Source: Spirochaetota bacterium (GTDB lineage Bacteria > Spirochaetota > UBA4802 > JAFGDQ01). Taken from it: DNA of 64,000 nt. Below, one piece after another: positions 1-64,000 of this stretch. Location of the stretch: the NCBI GenBank assembly GCA_043803405.1, contig JAZDKB010000043.1, forward strand, positions 1-64,000, read 5' to 3'. Position 1 is the stretch's first letter; every line of letters starts with the position of its first letter. Below the pieces are notes generated by a model, which had not been told where the DNA came from, ran no database searches, and worked only from the letters and a program-made list of their open reading frames with translations. The position numbers and the translations under genes are program-made.

Positions 1-16
1 AAATATAGATTATGTG

Positions 17-145
17 CTAATCCATTGTGAAAATGAGAATTTATTCAATAAAAAATTTTTATGCCCCCTTCGGGGGTTAGGGGGCGGGAGTAAAAATTGC
101 AATATAAAAGCAATAATAATCCTTAACTTAATGACATTGGGCTAG
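17..145. mobile_element. Degenerate MITE-like element with CTAA/CTAG ends and an internal GC-rich hairpin
   Basis: Left end ctaatccattgtga matches the reverse complement of the right end, ctagcccaatgtca, at 10/14. Internal cccc-ttcg-gggg hairpin at about 63-86 in AT-rich DNA. Confidence 0.4.
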
Positions 146-289
146 GGGGTGAGTCCTCTAGGCTATTAAATACAATATTTTTATTATGAGACAGCGCCGA
201 CGTGCTGAAACTGGCGCTATACCTCTTGACAAATTGCGTATTATATGAAATAGATAAATAAATATTTTAAACCAGGAATAGTTCAATAT

Positions 290-1180
290 ATGGATCCTTA
301 TGCAATTTTAGGTGTATCAAAAACAGCGACCGATGATGAGATAAAAAAAGCCTACCGGAATCTTGCAAAAAAATATCATCCGGATTTAAATCCGAATAAT
401 AAACAGGCAGAACAGGAATTTAAAAAAGTCAGCGCAGCATACGAACTGATCGGAACTAAAGAGGCGCGGGAAAAATTCGAGAAAGGCGAGTTTAACGAGC
501 AATTCGCGGATTCTCAGCGCAGATCAGGTCCGTTTTATCATGAATTTCAGGACGCAGACAGGCGTTATACGCATTATTACGAAGGCGATGACGAGGATTT
601 TCTAAAATCTTTTTTTTCCGGGTTTGCGGGCAAAGGCAGGAGCATGGATGTGCCGGGGCAGGATCATCTCTATAAAATGGAGATAGAGCTTAAGGATGCA
701 GTGCTTGGAAACGAACAGGAAATTATGCTCGCAGGCGGGCAAAGATTAAAAGTAAAGATACCGGCCGGCGTTGAGGACGGCGCTAAATTAAGATTCAAAG
801 GCCGGGGCGGGGCCGGCACAGGCAAAGGCAAACCAGGCGATGCTTACGTTGAAATATTTATCAAACCCTCTAAGGATTTTAAGCTGGAAGGAAACGATCT
901 TGAGATTGAAGTCCCTGTCACTGTTGACGAGGCTGTAAACGGATTAAAGATAAAAATACCTACAATAGACGGCGCTGTAATGCTGACCATACCTCCGGGA
1001 GCCAATACTGGAACAAAGCTTCGCGTTAAGGGTAAAGGAATGCCGCATGGAAAAGAACGCGGCGATCAGATAGTCGTTTTAAAAGTGGTTCTTCCTGAAA
1101 AGATAGATCCCGAATTCAATGAGTTTATAAAGAGATGGAGTAAAGATCATCCCTATAATCCGCGGGAAAAATCAATATGA
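290..1180 (+). CDS. cbpA: DnaJ-class co-chaperone, CbpA-like (J domain + DnaJ C-terminal domain, no Zn finger)
   Basis: N-terminal DPYAILGV...KKYHPDLN (HPD motif), C-terminal KIPAGVEDG/IPPGANTG; followed by a CbpM-like gene. Confidence 0.9.
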   Translation: MDPYAILGVSKTATDDEIKKAYRNLAKKYHPDLNPNNKQAEQEFKKVSAAYELIGTKEAREKFEKGEFNEQFADSQRRSGPFYHEFQDADRRYTHYYEGDDEDFLKSFFSGFAGKGRSMDVPGQDHLYKMEIELKDAVLGNEQEIMLAGGQRLKVKIPAGVEDGAKLRFKGRGGAGTGKGKPGDAYVEIFIKPSKDFKLEGNDLEIEVPVTVDEAVNGLKIKIPTIDGAVMLTIPPGANTGTKLRVKGKGMPHGKERGDQIVVLKVVLPEKIDPEFNEFIKRWSKDHPYNPREKSI

Positions 1181-1195
1181 TAGGGAGATGACATT

Positions 1196-1483
1196 ATGAA
1201 AGAGAAGATCATATATGAAATAAAGGAAGTTATCGGGTTGTATAAGGTTAATGAAGTATTTATTTATCAATGTATTGAGAAGCAATGGATTACTCCATGC
1301 GATTGCGAAAAAGAGCTGTTAGATAAGGAAGATATTGCAAGGATACTTCTTATAAAAGATCTAAAAGAAATATTCAGTGTAAATGATGAATCAATACCAG
1401 TAATACTCCATTTAATTGACCAGATACACTGGCTTAAGTCCCGCCTGGCTCATTATATGAAAGCAATTAAAGAAAACGAATAA
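1196..1483 (+). CDS. cbpM: Chaperone modulator CbpM (MerR-like HTH)
   Basis: WITP...EDIARILLIKDLKEIFSVNDESIPVILHLIDQIH pattern; directly downstream of cbpA; GGGAG RBS. Confidence 0.8.
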   Translation: MKEKIIYEIKEVIGLYKVNEVFIYQCIEKQWITPCDCEKELLDKEDIARILLIKDLKEIFSVNDESIPVILHLIDQIHWLKSRLAHYMKAIKENE

Positions 1484-1494
1484 AGAGGTCTTTC

Positions 1495-1956
1495 ATGAAA
1501 AAAAAAGTCGAATCCGATTATGTTGACCATATAAGTATTGCTGTCAAAGACGTTGTACAGGCCGAGAAGGATTATTCTGAAGCATTCGGATGGGAAGTTT
1601 CAGGCCGTTACGTTGATACAGGTGAGAAGATCAGGGTCAGTTATTTCATGGTAGGGCCGACAGCTGTCGAGGTTATGGAAGACCTGGACGGCACAGGCGA
1701 GGTGGCAAAATTCATCGAGCGGCACGGCGAAGGGGTAATGGTGCTCTCGTTCCATGTGGCGGACTGTGCCCTGGCTCTCGGAGCCCTTAAGGATAACGGA
1801 GCAAAGACACTTGACGGTAAACCGCGTTACTCGAAGGAACTTGGGCGTTATTTTGCATTTCTTCACCCGAAAGTTTACCACGGGGTGTTGCCAGAGGTTA
1901 TCGACGGCAAATATCAGGAAAATAATAAAATTTTTTATTTCAAATCTTCGATATAA
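1495..1956 (+). CDS. VOC/glyoxalase-family protein (methylmalonyl-CoA epimerase-like)
   Basis: DHISIAVKD, KFIERHGEG, FAFLHPKVYHGVLPEV motifs; 3' end overlaps mobA convergently by 22 bp. Confidence 0.8.
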   Translation: MKKKVESDYVDHISIAVKDVVQAEKDYSEAFGWEVSGRYVDTGEKIRVSYFMVGPTAVEVMEDLDGTGEVAKFIERHGEGVMVLSFHVADCALALGALKDNGAKTLDGKPRYSKELGRYFAFLHPKVYHGVLPEVIDGKYQENNKIFYFKSSI

Positions 1957-2507
1957 TTAATATTTTTAAAAACAAGGGCAGGATCTGCAAATTTTATTAT
2001 TGCCGATTCTTCTATTTTCATTAGCGAACTTTTCTCAAATATTTTTATAATTTTATTGTTCCCCTCAGTAACGGTTGCCTTTATATATTCAAGACAATTC
2101 TTTGAATAGATCGTATGCAGAGCTTCGAAATAGCTTTTTACGACCGGTACTGTTATATCGTAATTATCCGAAACCGAGATCATGTATTCGATCAGGTCTG
2201 CATTTAAAAACGGGAGATCGCCCGCAAAACAGAAGTTCTTTTCCGTTTCCGAAATAGTGAGTGCAGTGTAAATACCTGCAATCGGCCCCACGCCCCGGAT
2301 CAGATCCGGATGCGATTCAAATCCGAGATATCCGAATTTTTCGGATACATCCCCGATAATTATTATCCTGCCGAATATTTTTTTTAAAATGCTTGTTACG
2401 CGTTCCAGAATAGGCATGCCGTCTAATTTATATAATAGTTTGTCCTGACCGAACCTTGTGCTTTTCCCGCCTGCTATAACGAAAGCTGTAATATTTTTTG
2501 TCGGCAT
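1935..2507 (-). CDS. mobA: Molybdenum cofactor guanylyltransferase
   Basis: IAGGKSTRFGQDK, GPIAGIYTAL, GDLPF, FKNINY motifs. Confidence 0.9.
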   Translation of the reverse strand: MPTKNITAFVIAGGKSTRFGQDKLLYKLDGMPILERVTSILKKIFGRIIIIGDVSEKFGYLGFESHPDLIRGVGPIAGIYTALTISETEKNFCFAGDLPFLNADLIEYMISVSDNYDITVPVVKSYFEALHTIYSKNCLEYIKATVTEGNNKIIKIFEKSSLMKIEESAIIKFADPALVFKNINYIEDLK

Positions 2508-2900
2508 GATTTAATAGAATATAATTATAAAGAATAATATAACAAATTAAAGTTCTGCTAAATATTTTCGCAATTAAACATTACGAACAAGTGTATGAAA
2601 TATTTTAAAGTCTCTGATGTCAATATTTTTAACTATAGTGAATATGATTTTAGAAAAGAGTCATGTAAAATGTTTTCCGGATTTAAACAGATCAAATTTA
2701 TATTTTGAAAATACATATTTATATTTGACAAAATATTTAGCTAAGTATTAAGAGGTATCATCTAAAATAACGAGTTTTAATTGGATTTCCGTCAATAATA
2801 TCGAAGTTCAATTGTTAATCTCGATTTCAAAAAAAGATAACAGTATTAAAATAAGAATCATAATTTTGCCTTTAAGAAAAAGGCAGGGAGGAAAGAACAA

Positions 2901-4193
2901 ATGTCAAATGAAAATCTGGAAAGCAAGCGGTGGGGTATAGCCATCGCAGCTATTGTTATTCAACTATGTCTTGGCACAGTTTACGCGTGGTCGGTTTTTA
3001 AAAACCCGCTTATGAACATGCACGGATGGGACGGTAAATCGGTTCAATATACATTCATGCTGTTAATGCTCATTATTGGATTAGCTGCTGCATTCGGCGG
3101 TATGCTGGTAGATAAAAAGGGTCCCCGTTTTGTTGCTTCAATAGGTGGTATTCTATTTGGTCTTGGCACTTTAGTAGCAGGTTACGCCGACCAGTCAGGC
3201 AGTATTGGTTTATTATATTTAGGATTTGGCGTTATAGCTGCTTTAGGAAACGGTTTCGGATATGTTACACCTATTGCAACTTTGATCCGCTGGTTCCCGG
3301 ATAAACGCGGTCTTGTCACAGGATTGGCAGTTATGGGTTTTGGAGCAGGTGCTTTTTTCATGGGAAAGATAGCTCCGGCGATGATCAATTCCTTCCGCGA
3401 AGTTGATGCCGCTGGCAAAACAATTACATCCGGTGTTTCAACAACATGGTATATATGGGGAGTTATATTTATGATCCTGGTTGTAGGAGCTGCACAGCTC
3501 TTTAAGAACCCGCCCCAGGGCTGGCTTCCGAAAGGGTTTAAACCCGCTGCTTCTTCAGTTTCTGCTGCTGATTCTTTCAAATTCGGCGAAGCTGTTAAAA
3601 GACCGCAATGGTGGATGCTGTGGGCAATGCTTTGCCTTAACGTTTCAGCTGGCTTAGGTCTTATTTCCCAGCACTCTCCGCTTGCGCAGAATGTTTATAA
3701 GAAAACGATGGATCTTACCGGCGAATTGTCGCCTGAACAGATTGCCATGGTTGCAGCCGCAGGAGGAACAGTTGTTGCAGTAGCTGCAATATTTAACGGT
3801 CTTGGACGTCTTTTCTGGGCCAAACTTTCCGACAATATCGGCCGCCGCATGGTATTTATGATAATGTTTGCTACACAGGCAGTAGTTTATGTGATTGTAG
3901 CAATGGGTTTTATATCCAACTACTATCTGTTCATCGTAGTATCCTGCTATTTGCTGGCATGCTACGGCGGAGGATTCGCAACAATGCCCGCGTTTGCAGC
4001 CGACTCTTTCGGTCCTGCTTACATAGGCAAGGTTTACGGCTTTATGCTTACAGCATGGAGCGTAGCAGGGCTTATCGGGCCATTTGTATTTGAAGCCTTT
4101 AAACCACAGGCGTTGTATATCGCTGCCTGCCTGCTGATAGTCGGCTTTGTAATTGCGATGGTTTTCAAACCCATTCAGCATAAAAAAGCTTAA
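2901..4193 (+). CDS. OFA-family (oxalate/formate antiporter-like) MFS transporter
   Basis: GTVYAWSVF, RWFPDKRGLVTGLAVMGFGAG, FNGLGRLFW, CYGGGFATMPA; many hydrophobic helices; GGAGG RBS. Confidence 0.9.
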   Translation: MSNENLESKRWGIAIAAIVIQLCLGTVYAWSVFKNPLMNMHGWDGKSVQYTFMLLMLIIGLAAAFGGMLVDKKGPRFVASIGGILFGLGTLVAGYADQSGSIGLLYLGFGVIAALGNGFGYVTPIATLIRWFPDKRGLVTGLAVMGFGAGAFFMGKIAPAMINSFREVDAAGKTITSGVSTTWYIWGVIFMILVVGAAQLFKNPPQGWLPKGFKPAASSVSAADSFKFGEAVKRPQWWMLWAMLCLNVSAGLGLISQHSPLAQNVYKKTMDLTGELSPEQIAMVAAAGGTVVAVAAIFNGLGRLFWAKLSDNIGRRMVFMIMFATQAVVYVIVAMGFISNYYLFIVVSCYLLACYGGGFATMPAFAADSFGPAYIGKVYGFMLTAWSVAGLIGPFVFEAFKPQALYIAACLLIVGFVIAMVFKPIQHKKA

Positions 4194-4216
4194 TTCGTAA
4201 TTTATTTATTATTTTG

Positions 4217-4254
4217 AAAGCCCTGCATTGAATATTCAACGCAGGGCTTTTTTT
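4217..4254 (+). terminator. Intrinsic terminator after the OFA transporter
   Basis: aaagccctgc...gcagggcttt stem followed by a T tract. Confidence 0.85.
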
Positions 4255-4266
4255 ATTAAAAAGGAT

Positions 4267-4295
4267 TTGACTTTACCGGTAATAAATAATATTAT
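4267..4295 (+). promoter_or_regulatory. Sigma70-type promoter
   Basis: TTGACT-N17-TATTAT upstream of 4390. Confidence 0.6.
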
Positions 4296-4389
4296 ACAAT
4301 TCAATTTTTAATTGCCATTATTGAATATGTTTTAATGATCGGCGGGAGAATTTTTTTACTTTTTTAATATATTTTGAGGAGTCTAAGTA

Positions 4390-5622
4390 ATGAAAACAAC
4401 ATCAATTGCTTTAATTATTGCCGTGTTATGCGGGTTTTTATACTGCGGCGGCGGTAAAGCCAAAGGCGGGAGCCAGATTCAAAAAACTCCTGAAGACAGC
4501 ATGAGGGGGCAGGAAACGGGCTATGGCACAATTTATGACAATGATACTGCTTTGGCAAGGGATAGAGCTATTGATGATGCAATGAATAAGCTTGTAAAAA
4601 AAATACTCGGAACAATGGTAAGCGGTAGGGCTACGGTAGAGAACTTTGCGCTTGTTGAATCGATTGTAGAAGCAAGATCAACCGGTATGGTTAAGGACTG
4701 GAAGATATTGAAAGAAGGAGCGGAACAGGGCGCATTTATTGTTACTCTTGAAGGAACAGTTTACCCCCAGGCAGTGGATGATACTATTGAAGCGACATTA
4801 AGGAATTACGGAAGGCCAAAATTTATGGTACTTGTTAAGGAGACATTTGAGGGTGTTGAAAACGCACCCGGCAACACTGTTACCGAACTTACCATGATGG
4901 ACGTTATGGGCAGAGCAGGTTTTGAATTTGTGGATGCTGCGGTTACCCAGGAACTTATGAGAAAAGAAAGAAATAAGATGGCAAAGGCAATTGCCGGCAC
5001 AGTAGGCGATGACGTAAAGAACGTACTTCTTGACGATATCGGAGCAGAGGTGCTAATTACTGGAACGGTAAAAACAAATGATCAAAGCCATGTTATGGCA
5101 GCATATTCCAAAGCGATGAAGTCCAAAAGCGCAATATTAAATCTTAAGGCAGTGGATGTTTACACAGGCAGAGTGCTCGCAAGCACAAGCGTAAATCAGC
5201 CAGGCATTCATATAGACAATGATACCGCTTCAAAAATGGCGATTCAAAGGGGCCTTGAAAAGATTCTCGGTAAAAACGATGAAACAACAGGCAAATTTGT
5301 ATCCGGGCCTTTTATGAACCAGATAACAAAAAAATTCCTGGAATCCGCTACACGCAGAATGATTATGCTGAATATCGTAGGCCTGAATTATGAAGAACTG
5401 ACAAAATTCAGGAATCAGATTGAACACAGAGTAAGAGGAATAAATAAAGTTTATAGCAGAGGCCAGGCAGGCAAAACCTCAAAAATAGAAGTTGAGTTTG
5501 CAGGCAAAACCACGGATCTCGCGGATGAGTTGAAAGTAAAAGCTCCGAATCTCGGTTTTCAGGTTGAAATTAAAGAGACATATCCGAACAGGATAATGCT
5601 TACAGCAGTAACAAAAAAATAA
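4390..5622 (+). CDS. LipL46-like lipoprotein (FlgT-N-like N-terminal region)
   Basis: Signal peptide with lipobox-type Cys (GFLYC); ARDRAIDDA, YGRPKFMVLVKE and GFEFVD segments resemble leptospiral LipL46 as recalled. Confidence 0.65.
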   Translation: MKTTSIALIIAVLCGFLYCGGGKAKGGSQIQKTPEDSMRGQETGYGTIYDNDTALARDRAIDDAMNKLVKKILGTMVSGRATVENFALVESIVEARSTGMVKDWKILKEGAEQGAFIVTLEGTVYPQAVDDTIEATLRNYGRPKFMVLVKETFEGVENAPGNTVTELTMMDVMGRAGFEFVDAAVTQELMRKERNKMAKAIAGTVGDDVKNVLLDDIGAEVLITGTVKTNDQSHVMAAYSKAMKSKSAILNLKAVDVYTGRVLASTSVNQPGIHIDNDTASKMAIQRGLEKILGKNDETTGKFVSGPFMNQITKKFLESATRRMIMLNIVGLNYEELTKFRNQIEHRVRGINKVYSRGQAGKTSKIEVEFAGKTTDLADELKVKAPNLGFQVEIKETYPNRIMLTAVTKK

Positions 5623-5645
5623 AAAGTTTTTTTAAAGTTTTGTTT

Positions 5646-5681
5646 AAAAAGGATTGCCTGGGGGGAGGCAATCCTTTTTTT
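5646..5681. terminator. Bidirectional intrinsic terminator
   Basis: aaaaaggattgcct-loop-aggcaatccttttt between convergent genes. Confidence 0.85.
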
Positions 5682-6558
5682 ATTTTAAAAGAATTACTGG
5701 ATAAAGCATGTCCTGGTTTTTATCATAAAGCGCTGCAAATAATTGTCCTTTGATATTCGGTATTTTTATAAATGTATATTGAGCGCCGTTTTTTTCAAGC
5801 GGATGAGTTATTAGCTCCGCGTCACCGTTTATTTCCACTATTCCGGGTATAAAAGTCCCGTCATAGGAAATTTCAAAAATTTCTTTGCCATTGCTTATCT
5901 TTTTTTTGGCAATAATACCGGACAACTCATATTTGCTTTTAAAATGTTCCGGAGGTAACCCGCCATATCCGTTAAAGACCTGGCAGCCATAATAGGAGCT
6001 GAAATTGTTATAAACGCCTTTAACAGATCCGGCGCCTATCCATAAAAATCCGGGACGAAGTATGTTTTTCCTGTGTCCCGGGCTTTTCATCCATCCGTCG
6101 ATCATTATGAAGGCCATTTGCTGCTCAGTAAGCCAGTAAACTGTTTTACTGCCGTAATCGTAATAAACGCCTTTACTGTCATTTTTTACTGAAACAGGGA
6201 TTCCTTCAAAGTTTGCACTGAATTTAACAGTAAGGTTCTCACCGCAATTTCCGCATTTGCCGCCGAAAAATTCAATTCTGTCTTTATGTTTAGCCATATT
6301 TTTTACTCGCGCGGTGTGGTCGAGCGTTTTTATTTTTGAGCAGTACTCAGCCTGCCAGAGCGCGGCTTTTTCAAGTTCAGGATCATACTGCAAAGGTGCC
6401 TGTCCGTTTGTCAGGCGTTCAATATTCGTATAAAATATTATCCATTTGGAAACCAGTTTTATGTTCAGATCCGGTTCAGTCCCAAGATCCCTTGATGTGT
6501 TTGCATGAAGAAAAGCGTAAAAAACAAAAACTGCTGCTATTATAATTATCTTTTTCAT
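5680..6558 (-). CDS. Secreted CAP/SCP-domain protein
   Basis: Signal peptide; YTNIER, GEN, WMKSPGHRKNIL motifs. Confidence 0.85.
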   Translation of the reverse strand: MKKIIIIAAVFVFYAFLHANTSRDLGTEPDLNIKLVSKWIIFYTNIERLTNGQAPLQYDPELEKAALWQAEYCSKIKTLDHTARVKNMAKHKDRIEFFGGKCGNCGENLTVKFSANFEGIPVSVKNDSKGVYYDYGSKTVYWLTEQQMAFIMIDGWMKSPGHRKNILRPGFLWIGAGSVKGVYNNFSSYYGCQVFNGYGGLPPEHFKSKYELSGIIAKKKISNGKEIFEISYDGTFIPGIVEINGDAELITHPLEKNGAQYTFIKIPNIKGQLFAALYDKNQDMLYPVILLK

Positions 6559-6729
6559 AATTTTAAAAATATCCTTTCATTCACAATTTCAAATTTGACA
6601 ATATTGCAGAATAATTAAAACTAATTGTTTAACAATTAAAATATAAAGTATTTTATTTCATAACACAATTAAATTTTTTTATATTATATTTAAGTTGTAG
6701 TATATGAAATCAATTGAGGAAAGATAATT

Positions 6730-7233
6730 ATGGAGAAAATTCATAGCTGCAACATAGTATTGCTTGGCGGCCTTTACGGAGCAGGCAAGACCGAATTTGC
6801 GGTAAAACATTTTCAGAACAAGTCGCGATACAGGATTAGCAGGTCGGAAATTCGCAGACTATTGTTCGAAATGACCAATTTTGGCAAAAAATGGATGCCC
6901 GACAACTTCAATGAAGAGGATGACGTGCTTGTAAAACACGTTGAAAGAAAAATAATCGAGCATTACCTGCAAAATAAAAGAAATGTTCTGGTTGTTAACA
7001 CATTTACGAGCGTGGAGTCCAGGAACCGTTTTGTTAAAATCGCAAAGGACATGGGTAAAACCGTCGGAATAATTTTCCTCGATATTCCTGTGAATAATTG
7101 CTTAAAAAACAATGAAGGGAAACCGCTGGGGGTGCCCGCATACATTGTGCAAAAACTCAGCAATAAAAAAGTGCTTCCTTCCAGGAATGAAGGATTCAGT
7201 GAAGTTATTATTATCACAAATCCTGAGGCCTAA
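6730..7233 (+). CDS. P-loop kinase (AAA_33 / polynucleotide-kinase-like)
   Basis: Walker A GGLYGAGKT; C-terminal PSRNEGFSEV typical of the family. Confidence 0.7.
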   Translation: MEKIHSCNIVLLGGLYGAGKTEFAVKHFQNKSRYRISRSEIRRLLFEMTNFGKKWMPDNFNEEDDVLVKHVERKIIEHYLQNKRNVLVVNTFTSVESRNRFVKIAKDMGKTVGIIFLDIPVNNCLKNNEGKPLGVPAYIVQKLSNKKVLPSRNEGFSEVIIITNPEA

Positions 7234-7449
7234 AGAGAATTTTTGGCCGATATTTTATAATATAATAAATCATCTTATTGACTTACCTGAATAAATAATT
7301 TATTATGATAAACAGGCTTTTTTTACGATTTTAATTCCAGTAGTCGGGGAATCATTTTCTATAATATTATTGACTGAGGTATTTTAATATTTTTTTATTA
7401 TTGAGCCTTCAGGAAAAGTGCAATATAGAAAAATAACGGAGAATTATAG

Positions 7450-7866
7450 ATGGAAGATCTTATTAAATTTACAAACGAAAATCCGGTCTGTTTTTTGGCG
7501 ACTGTTGAGAGCGATCAGCCGAGAGTGCGGGCGCTGGGATTCTGGTTTGCGGATAAAACAGGTTTTTATTTTCAGACTGGATCGATGAAAGAATTTTATA
7601 ACCAGTTAAAGAAGAATCCGAAGACCGAGGTATGCTTTTATAAACCCGGGGACCAAGCAGGCACCATGCTACGTATAACCGGCAAAGTCGAATTTCTAAA
7701 TGACCTTAAAATGAAAGAAAAATGTCTTGCTGACAGGCCTTTTTTAAAGAGCTTCGGTCTTAAAGCAGACAGCCCGTCTTTAATTATATTCAGAATTGCT
7801 CACGGCCATGCGCATTTCTGGACAATGGAAAATAATCTTAAACCTAAAGAGATTATTGAGTTTTAA
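7450..7866 (+). CDS. Pyridoxamine 5'-phosphate oxidase-family (FMN-binding split barrel) protein
   Basis: FLATVESDQPRVR, FYFQT, QLKKNPKTEVCF. Confidence 0.85.
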   Translation: MEDLIKFTNENPVCFLATVESDQPRVRALGFWFADKTGFYFQTGSMKEFYNQLKKNPKTEVCFYKPGDQAGTMLRITGKVEFLNDLKMKEKCLADRPFLKSFGLKADSPSLIIFRIAHGHAHFWTMENNLKPKEIIEF

Positions 7867-7877
7867 TGCGTTTTTTG

Positions 7878-7905
7878 TTGACAAAAATAAATACAGGTAT
7901 AGCTT
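7878..7905 (+). promoter_or_regulatory. Putative sigma70 promoter of rplM-rpsI
   Basis: TTGACA-N16-TAGCTT. Confidence 0.5.
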
Positions 7906-8010
7906 TGTCTTTCCCTTTATGCGGGGGAACTACATTTCGTAATAAATCTATTTATTTTGATAATAATTTAATAACGAATATATATTTAGAATTTTTAAAG
8001 AGGATTTAAA

Positions 8011-8448
8011 ATGAGTTTGCAGAAGACCTATTCAATGAAAGCTGGCGAAATTGAAAAAAGGTGGTTTATTATTGATGCCGAGGGTAAAATACTTGGCAGA
8101 ATTGCTACCAAAATAGCGGATATACTGCGCGGGAAACATAAACCGTCCTTTACAGCCCACCTGGATATGGGCGACAATATTGTAGTAATTAATGCCGAAA
8201 AGATTGTATTATCCGGCACAAAAGAAGAGGATAAACAATATTACAGCCATTCGCATTATCCCGGAGGCATTAAATTCAGGAGCATTAAAAAGATAAGAGC
8301 TGAAAAACCGGAGTATATTCTGGAACATGCCGTAAAAGGAATGCTTCCCAAGAGCAAGCTTGGAAAACAGCTGTTTACTAATTTAAAGATTTATAAGGGC
8401 GCTAAACATCCTCATCAGGCTCAGAAGCCCGAAAAACTGGAAGTTTAA
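8011..8448 (+). CDS. rplM: 50S ribosomal protein L13
   Basis: WFIIDAEGKILGRIA, LRGKHKP, HPHQAQKP. Confidence 0.99.
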   Translation: MSLQKTYSMKAGEIEKRWFIIDAEGKILGRIATKIADILRGKHKPSFTAHLDMGDNIVVINAEKIVLSGTKEEDKQYYSHSHYPGGIKFRSIKKIRAEKPEYILEHAVKGMLPKSKLGKQLFTNLKIYKGAKHPHQAQKPEKLEV

Positions 8449-8492
8449 ACGAAAATAATCAATATACTTTAATATATCAGGAGTTAGTTATT

Positions 8493-8885
8493 ATGGCAGA
8501 TACGCTGAAATATGCAACCGGCAAAAGAAAATCGGCAATAGCAAAAGTATGGCTGAAACCGGGATCCGGTCAGATTATTATTAACAGGCAGCCGATTGCG
8601 GATTATTTTCGCAGAGGAACGCTGGGTTTAATAGTAAAACAGCCGCTTGAGTGCACAGATACTACAACTGCATTCGATGTGTACGCTTATGTAACAGGCG
8701 GCGGATGGTCGGGTCAGGCAGGTGCAGTAAGGCTTGGCATTGCCAGATGCCTGCAGGCAGTTGACGAAAAAAATAAAAAGCCGCTGCGCGAAGCGGGATA
8801 TCTTACAAGGGATTCGAGAAAAGTTGAGCGGAAGAAATACGGCAGGAAAAAAGCGAGAAAAAGCTTCCAGTTCTCAAAACGTTAA
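8493..8885 (+). CDS. rpsI: 30S ribosomal protein S9
   Basis: TGKRKSAIA, GGGWSGQAGA, C-terminal QFSKR. Confidence 0.99.
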   Translation: MADTLKYATGKRKSAIAKVWLKPGSGQIIINRQPIADYFRRGTLGLIVKQPLECTDTTTAFDVYAYVTGGGWSGQAGAVRLGIARCLQAVDEKNKKPLREAGYLTRDSRKVERKKYGRKKARKSFQFSKR

Positions 8886-8913
8886 AAACGATTTTCGCAG
8901 ATATATATTTTAT

Positions 8914-8946
8914 AAAAAAAGAGCGTCATACCGGCGCTCTTTTTTT
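8914..8946 (+). terminator. Intrinsic terminator after rpsI
   Basis: gagcgtc/ggcgctc stem flanked by A and T tracts. Confidence 0.85.
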
Positions 8947-9037
8947 ATTTCAAGTCGTAATGTAATTATCCTGAAATAATTTATTTTTCCTTCCGAATTT
9001 AGTGTAGACTAAATCTGTATATTCGTTAAAAGTATCG

Positions 9038-9664
9038 TTGATGACAGAGATCACAGAAATAAGATACACTGATCCGTATTTTACTGTTTTGCTCAGCACA
9101 GGCGAAAGGTTAAAGCTTCCACCAGAGCTGTATTCGGAACTCTCTCTTTCAAAGGGAAAAATAATTGACAACGAAGAATATGAGCATTTGAAAGAAGAGT
9201 CGGCGCGTCTGGAGTGCAGGGGTAAGGCGTTTAATTATCTTGCGGTACGTTCCAGATCAGGATGGGAGATGCGCCTGTATCTTATTAAGAAGGGATTTGA
9301 TAAAGATATTGTTGAGGAAACCGTATGCAGCCTTAAGGATAAAGGCTATATCAATGATTATGATTTTGCCATTAGCTTTATCAATAGCAGGAAGAATTCA
9401 AGGATTGTAGGCAGAAATGCAATAAAAAGAGACTTGTATAAAAAAGGCGTATCCCGGGAGATAATTAATACTGCTATAAAAAAAACAAATGCCGGCAGGA
9501 TTGATCCGGATGATATATACGGGCTTGCATTAAAGAAATATAATTCGCTGGATAAAAAAAAGAATAAATTATTAAAGGTTGTTTATTTTTTAAAGCAGAA
9601 GGGATTTGAAGAGGATCAGGTAAGGGACGCAGTAGATAAATTAAAGAAAGAAGGTTATAAATAG
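9038..9664 (+). CDS. recX: Regulatory protein RecX
   Basis: AFNYLAVRSRS, GYINDYDFA, LYKKGV, FLKQKGF; no adjacent recA. Confidence 0.88.
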   Translation: MMTEITEIRYTDPYFTVLLSTGERLKLPPELYSELSLSKGKIIDNEEYEHLKEESARLECRGKAFNYLAVRSRSGWEMRLYLIKKGFDKDIVEETVCSLKDKGYINDYDFAISFINSRKNSRIVGRNAIKRDLYKKGVSREIINTAIKKTNAGRIDPDDIYGLALKKYNSLDKKKNKLLKVVYFLKQKGFEEDQVRDAVDKLKKEGYK

Positions 9665-9694
9665 GAAATATATTTTTAATAATAAAAGGCACAG

Positions 9695-12322
9695 ATGATG
9701 TTAACAGTAAAAGATATCAGAAAATCATTTTTAGATTATTTTAAGGATAAAGGCCACAGGATTGTGCAGTCCAGCCCGCTTGTGCCCAAAGACGACCCGA
9801 CTCTGCTTTTTACAAATGCAGGCATGGTGCAGTTCAAGAATGTTTTTCTTGGGCAGGAGAAACGCGATTATGTGCGCGCTGCTACTGTGCAGCGCTGCGT
9901 CCGTGCCGGAGGCAAGCATAATGACCTTGAAAAAGTTGGCTATACTTCGCGTCATCATACATTTTTTGAAATGCTTGGGAATTTCAGCTTCGGCGATTAC
10001 TTTAAACGCGATGCGATCAGATTCGCCTGGGAATACTTAAACGGGGTATTAAAGATACCTGCTGAAAGAATGTGGGTCACGGTTTTTGAAAACGACGACG
10101 AAGCTGCGGATATATGGCTTAAAGAGATCGGCGTGGATCCTAAGCGTTTTTCGCGCATGGGCGAAAAGGATAACTTCTGGGCGATGGGCGACACAGGCCC
10201 GTGCGGCCCATGTTCCGAGATTTTTTATGATCATGGCGCGGACATTCCCGGAGGCCCTCCCGGCAGCCCGGACGCGGACCTCGACCGTTTTGTTGAAATA
10301 TGGAATCTTGTGTTTATGCAGTTCAACCGCTCGCAGGACGGCACTCTCACTCCGCTACCGAAGCCGTCTGTTGATACAGGCATGGGGCTTGAGCGCGTTG
10401 CAGCTGTAATGCAGGGCGTTCACAGCAATTATGACATTGATCTGTTCCGCAATCTCCTGAAAGCTGCGTCGGATATTACCGGTGAAAAGAATATTGAAAA
10501 TAAATCTTTGCGTGTTATAGCAGATCATATACGGTCTTCATGTTTTTTAATTGCTGACGGCGTGCAGCCTTCAAACGAAGGCCGCGGGTATGTTCTGCGC
10601 CGCATAATTCGCAGGGCGCTGAGGCACGGCCGCAAGCTTGGAGCACAGGAGATATTCTTCCACAGGCTTGTTGATGCGCTTGTAAAAGAGATGGGCGAAG
10701 CTTACCCGGAACTTGCAAAAGCGAAAACCCAGGTTCAAGATGCGCTGCTTCGTGAGGAAGAGCAGTTCGCGCGTACGCTTGATAACGGCCTACGTATTCT
10801 TGAAAAAGCGGTTGAGGATGCGAAAAACAAAGTAATTCCGGGCGATGTTGCCTTTAAGCTTTACGACACTTACGGATTCCCCCTTGATCTTACAGAGGAC
10901 ATTGTGCGCGAACATAACATGACAGTAGACGAAGCAGGTTTTGAAGAAGAAATGCAGAAACAGCGGGAGCGCGGCAAGCTCAGCTGGAAAGGCGGCGATC
11001 CTACATTTGATAAAATGATAGATGATATTGTAAAAAAAGCAGGCGATACAAAATTTTCAGGATATGAATTCGAGACTGCTGATACAGAAATAGCTGTATT
11101 GGGGAAAGATAACGGAATTGTTTCAAAGCTTACGAAGAATGATAAAGGAGCTTTCATTGCAAAAGCCACATCCTTTTACGGTGAGACAGGCGGCCAGGTC
11201 GGGGACATTGGCCGCATTGTTTCCAGCAAGGGTGTATTCAGGGTTGACGACACAAAAAGATTCGGTAAAACTATCGTGCATTTCGGAGAAGTAATCGAGG
11301 GCGAGTTTTCCGAAGGTGATAAAGTAAAGACAGAGATTGACGCAACGCGGAGAAATCTTATAAGGGCGAATCATACTGCAACGCATTTGCTTCAGGCAGC
11401 CTTGAAAAAGACGCTCGGGCAGCACGTGGAGCAGGCCGGTTCGCTTGTTGAGCCTGAGAGATTCAGATTCGATTTCTCGCATTTTAATCCGCTCTCGGAT
11501 GCTGAGATCTCCGAAGTGGAGAAGATCGTGAATGAAAAAATATGGGAAGCGCACGCTGTTACTACTGAGGTAATGCCTATAGATAAGGCAACGGCCAGGG
11601 GCGCGCTTGCTGTTTTCGACGAAAAGTACGAGGATATGGTGAGAGTAGTGAGCGTTCCCGGCTTCAGCATGGAGCTTTGCGGAGGCACTCATGTCGACAA
11701 TACAGGCAAGATCGGCGTATTTAAAATTCTGAAAGAAGGATCGCCCGGAGCTGGTGTGCGCAGGATAGAGGCTATTACTCTTAAGGGTGTTTTTGAAAAA
11801 TTCACCAGACAAACGGAAATTATTTCAAACATTATAAAAGATATGAATATTACGGTTGAGGATTTGCCTAAAAGATTCGCAGACCTTGTGGACCGCAACA
11901 ATAAGCTTGAGAAAGAAATAAAAAAGATGAAATCCGCGAATCTTGCTTCGAATGTCGATTCGCTGATGGCGGATGCACCGGTTGTTAACGGCATCAGCAT
12001 AGTCGCGCGTGTGTTCGAAGGATTAAACAACGATGATCTTAAGAATCTTTCGGACATTGTGCGCGGTAAAGAACCGCTATCTGTGACAGTCTTCGGCTCA
12101 AAGACCGACGGTAAAGCATTGCTTCTGTTTGCTGCAACAAAGCCGGCTGTGGACAAAGGCATTGACTGCGGAGCTATGATAAAAGCCGTGTCGAAGCTTG
12201 TAGGTGGCGGAGGAGGCGGGAAAAAGGATATGGCACAGGCAGGCGGCAAGTCTCCGGACGGCATTTTCAAAGCTCTGGAAGAAGCAGTGAACATTGCAAA
12301 AAAAGCGGCCGCAGGGAATTAA
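9695..12322 (+). CDS. alaS: Alanine--tRNA ligase
   Basis: LLFTNAGMVQFK, HHTFFEMLGNFSFGDYFK, HTATH and CGGTH editing motifs, GGGGK-AQAGG C-terminus. Confidence 0.99.
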   Translation: MMLTVKDIRKSFLDYFKDKGHRIVQSSPLVPKDDPTLLFTNAGMVQFKNVFLGQEKRDYVRAATVQRCVRAGGKHNDLEKVGYTSRHHTFFEMLGNFSFGDYFKRDAIRFAWEYLNGVLKIPAERMWVTVFENDDEAADIWLKEIGVDPKRFSRMGEKDNFWAMGDTGPCGPCSEIFYDHGADIPGGPPGSPDADLDRFVEIWNLVFMQFNRSQDGTLTPLPKPSVDTGMGLERVAAVMQGVHSNYDIDLFRNLLKAASDITGEKNIENKSLRVIADHIRSSCFLIADGVQPSNEGRGYVLRRIIRRALRHGRKLGAQEIFFHRLVDALVKEMGEAYPELAKAKTQVQDALLREEEQFARTLDNGLRILEKAVEDAKNKVIPGDVAFKLYDTYGFPLDLTEDIVREHNMTVDEAGFEEEMQKQRERGKLSWKGGDPTFDKMIDDIVKKAGDTKFSGYEFETADTEIAVLGKDNGIVSKLTKNDKGAFIAKATSFYGETGGQVGDIGRIVSSKGVFRVDDTKRFGKTIVHFGEVIEGEFSEGDKVKTEIDATRRNLIRANHTATHLLQAALKKTLGQHVEQAGSLVEPERFRFDFSHFNPLSDAEISEVEKIVNEKIWEAHAVTTEVMPIDKATARGALAVFDEKYEDMVRVVSVPGFSMELCGGTHVDNTGKIGVFKILKEGSPGAGVRRIEAITLKGVFEKFTRQTEIISNIIKDMNITVEDLPKRFADLVDRNNKLEKEIKKMKSANLASNVDSLMADAPVVNGISIVARVFEGLNNDDLKNLSDIVRGKEPLSVTVFGSKTDGKALLLFAATKPAVDKGIDCGAMIKAVSKLVGGGGGGKKDMAQAGGKSPDGIFKALEEAVNIAKKAAAGN

Positions 12323-13260
12323 GTTTTCTGCATCAAATTTAAAAGCAATCCGCAGAAGTTATCAAGCCCGGAAATAATTTTTTTGTAAACGTCTCCTGCA
12401 TTGATCTCCGTACATAAAGGCTTACTTATGTTTTCCTTAATAAGCAGACGCGCTTTTTCAATATCAAGGCTGTTGTATTCACCCAAGTTAACAAGACGAA
12501 GATGCTCCTTTGCCATGTCGGCAAGATGCGAATGATATTTGCCCGGATTCACGGTAAATATCCTGCAGCCAGAAGCAAAACCCTCGTACAGTGTAATACC
12601 AAAATGAGAAATCAGGGATTTTGATGAAAGTATGATATTCGCGTAGGCCTCAGGTGAATCATTAATTGCTGTTTTTTTGTTTTTATTAGTAATGAAAGAA
12701 TTCCTCCCGTTCAGAACAGCGAAGGCTGAATCTTCGGGAAGCAATGAAATTAAAAAATTAATATATTCAGTATCTGCGGAATTGCCGGGATAAACAGAAA
12801 AGTCGGTTTCTTTTTTTATAAGTTTATTGTTTAAGCTGTTTACAGCCTTAAGAAAATTGTAACCATAGATGAAAATACCTGCATTAAAATTTTTTCCGGC
12901 AGTATCCGGATTTGGGAGAATGTCTATAGCTATATCTGCGTTCTTTCTTCCCGGGCCGTTATCGTCAATAACAAGAACTTTGCTTATTTTTTTAAGCCGC
13001 GTTATTTCTTCTGCGTAGGAGTCACGCATATCGCGTATAATTAATTCCGGTATAAAATCGAAATCCGGTTTTATATATCTTTTAAGTTCAGCAGGAAAAT
13101 GCTCCGGTATACTGTCAGCAATAAGAGCAGTTTTAATTTTTTTTTGTTCGTTAAGAAACCAGAGAAGCGAGGACATGCGCTGGATATGACCCATGCCCAG
13201 CGATTTTCCGCATGAAGTTTTTATTGCTATAGAATAATTATTATGACACGCAGGTTGCAA
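12319..13260 (-). CDS. SpsG/PseG-like GT-B fold protein
   Basis: GMGHIQR, VLVIDD, SHFGITLYE; follows the SpsF-like gene. Confidence 0.65.
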   Translation of the reverse strand: MQPACHNNYSIAIKTSCGKSLGMGHIQRMSSLLWFLNEQKKIKTALIADSIPEHFPAELKRYIKPDFDFIPELIIRDMRDSYAEEITRLKKISKVLVIDDNGPGRKNADIAIDILPNPDTAGKNFNAGIFIYGYNFLKAVNSLNNKLIKKETDFSVYPGNSADTEYINFLISLLPEDSAFAVLNGRNSFITNKNKKTAINDSPEAYANIILSSKSLISHFGITLYEGFASGCRIFTVNPGKYHSHLADMAKEHLRLVNLGEYNSLDIEKARLLIKENISKPLCTEINAGDVYKKIISGLDNFCGLLLNLMQKT

Positions 13261-14011
13261 GTTTTTGTTTTATCCGACTGTTTATTTTAGTGATTTCCGG
13301 ATGTTCCCTGATAAAATCCAGCACATCGGAAAGCGGAAATAGAGCATCTTTATAAAGATTGTCGTATAAAATTTCCGCAAGGTCAAAATCTTCCTTTGTA
13401 TCCACAGTCAATCTTATTTTCGCGGCCTTTTTTGCCAGTTTTACCGGAGGATGCTCAATTGAAAATAATTCGGGATGTTCTTTTATGAAAGGGGTCACGT
13501 GTTCAAAATGATAAGGTTCGCTGCTCATTTTATAAGCCTGATCAAGAGCTTCTTTTTTTATTACTTCAACCGCAGCTCCAAGAGGCAGGTTAGTAAGCGA
13601 GCAAAGATCCGATTTTGATTCAAGCGCAAAATCGACTATCATTGAAGCATATTCAGCATCGGTAAACGGATTGTCCGCTGTTACGCGGACAATAAATTCG
13701 CCGCCGTATTTTTCAGAGGCCATGTAATATCTTTCAAGGACATTATCGAGCGAGCCTGCATAAACATCAATCCCCATTGACAAAGCAAGGTTAATCAGCG
13801 GCTCGTTTTCAATGCCCTCGCCTGTTGCAAGAACTACTTTATCTACATGTTCAATAGCTTTTGTGCGCTCAATCACATGATAAAGAAGCGGCTTCCCTCC
13901 AAGCGTATACATGGCTTTCCCAGGCAGTCTCTTTGACTGCATTCTGGCCTGGATTATAGCTGTTACAACCGGTTTTATTTTGTGACCGTTGACTTTACCG
14001 TTAACCGTCAT
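13241..14011 (-). CDS. SpsF-family cytidylyltransferase
   Basis: IQARMQSKRLPGKA, VRVTADNP, EHVTPFI, RLTVDTKED. Confidence 0.85.
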   Translation of the reverse strand: MTVNGKVNGHKIKPVVTAIIQARMQSKRLPGKAMYTLGGKPLLYHVIERTKAIEHVDKVVLATGEGIENEPLINLALSMGIDVYAGSLDNVLERYYMASEKYGGEFIVRVTADNPFTDAEYASMIVDFALESKSDLCSLTNLPLGAAVEVIKKEALDQAYKMSSEPYHFEHVTPFIKEHPELFSIEHPPVKLAKKAAKIRLTVDTKEDFDLAEILYDNLYKDALFPLSDVLDFIREHPEITKINSRIKQKLATCVS

Positions 14012-14053
14012 TTCTGCCTCTTGTAAAATAATTCCGGATTTTTCCGGAAGTAT

Positions 14054-15535
14054 TTATAAATTAAATGTATACCATTCTCCGCATGAAGCGCAGTCCGGAC
14101 TGGCCGCGTAGTTTTTCCTGTAGTCGTTTAAAAAGGAGTTCTTCGATTTCATAAATAGCTCAGAAATCGATTCATTGTTGAGGTTCCCGCGGGCAAATTG
14201 CCCATCAACATCCTGTTTGCAAAACATAGCGGTTCCGTCCGATAAAACATTAAAATCTCTCTGCAAATGCCAGCATGGAGTTCGCTCCAGCGGAGAAAGA
14301 TCCGAATAACTTCTGTCTTCAATCTTTCCAAGAAAAGTATTTTGTTTCTGTAAAATAATAGGGATTTTGTACTTTTCCCAGAAATCGTAGAATTTATCAA
14401 GAAACGCTTCGGTTTCATTGATTTTCATTATCTGAATATATAAACTGTCATCGCCCGATATTGCTTCTTTCAGCGATGTTATATTCTGAAATACTGTATT
14501 GAAAAAATTGCCTTTATGAATAGTTTTATAAGATTCAGCGTCCATACCGTTAATATTGAATATTGTTTTAATACGCCTGTCTTTAACAGTAATAAGATAG
14601 TTCCTGTAATTGGCACCGGCAAGTATTCCATTGGTTTCTATGATAATATTTTCAATAAAACGCTCATTTCTGGACAAATCCAGAATTTCGTAAAAGTTTT
14701 TATGCATCAAAGGCTCACCCGAACCGCCGAAACACACTGAATACGGAAGCCCTGCTGAACTCAAATCAGATAAAATCTTTTTGAAAAGACCGGTGTCCAT
14801 ATCACCGTGTTCGGTTTTTAAAGCCTTTCTATAGCAGAATATACAATCAAGGTCGCATCTGCCTGTAAGTTCAATTTCCGCATAGGATGGCCACAAGTAA
14901 AGAATATCCGGGTTTCCGTCAATAATATTTTTTACTTCTGAATACCTGGGAATTTTTGCAGCTTTGACGTAAATATTCTCAAGAATACGTTTTTCCCTCG
15001 GATTGCCGCATCTGAACAGGATGCGTTTATCCCTTATATCCGGTTCCCTGTAGTATAATTCCACGTCGAATTTGTTTATGTTTGACCTGATAACCTGGCC
15101 TAGCGGGAGGGTTTTCTCTTCAGTATCGGGCAGCGCGTTTATTAATTCTTTTGATATTATTTCGCAGGCGTAGCCGGCAGGAAGATTTTCGGAATATGTA
15201 AATTCAGCAAGATATTTCGTATGGACATTCAGCATATCGGCAATGATATCCATGTCGGCAAACGGCGAATCGCAGAAAATTTTTACAATGTGGTCTGCTT
15301 GGGTTTCGGAAAAAAACCTTTTCCAGAATGCTACATCGTCATTATCTTCCCTTAAATAAACATCGTTTCCTTTAAGTTTCCCCGAATACGAATTGTGCGC
15401 AGAATATTTTACTTCCGCGCACAGGCCGGCGGAGAGCACTCTGCTTTTCAGCTCTTCCGGAAGGTAAAATGATTTAAATGTGAGATCGGCGTCCGTTAAA
15501 TTAATATCGATATATAAAAGCGCGATTATTTTCAA
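14054..15535 (-). CDS. Spiro-SPASM protein (cytidylyltransferase-like N-terminus + radical SAM + SPASM/twitch)
   Basis: CDLDCIFC radical SAM motif, GGSGEPLMH, C-terminal CWHLQRD...C...CASC; TTG start with AGGAGG RBS. Confidence 0.85.
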   Translation of the reverse strand: MKIIALLYIDINLTDADLTFKSFYLPEELKSRVLSAGLCAEVKYSAHNSYSGKLKGNDVYLREDNDDVAFWKRFFSETQADHIVKIFCDSPFADMDIIADMLNVHTKYLAEFTYSENLPAGYACEIISKELINALPDTEEKTLPLGQVIRSNINKFDVELYYREPDIRDKRILFRCGNPREKRILENIYVKAAKIPRYSEVKNIIDGNPDILYLWPSYAEIELTGRCDLDCIFCYRKALKTEHGDMDTGLFKKILSDLSSAGLPYSVCFGGSGEPLMHKNFYEILDLSRNERFIENIIIETNGILAGANYRNYLITVKDRRIKTIFNINGMDAESYKTIHKGNFFNTVFQNITSLKEAISGDDSLYIQIMKINETEAFLDKFYDFWEKYKIPIILQKQNTFLGKIEDRSYSDLSPLERTPCWHLQRDFNVLSDGTAMFCKQDVDGQFARGNLNNESISELFMKSKNSFLNDYRKNYAASPDCASCGEWYTFNL

Positions 15536-15550
15536 GAACGCCTCCTTTTA

Positions 15551-16522
15551 TTATCCGTTAGCTTTTTCCTTAATGTACTCAGACATATATATTTTTATAT
15601 CGGATTCTGTCTTTTTCTGCACTATCCACTTTTTAAACTGTTCTACCATTTTCTTCTGGTAAAGGATATTGAAAATTTCATCTTTTACGGCTTCAAAAGT
15701 GCTAGGTCGGCTGCCGTTAAATTTAACAATATGGTAGCCAATGCTTGATTTTACAACAGCGTACTTCCTCTGGTTTACGATGAATTCTTTATAGATATTA
15801 TCTGCAAATATCATATCATTCTTTGCAAGATTTGATAAGGCTACCCAGCCCATGTTCCCTGCGTTATTTTTTGTACCGGCGTCTTCAGAATAGTCTCTTG
15901 CAGCATTCTCAAACGACATATCCCTTATTTTGCTGTTTAGATCAACAGCGAGTTTGTTTACTCTTTTGTTTTCGGCATATGATTCGTTTTGCAGTTTAAA
16001 CAATATATGTTGAATATTGACTTCGTAGCCCATCTTATCTCTGTTTTTTCTGTACCAGTCTTCAGCTTCTTTAACCGACGGTGGCGACATTCCTATTGCT
16101 ATTGACATTATCTGCTCGGTAATAAGCGATTTCCTGAGTTCTTCCTTGTATTCTTCAAAAGAAATGTTTTCCGATTTTTCTATTTCCTTTTTAAAAGCTT
16201 CAATAGATCTGAAATTCATTCTATTCATTATTTTTTTAATGTGATTGTCGACTTTTTCCGGGCTTACAATTATAGATTCTTTTTTTGCAGTCTGCTCAAC
16301 AATTGCCTCTTCAATGAATTTATCGAGCAGCCGGCTTTTTTCGCCCCACTGCTTTGCTTTTTTAAGGCCGTATAAGCGGTCGAATTTACTGGTTACTTCG
16401 CTCTCGACTATCGGCGTTTCATTAACAGTAGCTATTACTTTATCGTAAACCTCCCACGAATATCCGTTGTTATAATTTAAAAATAAAGTTATTGTAAATA
16501 TTATTCTATAAATGTGTTTCAT
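15551..16522 (-). CDS. SurA-like peptidyl-prolyl isomerase / periplasmic chaperone
   Basis: Signal peptide; DKVIATVNETPI, parvulin FENAARDYSED...AGNMGW...GYHIVK. Confidence 0.85.
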   Translation of the reverse strand: MKHIYRIIFTITLFLNYNNGYSWEVYDKVIATVNETPIVESEVTSKFDRLYGLKKAKQWGEKSRLLDKFIEEAIVEQTAKKESIIVSPEKVDNHIKKIMNRMNFRSIEAFKKEIEKSENISFEEYKEELRKSLITEQIMSIAIGMSPPSVKEAEDWYRKNRDKMGYEVNIQHILFKLQNESYAENKRVNKLAVDLNSKIRDMSFENAARDYSEDAGTKNNAGNMGWVALSNLAKNDMIFADNIYKEFIVNQRKYAVVKSSIGYHIVKFNGSRPSTFEAVKDEIFNILYQKKMVEQFKKWIVQKKTESDIKIYMSEYIKEKANG

Positions 16523-16665
16523 TTCCTGAATCCTTTAAGTGAAAATAATTCGTGAATAAGTTTAGTCCGCTGACACTGCTGCTTGATCAAAGAGAAAATT
16601 AATTCGGCGGTTTGCCTCTCTTGTCACATTTGCAGAGCATAAATGATTAAAATAAGTATTTAACA

Positions 16666-17490
16666 TCATTTTTCTTCATCAATAACGAGTCTTGTAATTT
16701 TGCTTGAGTCTCCGCCGAAAAACATATCTTTTAAACGTTCTATAGTATCTGTTATATCCGATGCGTATAGAGTAATCTGTCCTTTAACCGCATTATTTTC
16801 AATGTTTTTTTCTTTTAATATTCTTTTCACTTCAAGCGCTATTTCTTCGCTTGTATCTATCAGATCAAGATCAGGGTAAATATCGTTAATCGCTTTTTTT
16901 AATAAAGGAAAATGAGTGCATCCAAGTATAAGAGTCCTTACCCCGCTATTATACATATTCTGAATGTATTTTCTTCCTGCTGCTCTCGTTATATCTTCGT
17001 CGATCCATCCTTCTTCAACTAGTGATACAAAAACGCTGGCATGCTGCTGAATTATATCCATGTCTGGATTAATTGCTTTTATTGCTTTAATGTAAGATCC
17101 GCTTTGCACCGTAGCCCTGGTTGCGATTACGCCGATTTTTTTTCCTTCGGATCTTTTACAGGCAGCTCTTGCACCTGCTTCAATAACCCCGATGATCGGT
17201 ATGTGATTGTCTTTTTTTAATGTTTCGAGAGCTGCCGCAGACGCAGTATTGCAGGCAACAACGATCATTTTAACGTCTTTTGATTTTAAATAGGCGGTTA
17301 TCTCTTTTGAGTACCTGATAACTGTTTCAATAGCCTTTGTGCCGTACGGAAAACGGTTGGTGTCGCCGAAGTAAATAATATTTTCCGACGGCAGCAATGC
17401 CTTTACGGCTTTACAAACGCTCAGGCCGCCTACTCCTGAATCAAAAATGCCTATCGGCCTGTCATCCATTATTTTATTTTTTCTCTCCAA
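16666..17490 (-). CDS. murI: Glutamate racemase (start may be ATG at 17469)
   Basis: FDSGVGGLSV, ACNTAS, LGCTHFP. Confidence 0.97.
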   Translation of the reverse strand: MERKNKIMDDRPIGIFDSGVGGLSVCKAVKALLPSENIIYFGDTNRFPYGTKAIETVIRYSKEITAYLKSKDVKMIVVACNTASAAALETLKKDNHIPIIGVIEAGARAACKRSEGKKIGVIATRATVQSGSYIKAIKAINPDMDIIQQHASVFVSLVEEGWIDEDITRAAGRKYIQNMYNSGVRTLILGCTHFPLLKKAINDIYPDLDLIDTSEEIALEVKRILKEKNIENNAVKGQITLYASDITDTIERLKDMFFGGDSSKITRLVIDEEK

Positions 17491-19057
17491 GCTTGTTTTT
17501 AAAAAGCATATACTCTACTCCGTCAACAAGCGCCTGCCATGATGCTTCTATAATATTTTTGGAAACACCGACTGTTCCCCACTGAGTATGATCGTTTTTC
17601 TGTTCAATTAAAACACGCACAGGAGCTCCGGTGCCAGCTTTCTCGTCAAGAACCCTGACCTTGTAGTCTGTGAGTTTCAGTTTATTGATTTCAGGATAAA
17701 ATTTTTCAAGCGCTTTTCTTAAAGCATTATCGAGTGCTTCAATAGGGCCGTTCCCGTTCGACGCCGTATGCTCTTCTATGCCGTTTACTTCAACTTTGAT
17801 GGTAGCCTCGCAGACTATATCGTTGCTTTCTTTTTTTTCCGTAATTACCCTGAAACCCTTTAGGTTAAAGAACGGTATATATTCTCCGGTTGAGCTTCTT
17901 ATTAAAAGTTCGAAAGAACCCTCTGCAGATTCAAACTGGAATCCCTGGTCTTCGAGCCTTTTAACTTTATTTAAGAGTTCCTGGCTAATATTTATATCAT
18001 CCTTCAGATCTATGCCAAGCTCATTTGCTTTAAATACAATATTGCTTTTGCCGCCAAGTTCCGAGATGAGTATCATTCTTTTATTACCGACTATTTCGGG
18101 TTCAATATGTTCATAGGTGCGGGTATCCTTGGCAATGGCTGAAACATGGATGCCTGCCTTTGTTGAGAATGAGTGGCTGCCTACATAAGGCGCTTTTTCG
18201 TTATGGGACAGATTTGCGGTTTCGCTAACGAATCTGCTTACCTCGGTCAGGTGCATAAGCGCGTCACCCGCATTGCACGCATAATTCATTTTTAAAACGA
18301 TATTTGGTATAAATGTTGTCAGGTCTGCATTCCCGCATCTTTCACCGTAACCGTTTATTGTTCCCTGAACAGATACAGCGCCGGCTTCTATGGCAGCGAT
18401 TGAGTTTGCAACTGCAACGCCTGAATCATTGTGAAAATGAACGCCAAACGGCATATTTATTTCTTTGTTTACCTGCTCTGTAATTTGCCGGATCTCGTGA
18501 GGAAGTGTGCCTCCGTTTGTGTCGCATAGAAAAAGCATATCTGCACCTGCTTCCTTTGCTTTTAAAAGCGTGCTAAGTGAGTAGCCTGGATTTGCTTTAT
18601 ACCCGTCGAAGAAATGTTCCGCGTCCAGAAAAACCGTTAATCCCTTGTCTTTTAAATACGCGACCGTTCCGAAAATATTATTTAAATTTTCTTCAAGTGA
18701 TATGTTTAAAGCTCGTGTTACCTGGAATTCAGATGTCTTTGCGACAATTGTATATACATCAGCCTGTGAATTAATCAATGCCTGTAAAAGAACATCTTTT
18801 TGATATGATGAATCTCCAAGTTTGGTTGATCCGAATGCTGCTGTTCTGGAATGTTTAAGATTTAATTTTTTTGCTTCCCTGAAGAAAAGATCGTCCTTTG
18901 GATTTGAACCGGGCCATCCTCCTTCAATGAAATCAATTTTTAGCCTGTCCAGAGCCTCGGATATCCGTATTTTATCGTGCAGTGAAAATGAGATGCCGAC
19001 AGTCTGCGCGCCGTCTCTTAAAGTTGTGTCATATATTGAAATATGTTTTTTATTCAA
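17474..19057 (-). CDS. cimA: Citramalate synthase
   Basis: DTTLRDGAQ, GGWPGSNPKD, DAEHFFDGY, HFHND, GERCGNA, LeuA-type regulatory domain. Confidence 0.92.
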   Translation of the reverse strand: MNKKHISIYDTTLRDGAQTVGISFSLHDKIRISEALDRLKIDFIEGGWPGSNPKDDLFFREAKKLNLKHSRTAAFGSTKLGDSSYQKDVLLQALINSQADVYTIVAKTSEFQVTRALNISLEENLNNIFGTVAYLKDKGLTVFLDAEHFFDGYKANPGYSLSTLLKAKEAGADMLFLCDTNGGTLPHEIRQITEQVNKEINMPFGVHFHNDSGVAVANSIAAIEAGAVSVQGTINGYGERCGNADLTTFIPNIVLKMNYACNAGDALMHLTEVSRFVSETANLSHNEKAPYVGSHSFSTKAGIHVSAIAKDTRTYEHIEPEIVGNKRMILISELGGKSNIVFKANELGIDLKDDINISQELLNKVKRLEDQGFQFESAEGSFELLIRSSTGEYIPFFNLKGFRVITEKKESNDIVCEATIKVEVNGIEEHTASNGNGPIEALDNALRKALEKFYPEINKLKLTDYKVRVLDEKAGTGAPVRVLIEQKNDHTQWGTVGVSKNIIEASWQALVDGVEYMLFKNKLGEKK

Positions 19058-19696
19058 TTAGTTTCCTGCTTGGTTTAAATGTATTAAATAAGACAATATA
19101 TAAAGCTTATTTTGAAAATCCATAATATGTATATTTATGAGTAATTACTCAATAAAATACAAAGAATAATACCAGTAAACAAATTTTTAATAAAATTTAG
19201 TATTTATTTAATGATACTGGTAAACTGAATTATTGAGTTTGAACAAGGCATTAATGCGGATGATAGGTCAGAAAAAAGCTTCATTTAGGCAGTTATCGGT
19301 AAAAGAAAGCCTGGAAATGTTCTGCCGGTTTTTTTGCTTGACACAAAATTGGCCTCATAAATAGTATCCTAAACAGGTATTAACGTTGTTGTTTTTATTA
19401 TACTTTATTTAAAATATATTATTGAATAAAATTCAACCTGCAGATAAATCATACTTTTAAGTTTTTATCAGGCTGCGTCTGCTGATAAAAATAGTTATTG
19501 AATCGAAAATACGTGTAGAATATATTTTACAAACAGAATATTATTAAATTATTTTTTAATTATTCGGATCAGAATAATGAGAAAACAGGCGGCCGGCAAA
19601 TCTTGAACCTGAAAAATAAATTTAACGGAATTCATAAAGAACTTTCTTGGAAGTTTCTTAAAAAATTACAGAATAATTAATGTAAAGAGGTAATAC

Positions 19697-20449
19697 ATGA
19701 AACTGGAAGGAAAAAATGCGGTTATAACCGGTGGGGGAAGAGGTGTAGGCCGCGCTCTGTGTGTTGCATTTGCAAAGGAAGGCGCAAATGTTATTGTCAA
19801 TTATGCTGGCAATGAGAAAGCTGCAATGGAAGTTGTAGAAATGGTGCAAAAGTTGGGGAGAAAAGCTGTTGCCGTTAAGGGTAACGTTGCTGTAGAGGCA
19901 GATGCCCAGAACCTCATTGATGCATGCGTTAAGAATTTTGGATCAATACATATTCTTGTAAATAATGCCGGGATATCGAAGCCCGCAATGCTTCACAAAC
20001 TGAAAGATGAAGTTTGGGATGAGGTTGTTGATGTTCAAATGAAAGGACCATGGCAGTGCATTAAAGCAGCTTCCAAGTATTTTATGGAACAGAAATACGG
20101 CCGGATCGTTAACGTAACTTCAGTAGCAGGAATAGTCGGAACTACAGGTCAGATCCACTATGCAGCAGCAAAAGGCGGAGTTGTTACTTTAACAAAATCT
20201 GCAGCAAGAGAACTTGCTAAATTTAATGTTACAGCTAATGTTATTTCCCTTGGTATTGTTACAACCGAGATGACAAGCACTCTTCAAAACGACGAAAAGC
20301 TGAAGGAAATATATTTAAGACGCATTCTGCTTAATAAGTATGCTGAACCGGAAGATGTAGCCCCGGCTTTTATATTCTTTGCTTCAGATGATTCGGCTTA
20401 TGTAACAGGCCAGTTGTTATGTGTTGACGGCGGGTATGGGATGACATAG
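19697..20449 (+). CDS. SDR 3-oxoacyl-CoA/ACP reductase (FabG-like), probably a 3-hydroxyacyl-CoA dehydrogenase in this cluster
   Basis: TGGGRGVG, NNAG, YAAAK. Confidence 0.85.
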   Translation: MKLEGKNAVITGGGRGVGRALCVAFAKEGANVIVNYAGNEKAAMEVVEMVQKLGRKAVAVKGNVAVEADAQNLIDACVKNFGSIHILVNNAGISKPAMLHKLKDEVWDEVVDVQMKGPWQCIKAASKYFMEQKYGRIVNVTSVAGIVGTTGQIHYAAAKGGVVTLTKSAARELAKFNVTANVISLGIVTTEMTSTLQNDEKLKEIYLRRILLNKYAEPEDVAPAFIFFASDDSAYVTGQLLCVDGGYGMT

Positions 20450-20523
20450 ACAGTTGTAATCTATGTCTATTTATAATGTTTAATTTAATCTTAACTATTA
20501 TATAATTATTGAAAGAGGTTTTT

Positions 20524-21696
20524 ATGGGAAAAGTAGCAATAATTGGAGTAGGCCAGAGTTATTTTGTCCGGGAATATCCCGGATCAATCAGAGAGCTGGC
20601 TTTTGAAGGATTTAGCGAAGCAATGCAGGACGCTAAGATATCACCACAGGACATTAATGCAACAGTAATCTGTTCTTCACCTGAATATGATAAACAAAGA
20701 TCGCCTGCAGGCGTTATAGCGGAATACTTCGGTTTAAATCCACAGCCGACTTTTTATGTTGAAACACTGTGTTCTTCAAGCAGCACGGGCGTAAAATTAG
20801 CTTATGCACTTGTTGAGTCAGGGCTTCACGACTGTGTGGCTGTTGTAGGTTTTCAGAAGATGTCGGAAATTTCATCAAAAGAATCGCAGGAGAGAATGGG
20901 ACGCGGCGGAGACATTCAATGGGAAAGCCCTTATGGAACAATGATGCCGGCTTATTACGCGCTTCATGCTCAGGCATATTTAGCCAAATATAAAGAAGCT
21001 TCTCTGGATGACCTTGCGCGCATCAGAGTTAAATCCGGAACGTACGGCCAGCTGAACGAGAGAGCGGTTTTCAGAAAAGGCGTTAAATTCGAAGAGTTTG
21101 CACCGACACCGGAAAACAGAATGGCTGATCCTGTTTCCAGCCCGTTAAGAGTAGGCGATTGCTGCGCAAATGCAGACGGAAGTTCATGTATAATAGTAGC
21201 AAATGAGAAAGTAGCAAAGAAATTCTCCCCAAAACCGGTTTGGATATTAGGAGTAGGCGCAGCCAGCCAGAGCGTAAATATTGCAGGAAGGGATACATTA
21301 TCCGGACTTGTAGCAGCAAGAATAGCAGGAGAGCAGGCATATAAAATGGCAGGCGTTGGCCCTAAGGACATAAACGTTGCTGAAGTTCACGACTGCTTCA
21401 CTATAGCAGAAATTCTGGCTTATGAAGCTCTCGGTTTTGCAAAACCGGGCGAAGCAAAAGATCTTATCAGAAACAAAGAGACATATAAAGAAGGCAGAAT
21501 CCCCGTAAACGTAGACGGCGGACTCCTTTCCAAAGGCCACCCGATCGGAGCAACAGGCGGATCTCAGATAAGAACAATAGTGCTTCAGCTAAGAGGTGAA
21601 GCGGGAGCAATACAGGTAAAGAATCCGAAGATTGGATTAGTTCACAATGTCGGCGGAGTAGGTCTTTACGGAAACGTTACAATTCTTGGAATATAA
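20524..21696 (+). CDS. SCP2/archaeal-type thiolase (acetyl-CoA C-acyltransferase)
   Basis: TLCSSS nucleophile, HDCF and GHPIGATG motifs; ATG at 20524 preceded by GAGGT. Confidence 0.9.
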   Translation: MGKVAIIGVGQSYFVREYPGSIRELAFEGFSEAMQDAKISPQDINATVICSSPEYDKQRSPAGVIAEYFGLNPQPTFYVETLCSSSSTGVKLAYALVESGLHDCVAVVGFQKMSEISSKESQERMGRGGDIQWESPYGTMMPAYYALHAQAYLAKYKEASLDDLARIRVKSGTYGQLNERAVFRKGVKFEEFAPTPENRMADPVSSPLRVGDCCANADGSSCIIVANEKVAKKFSPKPVWILGVGAASQSVNIAGRDTLSGLVAARIAGEQAYKMAGVGPKDINVAEVHDCFTIAEILAYEALGFAKPGEAKDLIRNKETYKEGRIPVNVDGGLLSKGHPIGATGGSQIRTIVLQLRGEAGAIQVKNPKIGLVHNVGGVGLYGNVTILGI

Positions 21697-21719
21697 TGCA
21701 TTTAATGCAGAGGTGAAAA

Positions 21720-22148
21720 ATGGCAAAAGAAAAAGATGATAGATTTAAAGTATTTGGTACTGTGAGCTTTACTGCCACAACCAAAGTTAATGATTTTATT
21801 AAATATCTGCAGGAAGGAAAAGTAATGGCCACTAAATGCAAAAAATGCGGTCAGATATATTTTCCACCCAGATATGACTGTTTCAAAGACTATACACACG
21901 ATATGGAATGGACGGAAGTAACAGGTGCAGGAAAACTGGTAAGTTACAGCAAACTTCAATACGGCCCAATCGGATTTGAAGGCGATTTACCGTATAGTAT
22001 AGCTCTGCTCGATTACGGCAAATTCCAGGTATTTGGAAGACTCGATAAAAGCCTACCTGACAATGAAATAAAGATAGGCATGGACATGAAGACTGTTCCA
22101 AACAAGTTGCCTAACGGACAATTGAATTTTGTGTTTCAAAAAGCATAA
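21720..22148 (+). CDS. DUF35 Zn-ribbon/OB-fold thiolase partner
   Basis: CKKCGQIYFPPRYDC, GKLVSYS, IKIGM; adjacent to the thiolase. Confidence 0.9.
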   Translation: MAKEKDDRFKVFGTVSFTATTKVNDFIKYLQEGKVMATKCKKCGQIYFPPRYDCFKDYTHDMEWTEVTGAGKLVSYSKLQYGPIGFEGDLPYSIALLDYGKFQVFGRLDKSLPDNEIKIGMDMKTVPNKLPNGQLNFVFQKA

Positions 22149-22161
22149 TAATTTTTAAAAG

Positions 22162-22226
22162 TTAAGCCACTAAGGTCTAATAATATTCTTTAAAAATTTA
22201 AAAGAATTAGCACCTTGGTGGCTTAA
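22162..22226. repeat. Long intergenic inverted repeat
   Basis: ttaagccactaaggt ... accttggtggcttaa outer arms with inner AT-rich arms. Confidence 0.75.
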
Positions 22227-22289
22227 TGTTTTGTAAGCTTGTTTTTTCAATTAAACAAAATTATTTTAAATAATTTCGGAGGCAAAATT

Positions 22290-23069
22290 ATGGGAGATAA
22301 ATTAGTTCAGGTTAATGAAAAGTATAACGGGAGTGCAGCGGAACTTATCGTAGGTCCGGCGCCTGCCAACATACTCAGCGAAGCAGCTATGGATGAATTA
22401 AGTGCCCATCTGGATAAAATTGTTTCAGATCCTAACAAAAAAATTATAATTTTGACCGGAGCCGGGGACCATTTTAGTTTTGGTGCAAGCGTACCTGAGC
22501 ATACACCCGACAGATGTGATTCAATGATAACAAAATTCAACATATTTATCGGGAAAATGCTCGCATGTCCGGTGCCGATACTCGCGAGAGTGAAAGGCAA
22601 TTGCCTTGGAGGCGCATTGGAAGTTGTGCTTGCATGTCATTTTGTTTTTGCAGAGAAAAAAGCATCTTTTGCTTTTGCCGAGATAAAACTTGCAGTTTTC
22701 CCTCCTCCTGGTTCGATTCTTCTCCCGCTTGTAGTGGGTGATAAAATTGCTTGCCAGATGGTTATGACCGGAGCTGCAAAATCCGCCGAAGAACTAAAGA
22801 ATTATAATTTTATAAATGAATTGAGCGATGACGCAGATGCAATGGACAAAGCCATTGACGCTTTCATTACAAAAAGAATTATGCCGTTAAGTGCATCCAG
22901 CATTCGTATTGCTAATGAGGCAGTGAGAAGAGATATAATTACAAGATACAAAGAACACATTGCATATGTTGAAAAATTATATTTAAAGAAACTGATGAGT
23001 ACACATGACGCTGTAGAAGGTATTGTTTCATTTATGGAGAAACGTCCTCCGAAGTGGACGAATAACTAA
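22290..23069 (+). CDS. dch: Enoyl-CoA hydratase, cyclohexa-1,5-dienecarbonyl-CoA hydratase (Dch/BamR)-like
   Basis: HFSFGASVPEH, CLGGALE, EIKLAVFPP, YLKKLMSTHDAVEG; ATG at 22290 with GGAGG RBS. Confidence 0.7.
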   Translation: MGDKLVQVNEKYNGSAAELIVGPAPANILSEAAMDELSAHLDKIVSDPNKKIIILTGAGDHFSFGASVPEHTPDRCDSMITKFNIFIGKMLACPVPILARVKGNCLGGALEVVLACHFVFAEKKASFAFAEIKLAVFPPPGSILLPLVVGDKIACQMVMTGAAKSAEELKNYNFINELSDDADAMDKAIDAFITKRIMPLSASSIRIANEAVRRDIITRYKEHIAYVEKLYLKKLMSTHDAVEGIVSFMEKRPPKWTNN

Positions 23070-23105
23070 TTTTTTTAATAAAATAATTTAGTAAAAAGTA
23101 AATTT

Positions 23106-23147
23106 AAAAGGGCTGAAATTCCATTAGTGAATTTTAGCCCTTTTTTT
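23106..23147. terminator. Bidirectional intrinsic terminator
   Basis: aaaagggctgaaatt...aattttagcccttttt between convergent genes. Confidence 0.85.
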
Positions 23148-23166
23148 GGCCCCTCGTTTTTTTTCG

Positions 23167-23565
23167 TTAATCTTTAATGGGCCATTCGCCGCGTTCTTTT
23201 AGAACTTCCCTGTATGCAGCAAGCGCTTCGTTGACTGAAGGCATTCCCGCATAGGTGGCAAGCTGAAAAAATATTTCTGTAATTTTTTTCGGATCACAGC
23301 CCACGTTTAACGCTGCATTTATATGAAGCTTTAATTCGTCAGTTGCCCTGAGCGCAGCCAGCATGGCGCAGGCTGCCATTTGCCTTTCGGGCAAAGTGAG
23401 CACAGTCCGGGAATACAGGTTTCCGGTAATGAATTTAGAAAAATCGCCTGCGAGATCTTTATTGAACTCCTTCCATGTTAAATATGGCGGGTCCATTTTA
23501 ATTCCTTTGCCGAAAAGTTTTTTCGCTGTTTCCTGGGTTCTTTTAGTAATTATTTCATCGTTCAA
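23167..23565 (-). CDS. Carboxymuconolactone decarboxylase-family protein
   Basis: LYSRTVLTLPERQM, HINAALNVG, YAGMP; TTG start with AGGAGG RBS. Confidence 0.85.
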   Translation of the reverse strand: MNDEIITKRTQETAKKLFGKGIKMDPPYLTWKEFNKDLAGDFSKFITGNLYSRTVLTLPERQMAACAMLAALRATDELKLHINAALNVGCDPKKITEIFFQLATYAGMPSVNEALAAYREVLKERGEWPIKD

Positions 23566-23959
23566 GTGATGATCCTCCTAATATATTAAGTGACTGCCGC
23601 CAAAAGACGGCGGTTAAAAAAATAAGCGTCTGCAATACTGACCTCTGGAACCGAGCAGTAGCTCCATATAAAAATATTAAATAAAATAAAAAAAAATTAA
23701 AAAAAATGCTTGTTAAAAAAGGCATGGCATAAAATGCTAGCAAACAAAATTGTTTTTTGTTAATAAAAAGATATTTTTATATCTTTTGTAATGATCTTTA
23801 TAAGGATTTTAAAAAGTCCAGCCATGTTTTGTCAACAGCTATAAAGACTTGATGAATTAAATATATTTAATATTAATAAAAAGGCAGTAATATTTTTTAA
23901 ATGTGCCGGCACTTCGCGGCAATTATGTATTTAATAATTTAAAAATATAAAGGAGGATA

Positions 23960-24073
23960 ATTGATTTTACTCTTAGTGAGGAATAGCAAATTCTTCGTAA
24001 GATCACGCAAAAATTTGCGCAAAAAAGGATTGCGCCTTTTGCGAATAATTGGATAAAAACATTTGCTGGTTAA
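23960..24073 (+). pseudogene. 5' remnant of an acyl-CoA dehydrogenase (probably non-decarboxylating glutaryl-CoA dehydrogenase)
   Basis: AGGAGG at 23951, then ATT-GAT-TTT reading IDFTLSEE*QILRKITQKFAQKRIAPFANNW. This is a typical ACAD N-terminus with a lost ATG, an in-frame TAG and the rest of the gene missing. Confidence 0.75.
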
Positions 24074-24165
24074 GCTAATGTTTTAATAAATATTATACAA
24101 AGAATTTATTTTTGGAAATAAGGTTTCGGTATAACCTAAATTTAATAATAATTAGAGGTATAGAA

Positions 24166-24375
24166 ATGGAAGTATTATCCCCGTTTTCTGGTAAAGTAGT
24201 AAAGGTTTTAGTTAAACAAGGAGCCCAGGTAAGTGAAGATGATGAACTTTTTATCATTGAAGCTATGAAGATGGAAACTCCGATTTATGCTCCCTGCAGC
24301 GGCACGGTTAAAGAAGTAAAAACCAAGGAAGCACAGGATGTTGAAGCAGATAATATTTTAGCAGTTATTGAATAG
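24166..24375 (+). CDS. Biotin carboxyl carrier subunit (GcdC-like)
   Basis: EAMKME biotinylation motif; ATG at 24166 with GAGG RBS. Confidence 0.9.
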   Translation: MEVLSPFSGKVVKVLVKQGAQVSEDDELFIIEAMKMETPIYAPCSGTVKEVKTKEAQDVEADNILAVIE

Positions 24376-24427
24376 ATGTTATCGTTTTAAAATAATTTTG
24401 AGTTTTTCAGCATCGATTTCCTCAATC

Positions 24428-24465
24428 AATAATAGAAGGGAAGCCAGTGCTTCTCTTCTATTATT
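24428..24465. repeat. 17-bp stem-loop between the biotin carrier gene and gcdA
   Basis: aataatagaagggaagc-cagt-gcttctcttctattatt (one G:U pair). Confidence 0.75.
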
Positions 24466-24547
24466 ATCATCTATCACAAATTTCACTAATAACCAGAAAA
24501 TTTATATTAACGATAATTTGTGAATATTTTAATTCAGGAGTTTAATA

Positions 24548-26317
24548 ATGAAACCATATTTTGAAAAGATGGACGATTTCGGCAAGGCATTAAAGGAAGG
24601 CGAAATCAAAAGAAGCGTGGAAAATGTTAAGCAGATAAAACAAGTGGAAGCAGAGATTGATCAGCTTGTTGATAAAGCAAAAAAAGCCGGGTTGCCGGAA
24701 GCTGAGATTAATAAACGCGGCGAGATGACAGTGTGGCAGCGTCTTGAGTATCTTGTAGATCCGGGCACATGGTGTCCTCTGCATACATTATATAATCCGG
24801 AAAATAATGATTCCGGAATAAACAATGTATTTGACGGACTTGGAAAGATTTCCGGCAAATGGGCGGTTATAATAGGTTTTGACAATAAAGTTCTTGCTGG
24901 AGCATGGGTGCCGGGACAGTCAGATAATATTCTCCGCGTTACGGACATGGCAAAAAGACTTCATCTGCCGCTTATATGGCTTGTTAACTGCAGCGGTGTT
25001 AAGCTGGATGAGCAGGAAAAATTTTACGCAAACAGACGCGGGTCAGGAACACCGTTCTTCAGACACGCTGAACTGAACCAGCTTGGTATTCCTGTACTAG
25101 CCGGTATATACGGAACAAATCCTGCCGGCGGCGGATACCAGGGCATAAGCCCGACTGTACTTTTCGCTCATAAAAACTGCAACATAGCAGTCGGCGGCGC
25201 AGGTATTGTAAGCGGTATGGCTCCAAAGGGAGAATTTGACAATGCGTATGTTGAAGATCTTATCGATAAAACCAGACATTTTAAAAGCAACCCTCCGGGC
25301 ACAGTGAAGATGCATTACAATGAAACCGGATTTTTCAGATATATGTATGAAGAAGAAAAAGGCGTTCTGGACGGATTGAAAGAATATATGAAGGATATTC
25401 CTTCATATAATACGAAGTTTTTCAGAGTTGCAAAACCTGCTGAACCGAAGTTCCCGGCTGAGGATATTTATAGTCTTATCCAATTCGAGCAGAAGAAAGT
25501 TTATAACTTCGATGAAATTCTCGCACGTTTAGTAGATAACAGCGAACACATGGAATATCGTCCCGATTACGGTCCTGAAATTTACACAGGTCTTGTAAAA
25601 ATAGACGGATTTTTAGTGGCAATCATAGGCAACCGTCAGGGTTTCCTTCCAAAGGGATATCCTGAGTATGCAGATTATCCGGGAATTGGTGGAAAGCTTT
25701 ATCGCCAGGGCCTTGTTAAGATGAATGAATTCGTGACATACTGCTCAAGAGACAGAGTTCCGATCATCTGGGTTCAGGATACAAGCGGAATTGATGTAGG
25801 CGATATTGCGGAAAGAGCAGAACTTCTTGGACTGGGACAGAGCCTTATTTACTCGATTCAACAGTCATGCATACCGCAGATGCTTATCGTGCTCAGGAAA
25901 GGAACAGCAGCTGCACATTATGTAATGGGCGGGCCGACAGCGAACGATCATAACGCATTTACACTCGGAACAGCAACAACCGAGATATATGTAATGCATG
26001 GTCAGACGGCAGCTGTTGCAAGCTATTCCAGAAGGCTTGTTAAGGAAAAGGACGCAGGCAAGCCGCTTGAACCGATTATTGAGAAGATGAATCAAATGGC
26101 AAAACAATATTACGATAATTCAAGACCTGCATTTTGTGCGAAATACGGTCTCATCGATGAAGTGGTTCCAATGAAAGCAATAAGAAATTATCTGGTTGCT
26201 TTTACTGGTTCGTGTTATCAGAATCCGGCATCTATATGCCCGTTCCATCAGATGATTCTGCCGAGAATTATAAAAGATTTCAAAACAATAAAAGAAATTC
26301 AGGCAAAAGGCAAATAG
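24548..26317 (+). CDS. gcdA: Glutaconyl-CoA decarboxylase alpha (carboxyltransferase) subunit
   Basis: WCPLHTLYNP, NCSGV, ANRRGSGTPFFR, YGTNPAGGGY, RKGTAAAHYVMGGP, CPFHQMILPR. Confidence 0.92.
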   Translation: MKPYFEKMDDFGKALKEGEIKRSVENVKQIKQVEAEIDQLVDKAKKAGLPEAEINKRGEMTVWQRLEYLVDPGTWCPLHTLYNPENNDSGINNVFDGLGKISGKWAVIIGFDNKVLAGAWVPGQSDNILRVTDMAKRLHLPLIWLVNCSGVKLDEQEKFYANRRGSGTPFFRHAELNQLGIPVLAGIYGTNPAGGGYQGISPTVLFAHKNCNIAVGGAGIVSGMAPKGEFDNAYVEDLIDKTRHFKSNPPGTVKMHYNETGFFRYMYEEEKGVLDGLKEYMKDIPSYNTKFFRVAKPAEPKFPAEDIYSLIQFEQKKVYNFDEILARLVDNSEHMEYRPDYGPEIYTGLVKIDGFLVAIIGNRQGFLPKGYPEYADYPGIGGKLYRQGLVKMNEFVTYCSRDRVPIIWVQDTSGIDVGDIAERAELLGLGQSLIYSIQQSCIPQMLIVLRKGTAAAHYVMGGPTANDHNAFTLGTATTEIYVMHGQTAAVASYSRRLVKEKDAGKPLEPIIEKMNQMAKQYYDNSRPAFCAKYGLIDEVVPMKAIRNYLVAFTGSCYQNPASICPFHQMILPRIIKDFKTIKEIQAKGK

Positions 26318-26344
26318 CCTAAACTTTCATTCTTTAATTTTAAT

Positions 26345-26378
26345 AAAAACTCCCTGTTTAATGCAGGGAGTTTTTTTT
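26345..26378 (+). terminator. Intrinsic terminator after gcdA
   Basis: aaaaactccctg-loop-cagggagtttttttt. Confidence 0.88.
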
Positions 26379-26384
26379 AAAGCA

Positions 26385-26558
26385 CTAGTACTTTTATCAT
26401 ATAAATTCAAATTAAATATGCCACGGAGACACTGAGGCACAGAGAAGATATATTAATTATTTTTAAGATAAAAACCAATCAAACACTCAGTGTCTCTGTG
26501 ACTCTGTGGCGAAATTTTAAAATACTTTTAATTTAAAATCATGAAGTCCAAGCACTAG
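26385..26558. mobile_element. 174-bp CTAG-bounded MITE-like element with internal CACAGAG-unit palindrome
   Basis: CTAG at both ends (aagcactagt at 26380 and 26550); inner arms cacggagacactgag (26422) and ctcagtgtctctgtg (26486). Confidence 0.6.
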
Positions 26559-26584
26559 TTATTTTTGAGATGAGTTATAAATTA

Positions 26585-28363
26585 TTATTCAAGATTATAC
26601 TGCCAGACTTCGGAGCTGTATACTTTTTGTGAGAGGTCGTTGAGGGAATACCCGCCGAATATTATTAAAGAATTATTGTATTTTACTGCAGAATAAAAGC
26701 TTCGTTTGAAAGGCGCTGTTGAGATCTTTGTCCATGTGTTGGATGAAAGTGAATACTTCCACAGATCATTAAAGCATTCTTTGCCGTTTTGTCCGCCGAA
26801 AACATAAAGATTTCCGTTATGTTCTATTATGCTTATTCCGCTTCTTGTTGGGATAATGGTGATTCCTGTTGTAATTACTTCGCTGAAAGTACCGTTAAGG
26901 TTAAATCTCCACAGGTCGTTGTAATATGTTCCGCTGTTGTAACCGCCGAAAAAGTAAATGCTGTTATTATAATAAACGGCGCTGTGTTCGCTTCTGGTAT
27001 GAGATAAAGTACTATCGAACTGGTCCCAGTCAAGCAAACTCAGATTGATTAGATAAGTCCTGGCATTCAGATTCCCGCCTGTGTCCCTGCCGCCCTGGAA
27101 ATAAATGCTTTCTACTGGACCTATTGGATTGTATACTGGAACAGCTATATGATGTGATCTCTCGGCAGGCCAGCTTCCGGTTGTTTCATTATTGTCAAAG
27201 CTAATCCATGTGTCTGATTCTGTTATATAATAATACATGCCCTCGTTCTGTTTGTCATAATATGTTGAACCGTCTGTTCCGCCAAATCGGTAAAGATTTC
27301 CGTTAAGCTCCACAAGGGTTGCGTAAGCCCTTGCGCCATTGCTTGTCAGAGAATCATATTCTCCGGTAGAAAGATCATATTCCCAGAAGTCGTTAAGCGC
27401 TCCTGAGTAACTTTCTCCGCCGTAGATATAAAGACAGTTGCCGCTAAGAGCTGCTGCCGCGCCTGCTCTGGATGTGGCTGTTTCACCAAGTTTAATCCAG
27501 CTTGTGTCGTCATCCGTAATTGTCATTACGTGGAATGATCCGCCAAGAGCAGCGTTAACCGGAGAGCTTAAAGCGAGATTAATTGTTTCGCCGGTACCTT
27601 CACTAAGAAAGTCCTGAACAGGAGTAATGATTATTGTTTTAACTGTTTGTCTGGCAGTAAATGTAATGACCTGACCGGAGGACCATCCCGTATAATTGTA
27701 GTCGCCTGTTGTTGCTGAGCCATTCATAAGATCGGTAACTGTTACTGTAACATCACTTGCAGATGCCTTTGAGAGAACTACATTGATATTGTGTGCTATG
27801 GTATTCTCATTTGATGTGCTGCTTGTTGAAGTTTCAAAAGACACTACCGGAACTGACTCGTCATCATATATCGTTATCTGATGGGAACTCAACCCGAGAG
27901 CGGCATTAACCGGAGAGCTTAAAGCGAGATTAATTGTTTCGCCGGTTCCTTCAGTGTCCGAATCCTGAACAGGAGTAATACTGATTGTTTTAATTGTTTC
28001 GCCCGGATTAAAGGTGATAATTTCGGGAGAAGACCATTCCGTATAATTGTAATCTGTTAGTGCTGTTGCTGAACCATTAAGAAGATCACTAACTGTAACG
28101 GAAATTGCTTTATCCGAGGTTTTGGAAAGAATTATGTTTACCTGATGATCTGTTTCGTTTTCGTTTGTCGTATAACCGGAAGAAACAGCAAATGAAACTA
28201 CAGGTTGGGAATTATCGGTAAGGTTATTTTCTTTTTTGATGGAATCGTCAAAATTATCGTCGCATGATGTAAAAGCAGGAATTATTATACAGAAAAATAT
28301 TATTCCGGCTTGTTTCAGGAATCGGATTATGTTTAAAAATATTATTATTAATTTATTATTCAT
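26585..28363 (-). CDS. Lipoprotein with two Calx-beta domains and C-terminal kelch repeats
   Basis: Lipobox FTSC; two PVVSF...GETINLALSSPVNAALG repeats; YIYGG/YRFGG/YFFGG/YVFGG kelch blades; start codon uncertain. Confidence 0.8.
   Translation of the reverse strand: MNNKLIIIFLNIIRFLKQAGIIFFCIIIPAFTSCDDNFDDSIKKENNLTDNSQPVVSFAVSSGYTTNENETDHQVNIILSKTSDKAISVTVSDLLNGSATALTDYNYTEWSSPEIITFNPGETIKTISITPVQDSDTEGTGETINLALSSPVNAALGLSSHQITIYDDESVPVVSFETSTSSTSNENTIAHNINVVLSKASASDVTVTVTDLMNGSATTGDYNYTGWSSGQVITFTARQTVKTIIITPVQDFLSEGTGETINLALSSPVNAALGGSFHVMTITDDDTSWIKLGETATSRAGAAAALSGNCLYIYGGESYSGALNDFWEYDLSTGEYDSLTSNGARAYATLVELNGNLYRFGGTDGSTYYDKQNEGMYYYITESDTWISFDNNETTGSWPAERSHHIAVPVYNPIGPVESIYFQGGRDTGGNLNARTYLINLSLLDWDQFDSTLSHTRSEHSAVYYNNSIYFFGGYNSGTYYNDLWRFNLNGTFSEVITTGITIIPTRSGISIIEHNGNLYVFGGQNGKECFNDLWKYSLSSNTWTKISTAPFKRSFYSAVKYNNSLIIFGGYSLNDLSQKVYSSEVWQYNLE
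27500..28205 (-). repeat. Intragenic tandem duplication, 351-bp period (boundaries approximate)
   Basis: 41-nt identical stretch starting at 27555 and at 27906. Confidence 0.85.
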
Positions 28364-28721
28364 AAAAATGAACCTAAGTAATATAATCAATTATATTATG
28401 AATGGCAATAAAAAGTAATAATTATTTTTATATTAAAGACATTTCGCAGATCAGATTGAAAAAAAATGGGAATAAAAGCGTAATTAAAACCATAATATAA
28501 ATGAATTCTTTTGTTGAATATTTGATTAAAAATCATGCTGAATATTGACAGCTGTATATTTTTTTTATAAATTATAATGATTCATTTTTAAAGTATAAAC
28601 CTGCTTACCGAATAAATTATCCGATACTTATTTTAAATTTTTAAAACACAGATTGTTTTTGAGATGATTTCCGGTTTGAACTTTCCGGAAAAATTGAAAT
28701 GTTATATTAAGGGAGCTTGTT

Positions 28722-30992
28722 ATGCTGTTATCAAATGATAAGCCTGTAAAAAGCTGTAAAATTTTTCTAATGATTCTGGTAACTATATTTTTAACAGCAT
28801 GCACTCAAGATTCCGGTAATAACGATTCCGGTTCAATGACGATCCCTAATGCGCCCGGCGGATTATCGCCGGAAGTGATTTCCAATTCGCAGATAAAGCT
28901 GACCTGGTCCGACAACTCCGGCAATGAAGCAGGATTTAGAATTGAACGCGCGCCTGATAACGGTGGCCATGCAGGGGCTTACGCCGAAATAAGCGCTATT
29001 TCCGCGAATAACGCGTCCTATACGGATTCGGGATTAGAAAATGAAACTGCCTATTATTACCGCATTCGCGCTTATAATGTACTAGGCAATTCGGATTATT
29101 CTAATGAAGCAAAAATAATCACGCCTCCGTTTTACTTAAAGGCTTATTATGTTAACTTCGAAGGAGGGGATGACCTGAAAGACGGTACTGCGGAAGAAAA
29201 AGCATGGAAACATGCTCCGGGAGATCCCAAAGCCGAAGGTATTCCTGCGACAATTGCTTTACAGCCAGGGGACATGATACTGTTTAAAGGAGGAGTACAA
29301 TACAGGGGAAGCATTACTGTTAATGCAGGCGGAACATCCGTAAATCCGATTATTTTTAAAGGCGATGGATGGGGCAGCGAAAAAGCTATACTCGAAGGAT
29401 CAGAGGTGCTATCGGGATGGACTCAATGCGCATTCGCTGACGATTGCGGAGGGAATGCCAATTACGCGAATATTTATTATACATATATACAGCCGGATAT
29501 TATGCCGGACAGCCTTGCCTGCACTGCCTTTACTGTTAATCTGCACGAGAATAACGAATTTTGCTGGCTGGCCCAGAGCCCTGATTTGCCTGATCCGTTT
29601 TACAGGGATCAGATCAGCTACTTTTATACTTTGCCTGCCGGAATTATGCAAACAACCTCTCTAAGCGACCCGGATATTTTTAATCAGAGCGAATCAGATT
29701 ACTGGGACGGCTCATCTGTAATGCTATGGATAACGCCAAACATTGTGGTTACACGCGCTATAAAATCATTTATCCCTGCTACTAATACTATTACTTATGA
29801 TGATGTCGAAGGCGGCGGTGTTTATACTGACCGCGGGACTTATTATTCCATTATTAACAGCATTCATGCCCTGGATAAGCCGGGCGAGTATTACTTTAAC
29901 TCTGTGCCGGAAGCGGACGGAAGCCATAAGGTATATTTATGGCCGAATGATACAGGCAATCTGAATAATAAGATTGAAGTTTCAGTGCGTAATTATGGTA
30001 TCAATATATCCAATAACAGCAATCTTGTGATAGAAGGATTTACTGTGCAAAAGTACAGCGGGGGCGGTTTGACAGACTGCGGTATAGGCAGCGTCACTGC
30101 GGCATCGACAAGCAAAGCCTATATAACAGTAAGGAATAATTACATAAGACACAATTCCCATACATCCGGCGGATATGGTGGGGTTTATCTTAGCCATTGC
30201 GATAATAGTATAATTGAGGACAACGTTATAGAAGAAAATGTGTTAACTACAGGATTATGTGTAACAGCTTCAGACCGCGCTATTACGCGCGGCAACATAA
30301 TACGCAGGCCCGGGCATACGGGTATGTGGTATTTCGGCAACACGAACAGCCAGATTGTCAATAACACAGTTAACGAAGTTTATGGTACTCACGGGAATGG
30401 CATTACGTGTTATTTATCGTGCAAAAATATTCTGATCGCATGGAACAAGCTGTTCGAGGCAGGCTCGGGATTTACTTTGCAGGCTTCTGCAAATATGTAT
30501 TTTTACAGGAATCTTGTAGATGCGAATGACGGAGACAGCAATGTCAATGAATGGGGAGGAACTGCTCCGGCAGGCGGGGGCGTAATTGCGTTTCTGAATA
30601 ATATATTTGTGCGTAATAACAGGAATGCTTCTTTGAATATGGGCGGGACAACCGGCTGCACTTATGTAGTAAAAAACAATATCATTGATGGCGGTGGTAC
30701 AGGCAATAGGAGCCATAATATTTATGCCGGCCTTCTCTGGAACCAGGAACCCGGTTATGGATGGTATCCGGCAGAAGGTGAAATAATCCAGACCGATTTA
30801 AATATGATATTTGCTGATCCTGACAACGGCGATTTTCATTTGAAAGCAGGCAGCCCTGCAATCGATACAGGCACTGATATATCAGCCTATCTTCCCATTG
30901 ACATATTCCCTGAAGTTGATTTTAACAGAGACGTTGACGGCAACTATGCTCCTGTTAACTGCCTGTATGATATCGGGGCTTACGAGTATTAG
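28722..30992 (+). CDS. Lipoprotein with FN3 domain and right-handed parallel beta-helix (polysaccharide lyase/adhesin-like)
   Basis: Lipobox FLTAC; FN3 LTWSDNSGNEAGFRIER...YYYRIRAYN; Asn-rich beta-helix repeats; C-terminal GDFHLKAGSPAID...DIGAYE. Confidence 0.82.
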   Translation: MLLSNDKPVKSCKIFLMILVTIFLTACTQDSGNNDSGSMTIPNAPGGLSPEVISNSQIKLTWSDNSGNEAGFRIERAPDNGGHAGAYAEISAISANNASYTDSGLENETAYYYRIRAYNVLGNSDYSNEAKIITPPFYLKAYYVNFEGGDDLKDGTAEEKAWKHAPGDPKAEGIPATIALQPGDMILFKGGVQYRGSITVNAGGTSVNPIIFKGDGWGSEKAILEGSEVLSGWTQCAFADDCGGNANYANIYYTYIQPDIMPDSLACTAFTVNLHENNEFCWLAQSPDLPDPFYRDQISYFYTLPAGIMQTTSLSDPDIFNQSESDYWDGSSVMLWITPNIVVTRAIKSFIPATNTITYDDVEGGGVYTDRGTYYSIINSIHALDKPGEYYFNSVPEADGSHKVYLWPNDTGNLNNKIEVSVRNYGINISNNSNLVIEGFTVQKYSGGGLTDCGIGSVTAASTSKAYITVRNNYIRHNSHTSGGYGGVYLSHCDNSIIEDNVIEENVLTTGLCVTASDRAITRGNIIRRPGHTGMWYFGNTNSQIVNNTVNEVYGTHGNGITCYLSCKNILIAWNKLFEAGSGFTLQASANMYFYRNLVDANDGDSNVNEWGGTAPAGGGVIAFLNNIFVRNNRNASLNMGGTTGCTYVVKNNIIDGGGTGNRSHNIYAGLLWNQEPGYGWYPAEGEIIQTDLNMIFADPDNGDFHLKAGSPAIDTGTDISAYLPIDIFPEVDFNRDVDGNYAPVNCLYDIGAYEY

Positions 30993-31234
30993 ACCTGGGG
31001 TAAATCCAGAGCGTCATTTCTATCAAATCTTCAAAGTACATAATATTATGGAATGAGCTCCAATAATCATTGGATTCGTGTCGCCATGTTTCCTGGAATG
31101 CAAGTTTTGAATTATTTTTGCTAATATTCTTTCTTCTGTAAAAAGCCCTAATATATTTTCTTGACAAAGAAATTAATCCGGCCAATGTCTGATTACCGGG
31201 CAGCATATCACATCTAATCTTACTTAAAATTATT

Positions 31235-32206
31235 ATGCGGAAAAATATTTTTAAAATACTGATCACTATTGTCTTATTGCTCTTGTATTTTTTCAGTTAT
31301 AATTCCCCTGAATCTAATGCTTATGAGAAGACATATCAGCTCGATGACGCAGGCAGGCACGAGTTCAGTTTTGATATTGACCAGTATTATACGAACATTG
31401 CTTATGTTTTTTCACTGACAGATAAGCCTATCCCGAAAGAAACTTACGCTAACGAACAGAGCCTTTATTATTATCTCGCAAGAAATATATACATGCCGAG
31501 ATTTGCCATTCTTGAAGCAAGCATTTATCCGCTGCCTCTTGCCGGTGTTTACATAAAAAAAAATACCGACTGGCAGGAGGAGACCCAGATCACAAAAAAT
31601 ATCAATGTGGTAAAGTCTGCAACTGCGGGTTTCCCCGAGCCATGGGCATTCTCATTCTTCCTGGGTAATGTTGTGGATTTTGTTAAGGAAAATAATGAAG
31701 TAGTAGGCAAGGGCTACAGCGGCCTTTTGTTAAGCTACGGCAACAAGCACATTGTAGACAACATAATGGTTGATGACAACTGGATGGAAGCGGAGCTGAA
31801 ACTAAAGGGTTCCGACGTAAGAAAAAAAAGAAACATTAGCTGGAGCTATGCCGTAGGATATAAGAAGCATTATAATCCGGACATCAAGGATGCGATATAT
31901 ATTTCTATAAAAAGAAACAGGATTGATTATTTTGTTGAAGGCGGGAATCCGGTATGGAATATATTTACGAAAAACAGCGAACAGGAATTCAGGCTGGATT
32001 TTGATCCTCAAAGGCTGAGCGAAGGAAAGATAACAAGGTATCTTTTTCTGTTCGGGAAAAAGTTCGTTGTAAATGAATATGTGGCTTTTTCATTCGGCAT
32101 TGGAGCATTAAAAACCGTGGCAAGCGGTTATTCAGGCAATTTAAAACAAAGAGTGGATGAGCACTGGTCATTAATATTCCGGCCCAATGTGCATATTAAT
32201 TTCTAG
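31235..32206 (+). CDS. Hypothetical exported protein, possible outer-membrane beta-barrel
   Basis: N-terminal hydrophobic signal; aromatic-rich strands; ends in VHINF. Confidence 0.6.
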   Translation: MRKNIFKILITIVLLLLYFFSYNSPESNAYEKTYQLDDAGRHEFSFDIDQYYTNIAYVFSLTDKPIPKETYANEQSLYYYLARNIYMPRFAILEASIYPLPLAGVYIKKNTDWQEETQITKNINVVKSATAGFPEPWAFSFFLGNVVDFVKENNEVVGKGYSGLLLSYGNKHIVDNIMVDDNWMEAELKLKGSDVRKKRNISWSYAVGYKKHYNPDIKDAIYISIKRNRIDYFVEGGNPVWNIFTKNSEQEFRLDFDPQRLSEGKITRYLFLFGKKFVVNEYVAFSFGIGALKTVASGYSGNLKQRVDEHWSLIFRPNVHINF

Positions 32207-32251
32207 ACCAACCGTCACCTCCGAATGGTCTTACTTTTACTGCATAATCCA

Positions 32252-32938
32252 TCAATGAGTTTTAAAATAATTAAACATATTCCACGGAGCTTTTGCAGGG
32301 GGCATGCTTTTAAAAGAAAGCTCTTCATTTGAAACAGGATGAGTAAACGCAAGTTCAACGGACCACAGTGCGAGCTGCTGCCCGGGTTTATTAAGAGCAG
32401 CGCCGTATTTCTGGTCTCCCCATAACGGATTACCTATGTGCGAAAACTGCGCCCGTATCTGATGAGGCCTGCCTGTATGAAGATCGATTTTGATGAGGCT
32501 CAGGTTTTCCGTATGTTCGATTTCTTCGTATAACAGCAGGGCAAGCTTTGCTCCTTTTGCAGATTCATCAGCTATGCTGACGATATTTGTACGCTCGTCT
32601 TTCAGCAGAAAATGTCTCAGCTTATCATCCGGCTTTTCCGGCTTTCCATTCACTACAGCAAGATAAATCTTTTTGAATCTGCCGGAACGCATTTGCTCCG
32701 ATAGCCGGGACGCGGCCTTGGATGTTTTTGCGAACGCCATTACGCCTCCTGCAGGCCTGTCCAGCCTGTGCACAAGGCCAAGATAAACATTGCCTGGTTT
32801 ATTATACCGTTTCTTTATATCTGCCTTAAGGAGAGTGAGCATATCGTCGTCATTCGACGAGTCCTTCTGGCTTGGGATGTTGACCGGCTTTTCAGCAACT
32901 ATGATATGATTGTCTTCGAATATTATGCGGATCTTCAT
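32252..32938 (-). CDS. RluA-family RNA pseudouridine synthase
   Basis: HRLDRP, TGRPHQIR, GDQKYG. Confidence 0.93.
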   Translation of the reverse strand: MKIRIIFEDNHIIVAEKPVNIPSQKDSSNDDDMLTLLKADIKKRYNKPGNVYLGLVHRLDRPAGGVMAFAKTSKAASRLSEQMRSGRFKKIYLAVVNGKPEKPDDKLRHFLLKDERTNIVSIADESAKGAKLALLLYEEIEHTENLSLIKIDLHTGRPHQIRAQFSHIGNPLWGDQKYGAALNKPGQQLALWSVELAFTHPVSNEELSFKSMPPAKAPWNMFNYFKTH

Positions 32939-33804
32939 TTTTCATTTTCCCACCTGCCGTATATGCCGCAGGGGAGAACCAGACCGGACGCTGTTACGGG
33001 CAGCCCTACTTCGCCTGTTTTTATCCGGCCGCCGAATTTTTTCTGTACAAGCATTTTAAGAATATTTTCGAGCACTGTTGGAGAAAAGCCGGTAGTGTAG
33101 GAATTCACTAAAAAGAAAAGCGGTTTGGGAGACATTATATCAAGGCATTGTTCAATGAGGGAGTACAATGCGTCTTCAAGTTTCCATACTTCGCCGTCAG
33201 GGCCCCTGCCGTAGGAAGGCGGGTCCATGATGAGCGCGTCGTACCGGCGGCCCCGTCTTTTTTCGCGCTTTACGAATTTGAACACATCGTCTGTTATAAA
33301 GCGCACCGGGTGATCCGCGAATCCTGAAAGAGTGAGGTTTTCCTTTGCCCAGCCGACCATGCTTTTTGCTGCATCCACGTGGCAGATCTCGGCTCCCGCT
33401 GAAGCTGCTGCTATAGTGGCAGCGCCTGTGTACGCGAAAAGATTAATGAGCTTAACAGGGGGCTCTGCTGATTTTATTTTATTCGTTATCCACTGCCAGT
33501 TTACAGCCTGTTCAGGGAAAATGCCTGTGTGTTTAAAATCAGTAGGCCTGATATAAAAGATTAAATCTTTATATGATATTGTCCACCGCGGGGGAAGGAG
33601 GCGTTTGAATTCCCATCTCCCTCCGCCTTTCTGGCTTCTGTGGTAATGAGCATCTGTATTGTCCCATACATTTGCTTCATTATGCGCAGGCCACAGCACC
33701 TGGGGGTCGGGCCTTCTGAGAATAAATTCGCCCCAGCGTTCGAGCCTTTCGCCATTGCCAGTGTCTATGAGTTCGTATTCTTTCCAGTCGTGTGCTATAA
33801 GCAT
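32935..33804 (-). CDS. Class I SAM-dependent RNA methyltransferase (RlmI/RlmK-like)
   Basis: NLFAYTG, HVDAAK, MDPPSYG; 4-bp overlap with the RluA gene. Confidence 0.88.
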   Translation of the reverse strand: MLIAHDWKEYELIDTGNGERLERWGEFILRRPDPQVLWPAHNEANVWDNTDAHYHRSQKGGGRWEFKRLLPPRWTISYKDLIFYIRPTDFKHTGIFPEQAVNWQWITNKIKSAEPPVKLINLFAYTGAATIAAASAGAEICHVDAAKSMVGWAKENLTLSGFADHPVRFITDDVFKFVKREKRRGRRYDALIMDPPSYGRGPDGEVWKLEDALYSLIEQCLDIMSPKPLFFLVNSYTTGFSPTVLENILKMLVQKKFGGRIKTGEVGLPVTASGLVLPCGIYGRWENEK

Positions 33805-34030
33805 TTGCGGGATATGCCTCTTTGCCTGTATAATTCATCGCGTTTATGTTTTATTATTCTGTCGGAAAATAAGCCGATAATTTTAAATGCAATATTACAT
33901 CTGACCTTTGTATCATTTTTACGGGATTCGTTTTTACAAATATTATTTTCGATATTCTTCAATATAGACTCATTCATTATTTTAAATAAAATTCTTTTTA
34001 ATGTTTGAGGAATCTAAATGTCCTCATATT

Positions 34031-36517
34031 TTACTTTACTACAACATTAACAAGCTTCCCGGGAACTACAATCACTTTTACTATTTTTTTATCTTTTGTG
34101 AACTCTTTAACGCGTTCATCTGCCAATGCGATCTTTTCCATTTCGTCTTTAGGGATGTCGGCAGCTACGTTTGCCTTTGAGCGAATTTTGCCGTTTACCT
34201 GGAACACGATCTCAATTTCGTTCTTTACGCAAAGCGCTTCGATATATTCCGGCCACCTGTGCGTAACAATCATCCCGCTCTCGCCAAGCATTTCCCACAT
34301 CTCTTCTGCAATATGCGGAACAAACGGAGCGAGCATTAGCACGAGCTTGTGGAAGATCTCTGAGAGTACAGCTTTGCCTGCGTCCGAGGCAAGTTCCCCG
34401 TCGCTTGTTTTGTAAACAGCGTTCACAAGCTCCATCATCCGCGCTATTGCTGTGTTGTACTGCATCCTTTCGCCTATGTCGTTGCTTACTGCTTTCACTG
34501 TTCTGTGAAGCTCGCCGCGCAGTTCGGTGAGAGCGGGTGTGAGGGCGAGCTTTGCCGGATCAGCGTTCTTTACATACACGGCGCCGTATTTGTCGACAAG
34601 CCTCCATATCCTGCTCAGGAATCTGAAGCAGCCTTCTACGCCCTTGTCCGACCATTCGAGGTCCTTGTCAGGTGGAGAAGCAAAGAGCATGAACGCGCGT
34701 ACTGTATCTGCGCCGTATTTGTCTATGATATCATCCGGGCTTACAGTGTTGCCCTTTGACTTGGACATTTTGTTGCCGTCCTTTATTACCATGCCCTGCG
34801 TTAAAAGCTTTTTGAATGGTTCGCCGTACGGAAGAATGCCGAGGTCGCGCATTACCTTTGTAAAGAATCGCGCGTATATAAGGTGCATGCAAGCGTGTTC
34901 CGGACCGCCTACGTACTGGTCAACAGGCATTTCTCTCTGCGCAACTTCCCTGCCTATGCACTCCTTGTCGTTTTTCGGGTCGCAGTATCTTACAAAATAC
35001 CAGGATGAGTCTACGAACGTGTCCATTGTGTCCGTTTCCCTGCGCGCATCGCCTCCGCATTCGGGGCACTTTGTTTTTAAGAATGATTTCGATGTTTCCA
35101 GCGGATTACCGCTTCCTGTGAATTCAATGTCTTTTGGAAGAACAACAGGAAGATTCTCGATTTTCTCCATAACTATGCCGCATTTGTCGCAGTATATTGC
35201 AGGTATGGGTGTGCCCCAGTAGCGCTGGCGCGAAATGAGCCAGTCTTTTAGCTTGTAATGAATGGACTTTTTGCCAATGCCTTTTGACTCCATCCAGTCA
35301 GCTATTTTTTCTATTGCTTCGATATTGCCTGTGCCGTTGAATTGTTCCGAATTAACAAGCACGCCTTCTTCTTCATAAGCGTCCTTCATATCTTCCAGTT
35401 TAAGGTTTTTATCCTTCGGCTGTATAACGATTATCATTGGCAGGTTGTACTTTGTCGCGAATGCGAAGTCGCGCGAGTCGTGTGTTGGTACTGCCATGAT
35501 CGCTCCTGTGCCGTAGTCCATGAGCACGTAATTGCCGAGGAATATGGGCACTTTGTTCCCGTTCACCGGGTTTACCGCAAGCACGCCCGTATCGACCCCT
35601 TCCTTTTCCAGCTGAAGCATGGTCTCCACTGTTTTATCTATTGTCCTGCATTTTTCCTGGAATGCTTCGATCTCTTTTTTCTTTTTAGCATCAACCATGC
35701 CTTTGATCTTTTCTACCATGGGATGCTCGGACGCGAGCACAACATAAGTTGCGCCGAAAATTGTGTCGCATCTTGTTGTGAACACAGGGATTTCCTCACC
35801 TGTCTTTGCTTCCTTAAAAAGAATAGTAACGCCTGTGCTGCGGCCAATCCAGTTCTTCTGCATGATTAGTACGCGTTCCGGCCAGTCGATTTCTTTATGG
35901 CCGTCCAGGAGTTCCTGCGAGTACGCTGTTGTTTTGAAGAACCATTGGGCGAGCTCCCGCTGTGTAACAGGATTTTCGCAGCGCCAGCATTTGCCGTCGT
36001 GTACCTGTTCGTTCGCAAGCACTGTTTTACAGTCGTCGCACCAGTTGACTGAGGAATTTTTCCTGTACGCAAGCCCTTTCTCGAAAAATTTTACAAAGAA
36101 CCACTGGTTCCATTTATAATAGCTTTCGTCGCATGTTGCGAATTCTCTTGTCCAGTCGTAAGATATGCCGAGCTTTTTAAACTGGCCGCGCGCGTGGTCA
36201 ATGTTCGAATAAGTCCACTCAGCAGGGTGTATTTTGTTCTTGATTGCAGCGTTCTCCGCAGGGAGGCCGAATGCGTCGTATCCCATCGGATGAATTACAT
36301 TAAAGCCCTGCATTCTCATGTAATTCGCGATTATATCGCCTATACAGTAAACCCGCACATGTCCCATGTGAAGATAGCCTGACGGGTAGGGGAACATCTC
36401 CATTACATAATATTTCTTTTTGGCAGAATCCTTCTTTGCCGTAAAGACGTCGGCATCCGCCCATTTCTTCTGCCACTTCTTTTCAATATCCTTAAAATTA
36501 TATTCCCTTTCCTGCAT
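34031..36517 (-). CDS. leuS: Leucine--tRNA ligase
   Basis: MFPYPSGYLHMGH (HIGH motif), KMSKS, DWLISRQRYWG. Confidence 0.99.
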   Translation of the reverse strand: MQEREYNFKDIEKKWQKKWADADVFTAKKDSAKKKYYVMEMFPYPSGYLHMGHVRVYCIGDIIANYMRMQGFNVIHPMGYDAFGLPAENAAIKNKIHPAEWTYSNIDHARGQFKKLGISYDWTREFATCDESYYKWNQWFFVKFFEKGLAYRKNSSVNWCDDCKTVLANEQVHDGKCWRCENPVTQRELAQWFFKTTAYSQELLDGHKEIDWPERVLIMQKNWIGRSTGVTILFKEAKTGEEIPVFTTRCDTIFGATYVVLASEHPMVEKIKGMVDAKKKKEIEAFQEKCRTIDKTVETMLQLEKEGVDTGVLAVNPVNGNKVPIFLGNYVLMDYGTGAIMAVPTHDSRDFAFATKYNLPMIIVIQPKDKNLKLEDMKDAYEEEGVLVNSEQFNGTGNIEAIEKIADWMESKGIGKKSIHYKLKDWLISRQRYWGTPIPAIYCDKCGIVMEKIENLPVVLPKDIEFTGSGNPLETSKSFLKTKCPECGGDARRETDTMDTFVDSSWYFVRYCDPKNDKECIGREVAQREMPVDQYVGGPEHACMHLIYARFFTKVMRDLGILPYGEPFKKLLTQGMVIKDGNKMSKSKGNTVSPDDIIDKYGADTVRAFMLFASPPDKDLEWSDKGVEGCFRFLSRIWRLVDKYGAVYVKNADPAKLALTPALTELRGELHRTVKAVSNDIGERMQYNTAIARMMELVNAVYKTSDGELASDAGKAVLSEIFHKLVLMLAPFVPHIAEEMWEMLGESGMIVTHRWPEYIEALCVKNEIEIVFQVNGKIRSKANVAADIPKDEMEKIALADERVKEFTKDKKIVKVIVVPGKLVNVVVK

Positions 36518-36560
36518 TTTATTGCTCCTGAATTAACTTAAAATGACTATTTTATGATGC

Positions 36561-36733
36561 CTACTGTTTTGACCGCAAGATCTTGATTCAAAAAATATTT
36601 TAAATTTTGCATAGAGTCACAGAGAGACGAAGTTTTTTCTTGGTTTTTATTATAAAAATAATTAATTTGCCTTCTCTGTGACTCCGTGCCTCTGTGGCAA
36701 AATCAATTTGAAGTTACCCGGTCGAGACACTAG
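36561..36733. mobile_element. 173-bp MITE-like element with imperfect terminal inverted repeats and CACAGAG-unit palindrome
   Basis: ctactgttttgaccg vs reverse complement of the right end ctagtgtctcgaccg (12/15); inner arms at 36609-36626 and 36672-36698. Confidence 0.65.
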
Positions 36734-36940
36734 TTCAGCATTTAGTAAATTATGAGGTATACCTGCTACTTTTATGCATCCTTCGTCAATTTATTTTTAT
36801 TTCAAGGCGTAATACCTCGATGCCTGCATCGATGATAATTATAAAAATTTAATTTTTTCTTAAAATATATTTGTTTCTGAATAACGATTATGATAATATA
36901 ATTTCCAGTAAAACCGGTACCTTGAAAAGGAGGGATCGCG

Positions 36941-37465
36941 ATGAATGAAAAAGAACGTTTGAATGCCCTGAAAGTGGCTCTTAATAACGAGACCAGGGAA
37001 AGAGAATTTTATCTTAAACATGCCGAAAGAACGAAAAACCCTCTTGGCAAAAAAATGTTTCAGCAAATAGGGGATGATGAACTGGAACACTATGAGAGGC
37101 TGAAACAGCTGCATCAAAAATGGATTAAGCAGGAAGCCTGGCCGGAAACTGTTCCTTTAAAAGTTAAGGATACAATTGTAAAAGACATTCTGCTTGAGTT
37201 TATAAAGAATGTTGATAAAACAGCCAAAGGAGATTCAGATGATTTGGCTGCCGTACGGACAGCGCTTGAATTTGAGGCTAAGGGATCAAAGTTCTATGCC
37301 GGGCTGCGCGACAGTGTAACGAATCCGAAAGAAAAGGATTTTTTTGATCTCCTGTCAAAAATGGAAAGCGAGCATTATGCTTCTCTAAGGGACACTGAAG
37401 AATACTTTATTGATCCTGCTTCCTGGTATAGAAAAACAGAACATCACATGTTTGACGGCGCATGA
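36941..37465 (+). CDS. Ferritin-like / rubrerythrin-family di-iron protein
   Basis: ALNNE...FY, DDELEHY, ALEFE...FY, MESEHY (ExxH pairs); GGAGG RBS. Confidence 0.88.
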   Translation: MNEKERLNALKVALNNETREREFYLKHAERTKNPLGKKMFQQIGDDELEHYERLKQLHQKWIKQEAWPETVPLKVKDTIVKDILLEFIKNVDKTAKGDSDDLAAVRTALEFEAKGSKFYAGLRDSVTNPKEKDFFDLLSKMESEHYASLRDTEEYFIDPASWYRKTEHHMFDGA

Positions 37466-37496
37466 CCGATTTATCTCTAAGACTTTGCCGCTTTTA

Positions 37497-38891
37497 TCAG
37501 TAATACAGGTCCCTTTCGCCGTGCTTAATGCGATCAAGCTTCTTTTGTACTTCTCCGCGGAAGCCATCACTGCCTATCATGGCAAGGTTTTTTTTAATCT
37601 GCTTTTCCCCGAATACGCGCGTCTCGGGCTCAGCATAATCCTCAAGATATTCCTGGAAAGTAAGCAGGGCATTCGGGCCGCATATCTTGCCTATTTCTCC
37701 TGTCTTTGCAAGAGCCATAAAACGGTCGCCAGTGCGCCCCTGCCTGTAGCACGCTGTGCAGAAACTCGGCAGGAACCCGTCCGTGCAAAGCTCCCTGTAA
37801 ATCTCGTTCGGCTTGCGCGAGTCATCAACCTGGAACTGTTTTGTATTTTCTTCTTTCTCGTCATCAGGCAGCTCTCTGTATCCGCCAACGCCTGTGCACG
37901 AACCTGCGGATATTTGTGAAACGCCGAGCTTCAGGAGACGGCGCCTTGCTTCCGCGCTTTCTCTCGTGGACAGTATTATTCCTGTATACGGCATCGCCAG
38001 CCTTACAAGAGCGATTATCTTCGCGAAGTCCGCATCGCTTACAAGATAAGGATATTTTTTCAGATCAACGCCCTGGGCAGGACGCAGACGCGGAACGGAA
38101 ACAGTGTGCGGGCCTACACCGAAGTCCGCCTCAAGCTGAGCGGCGTGCATCAAAAGTGCAATAAGCTCGTATCTGAAATCGTACAGGCCGAACAGAATGC
38201 CGGAGCCCACATCGTCAATGCCTGCCTCCATTGCCCTGTGAAACGCAGTGAGATGGTACTCGTAATCCGACTTCGGCCCTGCGGGATGATATCTCTTATA
38301 AGAATCCTTATGATAAGTCTCCTGGAACAGAATGTATGTGCCTATGCCCGCGTCTTTCAGTTTTCTGTAATCCTCAACAGTTGTTGCGGCGATATTTACA
38401 TTTACGCGCCGTATGTTCCCGTGCTCGTTCCGCACCTTGTAAATAGTCGCAAGCGATTCAAGGACATACTCAAGCGGATTCTCTTTGGGGTCTTCCCCTG
38501 TCTCGATAGCCAGGCGCTTGTGCCCCATTGCCTCAAGAGCCTGCACTTCAAGCGCAATCTCTTCCTGCGTAAGCTTGCGGCGGACAATGTCGCTTCCGCT
38601 GTGATATCCGCAGTATGTGCAGTGATTAATGCAGTAATTGGAAAGATACAGAGGCGCAAATATTACTATGCGGTTGCCGTAAATATCTTTCTTCACCTCT
38701 TCGGCTGTCTCGAATATTCTGGCGAGCGTTTCCTTGTCTTCGCACCACAGGAGCGTTGCCGTTTCCTGAATGCTGAGGCCCTTGCCCAGTTTGGCCTTTG
38801 CTATAATTTCGTCCAGCCCGCGCTGTTTTTTTCCTTCTTCAAGATACTCCAGTACTTTTTCATGATTGATAAAATTGTAATTGCTGTTCAT
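37497..38891 (-). CDS. hydG: [FeFe]-hydrogenase H-cluster radical SAM maturase HydG
   Basis: CINHCTYC, GPHTVSVPR, and C-terminal CTAC-x22-C auxiliary cluster motif, which distinguishes it from ThiH. Confidence 0.93.
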   Translation of the reverse strand: MNSNYNFINHEKVLEYLEEGKKQRGLDEIIAKAKLGKGLSIQETATLLWCEDKETLARIFETAEEVKKDIYGNRIVIFAPLYLSNYCINHCTYCGYHSGSDIVRRKLTQEEIALEVQALEAMGHKRLAIETGEDPKENPLEYVLESLATIYKVRNEHGNIRRVNVNIAATTVEDYRKLKDAGIGTYILFQETYHKDSYKRYHPAGPKSDYEYHLTAFHRAMEAGIDDVGSGILFGLYDFRYELIALLMHAAQLEADFGVGPHTVSVPRLRPAQGVDLKKYPYLVSDADFAKIIALVRLAMPYTGIILSTRESAEARRRLLKLGVSQISAGSCTGVGGYRELPDDEKEENTKQFQVDDSRKPNEIYRELCTDGFLPSFCTACYRQGRTGDRFMALAKTGEIGKICGPNALLTFQEYLEDYAEPETRVFGEKQIKKNLAMIGSDGFRGEVQKKLDRIKHGERDLYY

Positions 38892-38950
38892 GTTAATGTC
38901 TCTTTAACAAATTAATATTAGGCCCGGGCCTGTTTATTTTATTTTTTAAC

Positions 38951-39214
38951 TCATTTTTTTGTCATCAAAGCCCTTGCAGTAACCCCGCTTACATTGCCAA
39001 GCTGGCCTGTAAGCGAGTTTATTTCATCTTCAGTGCCGTCAACGATCAAAGACACGACAGCGACTTTTCTTTCGTGATATGGAATGCCCATGCGGCCAAT
39101 AACTATATGACTGTATTTGCTGATTATATTATTTATTGCTTCCTGCGATTCCTGCGGGTGTTCTATTACAATACCTAAAACACCGAGCCTTTTTATATCC
39201 ATCATCTTCTCCAT
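38951..39214 (-). CDS. TM1266-family iron-only hydrogenase system putative regulator (start possibly 39202)
   Basis: LGVLGIVIE, IGRMGIPY, INSLTGQLGN; immediately upstream of hydG. Confidence 0.9.
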   Translation of the reverse strand: MEKMMDIKRLGVLGIVIEHPQESQEAINNIISKYSHIVIGRMGIPYHERKVAVVSLIVDGTEDEINSLTGQLGNVSGVTARALMTKK

Positions 39215-39332
39215 TGAAAGCAGTCGTTAATGTTTGCGGAATTCCTATTTGCCGGATTTAATTTTAACTGAAGAAAATAAAAGATGGGAAGATTGTAGTC
39301 TGTTCTTAATCTCACGGCAACAGACAGGTCTC

Positions 39333-39364
39333 AAAAATAAAAAATCCCGCCTTACCGGGTGGGA
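39333..39364 (-). terminator. Premature intrinsic terminator in the TM1266-hydG leader
   Basis: Minus strand ucccacc-cgguaa-ggcggga-uuuuuuauuuuu, about 120-130 nt upstream of the start codon. Confidence 0.65.
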
Positions 39365-39465
39365 GTTAAGTTCACATAGCCGGATTGCCAAACAGTAATT
39401 ATCTTACAGTTATGCAATCAGCAACTCTTCCTTCACCTCAGGCAAAACCTTGCTTTCAGGAATCC
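39365..39465 (-). ncRNA. Candidate cis-regulatory RNA (unassigned family)
   Basis: GC-enriched and foldable by eye: uuccu/aggaa stem enclosing gcaa-gguu-uugc, and a long gauugc/gcaauc hairpin; lies between the promoter and the terminator. Confidence 0.5.
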
Positions 39466-39521
39466 GTTTATTACAGGCTCGTTAATAAAGAATAAATCTC
39501 AATTAAAAGCCTTACAATACT

Positions 39522-39550
39522 ATAATAAGAAAATTATGTTTTTACGTAAA
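39522..39550 (-). promoter_or_regulatory. Sigma70-type promoter for TM1266-hydG
   Basis: Minus strand TTTACG-N17-TATTAT. Confidence 0.5.
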
Positions 39551-39643
39551 GTATTATTTTTATAAATTAAACGGTTCTTTTGTTTTTATATATTATAGTT
39601 GATTTATATTTATTGAATTTAATATAATATTTTAAGGCTTATC

Positions 39644-40219
39644 GTGTACAAATTTAAACACGCTCATATCGAGGTCAATGAAACCGTGTTAAAATATATT
39701 ATTATATGTATTGCCGCATTAATCATTAACGGATGCGACCGGGCAATACCCTTACAGGGCTTCCGGCCGGATATGCTTGTCGAGAATTATACTACGACAA
39801 ACTTTAAAGAAGATAAAATCGAGTGGAAATTAAAAGCAAAAAAAGCATCATATTATTATAAAGAAAAAAAATCCATTGCAGAAAAGATTGTTCTGAATTA
39901 TTTTAAAAATAACAAAGAGTCGGCGATAGTTAACGCAGACAGCGCAGTAATAAATACTGAAACAAAAGATATTGATTTAATAGGCAATGTTGATATGATC
40001 TCAACAACAGGAAACAGATTGCAGACAGCAAAGATCAGGTGGAATAACAAGGACGGCAGCCTGAATACAGATGAGCACGTTAAAATAGCAAGAAGGAACG
40101 GCGATATAATCGAAGGCATTGGACTGAGAGCGGATTACAACCTTGAAAATTACGAAATAAAGAAAAGGGTAAGCGCGGTTTCCAAAAATATAAATAGCGC
40201 TAAACTAAAGAAGAAATGA
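39644..40219 (+). CDS. lptC: LPS export periplasmic protein LptC
   Basis: WKLKAKKA, ADSAVIN, GNV, LQTAKIRW, IEGIGLRAD; position before lptA-lptB. Confidence 0.85.
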   Translation: MYKFKHAHIEVNETVLKYIIICIAALIINGCDRAIPLQGFRPDMLVENYTTTNFKEDKIEWKLKAKKASYYYKEKKSIAEKIVLNYFKNNKESAIVNADSAVINTETKDIDLIGNVDMISTTGNRLQTAKIRWNNKDGSLNTDEHVKIARRNGDIIEGIGLRADYNLENYEIKKRVSAVSKNINSAKLKKK

Positions 40220-41544
40220 ATTTATTTAATAAATTACTTCTGAATATTACTTTCAGGCATTGCAATATAATATCCCGAATCAATTTCATCTGCATTAATA
40301 TCCGTAAAATTATTTTTTTAATGATTCCGGTAATTATAATATTTTTTATTCAGATCCACGCTGAAGAAAAAAAACCTGTAACAATTACCGGAAACAATGC
40401 CAAAACCAGACTTGTGGGTGATGAAAAAAACGGGAAGAATTATTTAACTGAGATTACCGGCAACCCCATAATAAAAAGCGACAATAAGGTTCTGTATGCT
40501 GATAAACTCATTATACAGGGAAATGACGGAGAAATCATTGAAGCGATAGGGAAAGTGTTCCTTAAGGATAGGATAAAAGGCTCGAGTATAAGCGCAGGGA
40601 GAGCTTTATTTTATAAGGAAAAAGGCATCATAGAATTTTATGGAAAGCCGAATGCAATTATCAAAAGACAGGACGACGGTTCCGTTGTTAATGTCCGGTC
40701 GGACATGATGACTTATAACACGAATGATAACACTGCAGAAGCAAATGGAAAAGTAAGATTAATCAACAATGATCTTATTATTTTGTCCGGGAAAGCAGTA
40801 TTCGGAAGAGAATCCAAAACAGCTGTCTTTTCCCTGAATCCTGAAATCACAAGGGGAGATGACAAGTATACTGCTGATGAGATAATATATTATACTGATA
40901 AAAAATATTTAATCCTGAATAAAAACGCGCATGTAAAGGCTTATACCGATGAGAAAGATAAGGCTACCGGAAAAGTTACCAGATCGCTGGTTAAAGCCAG
41001 CGGCGATAAAATTGAACATTTTACCGAAGGCGAAAAAATTACTATAATAACGGGCAGGGCAATAATAGAAAGGGAAGACTCGATATCCACAGGCGACAGA
41101 TTTGAAATGAAGGGAGAAAAAGGAAGGGAAGATTTAACCGGATCAAATGTGCACATAAACTATAAAAAAGAAAATATGGAAGCCATGGGGCAAAATTTCA
41201 AATTCTATAAAAACGAAGGCAGATCCGTGTTATGGAATAAATCCTGCATTATTACAAGAGACGTAAAAACGGATGCAGAGAGTTCCAGAATATACGGCGA
41301 TTACATGGAGCATTACAGGGACACGGACGAGCTTTACGCAGCAGGCAGAGTAAGCATAATCCGGAATGAAGGGATTATTAAAGGAGATATGGCAAAGTAC
41401 GAACGAAAGAATAGTTTGCTTACAGTTACAGGAAATGCCAGAATAGAAAAGGATAATTCCACATCGCTTGCACAGGTAATCACTATCAATACAAAAACAA
41501 GCGATACCAGGCTTCAGGGAAGCATCAGGGGAAGTAAACGTTAA
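40216..41544 (+). CDS. Long LptA/OstA-family beta-jellyroll protein
   Basis: Repeated ADK/AEANGKV/TGNA jellyroll motifs; lies between lptC and lptB. Confidence 0.8.
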   Translation: MNLFNKLLLNITFRHCNIISRINFICINIRKIIFLMIPVIIIFFIQIHAEEKKPVTITGNNAKTRLVGDEKNGKNYLTEITGNPIIKSDNKVLYADKLIIQGNDGEIIEAIGKVFLKDRIKGSSISAGRALFYKEKGIIEFYGKPNAIIKRQDDGSVVNVRSDMMTYNTNDNTAEANGKVRLINNDLIILSGKAVFGRESKTAVFSLNPEITRGDDKYTADEIIYYTDKKYLILNKNAHVKAYTDEKDKATGKVTRSLVKASGDKIEHFTEGEKITIITGRAIIEREDSISTGDRFEMKGEKGREDLTGSNVHINYKKENMEAMGQNFKFYKNEGRSVLWNKSCIITRDVKTDAESSRIYGDYMEHYRDTDELYAAGRVSIIRNEGIIKGDMAKYERKNSLLTVTGNARIEKDNSTSLAQVITINTKTSDTRLQGSIRGSKR

Positions 41545-41616
41545 TTTTTTAAAATATATTTTTCTGGCTTTTTTGAATGATATGGTGTATCTTATAATAA
41601 AAGTATTTTTTAAAAT

Positions 41617-42366
41617 GTGAATGATATGAATAACGGAAAAAATAAAAAAGTCCTTAAGCTTGATGCGCTCGTTAAATCATATAAAAAACACAGAGTTGTG
41701 GATAATATCGGTTTTGAAATTTCCCAGGGAGAGGTAGTCGGGCTTCTGGGGCCTAACGGAGCAGGAAAGACAACAACGTTTTACATGGTTGTGGGGCTGG
41801 TTAAACCGGACTCCGGTAAAATATATATCGATAAATCCGACATTACTCATCTTCCGATGTATAAAAGGGCAAGACACGGCATAGGCTATCTGCCCCAGGA
41901 GGATTCGGTGTTCAGGAAACTTACGGTATCGCAAAATCTGGAATTAATACTGGAGATGCAGAACCTGACAAAAGAAGAGATTGCCGACAAAAAAAACATG
42001 CTGCTGAAAGACCTGTCAATTGAGCATGTAAAAGATCAGAAAGCGTTTACGCTTTCGGGCGGAGAGCGAAGACGCACTGAGATCGCCAGAACGCTTGCAA
42101 CAACGCCGGACTTTCTGCTGCTTGACGAGCCCTTTGCTGGCGTTGATCCGATAGCTGTTGCCGATATTCAGAGCATAATCTACTCCATAAAAAAGCGGAA
42201 TATCGGAGTGCTTATTACGGATCATAATGTGAGAGAAACGCTCAGTATTACCGACAGGTCATATATTATGTTTAAAGGCGAAGTTCTAATAAGCGGCAAG
42301 TCGGATAAACTAATTAAAAGCAAAAAAGCAAGAGAAATATATCTTGGTGAAAAATTTTCAATGTGA
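41617..42366 (+). CDS. lptB: LPS export ABC transporter ATP-binding protein
   Basis: GPNGAGKT, LSGGERRR, LLDEPFAGVDP, ITDHNVRETL, YLGEKF. Confidence 0.98.
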   Translation: MNDMNNGKNKKVLKLDALVKSYKKHRVVDNIGFEISQGEVVGLLGPNGAGKTTTFYMVVGLVKPDSGKIYIDKSDITHLPMYKRARHGIGYLPQEDSVFRKLTVSQNLELILEMQNLTKEEIADKKNMLLKDLSIEHVKDQKAFTLSGGERRRTEIARTLATTPDFLLLDEPFAGVDPIAVADIQSIIYSIKKRNIGVLITDHNVRETLSITDRSYIMFKGEVLISGKSDKLIKSKKAREIYLGEKFSM

Positions 42367-42380
42367 TGCAATATTAATTA

Positions 42381-42439
42381 TTAGGGAACCTTAAAAAATC
42401 AGGTAAAAAACCTGATTTTTACACAGATTTGTTCCCAAA
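42381..42439. repeat. Nested inverted repeat between lptB and rpoN
   Basis: gggaac...aaaaatcaggt-aaaaa-acctgattttt...gttccc. Confidence 0.65.
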
Positions 42440-42511
42440 TGGTTACATCAAAATTTAATTTTTAGAGGTAACCAGTATTAAAATTTACGGATAAGCGATA
42501 TCGGGATACTA

Positions 42512-43939
42512 ATGGACTTATCTGCAAAAACAAGTTTAAAACAGACTGGAAAAACGGTTTTAACCCGCCAGCTTTTACAGTCAATCGGGATGCTTCAGCT
42601 TTCCAATGTTGAACTAGCTGAAAAAATTGCATCTGAGCTGATAGAAAACCCCATTCTCGAAGAAGATGCCGAGAACCTCCCTGAATCCGATAATGATGAA
42701 AATAAAGTATCAACTGTCGACAAAGAATTAAGCGGAGATGAATCATCGTTTACCACAAAAGAAGACTGGGACCAGACATACATTGATAAAAACATGCCGT
42801 ACGATTCGTACGACGACGAAAAGAAACGAAGCTTCATCGAAAATGCCGTTGCTCAGAAAGAAACACTTAAAGAGCATTTAACAGAACAAGCAAGCCTGAT
42901 AGCAAAAGACGAATCGGAATTCCAGCTTTTTGAAATGATCATTACTTCGCTGGATGATAACGGCTTTTTGACCACAAGGCCTGAGGAAATTGCAGAAGCA
43001 GGTTCATTTTCACATGAGAATGTAATAGAAGCAATTTTTGTTATTAATTATCTGGACCCTGTTGGCTGCGGCGTGGCAAATGTAAATGATTCATTAATAA
43101 TTCAGACCATGCATGTTTATCCGGATGATGATATTTTGCTAAAAATATTAAAAGATTATTTTCTTGATCTTGAAAAACTGAATTATGAAAAAATAGCTTC
43201 AGCCCTGGGCATTACATCCGCTGAAGTGATAAGGAAAAGCAGGCTTGTTCATAACCTTGATCCGTTCCCCGGATTAAAATATTCGTCAAAAAAAACAAGG
43301 TATATTATTCCGGATGTCGACGTAAGGTACATGGACGGCGAAATTATAATCGCAATGAACGATGACTGGATACCGAAAATAAAAATAAATTCATATTATA
43401 AAAATATTCTTAAAAAAAAATCGATTGATGCAAAGCTTTCGGACTATTTAAAAAACAAAATGCAGTCTGCAAACAATCTGCTTAGCAGCATTGCAAACAG
43501 GAAGGCTACCATTGTTAAAGTAATAAGCGCAGTAATGGAACACCAGCGCGACTTTTTAATTAACGGTTCAGGTCATTTGAAACCCCTGGTTTACACAGAT
43601 ATTGCTCGGGAGGTAGGGTTGCATGAATCGACTATCAGCAGGACAGCAAATAATAAATTTGCCCAGACGCCGTGGGGGGTCTTTGAACTGAAACACTTTT
43701 TTGTTTCAAAACTGAAGTCGCAAAATACAGCCGACCATTCCTCGGAAGAAGTTATGAATATAATAAAAGGAATCATCGCGAATGAAGATCCGGAAAATCC
43801 TGTATCCGATCTGCAAATATACAATCAATTGAATAGAAAAGGCATAAATATTGCCAGAAGAACAATTGCCAAGTACAGAAATAGTCTAAATATTTCTTCA
43901 TCAAATATCCGTAAAAAACTAAATTTAATTAAATCTTAA
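42512..43939 (+). CDS. rpoN: RNA polymerase sigma-54 factor
   Basis: LLQSIGMLQLS, ENPILE, HESTISR, RpoN box ARRTIAKYR. Confidence 0.98.
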   Translation: MDLSAKTSLKQTGKTVLTRQLLQSIGMLQLSNVELAEKIASELIENPILEEDAENLPESDNDENKVSTVDKELSGDESSFTTKEDWDQTYIDKNMPYDSYDDEKKRSFIENAVAQKETLKEHLTEQASLIAKDESEFQLFEMIITSLDDNGFLTTRPEEIAEAGSFSHENVIEAIFVINYLDPVGCGVANVNDSLIIQTMHVYPDDDILLKILKDYFLDLEKLNYEKIASALGITSAEVIRKSRLVHNLDPFPGLKYSSKKTRYIIPDVDVRYMDGEIIIAMNDDWIPKIKINSYYKNILKKKSIDAKLSDYLKNKMQSANNLLSSIANRKATIVKVISAVMEHQRDFLINGSGHLKPLVYTDIAREVGLHESTISRTANNKFAQTPWGVFELKHFFVSKLKSQNTADHSSEEVMNIIKGIIANEDPENPVSDLQIYNQLNRKGINIARRTIAKYRNSLNISSSNIRKKLNLIKS

Positions 43940-43960
43940 ACCAATTAAAACGGAGGAAGC

Positions 43961-44740
43961 ATGAATATCAAAATTAAAGGCAGACATTTTGATGTCTCGG
44001 AAGAATTATCAGAGTATACATTGAAAAAATTTTCAAGACTTGAAAAATATTTCCATAAACTTATAGATACGGAAATTATAATGTCTATGGAAAAACATAA
44101 TCATGTAATCGAAGCAGTTATTAATGGCGATGGAATGAAGTTTTTCGGAACTGAGAAAGCTTCCGATATGTATTCGGCTATTGACATGCTCATCAAAAAT
44201 ATGGAGAAGCAGGTTGTAAAACATAAAGAAAAACATTCCGCACATAAAGCGCAACCGCTTAAAAATAATGTGCAGGCTGAATCTCCGCAAAATCAGATTG
44301 AAGTTATTTATAATCTGGCCGCGAACAGGCCAAAGGACGAAGTTGAAGCATTTCTGGAGATGAGAGTCGACAACAGGGATTTTATTCTTTTTAATAAGAA
44401 TTTAAAAGATAACATAAACAGTTATAACGTCCTTTACAAAACAGGGAACGGATTTAAAATGGCCGAGTTGCCGAAAAAAATAAAAAAAGAAGAAAAAATT
44501 GAAGCTGAACATCTGATGGAATTCGACTTCATTGTACGTAAGGATTCGTCCACTAATCCGGAAATTGAATTAAAAAAATGCAAGAGTAAAACAATAAAAT
44601 GCATGGAAATAAATAATGCCATTAAGGAAATAAGCGAATCCGCCGTGAATTTTGTTCCGTTTTTTAATAGTGAAACAAATGTGTTTAATATAATTTACAA
44701 AAATAAGGATGCCATAGAAGTAATTATTCCTCCAGCATAA
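43961..44740 (+). CDS. hpf: Ribosome hibernation promoting factor with extended C-terminus
   Basis: MNIKIKGRH...KFSRLEKYF...DMYSAID...KQVVKHKEK; downstream of rpoN. Confidence 0.9.
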   Translation: MNIKIKGRHFDVSEELSEYTLKKFSRLEKYFHKLIDTEIIMSMEKHNHVIEAVINGDGMKFFGTEKASDMYSAIDMLIKNMEKQVVKHKEKHSAHKAQPLKNNVQAESPQNQIEVIYNLAANRPKDEVEAFLEMRVDNRDFILFNKNLKDNINSYNVLYKTGNGFKMAELPKKIKKEEKIEAEHLMEFDFIVRKDSSTNPEIELKKCKSKTIKCMEINNAIKEISESAVNFVPFFNSETNVFNIIYKNKDAIEVIIPPA

Positions 44741-44760
44741 ATAAAATATGAGTTTCCATA

Positions 44761-44796
44761 ATCAGCCCGCAGCTGCACAACTGCGGGCTGATATTA
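44761..44796 (+). terminator. Stem-loop after hpf (probable terminator, weak U tract)
   Basis: atcagcccgcag/ctgcgggctgat 12-bp perfect stem. Confidence 0.7.
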
Positions 44797-45016
44797 ATCT
44801 GACTTTAAAATAAAAAAATTGATTTGCTTTCTTCATAAAAATCGATGAAATAACAACTTTTTTATTTATTGCTTTTATTTGACTGTTCCCTGTAATTAAA
44901 TAATTTAATTTGTTGAAAATAAATATAAATGAGAGATATTGCCTTTGCTGTATTATTATTCTTTGTAAAGAATACCCGACTGGTTACATAAATAATTGAT
45001 ATTAAGGTACCTTGGT

Positions 45017-48000
45017 ATGCAGATAGGGATTGATGCAGGGACTAAATTTTTAAAAATCGTTTATACCGATAAAAACGGGATTATTCCCCACGTGTATTGT
45101 CAGCATTTCGGAAATCCCGAAAAAGAAGTCACTAGCCTTCTTAAGGATAAAGAATTTTCTGATATTGAACGAATAGTATTTTCAGGCGCTCACGCTGGTC
45201 TGCTCGCACAGGCTCATAAAAACGCGGAAACTGCAGATGAAATCTCGGCTATAATCGAATGTGTTAATTACCTGAACATAAAGTGCAGATATATTGTCAA
45301 CGTTGGTTCAGGCTCAATAAAACTGATCGAACTGGATGACAGGGGCAGCTTCTCATCATACTTGGAAAATTCGCTCTGCGCGGCCGGCACAGGGTCCTTC
45401 CTTGACGAACAGATGCATAGAATGAATTTTTCCTACAAGGACATTGAAACAATGCCCTTTATAAAAGACGTTCCGGACGTGGCGACTCGATGCGCTGTTT
45501 TCGCAAAATCCGATCTCATTCACAGACAGCAGGAAGGCTACAGCAGAGAGGAGATGTGGTCAGGACTATGCAAAGGCGTTGCTGCTACAATGCTTCAGTC
45601 TGTTTTTAAAGGCAATACCCCATCCGAAGAAACATTATTCTGCGGAGGACTTTTCCTTAATCCGATTGTAAAAATATGGGTGAAAGATACGGTAAAAAAT
45701 GCAGTATTTAACGATAACGGCCATTTTTTTTCCGCAGTCGGATCAGTTATTCTGAACGGAAAAAAGAAACGTAATAATAATTCGATTCAAGTCCGGATAA
45801 AAGATTCAAATAAAAAAACCGAGCTTCGGCCTATTGAATTAAAATATTCAAATCCGGTAAGCTTTACCGCAAAGAAAGAATATTTCTTCAATGATCTTGA
45901 AGTGAGGATACACAAAGAACCTGGGATAAAGGCGGACATATCTCTGGGAATAGATATCGGTTCTACGAGCACAAAACTTATAGCGATTGAAGCAAAAACG
46001 CAGGATGTGCTGATCGACATATACGGGCGTACAAAAGGAAACCCGGTAGAAGCAACAAGAATTCTCTTTAATGAACTGAGCGATATTCTCGGCATCTGGG
46101 CGGGCACAGATGTCCGCAGCAGGGCATACGAGAAAAAACCGGGCGATTCGCGTTTTAATGTTGTGAGCGCAGGCACAACCGGATCGGGCCGAAAGCTGAT
46201 CGGTAAAATTATAGGCGCGGACATTATTACAAATGAAATTACAGCTCATTACAAAGGAGCCGCTTTCTTTAATCCTACCATAGAAACAATTTTCGAAATA
46301 GGAGGACAGGACTCCAAATATATAAGGGCAAAAAACGGCCATGTTGTGGACTGTAACATGAATTTCGTATGCGCGGCCGGGACCGGATCTTTCATAGAAG
46401 AGCAGGCGCAAAGACTGGGTTTCAATGTCCGCGAAATAGGCGATCTTGTGCTAGGCATTACGCCTCCGCATACATCCGACAGATGCACGGTTTTTATGGA
46501 GCAGGATATCAACAAGCTCCTTAGAAACGGATATACAAGGGAAGAAGTGCTTGCCGGAATTATAAGATCAATCTGTAAAAATTACCTGAACAGGGTAGTG
46601 GGTTCAAGGCCTGTTACAGGAGACAGGATTTTTTTTCAGGGTGCTACTGCCAGAAACAAAGGGCTGGCTGCCGTATTCGAGTCCATTCTGCAAAAGGAAA
46701 TAATAGTGTCACCGCATTGCCACGTGATGGGCGCTTTCGGAGCTGCAATATTATCTCTGGATCGCGTTCAGCGCAGAGAAACATTTTTCAGAGGGCTGGA
46801 TATATTCGAACAGAAAATAGAGCTCGAATATACCAGGTGCGATAAATGCGCCAACTTATGTAAAATTACAACAGCAAAATACGACCGGGGACTCAGCAGC
46901 TCATGGGGATTCATGTGCGGAAAGGAATCACTGGAAGAAAAAAAGCCTGAGTACTCTACCGATCATTTTAGAAAAGCGTCCGGTCTAACCATTAAACCCG
47001 GAAGAAGACCGGCTGAAGAACCGGAAACAAAAAAAATCGGCATACCGTTTACTCTTTCAATGCACAATTATCTGCCGCTGTGGAGGACATTCCTTGATGA
47101 GCTTGGTTTTGAGGCAGTCATTTCCGGGCAATCCACTCATGAATTAAAAGAAAAAGGCATACGCCTTTCGAAGTCCGATTTTTGTTTTCCGGTAAAGTTA
47201 AGCCTCGCTCATTTTCACGACCTTGCTGACCGCCGGGATATTGATGCAATATTTTATCCGGCTATATTAAGCGAAAAAAAACAGGATAACTCCATGCCGC
47301 GCATGTTTTGTCCGTACGTAATTGCATATCCATCACTTGCAAAGGAAAGCCTTGCTGTTTCCAAAAAAATTATTTCACCATCTATCGATTTCAGGCAAAA
47401 TAGCGATCAAATTATCAATACTCTTTATAACAGTTTTAAAAGCTATAATTTAGATAAACCCCGGATTTTAAATGCATATAATAAGGGAATAGAAAATTAT
47501 AATGAGTATTTGAAGAAAAAGCATGAATACGGCAATGTTATATTAACAGACATAACTCAGGTAAACAAAATAAGAGACAGAAAAAAGACCGGCATTGTAT
47601 GCATCGGCAGGCCGTATAATCTTTATGATAAGGTTATAAACCTGGGACTGACCGAAAGCTTAAGGAAAATGAATATAGTCGTTTTTCCTTATGAATTCCT
47701 TATTGATCCGGAAGGCGATAATCCTGCGGTTGATTATATGTACTGGAATTACGGTGAAAAGATTTTATCAGTCGCGGAAAGGATAAGATGGATCGATAAT
47801 ATCTATCCCGTATATTTTACAAATTTTTCATGCGGGCCGGATTCATTCGTGCTGAGCCGGTTTGAAGAGATCATGGCAGGAAAGCCTTATCTTATTATAG
47901 AGCTCGACGAGCACGGCTCGGAAACCGGATACCTGACGCGCATTGAGGCTTTCATGGATGTTATCCTGGAAAAGGACAGAAAGAATACTACAGAAAGAAA

Positions 48001-49249
48001 GTCTGCAAAGCATTTCAGCAAATCATGGAAGCAGAAAGAAAGAAAAATATGGTTCCCGCCCATGTTCGAGATCGCACCCAGATTTTTTGCAGCCGCATTC
48101 AGAGCATGGGGTTTTGACGCGGAAGCGCTTCCGACAGAGAACGAGGAAGCATACGAATTCGGCAGGCAAAATACGCGCGGAAGCGAGTGCCTGCCCGCAT
48201 GCTCAACAATCGGAGTATTCCTGCAAAAGCTGAAAAAGCTCAACTCCGATCCTTCAAAACATGCTCTCTTTATGCCGACAGCCGAGGGCCCGTGCAGATT
48301 CGGACAGTATGCCATGCTGCACAGAAGCATACTCGACAAAAACGGCTTTAAAGAAACTGAAATATTTTCGCCGACTTCAATGAATTCGTACATGGGCATG
48401 GGCGGTGATTTAAGGCGATATCTTCTGGATATAATAATGTCCGGTGACATATTGACCAAGCTTGTGCATAAAACGCGGCCTTATGAAATAAATAAAAACG
48501 ATACGGACAGGCTTTTGGAAGAAATCTTAATGCAGATGGAATCAGTTATCGAGAAGAAGGGCGATCTGTTAAAATCAACGGCAGATGCACTAAAAAGGCT
48601 TTCACTCATTCCCGTCTTCCCGGAGAAAAAGCCGCTTGTGGGAATTGTAGGTGAAATTTATGTCAGATCGAATCCGTTCTGTAACAACAATGTGATCCGC
48701 TTCATTGAAGAAAGCGGCGGTGAAGTATGGCTTGCTCCGTTCTCGGAATGGGTTATTTATACTGCCTGGATGGAAAGATATTTTGCCCGCATTAATAAGA
48801 ACGGTTTTTTCAGCAGATTAGGAATAAACATTAAAACAAATTATATGATAAAAAGGATGCACGATTTTGAAAATTCCCTGAGACAATATATTCCGGACAG
48901 GATAGAGCCTCCAATGGAGGAAGTACTGGATAAAGGCAAAGAATATGTGCCTATTGAATTTGAAGGAGAAACAATACTTACAATAGGAAGAGTGATTAAA
49001 TTTTTCGAAAGCGGAACCGATATTATTGTGAATTGCGCGCCTTTCGGATGCATGCCCGGAAATATTACTACATCGATATTTCATAATATCAGAAAAAAAT
49101 ACAATAAGCCTATAATTAACTTATTCTATGACGGAGAAAGCGACGTAAACAGAATAATTAAAATTTATCTCAGCAATATTAAAAACGGGGATATAGCTGA
49201 ACTGCCGCTGCTTGCAGGCAAACAGGTATCATTGACAAATATAAACTAA
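45017..49249 (+). CDS. Acyl-CoA dehydratase activase-related multidomain protein (2x BadF/BadG/BcrA/BcrD ATPase + DUF2229 + dehydratase-like C-terminus)
   Basis: GIDAGT and GIDIGSTSTK, two CAAGTGSF motifs, RCAVFAKSD, EIGGQDSK, FSCGPDSF, PFGCMPG. Confidence 0.9.
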   Translation: MQIGIDAGTKFLKIVYTDKNGIIPHVYCQHFGNPEKEVTSLLKDKEFSDIERIVFSGAHAGLLAQAHKNAETADEISAIIECVNYLNIKCRYIVNVGSGSIKLIELDDRGSFSSYLENSLCAAGTGSFLDEQMHRMNFSYKDIETMPFIKDVPDVATRCAVFAKSDLIHRQQEGYSREEMWSGLCKGVAATMLQSVFKGNTPSEETLFCGGLFLNPIVKIWVKDTVKNAVFNDNGHFFSAVGSVILNGKKKRNNNSIQVRIKDSNKKTELRPIELKYSNPVSFTAKKEYFFNDLEVRIHKEPGIKADISLGIDIGSTSTKLIAIEAKTQDVLIDIYGRTKGNPVEATRILFNELSDILGIWAGTDVRSRAYEKKPGDSRFNVVSAGTTGSGRKLIGKIIGADIITNEITAHYKGAAFFNPTIETIFEIGGQDSKYIRAKNGHVVDCNMNFVCAAGTGSFIEEQAQRLGFNVREIGDLVLGITPPHTSDRCTVFMEQDINKLLRNGYTREEVLAGIIRSICKNYLNRVVGSRPVTGDRIFFQGATARNKGLAAVFESILQKEIIVSPHCHVMGAFGAAILSLDRVQRRETFFRGLDIFEQKIELEYTRCDKCANLCKITTAKYDRGLSSSWGFMCGKESLEEKKPEYSTDHFRKASGLTIKPGRRPAEEPETKKIGIPFTLSMHNYLPLWRTFLDELGFEAVISGQSTHELKEKGIRLSKSDFCFPVKLSLAHFHDLADRRDIDAIFYPAILSEKKQDNSMPRMFCPYVIAYPSLAKESLAVSKKIISPSIDFRQNSDQIINTLYNSFKSYNLDKPRILNAYNKGIENYNEYLKKKHEYGNVILTDITQVNKIRDRKKTGIVCIGRPYNLYDKVINLGLTESLRKMNIVVFPYEFLIDPEGDNPAVDYMYWNYGEKILSVAERIRWIDNIYPVYFTNFSCGPDSFVLSRFEEIMAGKPYLIIELDEHGSETGYLTRIEAFMDVILEKDRKNTTERKSAKHFSKSWKQKERKIWFPPMFEIAPRFFAAAFRAWGFDAEALPTENEEAYEFGRQNTRGSECLPACSTIGVFLQKLKKLNSDPSKHALFMPTAEGPCRFGQYAMLHRSILDKNGFKETEIFSPTSMNSYMGMGGDLRRYLLDIIMSGDILTKLVHKTRPYEINKNDTDRLLEEILMQMESVIEKKGDLLKSTADALKRLSLIPVFPEKKPLVGIVGEIYVRSNPFCNNNVIRFIEESGGEVWLAPFSEWVIYTAWMERYFARINKNGFFSRLGINIKTNYMIKRMHDFENSLRQYIPDRIEPPMEEVLDKGKEYVPIEFEGETILTIGRVIKFFESGTDIIVNCAPFGCMPGNITTSIFHNIRKKYNKPIINLFYDGESDVNRIIKIYLSNIKNGDIAELPLLAGKQVSLTNIN

Positions 49250-49284
49250 TATTCTAAAAAATTTTTTACCGGAAGGCGATAAAT

Positions 49285-50478
49285 ATGAGCCAATATGTAG
49301 ATTTAAAAAAAATAGAACGAAAACTGGAAACAGTTGAGCCTCTGGATAAAGCCTTATCGATCCTTAAGGAAAAGACACATGGTCTTATTCTTTATATAAA
49401 AAATGACATTGAAAAAAATGTAATTCAAATAACCAATATACTTGAAGATAACAGCATTATTATTATTACGGATCCTAATTACCAGCCGGAAGGCAACATT
49501 ATAACCATTTACGGTTTGCTTGATAAATACATCGAAATTCATCTTGATATAAATGAAACACAGGGCCCGGGCGTATTCAAATGCAAAGTTAAACAATTTA
49601 AAAGAGCTGTGGAAGTAAGAAAGGAGTTAAGGCTCAGGGTTAAGCCGGAACAGGTAATTGCTTCAGGCTTTATGGTATCGAAACACGCTATTGACATTAC
49701 AACCTATAAAATACCTACAACAATTAAAGTTCTGCTGGATCAGTTCCATTCCAGCAATCTTCATATGAGCGATGTTGTTAAAGTCGATGTTTTTGATAAG
49801 AGCGATTCTATTCTTGAAAATATCAGGAAACAGCAAAAAATATTTTTTGTCGAAGATATTAATAATCCCGAAACATTTCAATCAACTTCCGAAGACATAA
49901 TTAATATTCATGAATTGCTGGGAGAGAATTTGCCCGGCTACATAAGGAAGAATATTGAAAAAGGATATAAATCGGTTATTATTGCGCCAATTGTTTACAT
50001 AATGGATTCGGGAGCCCCTGTTTCATTCGCATATTTACAGTTGATTTCCAAGTCCAGACTATTTACATTGAATGATATCGAAGAAATAAAAAAAATGCTG
50101 GGAAAGCTTGTGAACAGGATCAAGGACGCCAATACTGTTTTAATACAGACAAATCAGGAGATCGTAAATTTAAGCAAATCCGGGGCAAAATTATATATTA
50201 CAGACGAAGAGTTAAAGAAACATCTTCAAAGCACAAAGGGATTTATTTTTAACATAGTCTTTAAATTACAGGCGCCGGTCACCATCTATTGTGAGATAAA
50301 AAATCTGTACCGTGACGATCATGGGAACCTGTTTGCCGGGATCGCGTTTGCCGGCCATTCTTCCAGAAAAAATGAAATGAAAAGATATTATTCTTTCCTT
50401 GAACCTATGATTAAAAATTACAAGCAGCAGCTCCTTGAAGCAAGAAAAAAAACAATCAAACAGCCAGTCAGTAAATGA
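49285..50478 (+). CDS. DUF1577-like protein (GAF-like region and PilZ-like motifs)
   Basis: RKELR and NLSKSG (RxxxR and D/NxSxxG PilZ motifs); FNIVFKLQAPVTI; adjacent to lpxI. Confidence 0.65.
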   Translation: MSQYVDLKKIERKLETVEPLDKALSILKEKTHGLILYIKNDIEKNVIQITNILEDNSIIIITDPNYQPEGNIITIYGLLDKYIEIHLDINETQGPGVFKCKVKQFKRAVEVRKELRLRVKPEQVIASGFMVSKHAIDITTYKIPTTIKVLLDQFHSSNLHMSDVVKVDVFDKSDSILENIRKQQKIFFVEDINNPETFQSTSEDIINIHELLGENLPGYIRKNIEKGYKSVIIAPIVYIMDSGAPVSFAYLQLISKSRLFTLNDIEEIKKMLGKLVNRIKDANTVLIQTNQEIVNLSKSGAKLYITDEELKKHLQSTKGFIFNIVFKLQAPVTIYCEIKNLYRDDHGNLFAGIAFAGHSSRKNEMKRYYSFLEPMIKNYKQQLLEARKKTIKQPVSK

Positions 50479-51278
50479 TAAACACTAATACAGCATTAAT
50501 AGCAGGCGACGGATCATTGCCATTAATACTTGCACAAAGATTAAATGACTCCGGCATATTATCGCTTGTAATTGTATTACAGGGCAATACGGAAAGATTC
50601 GGATTTATTCAGAAAAATATATTTGAATCCGCTCCCGGAAAAATAAAAAATATTATAAATATTTTAAAAAAACATGAAATAAAAAACCTGATAATGATCG
50701 GTAAAATAGATAAAAACGCCTTTCTGGAGCGGAAAGGTTTTGATCTGAAGGCTTTGAAATTATTGAAGAGCATAAAAAACGGAAACGATATGTCCATTTT
50801 TTATGCTGTTGAAAGAGAATTGAAAAATATAGGAGTAGAAATTCTTCCTCAGGACTTATATCTTAAAGATCTGCTGGTTAAAAAAGGAGCAATCACCGGC
50901 AAAAAACCTTCAAAAAAAGATATGCTGGACGCGCAATTCGGGCTAAAATATGCGAAACAAATTGCTTCAATGGATATTGGACAGGCAGTTGTCGTAAAAA
51001 ACCAGGTAATTACAGCAGTAGAGGCGGTGGAGGGATCGGACGAAACAATCAGGCGCGGGGCCGGTCTTGCCAAAACAGGCTCAGTTGTCTGCAAAGCTGC
51101 CAGGGCAAAACAGGATAAAAGATTCGACATACCCGCAGTCGGGCTTGATACAATAAAACTTATGTTCGAATGCAAGTGCTCATTGCTGGCTCTGGAAGCA
51201 GACAGTATTTTCATTGTGAACCCCAAAGAAGTCATTGATTATGCAAACTCCAAAAAGATTTCGATCATTGGAATTTAA
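50475..51278 (+). CDS. lpxI: UDP-2,3-diacylglucosamine diphosphatase LpxI
   Basis: IAGDGSLP, DIGQAVVV, AVEAVEGSD, QDKRFDIPAVG. Confidence 0.93.
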   Translation: MINTNTALIAGDGSLPLILAQRLNDSGILSLVIVLQGNTERFGFIQKNIFESAPGKIKNIINILKKHEIKNLIMIGKIDKNAFLERKGFDLKALKLLKSIKNGNDMSIFYAVERELKNIGVEILPQDLYLKDLLVKKGAITGKKPSKKDMLDAQFGLKYAKQIASMDIGQAVVVKNQVITAVEAVEGSDETIRRGAGLAKTGSVVCKAARAKQDKRFDIPAVGLDTIKLMFECKCSLLALEADSIFIVNPKEVIDYANSKKISIIGI

Positions 51279-51299
51279 AAAACGTTTTACATTTTGTTG

Positions 51300-51326
51300 T
51301 AAAGTCATTTTTTATTTTACCGACAT
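51300..51326 (+). promoter_or_regulatory. Sigma28 (FliA)-like promoter
   Basis: TAAA-N15-ACCGACAT vs consensus TAAA-N15-GCCGATAA. Confidence 0.45.
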
Positions 51327-51396
51327 CTATTAGTAGTATCGATAAACAAATTCCCGGAACAGACATGCATCATATTAATAATTTTTGGAGATAAAT

Positions 51397-51918
51397 ATGA
51401 AAAAAATAATTTTTCTTTCAGTATTTTTAATGGGTTTCTTTTTCATTTCTAATTCAACAGGGCTGCCTCAAAACGGCAGTTTGCTGATCAATAAAATCAG
51501 GCTATTGCCGGAGGACATACCGCAGGGATTTATGTATGGGGTGATCCCGACTCCCTATAAAACAACATTAAAGGATAATCCGTGGGAATTCGATAAAGCC
51601 GCAATAGAAAAGCTTGCGGATAAAATATATCCCGGCGGCGATTACAGACAAATATCGGCGATTCATGTAACAATTATTGCCAGAAAAGACAAACCCTATT
51701 ATGATGATATAGTATGTTATATTATTCAGTTTAAAACCAGTAAGGCAGCAAGAGACGAGATAAAAAAGATGTCCGACTATGCATCCTATAATCATGACAG
51801 AGCGATTCTGCATGTTAAAGATAATTTAGCGGTATTTCTATTTGCCGATGATGTTAGCAATTTTTTACTTTTAAAAGAACTGGATAAAAAGATAGCAGAT
51901 AGAATAGAAAAGAGCTAA
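51397..51918 (+). CDS. Hypothetical exported protein
   Basis: MKK plus hydrophobic signal peptide; GGAG RBS. Confidence 0.7.
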   Translation: MKKIIFLSVFLMGFFFISNSTGLPQNGSLLINKIRLLPEDIPQGFMYGVIPTPYKTTLKDNPWEFDKAAIEKLADKIYPGGDYRQISAIHVTIIARKDKPYYDDIVCYIIQFKTSKAARDEIKKMSDYASYNHDRAILHVKDNLAVFLFADDVSNFLLLKELDKKIADRIEKS

Positions 51919-51923
51919 TTCAA

Positions 51924-52865
51924 ATGTACAATATTTTAGTTGTTGATGTTTCCTCGGACAAAGACTCGGTTGCAGAATTGTTCAGAAAAATAGGCTACAA
52001 TGTTGAGATATCTGAATCAGCATTCGACGCAATGTCAAAGCTTAAAGCTTACGATTTCGACCTGGTGGTATCCGAAGTGGAGCTGCCGGGCAATAATGCA
52101 TTTGAACTGTATAATTACATCAGCACGTATTATCCCTACATTCCGACGATGATGATAACTGAAAAACAAATCGATAATTTTTTTGAGCGTATTTTCCAGG
52201 AAGGCATCGGCAATGTATTATGCAAACCCCTTTTGAAAGATGAAGTAGTCAACCTTGCGGAAAAATTAATCACCAAAAAAAACGTATTCGGCCTTAAAAA
52301 TTATATGAAAGACATTGAGGCAATAAGCAAAATACGTATAACATCTTCGGATAAAATTCAGGAATATATCAATAAAGCCCTTGCCCGAATTGAAAAATGG
52401 GGCTTTAAAATCGAAAATAAAGTAGTATTAAAACTTGTTCTTAATGAAGTAATCATTAACGCAGTATACCATTCACATGGGTATAAAAAAGAGAAAGAAG
52501 CACGAAAACAAATTAATCTTAAAAAAGATGAATATGTGGATCTTTTCCTGGCAAAAAACAGCAGCGGATACGGAATTTCCATTAATGATTATCGCGGCAA
52601 ACTTTCAAAAAAAATGATTCTTGAAAATCTGAATAGAGCGATAAAACAAAGCCAATTAATATTAAAAGCTTATGAAACAGGTGAGGAAATATCGGACGAA
52701 ATAACTGAAACAGGAAGAGGCCTTGATTTATTACGAAAGATTGCAAAGGATTATTATTTTATAATTAAGAGAGACGAACGTACGGAAGTAATTCTTCTTT
52801 TTACTAATATGGAAAACAAAGAACGTGTCATAGGCACATCTCTTAAAATAATAGAGAATATATAA
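51924..52865 (+). CDS. Atypical receiver domain fused to an RsbW-like HATPase_c domain
   Basis: ILVVD...DLVVSEVELP...IT...KP receiver; LNEVIINAVYH, DYRG and GRGL boxes. Confidence 0.8.
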   Translation: MYNILVVDVSSDKDSVAELFRKIGYNVEISESAFDAMSKLKAYDFDLVVSEVELPGNNAFELYNYISTYYPYIPTMMITEKQIDNFFERIFQEGIGNVLCKPLLKDEVVNLAEKLITKKNVFGLKNYMKDIEAISKIRITSSDKIQEYINKALARIEKWGFKIENKVVLKLVLNEVIINAVYHSHGYKKEKEARKQINLKKDEYVDLFLAKNSSGYGISINDYRGKLSKKMILENLNRAIKQSQLILKAYETGEEISDEITETGRGLDLLRKIAKDYYFIIKRDERTEVILLFTNMENKERVIGTSLKIIENI

Positions 52866-53134
52866 AACAATTTTAAATATCTATTCGCTTATACTCCTTC
52901 TTGTCCGATTTAAAAAACCTGCCATAATATTAATACGTCCATATAACCTGAAAAAATATTCATAAATATTCGATTGACACGTTTATCTTTTCAATTTATT
53001 TTTGACGTATATATTCATGTTTTTATACCGAGAATTTAATGAACTTTAAAAGATCGCTTTAGCCTCCTTACTTGTTTGGAAAATAACCAGAATTCTAATT
53101 ATTTTTAAAAAAAATAATTAGTGGAAACGACGTT

Positions 53135-54148
53135 ATGAATGATTTGAAAAATCAAGATGGTACTCCTGAAGAAAATATTTTATATTTTTTAAAGGGCAGA
53201 TTCAAGTCCAACTCGCTGAATTTTTACGGACTTTTTCTTCTTATATTCAATACGCGTAAGGAACTTACAATAAGTCATGTTCTTGTTTCTTCTTTTTCTA
53301 GCGTTTACGACATGGAGCCGCACTTCGGTTGGGAAAAGTACGAAGAATTTATTGTAAATTCAAAATGGAAGGGAAATTATAATCCGAGCATGACTGCCTC
53401 AATTGAATCCTTTTTCAAACAAATAACATTAGAGCAAATCGGACAAAAAGAAATGCTCTATAAATATATTCAGAATTATGATTACGATAATGTCGACACA
53501 TTCATGTTCGACATCATAAAAAGAATAATCCATGACAAAAATTTAATTATTGAAACAGGAATTCAGGAAGCATCGGACATGGAATTCCGCAAAACAAAGG
53601 AATCCAGATCTCAAAAAAAAGAAAAAGAACCTAACGTTGAAAAAATATCATCTGAGGAAGGGGTAACGTTATCTATTCAACTTATTTTGGCTCCTGTAAC
53701 AGGGAAGCCTTTATTTGATCTTAAAATAGGCGATGTAATTATATGTAAAATAATTCCCAATACTGACAGAGCCAATTATTTTATCGATCTCCTTGATCTG
53801 AGAGTGGAAAATTTTGTAAAACCGGTTCCATGCAAGGTCATTGATATTAAATCAGAAGGCAAAGGTTATCCGCTGGAAATATTAACTGAAATAGGTCCAG
53901 GGATTTACGGCAAATGCATTGAAGATGAGCGCCAGGTAAAACTTAGAATGTACGATCCTGCGGTTGATGAACGTATCAGTAAAAAAAATATAGCGGAAAT
54001 AAGAAGGGATTCTTCTAATGAATCATCCGCATCACCTAAAATATCAATAAGGAAAAATATTAATTATACAAAAGTTTTTTATTTCGCAATCGGAGTGCTG
54101 ATAATTATAGCCTTTCTGATTATTACTTATTATTTATTCATATTCTAG
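53135..54148 (+). CDS. Hypothetical protein with C-terminal membrane anchor
   Basis: 337-aa ORF; hydrophobic C-terminal helix. Confidence 0.75.
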   Translation: MNDLKNQDGTPEENILYFLKGRFKSNSLNFYGLFLLIFNTRKELTISHVLVSSFSSVYDMEPHFGWEKYEEFIVNSKWKGNYNPSMTASIESFFKQITLEQIGQKEMLYKYIQNYDYDNVDTFMFDIIKRIIHDKNLIIETGIQEASDMEFRKTKESRSQKKEKEPNVEKISSEEGVTLSIQLILAPVTGKPLFDLKIGDVIICKIIPNTDRANYFIDLLDLRVENFVKPVPCKVIDIKSEGKGYPLEILTEIGPGIYGKCIEDERQVKLRMYDPAVDERISKKNIAEIRRDSSNESSASPKISIRKNINYTKVFYFAIGVLIIIAFLIITYYLFIF

Positions 54149-54229
54149 GAAACTCATATTATCGTTTTAGATGATACGGATTTATTCAAATATTATTTTA
54201 TTTAATTGATACCGGCAAAATAATTTAAG

Positions 54230-54412
54230 TTACAGTGCTCTATGCGGATGAGTTCTGAGTTTTTGCAGCTGGCCTTTTAATATAGAGATATCGAGCATGT
54301 AATTGCTGTATGTAGCATGCATCCCTTTTTTCTTGGCATTCTTTGCCTTTATCTCCATCTTCCTGATTTCGTCTTCAACTCTGCTCAGTTTTGTTTTATC
54401 CTTCACTTTCAT
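54230..54412 (-). CDS. Small basic hypothetical protein (60 aa)
   Basis: AGGAGG RBS upstream of ATG at 54412; Lys-rich. Confidence 0.65.
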   Translation of the reverse strand: MKVKDKTKLSRVEDEIRKMEIKAKNAKKKGMHATYSNYMLDISILKGQLQKLRTHPHRAL

Positions 54413-54582
54413 GTTTATTCCTCCTATGCATAATAAATGATAAAAATTTTTATTTAATTTATTAAAATTAGTTCTAATTTTATCCAAATCATTAGAAGAT
54501 ATAAATAAAAATGAAGATCGTCAAATAAAACTCACAATTTTTTATGGTTTTATTTATTATTTTTTGCGCATATACGACATAA

Positions 54583-54780
54583 TCAGTCTTTAAAGGGGTC
54601 TTTTTTGTTTTGTTCCTCTCTTTTATTTTGTTTTTCTATCACATCTTTCAAAATATATTGATAATTGCTGGATTTATCAATGTTCAGCTGTTCCAGCGGA
54701 ACTTTATTTTTATTATTTTCTTTTTTACATCCCGGAGAAAAAAATATTAATGCAATCAATAAGTATCTGAGTGTTTTCAT
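54583..54780 (-). CDS. Small putative lipoprotein
   Basis: MKTLRYLLIALIFFSPGC signal/lipobox; AAGGT RBS. Confidence 0.6.
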   Translation of the reverse strand: MKTLRYLLIALIFFSPGCKKENNKNKVPLEQLNIDKSSNYQYILKDVIEKQNKREEQNKKDPFKD

Positions 54781-54901
54781 AATTTACCTTTTTAAATTTA
54801 AGAAGAGAATGGATTGTTCCTGTAATTATACTATAAATAATATTTTTATATGCAATAAAAAAACTATTTGTAAAAATAAAATTATTTCTTCTGCAAACCG
54901 G

Positions 54902-54930
54902 TTGACAGCAAATATTATATATATTATGAT
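54902..54930 (+). promoter_or_regulatory. Sigma70 promoter
   Basis: TTGACA-N17-TATGAT. Confidence 0.75.
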
Positions 54931-54961
54931 CCATGATTAAACGGGAAGGGAGGGATTTATT

Positions 54962-55657
54962 ATGAAAATTAATATGAATCTTGACAGGCTTGGCAGCGAA
55001 GCAGCGCCGGTTAAGCCTGCGCGTACTGATCAAAAAGCAAATAATGATATAAATTTAGCAGGGGAAAATCTATCGCAGGCACCGGATAATCTTTTAAAAA
55101 AAAGAATCGATATTGACGCAATTATAGTTACGCAAATAGCACAGGGTTTTTTTCAAAAGGCAGTCGTTATAAGCTCAAAGCTTAAAAGTCTGGCCGCGGA
55201 TGCGCTTGCAACAGGAAAAATAAAAACAGCTGAGTTAAACGATACGTTAAAAGATATTTCTTCTTTGAATAAAATTCAGGAAGGAGTGTCGTCTCCACAA
55301 TCATTTTCTTTTCGCAATAATCTGAATATCAGCCAAGCGGGCGTTACATTTGACTTTGTAAAGACAAAGGAGGATTTAAACGCTTTAAAGGAATTTGCTG
55401 AAGATATTTCCTCAAAAACAATAAATTTAAAAAAGATTGACAGAATAAACGACAGCCTTATCAATAAAGCAGATACGGTGGATAATTTATCCGGTCAGCT
55501 TATTAACAAATTCACCGAATCCGGCAACAGAATTTCTTCAGTTAATAATTATTCTGAGCATGTTCAGGATACGGTTGGCCTGATTTTAAATTATCCGCAA
55601 ACCGCACTAAAATCACAGGGGAACATAAGTCACAATATTGCGAAAAATTTTCTATAA
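54962..55657 (+). CDS. Divergent flagellin-like protein
   Basis: MKINMN start; DAIIVTQIAQGFFQKAVVISSKLKSLAADA resembles the flagellin N-terminal helix; ILNYPQTALKSQGNISHNIAKNFL resembles the flagellin C-terminal D0 helix. Confidence 0.55.
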   Translation: MKINMNLDRLGSEAAPVKPARTDQKANNDINLAGENLSQAPDNLLKKRIDIDAIIVTQIAQGFFQKAVVISSKLKSLAADALATGKIKTAELNDTLKDISSLNKIQEGVSSPQSFSFRNNLNISQAGVTFDFVKTKEDLNALKEFAEDISSKTINLKKIDRINDSLINKADTVDNLSGQLINKFTESGNRISSVNNYSEHVQDTVGLILNYPQTALKSQGNISHNIAKNFL

Positions 55658-55772
55658 AAACCGGTTGCCAATCCTGTTTCGGCATAAAACAGAGTTGATT
55701 CTTAATTATAAGTCCGATTGATTTTTTCATATAAGCTATTCGATTTAAACTAATAATTAACAGGAACCGCTT

Positions 55773-56180
55773 ATGGAAGTATTTGACGGCTTTATTGCTG
55801 CAATCGCATCCGAGTTTAAAATAAAATTCATTAAGGATTCGGATGGGGCATATACCGCTGATATTGAATTTCAGAACGGGAGAACGCAGAAAATATTAAT
55901 AACACTGTCCAAGGACGAAGCCGGCGACAGGCTGATTCATTATTATTCGGTTATAGGTAAAACAAAACACGACTCACTGGAGCTTTATAAATTATCCCTG
56001 GAACTTAATTCAACCCTTGATTATGGGGCAATTACATTGCTGGATGGAACTTTACTGCTTAGGAACTCGATTCTGCTGAACCATTGCGAACCGCAGAGAT
56101 TTATGAAATCCCTGATCTATATAGCTGCCAAAGCGGATGAACTGGAAGAGATATTTATGGGACATTATGATGAAAATTAA
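55773..56180 (+). CDS. YbjN/CesT-like (type III chaperone fold) protein
   Basis: Small acidic protein; GRTQKI, LELNSTLDYGAI, IAAKADELEE. Confidence 0.65.
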   Translation: MEVFDGFIAAIASEFKIKFIKDSDGAYTADIEFQNGRTQKILITLSKDEAGDRLIHYYSVIGKTKHDSLELYKLSLELNSTLDYGAITLLDGTLLLRNSILLNHCEPQRFMKSLIYIAAKADELEEIFMGHYDEN

Positions 56181-56264
56181 ATGTCGAAATACAGTTAATG
56201 AGTTTAGCTAATTGACATCTGGTTATGAAGAATTAAAGAATATTAACAAAAAACGGAGATTTAA

Positions 56265-56726
56265 ATGAAAGTAATAGAAGGGAACCTTGATGCTTCGGGT
56301 TTAAAATTCGGTATTGTTATTTCAAGATTCAACGAATTTATAACAAATAAGTTATTGAGCGGAGCGATCGATTGTTTAAAGAGAAATAAAGCTGATGAAA
56401 AAGATATTACTGTTGCGTGGGTGCCGGGAGCATTCGAGATACCGCCGGTTGTGCAAAGATTGTCGGATTCCAAAAAATTCGACGCGATCATTTGCCTGGG
56501 AGCCGTAATACGGGGATCAACGCCTCACTTTAACTACATAGCTGCAGAAGTAACAAAAGGTATAGCGCACATAAGCCTTACATCGAACATTCCGATAGTA
56601 TACGGAGTTTTAACGACAGATACGATTGAACAGGCGATTGAAAGAGCAGGGACAAAGTCCGGCAACAAGGGATTTGATGCAGCGCTTTCCGCAATTGAAA
56701 TGTGCAATATTTTTACTCAGATCTGA
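56265..56726 (+). CDS. ribH: 6,7-dimethyl-8-ribityllumazine synthase
   Basis: [41 protein letters not shown]. Confidence 0.99.
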
Positions 56727-56805
56727 TAACGCAGCCTCTGGTAAAAATATTCCGGTATACTTTGGGAAAATCTGAATTAGAATCTAATTTATATAATCAA
56801 TAATA

Positions 56806-57252
56806 ATGGGACAAAGACATAAAGCAAGGGAATACGCCCTGCAGGCATTATATATGTTCGAAACCGTACAAAGTCCCACAGAAGAACTTTGCTCGCTCGA
56901 ATGGCTGGATAAACAGCTGCCTGAGGAAGTAAAAAAATTTACGATTTCTATAATAAACGGTTCAATAGAGAAGATCGAATTTATCGATAATATAATTAAG
57001 AAGTATTCCAAAAACTGGAAATTCGAAAGATTGAGCGCTATCGATAAATCTATTTTAAGATTATCGATTTATACGCTTCTTTTCCTTCCCGATATACCGA
57101 CAGCGGTTGTTATAAACGAGGGAGTTGAGCTTGGAAAAACATTCGGCGGCGAAAGCTCGGGTCAATTTATTAACGGAGTTCTGGACGCAATAAAGAATAA
57201 AGAGCTTAACAAGGAGAATAATCTGAAAGGTGTTCCGCAAAAGAAAAAATAG
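56806..57252 (+). CDS. nusB: Transcription antitermination factor NusB
   Basis: RHKAREYALQALY, WKFERL, VINEGVELGK, FINGVLD. Confidence 0.98.
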   Translation: MGQRHKAREYALQALYMFETVQSPTEELCSLEWLDKQLPEEVKKFTISIINGSIEKIEFIDNIIKKYSKNWKFERLSAIDKSILRLSIYTLLFLPDIPTAVVINEGVELGKTFGGESSGQFINGVLDAIKNKELNKENNLKGVPQKKK

Positions 57253-59266
57253 GTTTACTTTTGTCGAAGATGAACTCTCTCACTCCGATGAAAATGCCCC
57301 TGTAAATTTTTTTAAAAACCGAATTAAAAAAATTGAATTACTTAAAGGAAAGTCCTTATCCCTTATAATCATAATATCATCAGTAGTTATCGCGATTGCA
57401 CTTGTACTTGTTTTAATTAATTTTTTTTATAAAAAGCCGCAAATTTTTAAACCTGCAGAACAAAGCAATATTCTTTCGTTTACCGAAAAAAAAGACATCC
57501 CTTCCGGCAAAACTTCAAACGTAAAACTAGAGAAAGGAAAAGAAAATTATTCCAGGGGATATTACACCAACGCTATCACATATTTCAATGAAGTGGTTGA
57601 ATCCGATGCGTCTAATGCTGAGAAAGCAATTGCTTTAACTTATATTGGTATAATTCACGACGACAGGAGCAATTATAGTAAAGCGATCGAGTATTACCAG
57701 AGGGCTCTGAAATACGATGATAAGAACGCGATCATATACAGAAATATGGCTATTGCCTACAGACATTTAAACGACTATGATTCGGCAGCAAAGACAATAA
57801 AGAAAGGCCTTGATATTGATCCGAATAATATACAGAATCTCATTCTTTACGGAAATATTTTATACGAGCAGGGGAATTATAAAGACGCTATTTCCGTATA
57901 TGAAGATGCGTTAAAGATAAATAATGACCCTGTTGCTTATCATAATTTAGCGCTTGCTCATATTAAGACAGGGAAGGAGTCCCTGGCAATGGATTATCTT
58001 TTAAAAGCCGGCGCTGCGGATAAGGTTGGAAATGTTGCCCATCTGGCATATTCCAAACTTGGCGTAATTTACATTGAGAGAAAGGATTTTGAATCTGCGG
58101 AAAAATATCTTAAAATGGCTGAATCCTTAAATCCGCGGGACCCCGTTGTCAGTTACAACCTTGGGATAGCATATCTTAAAATGAAGCAGCCGGATAAAGC
58201 CATCGTTGAATTTAAAAAGGCTGAGGAATTCGGCAAGAACGATGAAAACCTGCTGGAAAATCTGGGGGAGACTTACTTTAGTTTAAATGATTATGATAAA
58301 AGCATTGAAGCATTTAGTAAACTGCTTATTACAAACAAGCGCAACATAAAAATTCTTTCACGGCTTGCGGAGGTTTATCACGAGAAGGGAGAGCCGAGGG
58401 AAGCCCTGGAGCTTTACAAACAGATTACCGTGCTTGAACCTGCTACGGAAAATGCACGGGTCGCTTACGCGAATATGGGTAACATACTTGACGATCTGGG
58501 CAGGCCGGATGAAGCTATTGAGATGTATAACAGTGCTCTTGCAATAAACGAAGATGACGACACGACTCTTTACAACATGGGTATTGTGTATAAAAACGCC
58601 GGCAAGCTTGAGTTCGCGGTTAAGTCATGGCGCAGGGCATCGGAACTGAATGCGGATGCGCCAAAGCCTTTAATGGCAATTGCGGGCATATATGAAGAAA
58701 AAAATTTTTACGATCTGGCTATAGAACAATATCAAAAGATTATTAAACGCTGGGACAATATGCAGGAAGCTCATTTTAATCTTGGAGTCCTTTATTATAA
58801 AAAGAATCTTACGGATTATGCTAAGGAAGAATTTAAAAAAGTAATTGAACTCAATAAAAACAACGAGCTTGCTGCAAAGGCATACACAAATCTTGGGGTA
58901 ATAATCAGTAAAAACGCTGGCAGCAATGAAAACTCATTTGATGAAGCGCAGGGTTATATTCAGAAAGCTCTGCTGCAAAAACCGAATGATGCTGAAGCTC
59001 TCATTACGCTCGGCTCTATTTATTTTAAGAAAGGTATGCTTGAAAAGGCAATCGATACATTCAACATGGCGATTTCATCAACGAGGGATCCAAAAATTCT
59101 TGCTGAAGCTTACAATAATATCGGAAAATCTTATCACAGGAAGGGGCTTTATAAGAACGCGTTGACTGCTTTTACGCATGGCATTGACCAGGATCCTACT
59201 ATGGAAGAAATCAGGATAAACCGCAAGGTGTCCATGCAGGCTTATGAAGAAGAATTGCGCAGATAA
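57230..59266 (+). CDS. Membrane-anchored tetratricopeptide repeat protein
   Basis: N-terminal TM helix followed by many TPR units (YNLG/A...A...Y...AL...P). Confidence 0.9.
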   Translation: MFRKRKNRFTFVEDELSHSDENAPVNFFKNRIKKIELLKGKSLSLIIIISSVVIAIALVLVLINFFYKKPQIFKPAEQSNILSFTEKKDIPSGKTSNVKLEKGKENYSRGYYTNAITYFNEVVESDASNAEKAIALTYIGIIHDDRSNYSKAIEYYQRALKYDDKNAIIYRNMAIAYRHLNDYDSAAKTIKKGLDIDPNNIQNLILYGNILYEQGNYKDAISVYEDALKINNDPVAYHNLALAHIKTGKESLAMDYLLKAGAADKVGNVAHLAYSKLGVIYIERKDFESAEKYLKMAESLNPRDPVVSYNLGIAYLKMKQPDKAIVEFKKAEEFGKNDENLLENLGETYFSLNDYDKSIEAFSKLLITNKRNIKILSRLAEVYHEKGEPREALELYKQITVLEPATENARVAYANMGNILDDLGRPDEAIEMYNSALAINEDDDTTLYNMGIVYKNAGKLEFAVKSWRRASELNADAPKPLMAIAGIYEEKNFYDLAIEQYQKIIKRWDNMQEAHFNLGVLYYKKNLTDYAKEEFKKVIELNKNNELAAKAYTNLGVIISKNAGSNENSFDEAQGYIQKALLQKPNDAEALITLGSIYFKKGMLEKAIDTFNMAISSTRDPKILAEAYNNIGKSYHRKGLYKNALTAFTHGIDQDPTMEEIRINRKVSMQAYEEELRR

Positions 59267-59332
59267 AAAAGCCTGTAGCATTACTCAATTCTTTTTGCTC
59301 CCGGTTAAAAATTACACAACAGATAATACTTT

Positions 59333-59809
59333 ATGCCGCAAATAGCTCTTCTTAAAGAATACCCTGATTACGCGCCTGTGCTTGCGTTCTGGGCATTCAG
59401 GGAATGGTATATGGAAAGGGCTATCAGCTTTGATCTGCTTATCAAGGCATATAAAGAAAGGGTCAATGATTCTAATCTGCCTATTTCACTGATTGCCATT
59501 GAAGACAAAATTCCGGTCGGTATGATTTCCCTGAAGGAGAACGACATCTGGTCAAGAAAAGATCTGAATCCGTGGCTCTCGTCGCTTTTTGTTCTTCCGG
59601 AATACCGCAGGCGCGGGATCGGCTCTTTGCTTATAGAGCACTTAATACACAGGGCAAAACATCTTAAATATCATACATTATTTCTTTTTACTGAATGTGA
59701 GAATGGTTTTCTTGAAAATTATTATGCCAAAAAAAGCTGGGAATTTCTCGAAAAAGCAAAAGGAAACGATAATAATTTTATTAAAATATATAATAATAAT
59801 TTAAGTTGA
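59333..59809 (+). CDS. GNAT-family N-acetyltransferase
   Basis: PWLSSLFVLPEYRRRGIG acetyl-CoA binding motif. Confidence 0.9.
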   Translation: MPQIALLKEYPDYAPVLAFWAFREWYMERAISFDLLIKAYKERVNDSNLPISLIAIEDKIPVGMISLKENDIWSRKDLNPWLSSLFVLPEYRRRGIGSLLIEHLIHRAKHLKYHTLFLFTECENGFLENYYAKKSWEFLEKAKGNDNNFIKIYNNNLS

Positions 59810-59994
59810 CTTTTTCATCTTTGATTTTTATATGTGCATTCAACTTTCTGAACTGAGTGCAAACGACTGTAATTTTAACTTGATTTTGAAAAAAATTCTG
59901 TTAAAATTAACTCTGCCGGTATATTTTTTGTTTTTTTGTTTGACAGATACGGCATAATGAATATTTTTGCGTCTTGTGTGTAAAATAATCTCAT

Positions 59995-60067
59995 GAGTCG
60001 CTAGCTCAGTCGGTAGAGCAACTGCCTTTTAAGCAGTGGGTCGGGAGTTCAATTCTCCCGCGACTCA
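59995..60067 (+). tRNA. tRNA-Lys (anticodon TTT), CCA not encoded
   Basis: Acceptor gagtcgc/gcgactc, D arm gctc/gagc, anticodon arm actgc-cttttaa-gcagt, T loop ttcaatt. Confidence 0.97.
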
Positions 60068-60107
60068 AAGCATAAATTTTTTTATTTAATATGCGTTTTT
60101 AACATTT

Positions 60108-60180
60108 GTCCCCGTCGTCTAGGGGTCTAGGACATCGGGTTTTCATCTCGACAACAGGGGTTCAAATCCCCTCGGGGATG
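60108..60180 (+). tRNA. tRNA-Glu (anticodon TTC), CCA not encoded
   Basis: Acceptor gtccccg/cggggat, anticodon arm tcggg-ttttcat-ctcga, T arm agggg-ttcaaat-cccct. Confidence 0.95.
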
Positions 60181-60191
60181 CATACAGCATC

Positions 60192-60224
60192 AAAAAAACT
60201 CAACCTATAGGGTTGAGTTTTTTT
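60192..60224 (+). terminator. Intrinsic terminator after the tRNA pair
   Basis: aaaaaaactcaacc-tatag-ggttgagttttttt. Confidence 0.9.
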
Positions 60225-60397
60225 ATTGAAAAAATTCATTAACATACTGAAAATCATTATAAGCAATTTGCATTATTTTTTTTAGCCAAACCAATCATTT
60301 GTTTTGCTGTCGCGTCGTATGAGGCTGAAGGCAGAAGCCGGCTTAAAGATTCTTTTTTTTACTTGAACTGGCTGTTTAATATATGTATGCTTAATTT

Positions 60398-62176
60398 ATG
60401 AAACAAAAGCACACATATAACCTTGGAGTAGTAGGCAACTGCTCTATGCTCGCATACATCGACATGAGTGCGAATGTAAAATGGATGTGTCTGCCGAGGT
60501 TCGACAGCAGTTTTATTTTCGGATCCCTTCTCGACGAAAAAAAAGGCGGAGAATTCAGCATAACTCCTTTTAATAAAAAGTTTAAATCCAGACAATATTA
60601 TTTAAAAAATACCAATATTCTTGCGACTGAATTCAGTTTAGCCGAAGGCAGTTTTAGGGTCATCGATTTCGCGCCCCGCTTTTATCAGTATGATCGTTAT
60701 TTTCGTCCGACAACACTTTTCCGTAAAATAGAACTTTTATCGGGCAATCCTTATATCGTTGTGAAATGCCATCCTGTAGGCGAATACGGAGAAACACAGC
60801 CCGAAATCGTTTCAGGGAACAGTCATCTGCGTTTTTTACATCTTTCAAGTCATGTTAGACTCACAACAGATATTTCTCTTTCATATATCCTTAATGAAAA
60901 ACCATTTGCCCTTACCGAAACCAAATACATTGCTTTCAGCTACGGAGTGCCTGTAGAAGCTCCTCTCGCGGAAACAACCCAGATATTTTTTGAAAAAACA
61001 ATGAGATACTGGATGCACTGGGTAAAACAAACAACCGCACCCCTTTTGTTTCAGGAACAGGTTATTCGATCTGCGCTTATATTAAAGCTGCATCAATACG
61101 AAGATACAGGTGCAATCATTGCTTCAGGGACTACAAGCCTGCCTGAATATCCCGGATCAAAGCGGACATGGGATTACCGATATTGCTGGATGAGAGATAC
61201 TTACTATACACTTAACGCGTTCAATAATATCGGCCATTTTGAAGAGCTTGAAAAATATTTTCAATTTATACGGAATATTATTTTAACTGAACCAAAGAGT
61301 ATTAAACCGCTGTATACTCTTATCGGAGAACCTGTTCCTGAAGTGGAAATACTGCCTTTAGAAGGATATATGGGAGAAAAACCTGTTAGGATAGGAAATG
61401 ATGCGATAAAACAGGTGCAGAACGATGTATATGGTCAAATACTTGTGAGCCTTCTTCCTCTCTTTATTGATAAAAGGCTGAATCATCTGGATGATAATGT
61501 TACACGGCATTTGACTGAATGGCTGACAGGGAAAATATCCGAATACATGGACCAGCCGGATTCAGGCTTGTGGGAATTCAGCGAAACCGTTCACTATTAC
61601 TGTAATACATATCTATTTCACTGGGCCGGAGGAAAAGCCGCTGAAAAGATCGGCATTTATTTAAAAGACAGCAATATAATTAATAAGGCACAAAAGCTGG
61701 CTGAAGATGCGAAGAAATATATTGAAAGATGTTATAATTCTAAGAAGAAGGCCTATTCACAGTCAACAGGAGGAAGCGTTCTTGATGCAAGCAGCCTTCA
61801 GCTTATTACAATGAAGTATCTTGACCAGAAAAGTGACAAAGCAGAAAAGCATCTTAAAGCACTCGAAAGGGAGTTGTTTCACGGAAAAGGCGAGTATTTC
61901 CGCTATTTGCAGGACGACATCGGGAGGACAAATACATCTTTTATAATATGTGGTTTCTGGTACGCAGAAGCGTTAATTACTACAGGCCATCTTGACAGGG
62001 CATATTCGATTATTGAAAATTTAATAAATTGTTCAAACCATCTTGCGCTTTTAAGCGAGGATGCAGAGCATGACGGTTCGCAGTGGGGAAATTTTCCCCA
62101 GACTTACAGTCATGTGGGATTAATAAATGCTGTTTGTAAACTTTCTCAAAAAACAGACAATCCGGTATTTTTATAG
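60398..62176 (+). CDS. Glycoside hydrolase family 15 (trehalase/glucoamylase-like)
   Basis: WMCLPRFDS, TTSLPE, WDYRYCWMRD, GLWE, GNFPQTYSHVGLI. Confidence 0.93.
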   Translation: MKQKHTYNLGVVGNCSMLAYIDMSANVKWMCLPRFDSSFIFGSLLDEKKGGEFSITPFNKKFKSRQYYLKNTNILATEFSLAEGSFRVIDFAPRFYQYDRYFRPTTLFRKIELLSGNPYIVVKCHPVGEYGETQPEIVSGNSHLRFLHLSSHVRLTTDISLSYILNEKPFALTETKYIAFSYGVPVEAPLAETTQIFFEKTMRYWMHWVKQTTAPLLFQEQVIRSALILKLHQYEDTGAIIASGTTSLPEYPGSKRTWDYRYCWMRDTYYTLNAFNNIGHFEELEKYFQFIRNIILTEPKSIKPLYTLIGEPVPEVEILPLEGYMGEKPVRIGNDAIKQVQNDVYGQILVSLLPLFIDKRLNHLDDNVTRHLTEWLTGKISEYMDQPDSGLWEFSETVHYYCNTYLFHWAGGKAAEKIGIYLKDSNIINKAQKLAEDAKKYIERCYNSKKKAYSQSTGGSVLDASSLQLITMKYLDQKSDKAEKHLKALERELFHGKGEYFRYLQDDIGRTNTSFIICGFWYAEALITTGHLDRAYSIIENLINCSNHLALLSEDAEHDGSQWGNFPQTYSHVGLINAVCKLSQKTDNPVFL

Positions 62177-62220
62177 CTGATTTAAATATAAAAAATTTAA
62201 CGCACGTATGAGGATTCATC

Positions 62221-63804
62221 ATGAAAGATTTTCTTGAGAAATCGTTAAAAGTAATCCTTGAAGCATCAAAGACCGCAGCGGAAAAAACCGAACTTGCTAA
62301 TTCCTTCCCGGATATCGCATCGCAGCAAACTCTTGTTTCACTTGTCGAATCTAAGCTTAAAAACCGGAAACTTATACTTGCATCTAACAGGGAACCCTAT
62401 GTCCATATATATAAAGGCGAAAATATATCATGGTTTCGCTCTGCCGGAGGTTTGTCCGTAGCGCTGGATTCAATGGCTTCAGCCTGTAACGCAACCTGGG
62501 TTTGCCATGGCGACGGCAATGCGGATTTTAAAATGACCGACAGTAAGGGTGAAGTAAAGGTCCCGCCGGATAATCCTAAATATACTTTGAAAAGGATAAG
62601 GCTGTCTAAACAGGAAGTCGCGGAATACTATGAAGGGTTTTCGAATGAAACCTTGTGGCCTCTCTGCCACGTAAGTTATGTAAGGCCGAAATTTATATAT
62701 AAATACTGGTTAACTTACCAGGAAGTAAACAGGAAATTTGCAAAAGCTATTCTTGAAGTAGCGACTTCCGACAGCATAGTATTTTTGCAGGATTATCATC
62801 TTTGCCTTGTTGCCAAATATCTAAAAGAAGAAATCCCGAATTTGACAACAGTGCTGTTCTGGCATATCCCATGGCCTAATCCTGAAATATTCAGGATTTG
62901 CCCATGGAAAAATGATATCCTTGAAGGTCTGCTTGCAAACGATATAATAGGATTTCACCTGAAATATCATGCCGATAATTTTCTTGAAACTGTGGATCAG
63001 GAACTTGAGTCGCGCATTGACAGGGAAAGAATGCATATTGAAAAGAATCTGAGGCGTACAAGGATAAAAGCATATCCGATATCAATTGATTTTAAATCTA
63101 TTTTTTTACAGGCAGAAGATTCCAAAATCAAGGAAACTTATACTCAGAAAATGACCGAGTTAAGGCTAAAAAATGTTAAAATAGGGCTGGGGGTTGACAG
63201 GCTGGATTACACAAAAGGGATCCCTGAACGTCTTGATGCAATTGAAAGGATGTTCGAAAAATATCCCGAACATGTAGGAAAGTTTACTTATGTTCAGATT
63301 GGCGTCCCAAGCCGGACACACATAGAAGATTATCAGTATGTAGTGAACGCGATTGAAACAAAAATATTACAAATAAATGAGAAATACAGAACCGATGAAT
63401 GGGAGCCTGTAATATTTTTAAAGGGTCAGTATGATTTTGATGTTCTTGTCCCTTTCTATAAAATGGCGGATGTTTGCATAGTAAGTTCGCTTCATGATGG
63501 GATGAATCTTGTAGCAAAAGAATTTATAGCTGCATCCAGCAATGACCGCGGGGTGCTTGTGCTTTCAAGCTTTACAGGGGCCGCACGGGAGCTTGAACAC
63601 GCATTGCTTATTAATCCATACGATACTGAATCATTTGCAGATATACTGAATACAGCTCTTACCATGCCATACGAGGAGCAGAAAATGAGGATTGCCCGTA
63701 TGAGGTTAAGAGTAGCAGAAAATAACATTTATACATGGGCTCAAAAAATTCTGAATGATGTAGTTATGCTGGCTGAGGATAATGCCGAAACTCTGCAGCG
63801 ATAA
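62221..63804 (+). CDS. otsA: Trehalose-6-phosphate synthase (GT20)
   Basis: SNREP, YYEGFSNETLWPLCH, QDYHL, HIPWP, VDRLDYTKG, DGMNLVAKEF. Confidence 0.93.
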   Translation: MKDFLEKSLKVILEASKTAAEKTELANSFPDIASQQTLVSLVESKLKNRKLILASNREPYVHIYKGENISWFRSAGGLSVALDSMASACNATWVCHGDGNADFKMTDSKGEVKVPPDNPKYTLKRIRLSKQEVAEYYEGFSNETLWPLCHVSYVRPKFIYKYWLTYQEVNRKFAKAILEVATSDSIVFLQDYHLCLVAKYLKEEIPNLTTVLFWHIPWPNPEIFRICPWKNDILEGLLANDIIGFHLKYHADNFLETVDQELESRIDRERMHIEKNLRRTRIKAYPISIDFKSIFLQAEDSKIKETYTQKMTELRLKNVKIGLGVDRLDYTKGIPERLDAIERMFEKYPEHVGKFTYVQIGVPSRTHIEDYQYVVNAIETKILQINEKYRTDEWEPVIFLKGQYDFDVLVPFYKMADVCIVSSLHDGMNLVAKEFIAASSNDRGVLVLSSFTGAARELEHALLINPYDTESFADILNTALTMPYEEQKMRIARMRLRVAENNIYTWAQKILNDVVMLAEDNAETLQR

Positions 63805-63818
63805 AATTGAATAGAATA

Positions 63819-64000
63819 ATGACTGAATACCTTTTTACATCTGATGCTTTAAATAAAGTAATTGAATCGCTGAGGATAAAGCCAAGAATACTTGCCTTTG
63901 ATTTTGACGGAACACTGGTTCCTATTGCGGATTCGCCGGCAGGAGTCGTATTGCCCGTAAAACTGCCATATCTTTTAAAAAATCTGTCCGGGGACAAAGA
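63819..64000 (+). CDS. otsB: Trehalose-6-phosphate phosphatase (HAD), truncated by the window end; not in the ORF track
   Basis: Translates MTEYLF...ILAFDFDGTLVPIADSP (DxDGT HAD motif I); follows otsA. Confidence 0.85.
   Translation, partial: MTEYLFTSDALNKVIESLRIKPRILAFDFDGTLVPIADSPAGVVLPVKLPYLLKNLSGDK

Follow-up and report, generated by a model that had tools for sequence, protein, structure and literature searches.

A conserved leader RNA with two tandem G.A loops upstream of TM1266 and [FeFe]-hydrogenase maturation genes, probably read by the TM1266 protein

The closest described counterparts of the leader RNA reported here are the protein-controlled attenuators of the PyrR/pyr operon of Bacillus (RF00515), TRAP/trp and HutP/hut, in which the leader likewise carries a binding hairpin, an antiterminator and a terminator. 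The resemblance extends to a first gene that encodes the regulator (here a candidate), to a bound state that is predicted to be off as it is for PyrR and TRAP, to biosynthesis and transporter genes joined in one regulon, and to the coexistence of transcriptional and translational versions. The present system differs from PyrR in that its candidate regulator has a NikR C-terminal/ACT fold instead of a phosphoribosyltransferase fold, its RNA has no RF00515 match, and the helix that forms its putative binding site has pseudo-two-fold symmetry and two tandem G.A loops; the system lies outside the PyrR family proper. Cobalamin riboswitch regulons, which cover synthesis genes plus btuB, provide a second parallel. 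There, too, one element stands over synthesis genes or over a TonB-dependent receptor or ECF/ABC importer, but our core has no sequence or structure match to that riboswitch and is probably protein-mediated. A K-turn consists of a 3-nt bulge beside tandem G.A pairs, and tandem G.A pairs also define box C/D and SECIS elements. The core shares with all three the CUGA facing GAGG/GAUG-like strands and the tandem G.A and A.G pairs, but its loops are symmetric, have no 3-nt bulge and occur as two back to back.

The leader lies on the minus strand of the window, the 64,000-nucleotide stretch of Spirochaetota DNA analyzed here, and is followed by TM1266 and then hydG (Table 1). As a whole it is more stable than its shuffles (z -3.0). 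The promoter-like pair named in the original prediction is present and would place the start of transcription at approximately 39515, though such a pair is weak evidence alone, with 12 promoter-like sites in 1.4 kb versus 5.5 in shuffled sequence. The 5' hairpin just downstream had escaped that prediction; its sequence is not conserved, and the closest relative, locus L208, also has a hairpin there. The expected intrinsic terminator exists as well and was missed by a simple terminator scan because its hairpin contains an A.C mismatch. Its distance from TM1266, anticipated at about 120 nt, measures 119-131 nt, and translation likely starts at ATG 39205 or 39202, preceded by GGAGA (39212-39208).

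Table 1. Features of the TM1266-hydG leader and operon in the window
Feature	Position	Strand	Evidence and remarks
sigma70-like promoter	39522..39550	-	9/12 consensus; predicted
Promoter boxes	TTTACG 39550-39545, 17 nt, TATTAT 39527-39522	-	sequence
5' hairpin directly downstream of predicted start	39475..39512	-	z -4.9, 0/200 shuffles
Conserved core, 38 nt	39426..39463	-	twin CCUGA-N3/4-NARGG; predicted binding site and anti-antiterminator
Long spacer hairpin gauugc...gcaauc	39383..39419	-	z -2.8; joins the antiterminator halves; variable among homologs
Predicted antiterminator	39355..39441	-	39441-39423 (core 3' half and linker) pairs with 39372-39355; -13.5 kcal/mol
Intrinsic terminator	39333..39364	-	hairpin 39364-39345 followed by U-tract 39344-39333; -8.6 kcal/mol with a modest z of -1.2
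TM1266-family gene	38951..39214	-	TIGR03959, E 7e-30; stand-alone NikR-C/ACT fold; candidate RNA-binding regulator
hydG	37497..38891	-	profile match, TIGR03955, E 2e-199; 663 bits against a cut-off of 312

The other maturation genes of this genome sit on a different contig, where hydA, an aspartase-like gene, hydF and hydE form the 3' end of a multi-subunit [FeFe]-hydrogenase operon (G000:C15:172168-184261, minus strand). Our model of the core (R1, described below) finds no match at the hydAFE operon, and the genome holds no second copy of the leader; of the maturation genes, only hydG is split off and placed under the RNA switch. Elsewhere around the locus, a short hairpin-like element (39298-39327) stands just past the terminator, and approximately 30 nt covering the U-tract and the start of this element resemble sites on contigs C20 and C9 (83% identity, E 0.1-1.2). 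A rubrerythrin/ferritin-like gene (36941-37465, plus strand) is convergent with hydG.

The core consists of two copies of CCUGA-N3/4-NARGG, at 39460-39448 and 39442-39430, which on folding pair with each other; the resulting single hairpin is pseudo-symmetric and contains two tandem G.A loops. The original prediction was right about its outer stem, in which UUCCU (39462-39458) pairs with AGGAA (39432-39428) and tandem G.A pairs close the helix. This stem belongs to the conserved core; inward of it follow a poorly paired middle segment, a second G.A-type loop and an inner stem, AGGU/GCCU. The predicted gcaa-gguu-uugc inner hairpin is disfavored (-4.8 versus -8.7 for the nested fold), and the homologs support the nested fold only. 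Two separate mini-hairpins, the least stable option (-3.8), have no covariation support (221-236/500 shuffles). In the window, two of the four middle positions are paired, likewise in L208, and the stability of the core by itself is unremarkable (z -0.6). The consensus first suggested for family searches, CCUGAAA...GAGGUGAAGGAAGAGUUG, is too specific: its first two blocks give at least 119 matches where about 135 are expected, with one before TM1266 among the matches listed.

Conservation was assessed on TM1266-positive genomes from the window's phylum (90 of 301), Bacillota (72/151), Desulfobacterota (4/151) and Bacteroidota (2/151), which yielded upstream DNA from 117 loci, three duplicates or paralogs apart. 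Among same-phylum leaders, 66 of 79 contain the module xCUGA...NARGx against an expectation of 14.2, and 16 of 31 Bacillota leaders contain it at least twice against an expectation of 0.9; since the pattern was derived from the same sequences, these counts are descriptive. With anchors set on sequence alone, 41 of the 117 leaders gave a twin core, and 38 of these have equal 8+8 segments with a paired middle and no 3-nt bulge. The four middle base pairs, taken over 27 distinct 4+4 middles, have 3.33 of 4 positions paired against 1.79 with shuffled partners (0/10000). For covariation, 33 of the 41 cores were aligned, eight with long loops or doubtful register being omitted. The nested fold pairs 82.8% of cells with 58 double changes and scores 0.453 versus 0.196 (0/500 shuffles), exceeding all six slid controls; RNAalifold returns the same fold. 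The covariation spans four phyla. Eleven Bacteroidota cores, ten of them outside the training set, are 95.9% paired and covary (1/500 shuffles); the shuffles in all these tests ignore relatedness. Model R1 comprises 39 positions (about 34 bits) with five invariant and six near-invariant columns along an unbranched helix, and its conserved unpaired bases are confined to the G.A pairs. The core therefore has the shape of a helix with pseudo-two-fold symmetry, carrying two loops of the tandem G.A type. The long hairpin that the original prediction described downstream of it is present in the window, but it is not conserved in sequence and serves as a variable spacer. Many leaders carry an extra one-loop half site upstream of the core. 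In one family of the window's phylum (f19, L137-L171), the leaders have neither twin core nor terminator and carry just a half site of one loop and a long stem, placed immediately behind the promoter.

The absence of a match to known RNA classes, as originally noted, is borne out by Rfam scans of the window, the leader and 20 homolog loci. No Rfam 15 family reaches its gathering threshold for the leader RNA, whose best E is 3.1 in a search to E 10; the window returns two tRNAs only, and the homolog loci have a best E of 0.17, all far below gathering. These scans also rule out the word resemblances to SAM/SAH, SAM-III, Moco and cobalamin elements. Motifs published in 2017 should for the most part have entered Rfam. 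Within limited coverage of subscription papers, no description of RNA-level hydEFG control or of TM1266 function was found. The available main text of PMC11109978 contains no hyd motif and that of PMC5737381 no such motif, and the many-motif supplement of either could hold one; nor does such a motif occur in the accessible parts of PMC8632094 (one supplement file), PMC6429828 (11 supplement files) and PMC3543383. According to a table in PMC7039931, in Thermotoga neapolitana under CO2 the TM1266 ortholog, hydE and hydG rise together (5.98, 7.52 and 6.39), with hydF at 1.28. Given covariation, homologs, folding and genomic linkage, the general proposal of an undescribed, conserved attenuator over hydrogenase-maturation genes is supported, and the element is very probably a real, widespread and uncatalogued cis-regulatory RNA.

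The predicted antiterminator suggests how the core could act on the terminator. A GAGUU/AACUU helix is present in both predicted states, and the antiterminator is a longer helix that adds GGA/UCC and GGUG/CACC, its downstream strand taking in the terminator 5' arm. The linker alternatives of the original prediction need a correction of register: the antiterminator does overlap the 5' arm, but gaguug does not shift from aacuu onto uaacuc. Judged by folding only, the antiterminator appears unable to coexist with either the binding hairpin or the terminator. When pairing of the core is forbidden as a stand-in for binding, the calculated probability of the window terminator increases from 0.10 to 0.80, and masking of its 5' arm in the truncated transcript falls from 0.77 to 0.27.

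Across leaders, the predicted switch signal is real but uneven. An intrinsic terminator was called in 35 of the 43 leaders examined, four or five of them mis-called. Five of these 35 were left out of the within-leader shuffles, four for mis-called terminators (L272, L284, L286, L297) and L266 for a called hairpin inside the ECF gene. The core-to-terminator duplex beats such shuffles in 26/30 leaders, with z < -1.64 in 10 and only -0.8 in the window; in Bacteroidota, z ranges from -2.6 to -6.0 in 10/11. In truncated transcripts with the core blocked, 5'-arm masking is lost in 10/30 leaders and gained in one; a control block placed upstream abolishes it in none of the 30. At equilibrium, only 4/35 leaders switch (5/23 in another set) and the terminator prevails in 29/35. 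Two other tests were set aside. A narrow-window antiterminator test singled out 6/25 leaders at the 5% level but did not pick the window, and a swapped-partner test (native -15.6 versus -13.6, 0/20000) is confounded by shared G+C content, so the within-leader shuffles were relied on instead. A different layout is found in 30 of the 79 same-phylum leaders, which lack this terminator arrangement and have the start codon inside copy 2 and the ribosome-binding site in copy 1. Transcriptional and translational layouts both predict that the closed core is the off state.

The distribution of the core was followed with model R1. In the window genome, the core, itself a training sequence, is the only match with E < 1. 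Among 150 Bacillota genomes, R1 gives 46 matches at E <= 0.05, 30 of which are linked: 15 precede TM1266 (seven of them training sequences), 13 stand immediately ahead of hydG or hydE, one covers the ribosome-binding site of an ECF S-component gene, and one precedes hydG with a decayed TM1266-like stretch lying between (L299:1538-1850, G424). The 16 unlinked matches fall nearly all within long frames. All 30 linked matches belong to 26 of the 71 TM1266-positive genomes and none to the 79 negative ones, of which only eight have hydG; in the other 45 positive genomes the strict filters, with 83-95 candidates scored per genome, left no linked match. With filters off, 17 of 31 Bacillota TM1266 leaders match at E <= 0.1 (nine being training sequences), and none of the 13 hydG loci from TM1266-negative genomes (eight Bacillota, five Bacteroidota) has a leader match, a small negative control in which four loci have hydG inside an operon and hence out of sight of its leader. 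All of these counts may be affected by incomplete genomes and include relatives that are not independent of one another. A further 39 relatives of genome G315 contributed 20 matches, including additional TM1266, hydG, hydE, hydF and ABC binding-protein leaders. In its distribution the core tracks TM1266, not hydG.

Ten TM1266 loci have no motif (L218, L220, L225, L226, L231, L234, L238, L239, L360 and L366). In eight genomes a motif-less TM1266 follows another gene, and six of them have the motif in front of hydG or hydE at another locus, consistent with TM1266 acting in trans. At the Bacillota loci L220, L225, L226, L231, L234, L238 and L239, the motif-less TM1266 is directly behind an unrelated gene, presumably divIVA or an S4-domain gene. 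Other neighborhoods include TM1266 followed by a NifH-family gene in a genome with no hydG over the cut-off (L236:719-1477, G466) and by an AIR-synthase-related, HypE-like gene (L242:489-1481, G540); L011-L017, L209, L210 and weak Bacillota rows are distant TM1266-like paralogs below the TIGR03959 cut-off. A protein-seeded metagenome scan produced 299 candidates, none confirmed, and a tighter metagenome pattern matched three times, twice in sequences identical with the L208 leader and once in an unrelated one.

The element also heads transporter genes. In one Bacteroidota family (that of G659), 13 of 81 genomes encode TM1266 (L357-L369), and 11 of these loci have the motif, with a TonB-dependent receptor gene next and, in both loci read further, EamA after it (L351:9010-12510, L352:719-4196). 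Ten of the 11 motif-bearing genomes, which may be incomplete, have no hydG match, which shows that the motif is not dependent on hydG. The two examined in greater depth contain three and six hydrogenase large-domain matches and a HydE-like gene, and neither has hydF. Among TM1266-negative members of the family, three of six have hydG; the contrast with 1/11 is only suggestive, hydrogenases having been checked in two of the 11. Ignavibacterium album is not a case without hydF and hydG, as PMC3362086 records hydEFG there. Elsewhere, the motif or TM1266 heads an ECF S-component gene (L266:1501-2035, G357) and NMT1/SsuA-type ABC binding-protein genes (L354:768-3311, G392; L356:525-2955, G799; L353:8883-9875, G170); in G392 the ABC genes lie between TM1266 and hydF-hydE-hydG-like genes.

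TM1266 is a single domain of 83-87 residues, predicted with confidence (pLDDT 92), and contains no DNA-binding domain, as the original prediction had suspected. Its fold is that of the NikR C-terminal/ACT domain (Foldseek E 2.6e-6 to 2y3y; VIA Z 13.1, rmsd 1.6, 80 aligned), with a Pfam NikR_C match at E 1e-4; an Atlas look-up returns the same family only (TIGR03959/PF21699). The T. maritima TM1266 structure (2nzc, four chains) is called uncharacterised, and although a structure has been solved since 2006, the name is still only putative. The model thus shares its fold with the NikR C-terminal domain and with stand-alone ACT domains, but TM1266 lacks the ribbon-helix-helix DNA-binding domain of NikR and, among 78 sequences, any conserved His or Cys, the residues that bind nickel in NikR. 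Instead, R34, G36, G63 and G66 are invariant, positions 64 and 74 are Lys or Arg in 94-100% and R2 is retained in 90%; the window protein has Gln at the otherwise basic position 64. By analogy with NikR, and from the four chains of 2nzc, TM1266 may be a homo-oligomer. In a tree of 76 of 118 rows (83 columns, rough supports), from which no donor or direction is claimed, the window protein groups with L208 (Bacillota) and L205 (98/97), apart from most same-phylum sequences of the translational layout. The L208 RNA, found independently by pattern, shares the window's RNA sub-type.

We consider it likely that the leader works by TM1266-mediated, PyrR-like attenuation, with the core as the predicted TM1266 binding site. 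Such a site is favored over a ligand-sensing riboswitch because the core is small and two-fold symmetric, has few conserved unpaired bases, and follows TM1266 and not hydG. In the unbound leader, the 3' half of the core would pair with the terminator 5' arm and allow read-through; bound TM1266 would hold the core shut, so that the terminator forms and the genes are off. In many same-phylum relatives, the closed hairpin would bury the ribosome-binding site and AUG and thereby turn off translation. A TM1266 homo-oligomer could recognize the two G.A loops, related by symmetry, in the way that a dimer recognizes a palindrome, and may also act in trans on the leaders of hydG, hydE, hydF and the transporters. 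The activity of TM1266 probably responds to a small molecule from H-cluster metabolism, a possibility about evenly balanced against simple autoregulation; the ACT-like fold and the co-regulated transporters are hints only of metabolite dependence.

Three alternatives have to be weighed. The core could itself be the aptamer of a riboswitch, with a small molecule or ion (Fe2+, Tyr, SAM or an H-cluster precursor) as its direct ligand and TM1266 no more than a co-regulated gene. Small riboswitch aptamers exist, tandem G.A loops can bind metal ions, and the terminator/antiterminator platform, the variant that buries the ribosome site and the combination of synthesis and transport genes are all typical of riboswitch regulons. 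We regard this as unlikely, however, in view of the small size of R1, the limitation of conserved unpaired bases to the G.A pairs, the unbranched symmetric helix and the occurrence of linked matches only in TM1266-encoding genomes, even with TM1266 elsewhere. That the core is bound by a different protein, such as HydE, HydF, HydG or some unlinked regulator, with TM1266 as a co-travelling metabolic partner, is quite unlikely: symmetry argues only for an oligomeric binder, and ten TM1266 loci have no motif, but ten motif-bearing Bacteroidota genomes have no hydG match, the two tested also have no hydF, and TM1266, with its invariant basic residues, is the only gene that the linked cases were seen to share. 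That the repeat is a transcription-factor operator on DNA, with a constitutive or separate terminator, is highly improbable, for although direct repeats of a partly palindromic word do lie downstream of a promoter and the terminator does prevail at equilibrium in most leaders, the middle bases vary freely yet stay complementary between copies with many G.U pairs, the spacer is anywhere between 2 and about 20 nt long, AUG and ribosome-binding site lie within the element in 30/79 leaders, and the terminator arms match the tail of the core.

If TM1266-mediated attenuation is correct, a new fold would be added to the short list of RNA-binding attenuation proteins, and binding could be assayed directly with the 38-nt target and the 83-residue protein. 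Taken as a marker, the motif points to transporters in the regulon: the TonB-dependent receptor with EamA, the ECF S-component and the NMT1/SsuA-type ABC systems. The receptor operon hints at a candidate importer of a hydrogenase-cofactor precursor. Tentatively, and as a possibility that we hold to be doubtful, TM1266 could be a ligand-sensing RNA-binding regulator that together with the core exerts make-or-import control over a diffusible H-cluster precursor. Where hydG is present, synthesis would be controlled; in Bacteroidota with hydrogenases and without hydG or hydF, import through the TonB-dependent receptor and EamA would be controlled instead. The transporters that the motif marks make testable how HydG-less hydrogenase bacteria might obtain their cofactor, with a bearing on engineered biological hydrogen production, and, if the make-or-import scheme is true, an organometallic cofactor would pass between bacteria by cross-feeding, as happens with vitamin B12.
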